From Eledone cirrhosa (lineage: Eukaryota), in NCBI GenBank assembly GCA_964016885.1, contig OZ024765.1:2790001-2854000 (forward strand): a stretch of 64,000 nt of DNA. Direction: 5' to 3'. How positions within the stretch are numbered: the stretch's first letter is position 1; each line of letters opens with the position of its first letter. The notes below the pieces were generated by a model that had not been told where the DNA came from, did no database searches, and saw nothing but the letters and a program-made list of their open reading frames with translations. The translations under genes were made by a program, and so were the position numbers. Positions 1 through 64,000 of this stretch are shown here, one piece after another.

Positions 1-230
1 CTATTAAATAAATTGCCAGCCAAGGTGCAAGATGAGGGCATCGCATAGGACTTCAAAATTGGGCCTGTATACTATGAACAAAGATGCCGACCACAGTGCA
101 GATGAGGGCAGGGCACAGGACTTCAAGATGAGGCCTGTAATATACCATCAAATCAAGTTGCCAACCAAGGTGAGAGGCAGGATACAGAACTTTAGAATGA
201 GACATATGTACTATAAATCAAATTGCCGGA
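1..230. repeat. Degenerate ~70-bp tandem repeat, ~3 copies
   Basis: Recurring aaattgccagccaaggtg..gagggca..caggacttcaa..tgaggcctgta..ctat motif. Confidence 0.6.
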
Positions 231-979
231 ACTTGCGCAACCAATCGATCTTGGCGTAAGGGGGCACAACACTTTGGGCCTTTGACTGTATGTGTCATGG
301 TATTTCAGTGGATTTTAAAAATGCCTGCCAGTGCCCAATTCCCCTCCAAACATATATAATTAAAATACAAACTTCAGAATTTAAAACAATTATATTAAAA
401 TATGTAATAAATTATCTTAATATCTAATTCTAGTCAAGAAAACCAAGGGAGCTAACTTTGGAATTTAAACAATTAAAATGAAAAAAAAAAAACTTTATCA
501 ATAATTAATTCTGGTCAAGAGTGTCAAGGGAGATAATTTTGGAACTTGAATATTAATTTTTTAAATTAATCAAAACTACATTGTGAGTCATCAGACAGGA
601 AAAGGATCTGATCTTTGACATACATGGATGAATTACTCCAGATATGTTTCCGCCTTATGAGGCCTTATCAGGCAAGCTTTAATCTGTCTGTTCTTGAGAG
701 CAAATCTTTGAATATCTTGGCAAATATAATGATAGGAATGGTGGAATCTCTGTACAGTATATATGTTGTTTAAATACAAATGCCTGAAAAAACATTTTGG
801 AAAAGCACAACTCCTTCTTTTTCTTCCTCCCTCCCAGCCTCCTGTCCTATAAATCTAAAGTTTTCGGGAGGGGGTGTAATAATTTATTAACCCTATAACA
901 CCTCAATTATCAAAAATGCAGAAGAAATGAGAAAAGGGAACCTTATATAGACAATGTTACCAACGAATGAACCCCTAAA

Positions 980-1185
980 TACGAGGATCGGCTGAAGAGT
1001 TCACAGGCAGATTATGAAGGAGTGATGCTAGAGCTGTGAAATCTCTCATACATGCATTAATTTCAACTCTTCTTATTAATAACTGCATGGTTTCTTTCTA
1101 GATTCTATGTTGAAAAATAAACCTCATTTGGTCATTCCATGAGAGTATCTTGGTCAGCCTATGAATCTTTCATCTGACCCTCATA
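980..1185 (+). mobile_element. ~200-bp mariner-like MITE, family M1, copy 1
   Basis: Imperfect TIRs cgaggatcggctgaagagttcacaggc / gcctatgaatctttcatctgaccctca, TA on both sides; four more copies in the window. Confidence 0.8.
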
Positions 1186-1384
1186 TTTTAATATTGTTCA
1201 AACTTCAAAAAAGGGAAAAAGAGAAAGAAAAGTCAAAGCTTCATCCAAAATGTTTTGTATGCTATTTTCTCCTTCATTAGGGTGTTTTAATTAAAACAAA
1301 AATATAGGCTGTTTTGAGAAGCAGGTAATGACAGCAAAACTTCGAAATAAACACTCGCAATTAATGATGAATGTTATAATTAAA

Positions 1385-1475
1385 TTCGATAATGTGAGAG
1401 TTCCAAAAGTATAAAATATATGTAGTGACTGTGAATTACTATAAATAATAGTTGAGAAATTGGGCAAATTAACCC
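1385..1475 (-). repeat. Unclassified dispersed repeat fragment (inverted homolog of 2544-2640)
   Basis: Reverse complement aligns with 2544-2640 (tttctca(a/g)ctattatttatagt ... tttgg(a/g)actc(t/c)cacatt(a/t)tc). Confidence 0.55.
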
Positions 1476-1577
1476 TAGAGTGGTGTGACATCAAACGGTG
1501 TTGGCCCAATTGTTTAGAATCCTCAGCCATATCGTAGAGCAAATGATTTTTGTGGTGTAAATTTTCTTTTTTTCCCA

Positions 1578-1832
1578 TCCCTAAGGGGTAGTTTAACTAA
1601 ATTGTCTTCTTTTTCAAATCCCTAAGGGGTAGTTTAACTAAATTGTCTTCTTTTTCCAATCCCTAAGGGGTAGTTTAACTAAATTGTCTTCTTTTTCCAA
1701 TCCCTAAGGGATAGTTTAACTAAATTGTCTTCTTTTCCCCAACCCTAAGCATAATTTACCAAGATTTCTTTTTTTCCAATCCCTAAGGGGTAATTTAATC
1801 AAAGTTTCTTTTATCTTTTCCACTCACTAAAG
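1578..1832. repeat. ~41-bp minisatellite, ~6 copies
   Basis: Unit atccctaaggggtagtttaactaaattgtcttctttttcca. Confidence 0.9.
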
Positions 1833-1837
1833 GGTGA

Positions 1838-2360
1838 AGATATGTAGCTTAGTGGTTACAGAATTGGATTCACAATCGTGAGGTTACAAGTTCGATCCCT
1901 GGACCAAGTGATGTGTTATGTCCTAGAGCAAGACACTTTATTTCATGTCGCTCCTTCAACTAGTGGAGGCATGTAGCCTAGTGGTAAGGGTGTTGGACTT
2001 ACGATCATAATGTCGTGGGTTCGATTCCTGGTCTGGGTTGCGTGTTGTGTTCTTGAGCAAAATACTTCATTTCATGTTGCTCCAGTATACTCAGCTGAAA
2101 ATGAGTACCAGTAATAGCTGGGAGTTTAACCTTGTGATGGACTGGTGTCCTGTCCAGGGGGGAGTCTTGTTCACTCAGTCGCTTCAGGCCATGAAACCTG
2201 GATAAGCACCGGCCTAATGAGCCTTCTGGCTTAAGACAGACTTTAACCCTGCAATGGACTGGTGTCCTGTCCAGGGGGGAGTCTTGTACTCTCAGTCGCT
2301 TCACACCATGAAACCGGGGTAAGCATCAGCTTAACAAACTTTCTGGCTTAAAACGGATTT
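1838..2360 (+). mobile_element. Two tandem tRNA-derived SINEs (family B), the second with a duplicated 3' part
   Basis: A box tagc(t/c)tagtgg and B box gttcgat(c/t)cc, followed by a CORE-like tgttcttgagcaa.a.actt domain; segment 2138-2245 repeated at 2255-2360. Confidence 0.8.
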
Positions 2361-2399
2361 TAGATCATTTTTAGATTAATTAGACCTTCAGCCAGGTGT

Positions 2400-2660
2400 T
2401 GTGACCAGTAAACAGTATCAGTAATTGAAAAGACCAATGGAAACATTGTTTCCTTGGTCCGATTTGACAAGCTCTACCCAATCCCCACCCTACTTGGTGA
2501 ACGAATCAGGTCTAGGAACTTGTCAATTGGTTATCATCATGAAAGGGTCGTTTACCCACATTTTCTCAGCTATTATTTATAGTGATCAACTGTTGTTCCA
2601 GTCAGTTTCTACGTTTGGGACTCCCACATTTTCAAATTTCAAACACTCCCACCACAACTT
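2400..2660 (+). repeat. Unclassified dispersed repeat
   Basis: 2425-2470 matches the reverse complement of 45550-45595 (ccaatggaaacattgtt.cct.ggtccgatttga); 2544-2640 matches the reverse complement of 1385-1475. Confidence 0.55.
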
Positions 2661-2864
2661 CAATAGTTCATAAGATTGAAACAATATAATGATTTTATAA
2701 ATGGTATAAGGTGAATAGAAGTCCTTCATTCAGTGCCACAACCTGACAACACAGGTTATTGAACAACAACCAAGCACATTTACCCCTGAATAATTACAGG
2801 TACATATGCTTTCTTTGTTTTTATTTTATTTTATTTTGTTTTTTGTTGGTTTTGTAATTGTTAA

Positions 2865-4300
2865 TTTTAATGTGTTTATATTTATCTAAAACCTTTCATA
2901 ATTTTATGTAAGAACCTTTGTTAAGTTATGTTCCTAACACTGGTTCAATTATACAAAACTGTTAATTTTAAAGTGTTTATATTTATCTAAAACCTTTCAT
3001 AATTTTATGTAAGAACCTTTGTTAAGTTATGTTCCAAACACTGGTTCTATGATACAAACTGTTTGTTTTAATGTGTTTATATTTATCAAAAAACCTTTCA
3101 TTATAATTTTATGTAAGAACCTTTGTTAAGTTATGTTCCAAACACTGGTTCTATGATACAAAACTGTTTGTTTTAATGTGTTTATATTTATCAAAAAACC
3201 TTTCATTATAATGTTATGTAAGAACCTTTGTTAAATTATGTTCCAAACACTGGTTCTATGATACAAAACTGTTTGTTTTAATGTGTTTATATTTATCAAA
3301 AAACCTTTCATTATAATTTTATGTAAGAACCTTTGTTAAGTTATGTTCCAAACAATACTTAACTCTTTTATTACTAAACCACCGTGAAACCACCTCTGGT
3401 TCTAAGATACAAAATTGTTTGTTTTTAAGTGTTTATATTTATTTTTTAAAAAAAAGCTTTTAACATAATTTTTATGTAAAAACCTTTGTTAAACTATGTT
3501 CCAAATAATAAATTAATCCTTTTGTTACCAAACCATGTAAAACCACCCCTGGTTCTATGACACAAAGCTGTTTGTTAAAAAGTGTTTATATTTATTTAAA
3601 AACTTTCCATCGTAATTTTATATAAGTACCTTTGTTAAGTTATGTTCCAAACACCAACTTAATAAAGAGAAATTTTTTTATATTACTAAATTCTTCCGAA
3701 TTCTTGATTATTTTCAAAATTATTTAAAAATCATAGGCAATGTTTTTAACTAAAAATAGGGTAATGAAATGTTTTAAGTGTTTATATTTATCTAAAAACT
3801 CCCAAACACAAGGTTAATAAGACTGTCTTTCATTAGAAATATGGCAATGAAAGAGTTAAAATGTTTATATTTATCTAAAAAACTTCCTCCATCATAATTT
3901 TATGTAAGAACCTTTGTTAAGTTATGTTCCAATCACCAGTTTAATAAGACAATGTCTTTCATTAGAAATATGGCAATGAAAGAGTTAAAGTGTTTATATT
4001 TATCTAAAAACTTTCATAATTTTGTGTAAGAACCTTTGTTAAGTTATGTTCCAAATCGTACATGGTGTCTTTCATGAGAAATATGGTAATGAAAGAATTA
4101 AAGTGTTTATATATATCTAAAAACCTTCCTCCATCATAATTGTATATAAGAACCTTTGTCAAGTTATGTTCCAAACATCAACTTAATAACAAGAAAGTTA
4201 GTTATATTACCAAAATCCCTCCAAATTCGTAATTATTTTCCAAATAAATTGCAAACCACAGACATTCTCTTTAATTAGAAATATGGTAACGAAGGGGTTA
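2865..4300 (+). repeat. Array of ~90-140-bp AT-rich repeat units
   Basis: About 10 copies of gtgtttatatttatctaaaacctttcataattttatgtaagaacctttgttaagttatgttccaaacac; same family inverted at 58130-58330. Confidence 0.85.
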
Positions 4301-4374
4301 ATTAATTGAAATCTGGCCAGCCATAGGATTCTGATTATTGAACTATAGATTGTAAAATATTGATTTTGATCAAT

Positions 4375-5720
<1,346 letters not shown>

Positions 5721-6075
5721 TATTAGCTATTTCATAACAATATTATTTAAGGTTACCAGCTGGTTTCATACCAGATGCAGATTATTTTATTGGAGATAAT
5801 TATATCTATCTACATCTGCTCACCAACCCTCAGACCTTAATGTTTACAAATGGCTGCGAACATATATTCATATAGGTATGTATATACACATATATATATA
5901 TAGTAACAATAATAAATACAAAGACCAAATTCCTGAGAAGACTCAGTAAGGGTCGTATATATATATATATAAATATATATATATATTATATATTTCCGTA
6001 GAAAAAGTAAAGGAAAGAAGGGTGCTCTATGTAAAAAAGAGCTATTTGATTACATAATAAATAACACAATATAAT

Positions 6076-6146
6076 TGTTCCATTACCAAAGGTTTCAGGA
6101 AACTAGATCTTTACAGAAACATCCAGTATGCTCATCAGATGAAATA
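6076..6146 (-). ncRNA. Type I hammerhead ribozyme motif
   Basis: Minus strand reads UAUUUCAU-CUGAUGA-G..stem II..U-GAAAC-CUUUG-GUA-AUGGAACA. Confidence 0.7.
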
Positions 6147-6152
6147 GTTAAC

Positions 6153-6226
6153 TATTTCATCTGATGAGCATACTGGACGTTTCTGTTAGGATGTTCTAGT
6201 TTCCTGAAACCTTTGGTAATGGAATA
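6153..6226 (+). ncRNA. Type I hammerhead ribozyme motif
   Basis: Stem I UAUUUCAU/AUGGAAUA, core CUGAUGA, long stem II (ACUGGAC../..UCUAGU), GAAA, stem III ACC/GGU, cleavage triplet GUA. Confidence 0.75.
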
Positions 6227-6298
6227 ATTATATTGTGTTGTTTATTATGTAATTAAATATATATATATATAATTATGTAATAAACAACATAAGACAAT

Positions 6299-6374
6299 TA
6301 TTCCATTTACCAAAGGTTTCATGAAGACAGACGAACCCGACACACACGTCTGAAATCGCTCATCAGAATGATAT
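6299..6374 (-). ncRNA. Type I hammerhead ribozyme motif
   Basis: Minus strand reads UCAUU-CUGAUGA-G..CAGACG..CGUCUG..U-GAAAC-CUUUG-GUA-AAUGG. Confidence 0.7.
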
Positions 6375-6378
6375 TAAA

Positions 6379-6453
6379 TTTTCATCCTGATGAGTGATTT
6401 CAGACATCTGTGTTGAGCTTGTCTGTCTTCCTGAAACCTTTGGTAAATGGAAT
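6379..6453 (+). ncRNA. Type I hammerhead ribozyme motif
   Basis: UUUCAUC-CUGAUGA-G..CAGACA..UGUCUG..U-GAAAC-CUUUG-GUA-AAUGGAA; first stem I pair is mismatched. Confidence 0.62.
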
Positions 6454-6542
6454 AATTATCTTATGTTGTTTATTATGTAACTAAATAGCTCTGTAGCTTA
6501 CATAGAGCACTCTCCTTTCCTTTACCTTTCCTACGGAAATAC

Positions 6543-6627
<85 letters not shown>

Positions 6628-6830
6628 GTGGGGGGTGGGGGGTCACCATATGTGGCTTCTCAGACTGGTGAATAGAGAAATCCTCCCCACTTACTCTGGT
6701 GGGTCTGGTGGTATGTCAGAGAAAAATATATATGAAGGTAACCTCTTCCAGGGTCTCGGGTAGGAAAGGGGAATACTTTGGTAGCATTTCATAAATGTCA
6801 TTTTTGTTTTTGTTTAATTTTTATGTATTT

Positions 6831-7046
6831 TACGGGGGGGGGGGGTCAGCTGAAAAGCTACAGGCTGACTATGAAGGAGTGATGCTAGAGCTGTGAAATC
6901 TGCATGCAGTATTTAGTAATTTCAACCCCTTTTTATTCATAACTGCATTGTTTCTTTCCAGGAACTATGTTGAAAAAATAAACCTCATTTGGTCATTCCA
7001 TGAGAGTATCTTGGTCAGCTTATGACCTTTTAAGCCAACTCTTGTA
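6831..7046 (+). mobile_element. Mariner-like MITE M1, copy 2
   Basis: Same TIRs and internal sequence as 980-1185. Confidence 0.8.
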
Positions 7047-7051
7047 AATAA

Positions 7052-7083
<32 letters not shown>

Positions 7084-7145
7084 ATGTATATATGTATGTA
7101 TATATATAAGTATGTATATGTATGTATATATATGTATGTATATAC

Positions 7146-7344
7146 ATGAGGGTCGGCTTAAAAGTACACAGGCTGACTATGAAAGAGTGATGCTAGAGAT
7201 GTGAAATCTTGCCTGCATTCATTTCAGTTATTCTTATTAATAACTGCATTGTTTCTTTCTAGGAACTATACTTAAAATAAACCGCATTTGGTCATTCCAT
7301 GAGAGTATCTTGGTCAGCCTATGAATTTTTCAGCTAACCCTCGT
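7146..7344 (+). mobile_element. Mariner-like MITE M1, copy 3
   Basis: tgagggtcggcttaaaagt...ttttcagctaaccctcg. Confidence 0.8.
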
Positions 7345-7384
7345 TTTTGTTTGGTTTTTTGTTTGTTTTTTTACATTCTGGGCC

Positions 7385-8090
7385 TCTATTTATAGAAATG
7401 CAGTATTTTAAATACAAAATTGTCTCCCTGTATAGGGACCTCGAGCAACAGTTTTTAAGGGAGGGGGCATATTTAGGGATCACAGAATAACATCTATTAC
7501 CCTTGCTCGTTTTTGTTTGTCTCTACAAGGAGAGACATTTGTATGACATGCAGATCTTTACTCACAAAACATTTGTTGTATTGGGTCTTCCAGTAACAGT
7601 TTGAAAAAAAAGGGGTCATTTGAGCATTTTTTCTATATCTATCATACCCCTTTGTTTTATATTTACAAGGAGGGGAGACAGTTATGGGAAATGCAGATCT
7701 CCAAGTACCACATCCCTACAGAATCTGCTCCTCGGGTAGCAGTTTAAAAAATAATAGGGGACATTTAGACAAATTTCTTATATCTATCATACCTGCATTA
7801 CTTAATTTTACAAGGAGAGACAGTTCTGGGAAATGTAAATCTTTAAGTACCAAAATCTTAGTGTCTGATCCTCAGGTAGCAGTTTGAAAAAGGAAGGAGT
7901 TTTGGGTGGTTTTGGGTGGTTTTGCTCTACCTAAAATCCTTCTTGTTTTTTTTTTTGTTTTTTTTTTTGTTTGTTTGTTTGTTTTTTTTTTTGTTTTTTT
8001 TTTGTTTTTTGTTTTTTTTTGGGGGGGGTCTTCACTTTTCCAAGGGGGAGAGGGGGTGAGACAGTTGTATGAAATACAAACCTTCAAAAA
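7385..8090. repeat. Highly degenerate ~145-bp tandem repeat
   Basis: Recurring tacaaggagagaca.tt.t..gaaatgcagatct and tagcagtttgaaaaa motifs near 7395, 7545, 7688, 7830 and 8070. Confidence 0.55.
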
Positions 8091-8254
8091 TCAAACTAAT
8101 ACTGTATATAAACTCTTTAAGCAAAAGTTTGAAAAATGAGAGTATTTATCAAAATATTTAGACCCCTAAAATTGCCGCTATTTTTTTTTATTTTATTTTT
8201 TTTTTTATCTTTATTTATTTATTTTTCATCTTGTCTGCCTAAATTTGGAACAAG

Positions 8255-8304
<50 letters not shown>

Positions 8305-8624
8305 TATTTTTTTCATTCAAGAATCTCCCTCCCATTAAAACTTAACATGGGATGGAGGAAGTTTACAGAGGGGATAATGGAGCATTATAGATATAATATT
8401 ATATATTATTATATATTATATATATAATAAACTATCTGTTATGCTGAAGAAATATACAATGCGCACATGATCTTACTGTTTAAATACAACACGCACAGAA
8501 TCCGAGGGGTGTAAAGATGTGAAGGGTGTCCAATCAACGGGAAGATGTTATTAACTGCGAACCTGTTGATTGATTGGTAGTGTAACCTCTATCGATTGGT
8601 AGTAAAATCGAACTGTTTATATGG

Positions 8625-10125
<1,501 letters not shown>

Positions 10126-10568
10126 ATGCTTTTCAAATTAATCCATATACATATATCTCCTATCGGCTGGTTAATTCCTTAATCCCACAACATAGTGATT
10201 AACATATATTAACATATATTAACATATATTAACATATATTAACATATATTCATGTGTACTAATATGTATTCACGGACAAAAAAAAAGAAACATAATACAG
10301 AAAATTTAAAAAAAAAATTTTGCAATTAAATGAAAATGAATTTTTTAAAAAAATATTGTATTACATAACAACACTAATACAACAACAACAACAACAACAA
10401 TATAATATTGTTTTAATATTAATCTTGTATAATAAAGAAACATATATATATACTTGTGTACGATTATTTTATTTTATCAGAATATATATATAGTTGATGA
10501 ATAAAGTTATAAAAACCTTTAAAACTGTTTCTGCTGCTTTTCTTTCTGAGTTATATTTTTAATCTTAC

Positions 10569-13097
10569 ATAGTTAGTATTAGTGGCTATCAGACATAGTG
10601 TATGTAGGACTACATTATCTAATGTACAGTATAGTAGTTAGTATTAGTTGCTATCAGACACAGTGTATCTAGGACTACATTATCTAATGTACAGTACAGT
10701 AGTTAGTATTAGTGGCTATCAGACATAGTGTATCTAGGACTACACTATCTAATGTACAGTACAGTAGTTAGTATTAGTGGCTATCAGACATAGTGTATGT
10801 AGGACTACATTATCTAATGTACAGTATAGTAGTTAGTATTAGTGGCTATCAGACATAGTGTATCTAGGACTACATTATCTAATGTACAGTACAGTAGTTA
10901 GTATTAGTGGCTATCAGACATAGTGTATCTAGGACTATATTATCTAATGTACAGTACAGTAGTTAGTATTAGTGGCTATCAGACACAGTGTATATAGGAC
11001 TACATTATCTAATGTACAGTACAGTAGTTAGTATTAGTTGCTATCAGACATAGTGTATCTAGGACTACATTATCTAATGTACAGTACAGTAGTTAGTATT
11101 AGTGGCTATCAGACATAGTGTATCTAGGACTACATTATCTAATGTACAGTATAGTAGTTAGTATTAGTTGCTATCAGACATAGTGTATCTAGGACTACAT
11201 TATCTAATGTACAGTATAGTAGTTAGTATTAGTTGCTATCAGACATAGTGTATCTAGGACTACATTATCTAATGTACAGTATAGTAGTTAGTATCAGTGG
11301 CTATCAGACATAGTGTATCTAGGACTACATTATCTAATGTACAGTATAGTAGTTAGTATTAGTGGCTATCAGACATAGTGTATCTAGGACTACATTATCT
11401 AATGTACAGTACAGTAGTTAGTATTAGTTGCTATCAGACACAGTGTATCTAGGACTACATTATCTAATGTACAGTATAGTAGTTAGTATTAGTGGCTATC
11501 AGACATAGTGTATCTAGGACTACATTATCTAATGTACAGTATAGTAGTTAGTATTAGTTGCTATCAGACACAGTGTATCTAGGACTACATTATCTAATGT
11601 ACAGTATAGTAGTTAGTATTAGTGGCTATCAGACAGTGTATCTAGGACTACATTATCTAATGTATAGTACAGTAGTTAGTATTAGTGGCTATCAGACATA
11701 GTGTATCTAGGACTACATTATCTAATGTACAGTATAGTAGTTAGTATTAGTTGCTATCAGACATAGTGTATCTAGGACTACATTATCTAATGTACAGTAC
11801 AGTAGTTAGTATTAGTTGCTATCAGACACAGTGTATCTAGGACTACATTATCTAATGTACAGTATAGTAGTTAGTATTAGTGGCTATCAGACATAGTGTA
11901 TCTAGGACTACATTATCTAATGTACAGTACAGTAGTTAGTATTAGTGGCTATCAGACATAGTGTATCTAGGACTACATTATCTAATGTACAGTACAGTAG
12001 TTAGTATTAGTTGCTATCAGACATAGTGTATCTAGGACTACATTATCTAATGTACAGTACAGTAGTTAGTATTAGTGGCTATCAGACATAGTGTATCTAG
12101 GACTACATTATCTAATGTACAGTACAGTAGTTAGTATTAGTTGCTATCAGACATAGTGTATGTAGGACTACATTATCTAATGTACAGTACAGTAGTTAGT
12201 ATTAGTTGCTATCAGACATAGTGTATCTAGGACTACATTATCTAATGTACAGTACAGTAGTTAGTATTAGTGGTTATCAGACATAGTGTATCTAGGACTA
12301 CATTATCTAATGTACAGTACAGTAGTTAGTATTAGTGGCTATCAGACATAGTGTAGCTAGGACTATATTATCTAATGTACAGTATAGTAGTTAGTATTAG
12401 TGGCTATCAGACATAGTGTAGCTAGGACTATATTATCTAATGTACAGTACAGTAGTTAGTATTAGTGGCTATCAGACATAGTGTATCTAGGACTACATTA
12501 TCTAATGTACAGTATAGTAGTTAGTATTAGTGGCTATCAGACATAGTGTATCTAGGACTACATTATCTAATGTACAGTGCAGTAGTTAGTATTAGTTGCT
12601 ATCAGACATAGTGTATCTAGGACTACATTATCTAATGTACAGTACAGTAGTTAGTATTAGTTGCTATCAGACATAGTGTATCTAGGACTACATTATCTAA
12701 TGTACAGTACAGTAGTTAGTATTAGTGGCTATCAGACAGAGTGTATCTAGGACTACATTATCTAATGTACAGTACAGTAGTTAGTATTGGTGGCTATCAG
12801 ACATAGTGTATCTAGGACTACATTATCTAATGTACAGTACAGTAGTTAGTATTAGTTGCTATCAGACATAGTGTATCTAGGACTACAGTATCTAATGTAC
12901 AGTACAGTAGTTAGTATTAGTGGCTATCAGACATAGTGTATCTAGGACTACAATATCCAATGTACAGTGCAGTAGTTAGTATTAGTGGCTATCAGACCTA
13001 GTGTATCTAGGACTACATTATCTAATGTACAGTACAGTAGTTAGTATTAGTTGCTATCAGACATAGTGTATCTAGGACTACATTATCCAATGTACAG
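10569..13097. repeat. 65-bp satellite, ~39 near-identical copies
   Basis: Unit agtagttagtattagtggctatcagacatagtgtatctaggactacattatctaatgtacagtac. Confidence 0.97.
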
Positions 13098-13780
13098 TTC
13101 TTCTTGTTTCTACACATAATACAGAGAGATGAGGAGGGTGAGAGAGATGGGGGTGATGACAGCTGGAGTTCTGCTCTTCAGTGTTCAGACCTGTAAATAA
13201 ACACATAAATAAATAAACACACATACACACGCATGCGTAGATGTAACGCATGCCCCAAACTAAACACACAACACACAAAAACAAGATGGTGTAGAACAGA
13301 ACACAGGAGAGACACACAAAATAAAAACCTAGTCACTGAGGAGGTCACAGAATGTGTGATGAAAGAGCTTTGACAATATATAAACAACCTTCCTGTTATC
13401 GAACCAACCAACCGGAAACTTATAATAAATTCAAGTGAAACCAACAGGTGTGTGTGTTTTTATTGGCAACATGACTCTACCAAAGTATAAAAATATCTGT
13501 TTTTACATGCATAGCTTAGATGAGACAAGTTAGGTCAGGTGACCATGTCTTGCTCGTTCAGAACTGTTTCTAGCTTGGTTTCTATGGCTGGGTGCCCTAG
13601 CTTTCCTATTAAGGACATGTGGTTCGAAAGTCTCACAGGAAAGAATCACTCCAGGTAGAGCTGCTACTTCTTCAAATTGAGGGATCACAGCTCCGATATT
13701 ACAGACATGAGTTCAATTCCCAGGGGTGCATTGTGTCCTTGAGTAAGACACTTCATTTTACGCTACCCTCAATCATAAAT

Positions 13781-13968
13781 GATTTCTAGTATAGGCACAA
13801 GGCCAGTAATTTGGGGGGAGGGGAAAGTCGATTTAATTGACCCTAGTGTATTACTGGTACTTTATTTTATCAAGCCCATAAGGATGAGAGGCAAAGGTAA
13901 TCTGGGCGGGATTTGAACTCCGAACGTAAAGGGCCATAACTCTACCGATACTGCCAACCACCACCGTC
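13781..13968 (-). mobile_element. tRNA-derived SINE, family A
   Basis: Reverse complement of the A box/B box-bearing family seen at 56622-56825 (B box gagttcaaatcc; ataaaataaagtaccagtaa). Confidence 0.8.
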
Positions 13969-14103
13969 AATCATAAATAAAAAGGGAAAACTATTATCTT
14001 TCAAATGAAGAGAAAGAAGTGAGGGAGAAGACACTCACTTCCTCTCACAGACCACCACAAGGGAGCTGCAGTGTCCCCTTAATATTGGTGGCATTACTAC
14101 AGA

Positions 14104-55068: not shown

Positions 55069-56225
55069 TTCTCTCTCTCTCTCTCTCTCCTCCTCTCTCT
55101 CTCTCTCTCTCTTCTTCTCTCTCTCTCTCTCCTCCTCTCTCTCTCTCCCCTCCTCTCTCTCTCTCTCTCCCCTCCTCTCTCTCTCTCCTCCTCTCTTCTC
55201 TCTCTCTCTCTCTCCTTCTCTCTTCTTCTCTCTCTCTCTACTCTCCTTCTCTCTTCTCTCTCATCTCTCCTTCTCTCTCTCTCTCTCCTTCTCTCTCTCT
55301 CTCTCCTTCTCTCTTCTTCCTCTCTCTCTCTCTCTCTCTCTCCTCCTCTCTCCTTCTCTCTCTCTCTCGTCCTCCTCTCTCCTTCTCTCTCTCTCTCTCC
55401 TCCTCTCTCTCTCTCTCTCCCCTCTCTCTTCTTCTCTCTCTCCTCCTCCTCTCTTCTTCTCTCTCTCCTCCTCCTCTCCTCCTCTCTTCTTCTCTCTCTC
55501 CTCACTCCTCTCCTCCTCTCTTCTTCTCTCTCTCCTCCTCCTTTCCTCCTCTCTCTCCTCCTCTCTCTCTCCTCTCTCTCTTCTCTCTCCTCCTCTCTCT
55601 CTTCTCTCTCTCCTCCTCTCTCTCTCTTCTCTCTCCTCCTCTCTCTCTTCTCTCTCTCTTCTCTCTCCTCTCTCTCTCTTCTCTCTCTCTTCTTCTCTCT
55701 CTCCTCCTCCTCTCTTCTTCTCTCTCTCTCCTCCTCCTCTCCTCCTCTCTTCTTCTCTCTCTCCTCCTCCTCTCCTCCTCTCTCTTCTCTCTCTCCTCCT
55801 CCTCTCCTCCTCTCTTCTTCTCTCTCTCCTCCTCCTCTCCTCCTCTCTTCTTCTCTCTCTCCTCCTCCTCTCCTCCTCCTCCTCTCTTCTTCTCTCTCTC
55901 CTCCTCTCCTCCTCTCTTCTTCTCTCTCCTCTCTCTCTCCTCCTCCTCTCTCTCCTCCTCTCTCTCTTCTCTCTTCTCCTCTCTCTCTTCTCTCTTCTCC
56001 TCTCTCTCTTCTCTCTTCTCTCTCTCTTCTCCTCTCTCTCTTCTCTCTTCTTCTCCTCTCTCTCTTCTCTCTTCTCCTCTCTCCTCCTCTCTCTCCTCCT
56101 CTCTCTCTTCTCTCTCCTCCTCTCTCTCTCCTCCTCTCTCTCTCCTCCTCTCTCTCCTCCTCTCTCTCTCTTCTCTCTCCTCCTCTCTCTCTCTTCTCTC
56201 TCTCCTCCTCTCTTCTCTCTCTCTA
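55069..56225. repeat. ~1.15-kb (CT)/(CTT)/(CCT) polypyrimidine tract
   Basis: Almost purine-free plus strand. Confidence 0.97.
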
Positions 56226-56621
56226 CATATATGTGCATATATATATGCATCATTCTCTTTCTCTCTCTATATATATATATATATATATCTGTCTCTTTCT
56301 CTCCGCTCGCTCTCTCTCTCTCTATATATATATATGCACATTCTCTCTCTCTATATATATATATGCACATTCTCTCTCTATATATATATATTTATAATAT
56401 ATATATATATATATCTGTCTCTTTCTCTTTCTATCTCTCATTCTCCCTTTATCTCTATCACTCTCTCTATATATCTCTAGGAAATAGTATGACCCCGACG
56501 GCAGAGCTCAAGCCATTTCGACAGCTATTTCTCTTCTCCCATCTACCACCTTTTTCTACTCTTCTTTCATTCTATTCGTTCTTCTTTCTATCATATCTTT
56601 GTCATTATTTCTGCCTTCATA

Positions 56622-56825
56622 AGGCGACAAGATTGGCAGAATCAGTAGAGCGTTGGACAAATGCATAGCAGTATTTATTCTGACTCTTTACATTCTGAGT
56701 TCAAATCCCACCGAAGTTAACTTTGTTTTTTATCCTTCCAGGGTTGATAAAATAAAATACCGGTAATGTTCTGAGGGTAAATTTAATCGACTTTCCTCTT
56801 CCCCAAATATTACTGGCTTTATACC
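56622..56825 (+). mobile_element. tRNA-derived SINE, family A
   Basis: A box tggcagaatcag, B box gagttcaaatcc, body ttgataaaataaaataccggtaa. Confidence 0.8.
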
Positions 56826-56830
56826 AGTTA

Positions 56831-57010
56831 TCATCATCATCATCATTTTACGTCCCCTTTTCCCTGCTTGCAAGGGTGGGACGGGTCCTATTCAGCACAG
56901 CATCTCTCCACTTGTCACGGTCCTTCTTCAGCAATCTGAGGTCTGCTCTCACCACCTCCGCCCATGTTTTTCGTGGTCTCCCTCTACTGGCATTTCCTGG
57001 CACTTCTTTA
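56831..57010 (-). pseudogene. 3' end of a second RTE subfamily with (GAT)n tail
   Basis: Minus-strand translation VPGNASRGRPRKTWAEVVRADLRLLKKDRDKWRDAVL, then ggacgtaaaa(tga)n. Confidence 0.8.
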
Positions 57011-57194
57011 CCCAGCGGTCATCAGAATTTAGAAAAAATGATTTCTTCTTTCACACACACACACACATATCTTAAAATGTCCACCATCAAATCATGTTGA
57101 CGAACTTCAGGTCATCTTGAAATGTCCACCACAAGATCATATTGACGGCTTAACAGACTGAGCACAAACAATAACAACCAGACCCATCTTTTCA

Positions 57195-57205
57195 TTTATT
57201 TTATT
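57195..57205 (-). promoter_or_regulatory. Candidate MBIP polyadenylation signal (overlapping AATAAA hexamers)
   Basis: Plus-strand tttattttatt, ~720 nt downstream of the stop codon. Confidence 0.4.
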
Positions 57206-57574
57206 CAAAATTCATAAAGACAATGTCATATTTTTTTTCATTATATTTACATATTTACATATTTAAATAATTTGATGATGATGGCTTTTAAATTAGAACC
57301 AGTTTCTGATGCTAGCATAGTCACAGTAAATAGGAAAGCTTTGGTTTAATTGTTCAAAGAACTTAGCCAGTATCTGGGAGATACAAGGTTCAACTCCTCA
57401 GCAGCAAATAGCAATTTCTTTTCCCCATCTTTAACCCTTTAACATTTAAACCGGCCATATCCGGCCAGAATTCTCTCACCTTTTTCTGTCCAAACCGGTT
57501 GTAACCAGCCATTCGTACTGATGTTAAGGTATTGTTATCAAAATAAATAACATCAAAATCTCATAGATTCGATA

Positions 57575-57760
57575 TTATGTGAGGTAAAGCCTTTACCATG
57601 AAAGTATAATAGTAAATATAGAGTAATGTAAATGGTATGTGAGGTAAAGCCTTTACCATGAAAATACAATAGTAAATATAGAGTATTGTAAATGGTATGT
57701 GAGGTAAAGCCTTTACCATGAAAATACAATAGTAAAATATAGAGTATTGTAAATGGTATA
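57575..57760. repeat. 60-bp tandem repeat x3 in the presumed MBIP 3' UTR
   Basis: tatgtgaggtaaagcctttaccatgaaaatacaatagtaaatatagagtattgtaaatgg. Confidence 0.85.
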
Positions 57761-57918
57761 TATCTGTCCAGTGATTCTTTTCCCAAGACAGTGAATAAAC
57801 AGTGATGATGTAGTGGCTGTCATGCTGTGACACATGACAATATACAGTGATGTAGTGGCTGTCATGCTGATACAGCTGACAAATGCACAGTGATGATGTA
57901 GTGGCTGACAATGCCTTT

Positions 57919-57999
57919 CTACATAGGTTTTGTCTGTCTTCTATTCAATGATTTTCTCAGAGATTTGATTCTTTTGTTTATCTCCCACATACTCAAATC
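57919..57999 (-). CDS. MBIP: MBIP last coding exon
   Basis: Acceptor tctttttag; DLSMWEINKRIKSLRKSLNRRQTKPM* resembles the MBIP C-terminal coiled coil; phase 0. Confidence 0.85.
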   Translation of the reverse strand, partial: DLSMWEINKRIKSLRKSLNRRQTKPM

Positions 58000-58438
58000 C
58001 TAAAAAGACAACAAATAATTTATTTATTAATTAATCCATTCGTTAAACATATTTTTAATATTTCTAATTAAAGTCACAATTTAGTTTCAATAATTTGAAG
58101 AGATTTAGTAATATAACTAACTTTCTCATTATTAAGCTGGTGTTTGGAACATAACTTAACAAAAGTCCTAATATAAAATTATGATGGGAGGTTTTTTAGA
58201 TAAATATAAACACTTTAAAACAGTTTTGTACCATAGAACCATAGGCATTGGAACATAACTTAACAAAGGTGCTTATATAAAAAATATGCTGGAAGGTTTT
58301 TTAGATAAATATAAACACTTTAAAACAGGGGTGAGTTAAAATGGCTTGGTTTGAAAAGGGGTGAAATAATCCCAAATAATTTACATTTGTGAAGGGGTAG
58401 GGGTGACTAAGAGAGGGGGTAGGGATGTTAGATGTTAC

Positions 58439-58513
58439 CTGATTAGCAGGGGCCTCGTTTCTACAGGTGCTGGTATATTGTTTTCTTTTCCTGTCAGGGA
58501 TCAGCTGTTGGTT
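58439..58513 (-). CDS. MBIP: MBIP coding exon
   Basis: cccccacag|NQQLIPDRKRKQYTSTCRNEAPANQ|gtaaca; 75 nt, phase 0-0; basic NLS-like RKRK. Confidence 0.82.
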
Positions 58514-58617
58514 CTGTGGGGGATAAAAGAGAGAGAGGTGATAAGGTGGATCTCGTAGGAGGTTATATACATACGCATATGTATATATATATATATATAC
58601 ACATACACACACATATA

Positions 58618-58812
58618 TCATCATCATCACCGTTTTACATCCATTCTTCCACGCTAGCATGGGTTAGACGGGTTGTCCTGTTGTCGGCAGTGTCCGGTCG
58701 GCTGACCATGTCTTGCTCATACAGGAACTGATCTGGCTTGATTTCTACAGCTGGATGCCCTTCCTAACACCAACCTCATTTACAGTGAGTGCTGGGTGCT
58801 TTTTTACTGTGG
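58618..58812 (-). mobile_element. RTE-type SINE/LINE 3' tail
   Basis: Reverse complement similar to 60930-61108. Confidence 0.8.
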
Positions 58813-58889
58813 CACATAGAGCACTCTTTTTTCTTTTAATTTTTCTACGGAAATACTTATCATATATATTTACACACACATATATATAC

Positions 58890-58973
58890 GTACATACACA
58901 CTTTGATTACCTGTACAGGTAATATTTATTAGAATGCTGTTGAAGTGTATATACATTTTAGGGGGACACCCTG
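58890..58973 (-). mobile_element. MITE M2 copy
   Basis: Reverse complement of 9550-9635. Confidence 0.7.
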
Positions 58974-59076
58974 TGTGTGTGTGTATATATATAGATATAT
59001 ATATGTGTGTGTGTGTATACAAAACACGCAAATACCATCCATAACATGACCACCACCACCAACAACAACAACTTAC

Positions 59077-59177
59077 CTGAAATTCAAAATACTCAGGTGA
59101 AAGACTCTCAAGAAACAAGATCCTTTTTTCCAGATTTTTTAAGGTGTCAAATATTTCCGATTTCTTTAAATCAGCTC
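59077..59177 (-). CDS. MBIP: MBIP coding exon
   Basis: tttttccag|(R)ADLKKSEIFDTLKNLEKRILFLESLSPEYFEFQ|gtaagt; matches the MBIP LExxSPEYF motif; phase 1-0. Confidence 0.92.
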
Positions 59178-59701
59178 CTGGAAAAATGTATATATATATA
59201 TATTATCATCATCACAATTTAACATCCATTTTCCCATGCTAGCATGGGTCAGACAGATTGATTATTCAGGACCTGAGAGTACATAGATAGAGAAAAGGTA
59301 ATGCTGTGTGTTTTTGAGGTGACAGAAAGAGGTAGCTAGATAGAAGGTTATGACTTCGCCCCCATCTATATATATAGAGAGAGAGAGGGGGAGCAAACAC
59401 ACACACACACACTCTCTCTCATCGTCATCATCATTTAACGTCTATCTTCTACGCTAGAATGGGTTTCCGTCTAACCAATGCTAGCGTGGAAGATAGACGT
59501 TAAACAATGATGATGTTTAGCGAGTGTGTGAGAGAGTGCGTGTGTGTGTGTGTGTGTGTGTGTGAGTGTGAGTGTGTGTGTGTGTGTGTGTGTGAGTGAG
59601 ACAGAAAAAGGAAAAAGATGAGGTCGCTCTCATCTCGTAGATAATGTTAAAGACATACAGCTAAGTAAGTAGAAGAAAAAAAGAAACTGTGTGCTATTTA
59701 C

Positions 59702-59887
59702 GTTCTATGTGGAGGTGAGCTGCCATGTTAGAGATGCGTTCTTCCACTCCCGGAGGAATATCACTAGGTTCCCGCTTCACTGGGACTGGGTCTTCTGTCT
59801 CTTGTTTAATTTTAGAGAACAAGGAATAGGAGGGGACACAGCTTGGAATGTGGAGCTGGGGGCCGTTGATGTTTTCAACACGAGACA
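59702..59887 (-). CDS. MBIP: MBIP coding exon
   Basis: ctccag|(V)SRVENINGPQ...GVEERISNMAAHLHIE|gtaaat; MBIP VSRVxNxxGPQ and VEERxxNxxAHL motifs; 186 nt, phase 1-1. Confidence 0.92.
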
Positions 59888-60280
59888 CTGGAGTAGATAT
59901 AGAGTGAATATATTATAGACAACATGATAAAACAGATGGGGGGGGGGGGATATATATATAGAGAGAGAGAGATAGATACATATAAATGTCTGTATAGTAT
60001 ATATATATATAGAGAGAGAGAGAGATAGATACATATAAATGTCTGTATAGTATATATATATATATATATATAGATGCATATATATGTCTGTATATATATA
60101 TATATATATGTGTGTGTAAAAGGTAAACAGAAATAACACAAACGATACTGTATATAGAAGGAATACCTTAACATCAGTATGAGTGGCAAGTTACAGCTGG
60201 TTTGAACAGAAAGAGTTGAAAGAATTGTGGCCAGATTAAATACTAAAGGGTTAAAGAGGAGGTAGCACATGGACCCTTAC

Positions 60281-60352
60281 CAGTAACATGACTCCTGGTT
60301 CCTGACCGAGGCAGAAAAACAGCCCCTGTTCTTGCACAGTGTTCCTTCTCCA
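60281..60352 (-). CDS. MBIP: MBIP coding exon
   Basis: tttcag|(V)EKEHCARTGAVFLPRSGTRSHVT|gtaagg; MBIP CART..F.P..G..SHV motif; 72 nt, phase 1-1. Confidence 0.92.
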
Positions 60353-60391
60353 CTGAAATATATAACACAGTCACATATTAATGATATGAGG

Positions 60392-60423
<32 letters not shown>

Positions 60424-60496
60424 CATTATTCTATGTACTATTTATGCACCTTTGATGAGTTGTAGTGCACCTGAACACTGTACACAATAATTTCAT

Positions 60497-60533
<37 letters not shown>

Positions 60534-60660
60534 ACCAATAAAAAAATAAAAAATATATATATGAAATCGTGTGTCGAAACAAATATTGTTATACTTGGGG
60601 AGGGTCATATTTGTGTGATAATATTGCCAGAATTAATAACAGAACGGGAGGAAACATAAT

Positions 60661-60707
60661 AGCACCACTGACGATGTTGCAGATGTGCAACGAAAGAACT
60701 TTGTTAG
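60661..60707 (+). ncRNA. Degenerate hammerhead-like motif between 28-bp inverted repeats
   Basis: CUGACGA-U-GUUGCA-GAUG-UGCAAC-GAAAG-AA-CUU; stem I is weak; inverted repeat 60618-60645/60846-60873. Confidence 0.45.
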
Positions 60708-60889
60708 ACTATATATATGTGTTTGTATCTATATTATATCTGTATTTTTGACTGTTGGTCAGTCAATGGTAACATTGAGGACCGAATAAATTAAATTAAC
60801 CAATATAAAGGACACAGAAGCGAAAACCAACCAAACAGTGAGTGTGTTCTGTTATTAATTCTGGCAATATTATTACAGAAACAATTATT

Positions 60890-61106
60890 GCCCACACTGT
60901 AAAGTGGACGTGTAGGTGCCACGAAAGAAGCACCCAGCACTCACTGTAAATGAGGTTGGTTAGGAAGGGCATCCAGCTGTAGAAATCAAGCTAGAATCAG
61001 TTCCTGTATGAGCAAGGCATGGTCAGCCGACCAGACACTGCCCACAACAGGACAACCCATCTAACCCATGCTAGCATGGAAGAACGGACGTAAAACGGTG
61101 ATGATG

Positions 61107-61108
<2 letters not shown>
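60890..61108 (+). mobile_element. RTE-type SINE/LINE 3' tail
   Basis: aggaagggcatccagctgtagaaa...ccatgctagcatggaagaacggacgtaaaacgg(tga)n. Confidence 0.8.
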
Positions 61109-61151
<43 letters not shown>

Positions 61152-61555
61152 TAGTCTACGACTCCATTTATACCATAAACATGGTTTTGTCTTTGCATGT
61201 ATTTGTTCTCACCGCTCCACATAATGACATATTATCTACAGCTTTTTATTTCCGTCCATTGCCAGGGAACGTTTCCACGAACCAAAGTATCGTCTTCCTG
61301 TCTTCCTTCGGTTGCAACGTTTTTCGAAATATTTACTTCTGCATTCACAGATTGATTTTTTTTAGTTTCAGAAGATCCCGTTAAGGGTGAAAGCGTTTCT
61401 TTGCTTAAACTTTAATCTGTTATTTTAATATATATATGTGTGTGTGTATGTATGTGTATATATATTCAAAAGGCAAACAGAAATAACAAAGCAAATGACA
61501 CAGTACAATGAAGAAATATATTATTAGTTTTACACTTGATATAGCAGCAAAAGAG

Positions 61556-61591
61556 TCTTAACGTTTCGGACGCTAGTCCTTCATCAGAAGA
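61556..61591 (-). ncRNA. Minimal hammerhead ribozyme (Penelope-type, helix III reduced to palindromic AACGUU)
   Basis: Minus strand UCUU-CUGAUGA-A-GGAC-UAGC-GUCC-GAAAC-GUU-AAGA. Confidence 0.72.
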
Positions 61592-61637
61592 AAGAGAAAT
61601 TAAAGAAATAGAGGGGAAGAGAGGGAACAGTAGTTAC

Positions 61638-61734
61638 CATGATATGGAAAAAATTCAGAACAAAATTCTCGTCTGTTTTCTTCATCAACATCCAACCTCT
61701 TCTGTTCAATGAAGGCTGCAATACGTCTGTCTAT
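61638..61734 (-). CDS. MBIP: MBIP coding exon
   Basis: ctctccctatag|[32 protein letters not shown]|gtaact; matches the MBIP IDRRIxAFIE..REFC motif; 97 nt, phase 0-1. Confidence 0.95.
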
Positions 61735-61996
61735 CTATAGGGAGAGAGATTGATATATATATATATATATATATAATATATATATATATGTATGTAATAT
61801 ATATATATATGTATGTATATATATATAGATATAGATATAGATAGATATATATAGATAGATAGATAGATATAGATAGATATAGATAGATATAGATATAGAT
61901 AGATATAGATATAGATAGATATAGATAGATATATATATATAGATATATATATAGAGAGAGAGAGAGAGATTTACATATATATATAGAGATTTATAT

Positions 61997-62213
61997 GACT
62001 CCAGTTCCCCAGTGAATTAACAACCCAACAAGGAACTGGGCATATCAGAGTATTGACAATATCATACACCTAAACAACATATGTACTTGTCTATACCATA
62101 CTAATTCAAACTGCCTGAAGAGGTCACAGCCAAAGATGGCTGTCACCGAAATATATATAGCAGTAATAAACGAAGCTAAATTTTAATCATTTGACTTTTA
62201 TTTAACTTTATTT
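61997..62213 (+). mobile_element. 217-bp hammerhead-bearing insertion with a 15-bp flanking direct repeat (probable TSD)
   Basis: tatagagatttatat at 61982-61996 and 62214-62228; hammerhead followed by AATAAA. Confidence 0.7.
62110..62164 (+). ncRNA. Type I hammerhead ribozyme motif
   Basis: Stem I ACUGC/GCAGU; CUGAAGA; stem II GGU(C)ACAGCCA/UGGCUGU(C)ACC; GAAAU-AUAU-AUA. Confidence 0.8.
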
Positions 62214-62228
62214 TATAGAGATTTATAT

Positions 62229-62710
62229 ATAGATAGATAGATATAGATAGATATAGATAGATAGATAGATATAGATAGATATAGATAGATATAGATAGAG
62301 ATAGATAGAGATAGATAGAGATAGATAGAGATAGATAGATAGAGATAGATAGATAGAGATAGATAGATAGAGATAGATAGATATAGATAGAGATAGATAG
62401 ATATAGATAGATATAGATAGAGATAGATAGAGATAGATAGAGATAGATAGAGATAGATAGAGATAGATAGAGATAGAGATAGAGATAGATAGAGATAGAT
62501 AGAGATAGATAGAGATAGATAGATAGAGATAGATAGAGATAGATAGAGATAGATAGATATAGATAGAGATAGATAGAGATAGATAGATGTAGATAGATGT
62601 AGATAGATATAGATAGATATAGATATATAGATAGATAGATATAGATAGATATAGATAGATATAGATAGATAGATATATATATATAGATAGATAGAGAGAG
62701 AGAGAGATTT
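62229..62710. repeat. (GATA)/(GA) microsatellite complex
   Basis: Simple repeats. Confidence 0.95.
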
Positions 62711-62868
62711 ACATATATATATATAGCAGGGAAAAGCGGACGTAAAATGATGATGATGAAAGAGAAATAGACACGCAAGCAGACATAAACATATAGATGG
62801 TGGTGGTGGTGGTGGTAGTAGTGGCAGTAGTAGTGGTGGTTATGTTGACAAAACATAATATTACGAAC

Positions 62869-63132
62869 CTCAGATTTACTGGCTGTGATTTGGATTAAAT
62901 TTTTATCTGTGAAGGATTTCCTCACGGGCCAGGCAACATCTTCTTCTGGGTTGTTCTCCTGACCTCTGGAGGAAGGCCATAGTGGTGGTGGTGGTGATAG
63001 GGTTAGCTGACCTGCCTGCTCAGTATTCTGTGCTGGTCCCATCATACACTTATCACCTTCGTCAGTTGAGGTCAGCGTCTCGACCACAGCAGGGGTCTCA
63101 CTCCGGGGACCATCCATTTCATGTTTGATTGC
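62869..63132 (-). CDS. MBIP: MBIP coding exon (most 5' exon visible in the window)
   Basis: tttctctccag|AIKHEMDGPRSE...NLIQITASKSE|gttcgt; 264 nt, phase 0-0; joins in frame to IDRRI as in MBIP QI.A.K.EIDRRI. Confidence 0.88.
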
Positions 63133-63164
63133 CTGGAGAGAAATTACAGAATTTAAATTTAAAC

Positions 63165-64000
63165 CACATTAAATATTAAAGTCTTTACTGTAATACTGTA
63201 AATATTCACAACAATCTGTCCACTAGTAAAGATACTATAAACATTTAGTACAAAACACCACTATGACTACATCACATTAAATATTAAAGTCTTTACTGTA
63301 ATACTGTAAATATTCACAACAATCTGTCCACCAGTAAAGATACTATAAACATTTAGTACAAAACAACGCTATGACTACATCACATTAAATATTAAAGTCT
63401 TTACTGTAATACTGTAAATATTCACAACAATCTGTCCACCAGTAAAGATACTATAAACATTTAGTACAAAACACCACTATGACTACATCACATTAAATAT
63501 TAAAGTCTTTACTGTAATACTGTAAATATTCACAACAATCTGTCCCCCAGTAAAGATACTATAAACATTTAGTACAAAACAACACTATGACTACATCACA
63601 TTAAATATTAAAGTCTTTACTGTAATACTGTAAATATTCACAACAATCTGTCCACCAGTAAAGATACTATAAACATTTAGTACAAAACAACACTATGACT
63701 ACATCACATTAAATATTAAAGTCTTTACTGTAATACTGTAAATGTTCACAACAATCTGTCCACCAGTAAAGATACTATAAACATTTAGTACAAAACAACA
63801 CTATGACTACATTACATTAAATATTAAAGTCTTTACTGTAATACTGTAAATGTTCACAACAATCTGTCCACCAGTAAAGATACTATAAACATTTAGTACC
63901 AAACAACACTATGACTACATCACATTAAATATTAAAGTCTTTACTGTAATACTGTAAATTTTCACAACAATCTGTCCACCAGTAAAGATACTATAAACAT
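63165..64000. repeat. 108-bp intronic satellite, 7.7+ copies, running off the window
   Basis: Unit cacattaaatattaaagtctttactgtaatactgtaaatattcacaacaatctgtccaccagtaaagatactataaacatttagtacaaaacaacactatgactacat. Confidence 0.97.

What the first reader, a model, noticed from the sequence alone, without database searches (positions are those of the whole stretch)
5991..6541. Double-cruciform element with four hammerheads and compensatory stem II divergence
Two adjacent hairpins are enclosed by a third outer inverted repeat. The hairpins share the core and the GAAAC-CUUUG-GUA-(A)AUGGAA segment but have different stem II sequences that still pair (ACUGGAC/UCUAGU versus CAGACA/UGUCUG and CAGACG/CGUCUG). 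This suggests selection on RNA structure (inference). Each strand carries two tandem ribozymes ~225 nt apart, the spacing that would release a retrozyme-sized monomer.
Basis: partly seen in the sequence, partly recalled or inferred. Interest (0 to 1): 0.72.

Follow-up and report, generated by a model that had tools for sequence, protein, structure and literature searches.

The report
Two abutting Penelope retroelement end stubs
This four-ribozyme 'double hairpin' is two separate, cut-short copies of the ends of two sister Penelope-type jumping genes that lie back to back in one TA repeat; each is a mirror-image pair of ends in a pattern already published, and they are likely dead, so it is real but ordinary.

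Summary
The geometry and the four hammerhead motifs are real, but this is not one element. The left half (about 5986-6259, family A) and the right half (about 6270-6546, family B) each belong to a dispersed family (663 and 1043 exact motif hits); they meet at a (TA)5 tract, and no second A-B composite was found. Each half is a head-to-head pair of 5'-truncated arms, one ending at a 'short' site and one about 60 nt further on (the tail). Longer copies run upstream through a TG/TA-rich 3' UTR into a reverse transcriptase plus GIY-YIG ORF with the Hydra-clade motifs RWK, DKT and CxCX5C, so the arms are pseudo-LTR ends of Hydra-clade Penelope-like elements. The outer inverted repeat is the two tails. 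Stem covariation exists between families, not among copies; the window's CAGACA/UGUCUG pair is two CpG transitions. In a read-through RNA every core is predicted to pair with its own antisense arm (+45 to +100 kcal/mol to free it), so a 225-nt retrozyme circle is unlikely. The scan noted this kind before on other DNA.

The parts
5956..5985 (.). (TA)n target tract at the tail end of insertion A
5986..6150 (-). Family A long arm: 5'-truncated pseudo-LTR end with hammerhead and the ~60-nt tail (tail about 5986-6045; left half of the outer inverted repeat)
6084..6138 (-). Type I hammerhead motif A-minus, predicted cleavage after GUA at 6084; 3-nt deletion in stem II
6139..6160 (.). Head-to-head junction of insertion A: both arms stop 11-12 nt 5' of the core, 2-nt TA overlap
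   Evidence: sequence against the upstream sequence of longer A copies
6149..6259 (+). Family A short arm, ends at the short site
6161..6218 (+). Type I hammerhead motif A-plus, predicted cleavage after GUA at 6218
6260..6269 (.). (TA)5 tract shared by the short ends of the two insertions
6270..6371 (-). Family B short arm, stops about 5 nt 5' of the core
6308..6366 (-). Type I hammerhead motif B-minus, predicted cleavage at 6308; CpG change breaks pair 10.2-11.2
6371..6546 (+). Family B long arm with tail (tail about 6488-6546; right half of the outer inverted repeat); starts about 16 nt 5' of the core
6387..6445 (+). Type I hammerhead motif B-plus, predicted cleavage at 6445; helix I pair next to the site broken (C.A)
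6547..6624 (.). (TA)n target tract at the tail end of insertion B

Best explanation
The locus is two separate insertions of sister Hydra-clade Penelope-like retrotransposon families, each a head-to-head pair of 5'-truncated copies of the hammerhead-bearing element end, that share one TA tract, and both are likely dead. Shown: two dispersed families; two fixed 3' ends about 60 nt apart; variable 5' truncation and junctions; TA flanks; linkage of the same ends to an RT plus GIY-YIG ORF. Inferred: the element's protein cuts a (TA)n tract, both DNA ends prime reverse transcription at two internal sites of the element RNA (short site and tail site), both cDNAs stop early and are joined head to head through a few bases of overlap; the second element later used the TA tract beside the first. 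The hammerhead is under selection in the source elements and would act, if at all, in their tandem transcripts, not in these hairpins.
For: Halves found separately: best hits cover query 1-287 or about 233-547, only the locus itself covers all (40 of 4926 candidates scored); only the locus spans the A-B junction in full (40 of 2131 scored). Exact motif counts 1043 (B) and 663 (A), control 0. 3' ends are bimodal: B 63 at probe position 116 and 68 at 180 of 173 arms; A 36 at 111 and 50 at 172-175 of 139. In loci taken by position, not by likeness, 30 of 49 had an inverted partner within 1.5 kb and 29 of these 30 pairs had exactly one tail arm. First-look candidates fall from 4926 (whole locus) to 379 and 419 (just upstream of the motif) to 59 (UTR island). 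L249 reads inverted tail arm - RT - EN - UTR - short arm; L305, L350, L174, L300 (B) and L178, L253 (A) link ends and ORF too. L183: B hairpin, tail, then ORF start with RWK and DKT; L305 EN has CxCX5C, CxxC, CxH; these are the Hydra marks in PMC8557442 section 11. An intact 710-aa sister family (C, 78% identical over the L249 piece) has the same motif, ends and inverted copies. Arms of one insertion share rare variants: 18 (A) and 19 (B) against 1.1 and 0.6 between insertions, max 4 in 1000 permutations; also in two pairs over 5 kb apart (9 and 5).
Against: No intact full-length A or B copy was found; their ORFs are broken pieces interrupted by nested insertions, and the link rests on collinear pieces in about seven loci. 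19 of 49 position-sampled loci had no inverted partner within 1.5 kb (one has it at 1.85 kb). Four of six long-range B pairs and all four A pairs share only 0-2 rare variants, so 'same RNA molecule' is not shown, only same source lineage; hairpin conversion may add to the sharing. Which insertion came first could not be told. No cleavage or expression data.
Confidence: 0.93

Rival explanations
1. One retrozyme-like element whose two same-strand hammerheads release a ~225-nt monomer that circularises.
For: Spacing of 227 and 224 nt lies in the size range given for animal retrozymes (150-450 bp, PMC7229834 passages); cores are intact.
Against: The piece between the sites is half A, a TA tract and an antisense B arm, not a tandem unit; no second full copy among the scored hits; P(unpaired) of each core base is at most 0.009 and the hammerhead fold costs +45 to +100 kcal/mol in a read-through RNA; helix I or II next to the core is damaged in all four.
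Confidence: 0.02
2. Each hairpin is a short non-autonomous element that moves as a unit or from a short master RNA, using the Penelope enzyme.
For: Short hairpins far outnumber long copies; 30 of 79 arm 5' ends fall 1-14 nt 5' of the core; arms of one copy share variants.
Against: Junctions differ from copy to copy, with overlaps, fillers and a 100-nt foreign insert; either arm can be the more truncated; arm length runs continuously up to ORF-bearing copies.
Confidence: 0.08
3. A foldback or MITE-type DNA transposon with terminal inverted repeats inserted at TA.
For: Outer inverted repeat, TA on both sides, no ORF in the locus.
Against: The outer repeat is the tails of two families and occurs at one end only of each unit; units are asymmetric, 5'-truncated and tied to an RT ORF.
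Confidence: 0.01

Closest known systems
Hydra-clade Penelope-like elements (Craig et al. 2021, PMC8557442; passages and section 11 read)
   Same: C-terminal GIY-YIG, RWK, DKT, CxCX5C, CxxC and CxH motifs; hammerhead in the pseudo-LTR; (TA)n targets; inverted 5'-truncated copy; tail at one end; partial tandems.
   Different: Tail about 60 nt, not 30-40; unit about 4.3 kb in family C with a long TG/TA-rich UTR, against 'generally <3 kb'; here both arms are cut down to the end, and two families abut.
Poseidon PAc of Anolis, in vitro (Frangieh et al. 2024, PMC11167929; parts 1-2 of 4 read)
   Same: Two internal RT start sites that bound the tail; both strands cut and extended; AT-rich targets; hammerhead not needed for insertion.
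   Different: Other clade; the paper does not show how inverted pairs form; there the hammerhead overlaps the ORF start, in family C it lies about 270 nt before it.
Minimal hammerheads of PLEs (Cervera and de la Pena 2014, PMC4209133; passages read)
   Same: Type I motif in the pseudo-LTR, weak helix III, high variability between families.
   Different: 3-bp helix III with a non-palindromic UUU or ACU loop, a long helix II, and no G10.1-C11.1 pair in A, B, C or D.
Animal non-LTR retrozymes (PMC7229834 passages; bioRxiv 10.64898/2026.07.22.740005 part 1 of 5 and passages)
   Same: Type I hammerheads, no ORF in the locus, related to PLE pseudo-LTRs.
   Different: Retrozymes are head-to-tail tandem units with one motif each; here neighbours are inverted and same-strand motifs belong to different insertions.

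Membership tests
Penelope-like element (EN+) | RT and GIY-YIG ORF linked to the repeat end | tested here: met
   L249, L305, L350, L174, L183 (B); L178, L253 (A). Not in the window itself. Pfam gave no significant match to three ORF pieces; the RT call rests on the YRDD and GxYDSA-type motifs seen (motif meaning recalled) and on the Hydra motifs.
Penelope-like element (EN+) | Inverted 5'-truncated copy with a tail at one end only | tested here: met
   29 of 30 position-sampled pairs; 99 of 105 pairs in all loci, a set biased by the queries
Penelope-like element (EN+) | Partial tandem pLTR-ORF-pLTR | tested here: met
   L183 (B end followed by ORF start); family C L344, L346, L349
Hydra clade | RWK, DKT, CxCX5C, CxxC/CxH motifs, no CCHH | tested here: met
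   By eye: L183 and L305 for B; L328 for C. For A only by 49-68% identity of broken pieces to C.
Hydra clade | Insertion into (TA)n | tested here: met
Hydra clade | Placement in the clade on an RT tree with reference elements | not tested
   No reference sequences fetched; the paper's supplements were not opened
Type I hammerhead | Core CUGANGA, GAAA, UH with three helices | tested here: met
   helices next to the core partly broken in the window copies
Type I hammerhead | G10.1-C11.1 pair | tested here: not met
   G.U in all four window motifs; A-U, G.U, U-A or mismatch in the families
Type I hammerhead | Self-cleavage | not testable with these tools
   needs in vitro transcription
Non-LTR retrozyme | Head-to-tail tandem units, one hammerhead each | tested here: not met
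Non-LTR retrozyme | Circular RNA of monomer size | not testable with these tools
   no RNA run was listed

The most novel reading that the evidence does not exclude
These hairpins record the Penelope mechanism: both ends of the cut TA tract prime on one RNA at two fixed sites, and reverse transcription stops preferentially just after crossing the hammerhead (30 of 79 arm ends lie 1-14 nt 5' of the core), because the RNA begins there or the ribozyme-protein complex is a barrier. The hairpins would then be mass-produced 'strong-stop' products, and the ribozyme would set insertion length.
Probability: 0.3. Interest if true: 0.5.

Novelty: new member of a known kind. Interest (0 to 1): 0.2.

Why it matters
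As a locus it matters little: it is debris of a published kind. It warns that microsatellite-targeted Penelope stubs stack and mimic multi-ribozyme viroid-like or MITE-like elements. The families are useful material: an intact young sister (C), a near-strict short-end/tail-end rule, shared variants between arms and a truncation hot spot beside the ribozyme make the open question of how Penelope inversions form testable in vitro.

Tried and rejected
Rfam at gathering and E-value thresholds: no hammerhead family, only generic hairpin matches. GIY-YIG search (PF01541; 150 of 10597 candidates scored): 30 loci and 20 longer stretches held other Penelope families, none with the A/B end. A GIY-YIG piece upstream of the B UTR in L286 was rejected as a nested element with its own hammerhead. 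An early idea of a fixed 5' end at 'GATA' was a bias of the top hits. The idea that the RNA starts just 5' of the hammerhead got no support in family C: none of its 21 listed ORF-start copies begins 1-14 nt before the core (ORF-biased sample, several cut by the locus edge). Pfam on three ORF pieces: nothing significant. Sequencing runs: no RNA holder listed; contigs of four runs gave repeat pile-up only, nothing on expression or cleavage. Dating A against B: arm divergences overlap. Paper searches listed no paper on these families or on two-ended priming as the cause of Penelope inversions; the library lacks most subscription journals and Repbase, and no supplements were read.

Full report
Observation. 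The region 5986-6546 holds two long hairpins and an outer inverted repeat, with (TA)n at both ends and in the middle. Four motifs CUGAUGA...GAAAC-CUUUG-GUA lie at 6084-6138 (-), 6161-6218 (+), 6308-6366 (-) and 6387-6445 (+), against 0.06 expected. They fit a type I hammerhead with a 3-bp helix III and a 5-8-bp helix I. Rfam has no hammerhead match here.

Two elements, not one. The window lies in a 3.0-Gb genome. With the whole locus as query only the locus itself matched in full; the other scored hits covered the left or the right half (40 of 4926 candidates scored; left half alone 40 of 1989). A query across the middle was again covered in full only by the locus (40 of 2131); the one other hit with both sides, L367, is a short end stub, a TA run and an A hairpin, i.e. 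a separate double landing. Exact 21-22-nt patterns give 663 hits for the left family (A) and 1043 for the right (B), reversed controls 0. The outer inverted repeat is the related tails of A and B.

Anatomy of a unit. Arms end at two 3' sites about 60 nt apart: B 63 at probe position 116 and 68 at 180 of 173 arms, A 36 at 111 and 50 at 172-175 of 139. In the first loci by position (22 B, 27 A after removing overlaps; the A set includes a few arms of sister families), 30 of 49 had an inverted partner within 1.5 kb, and 29 of the 30 pairs had exactly one tail arm. Over all fetched loci, a set biased by my queries, 99 of 105 head-to-head pairs were short plus tail. Either arm can be the more truncated; junctions show small overlaps, fillers and once about 100 nt of foreign sequence. 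In the window, A's arms both stop 11-12 nt 5' of the core with a TA overlap; B's stop about 5 and 16 nt 5' of it.

Source element. Longer copies continue upstream through an AT-rich stretch, a TG/TA-rich UTR with unique islands, and into an ORF; candidates fall from 379-419 just upstream of the motif to 59 at the first island. L249 reads inverted tail arm, RT, EN, UTR, islands, short arm: the window's layout with one long arm. L305, L350, L174 and L300 show the same order for B, L178 and L253 for A. In L183 a B hairpin's tail runs into an ORF start with RWK and DKT; the L305 endonuclease has CxCX5C, CxxC and CxH. These are the marks of the Hydra clade, which also targets (TA)n and carries hammerheads (PMC8557442 section 11; passages). 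A protein search found a young sister family C with many open frames of about 710 aa, 78% identical over the L249 piece, with the same kind of motif, the same two ends, tandems and inverted copies. No intact A or B copy was seen. Pfam gave no significant match and no tree was built.

Covariation. Among copies of one family both-sided changes are rare (6 cells in 106 A arms, 9 in 126 B arms) against 253 and 215 broken cells, and CpG columns are the least conserved (0.82 and 0.88 against about 0.96): decay after insertion. Between families A-D the core is invariant and helices are kept: 91.9% of cells paired against 31-49% for slid controls, score 0.372 against at most 0.079. Limits: the 31 rows were picked for an intact core, rows are related, two of the helix I changes are one paired U-A insertion, and C's distal helix II is not aligned. 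So selection on structure is real but lies in the source lineages.

Can the locus release a circle? The same-strand sites are 227 and 224 nt apart, but the piece between is part of A, the TA tract and an antisense B arm. Folding either strand of the locus pairs every core base with its antisense arm (P unpaired at most 0.009); forcing the hammerhead costs +99.9, +45.1 (helix III only), +89.3 and +95.9 kcal/mol. Alone, the arms are 4-7 kcal/mol from the hammerhead fold, all have G.U plus a mismatch at the base of helix II, and 6387 has lost the pair beside the cleavage site. Minimal PLE hammerheads cleave weakly in vitro (PMC4209133 passages), and the Anolis one needs protein and is dispensable for insertion (PMC11167929). 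Retrozymes are head-to-tail tandems (PMC7229834 passages; bioRxiv 10.64898/2026.07.22.740005). No RNA data bear on this.

Mechanism. Frangieh et al. show cutting and extension of both strands and two internal start sites that bound the tail. I infer that each end of a cut TA tract primed at one of the two sites, both cDNAs stopped early and were joined head to head. Arms of one hairpin share rare non-CpG variants (18 in A, 19 in B; 1.1 and 0.6 between insertions, max 4 in 1000 permutations), spread along the arm. Two B pairs over 5 kb apart share 9 and 5, but the other four B and all four A long-range pairs share 0-2; this shows a common source lineage, not one RNA molecule, and conversion within hairpins may contribute. 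Unexplained: 30 of 79 arm 5' ends (BLAST ends) lie 1-14 nt 5' of the core; family C gave no sign of an RNA start there.

Verdict. Real, explained, and of a published kind; new families only. Earlier AI notes of this scan reached the same kind of reading on other DNA (seen after my reading was written; nothing by sequence or place); they are not independent support. The host animal was not named by any tool. Supplements of the papers were not read and may list these families.

Noticed in passing
window 52330-52381 (-) and 52516-52570 (+): Another head-to-head pair of hammerhead-like motifs from an unrelated repeat family before a TA/TG tract, with a diverged third arm at 52942.
   Followed up: partly
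window 992, 13336, 60668, 61587 (-), 62115: Further single CUGANGA...GAAA motifs of other families; those at 13336, 60668 and 61587 also occur in loci that hold Penelope ORF pieces.
   Followed up: no
window 6860-7344: Two copies about 300 nt apart, 87-95% alike in parts, next to the locus; they resemble the motif-bearing sequence at 992 but have a changed core: possibly a decayed retrozyme-like tandem.
   Followed up: no
window 36158-39346 (+): Open frame of 1062 aa that reads like an endonuclease plus reverse transcriptase LINE (by eye).
   Followed up: no
window 45836-45899: Weak tRNA match (29.9 bits), probably the head of a common SINE.
   Followed up: no
L344:3578-3665 and other family C copies: Family C carries a second, about 83% alike hammerhead copy in its 3' UTR, about 400 nt after the stop and 1.5 kb before the pseudo-LTR one.
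   Followed up: partly
L249, L257, L272, L286, L300, L310: The TA tracts inside the elements' own 3' UTRs are filled with nested insertions of other Penelope families, which is why long copies are broken up.
   Followed up: partly
L254:999-2078 and L265:2944-5417: A 310-nt tandem array with a CUGAUGA...GAAAC motif in the printed units, nested in family A UTRs: looks like a true retrozyme array.
   Followed up: no
L135-L137, L180, L023, L367: Other compound sites with two ends of this family group facing across a TA tract, so stacking as in the window recurs with different partners.
   Followed up: partly
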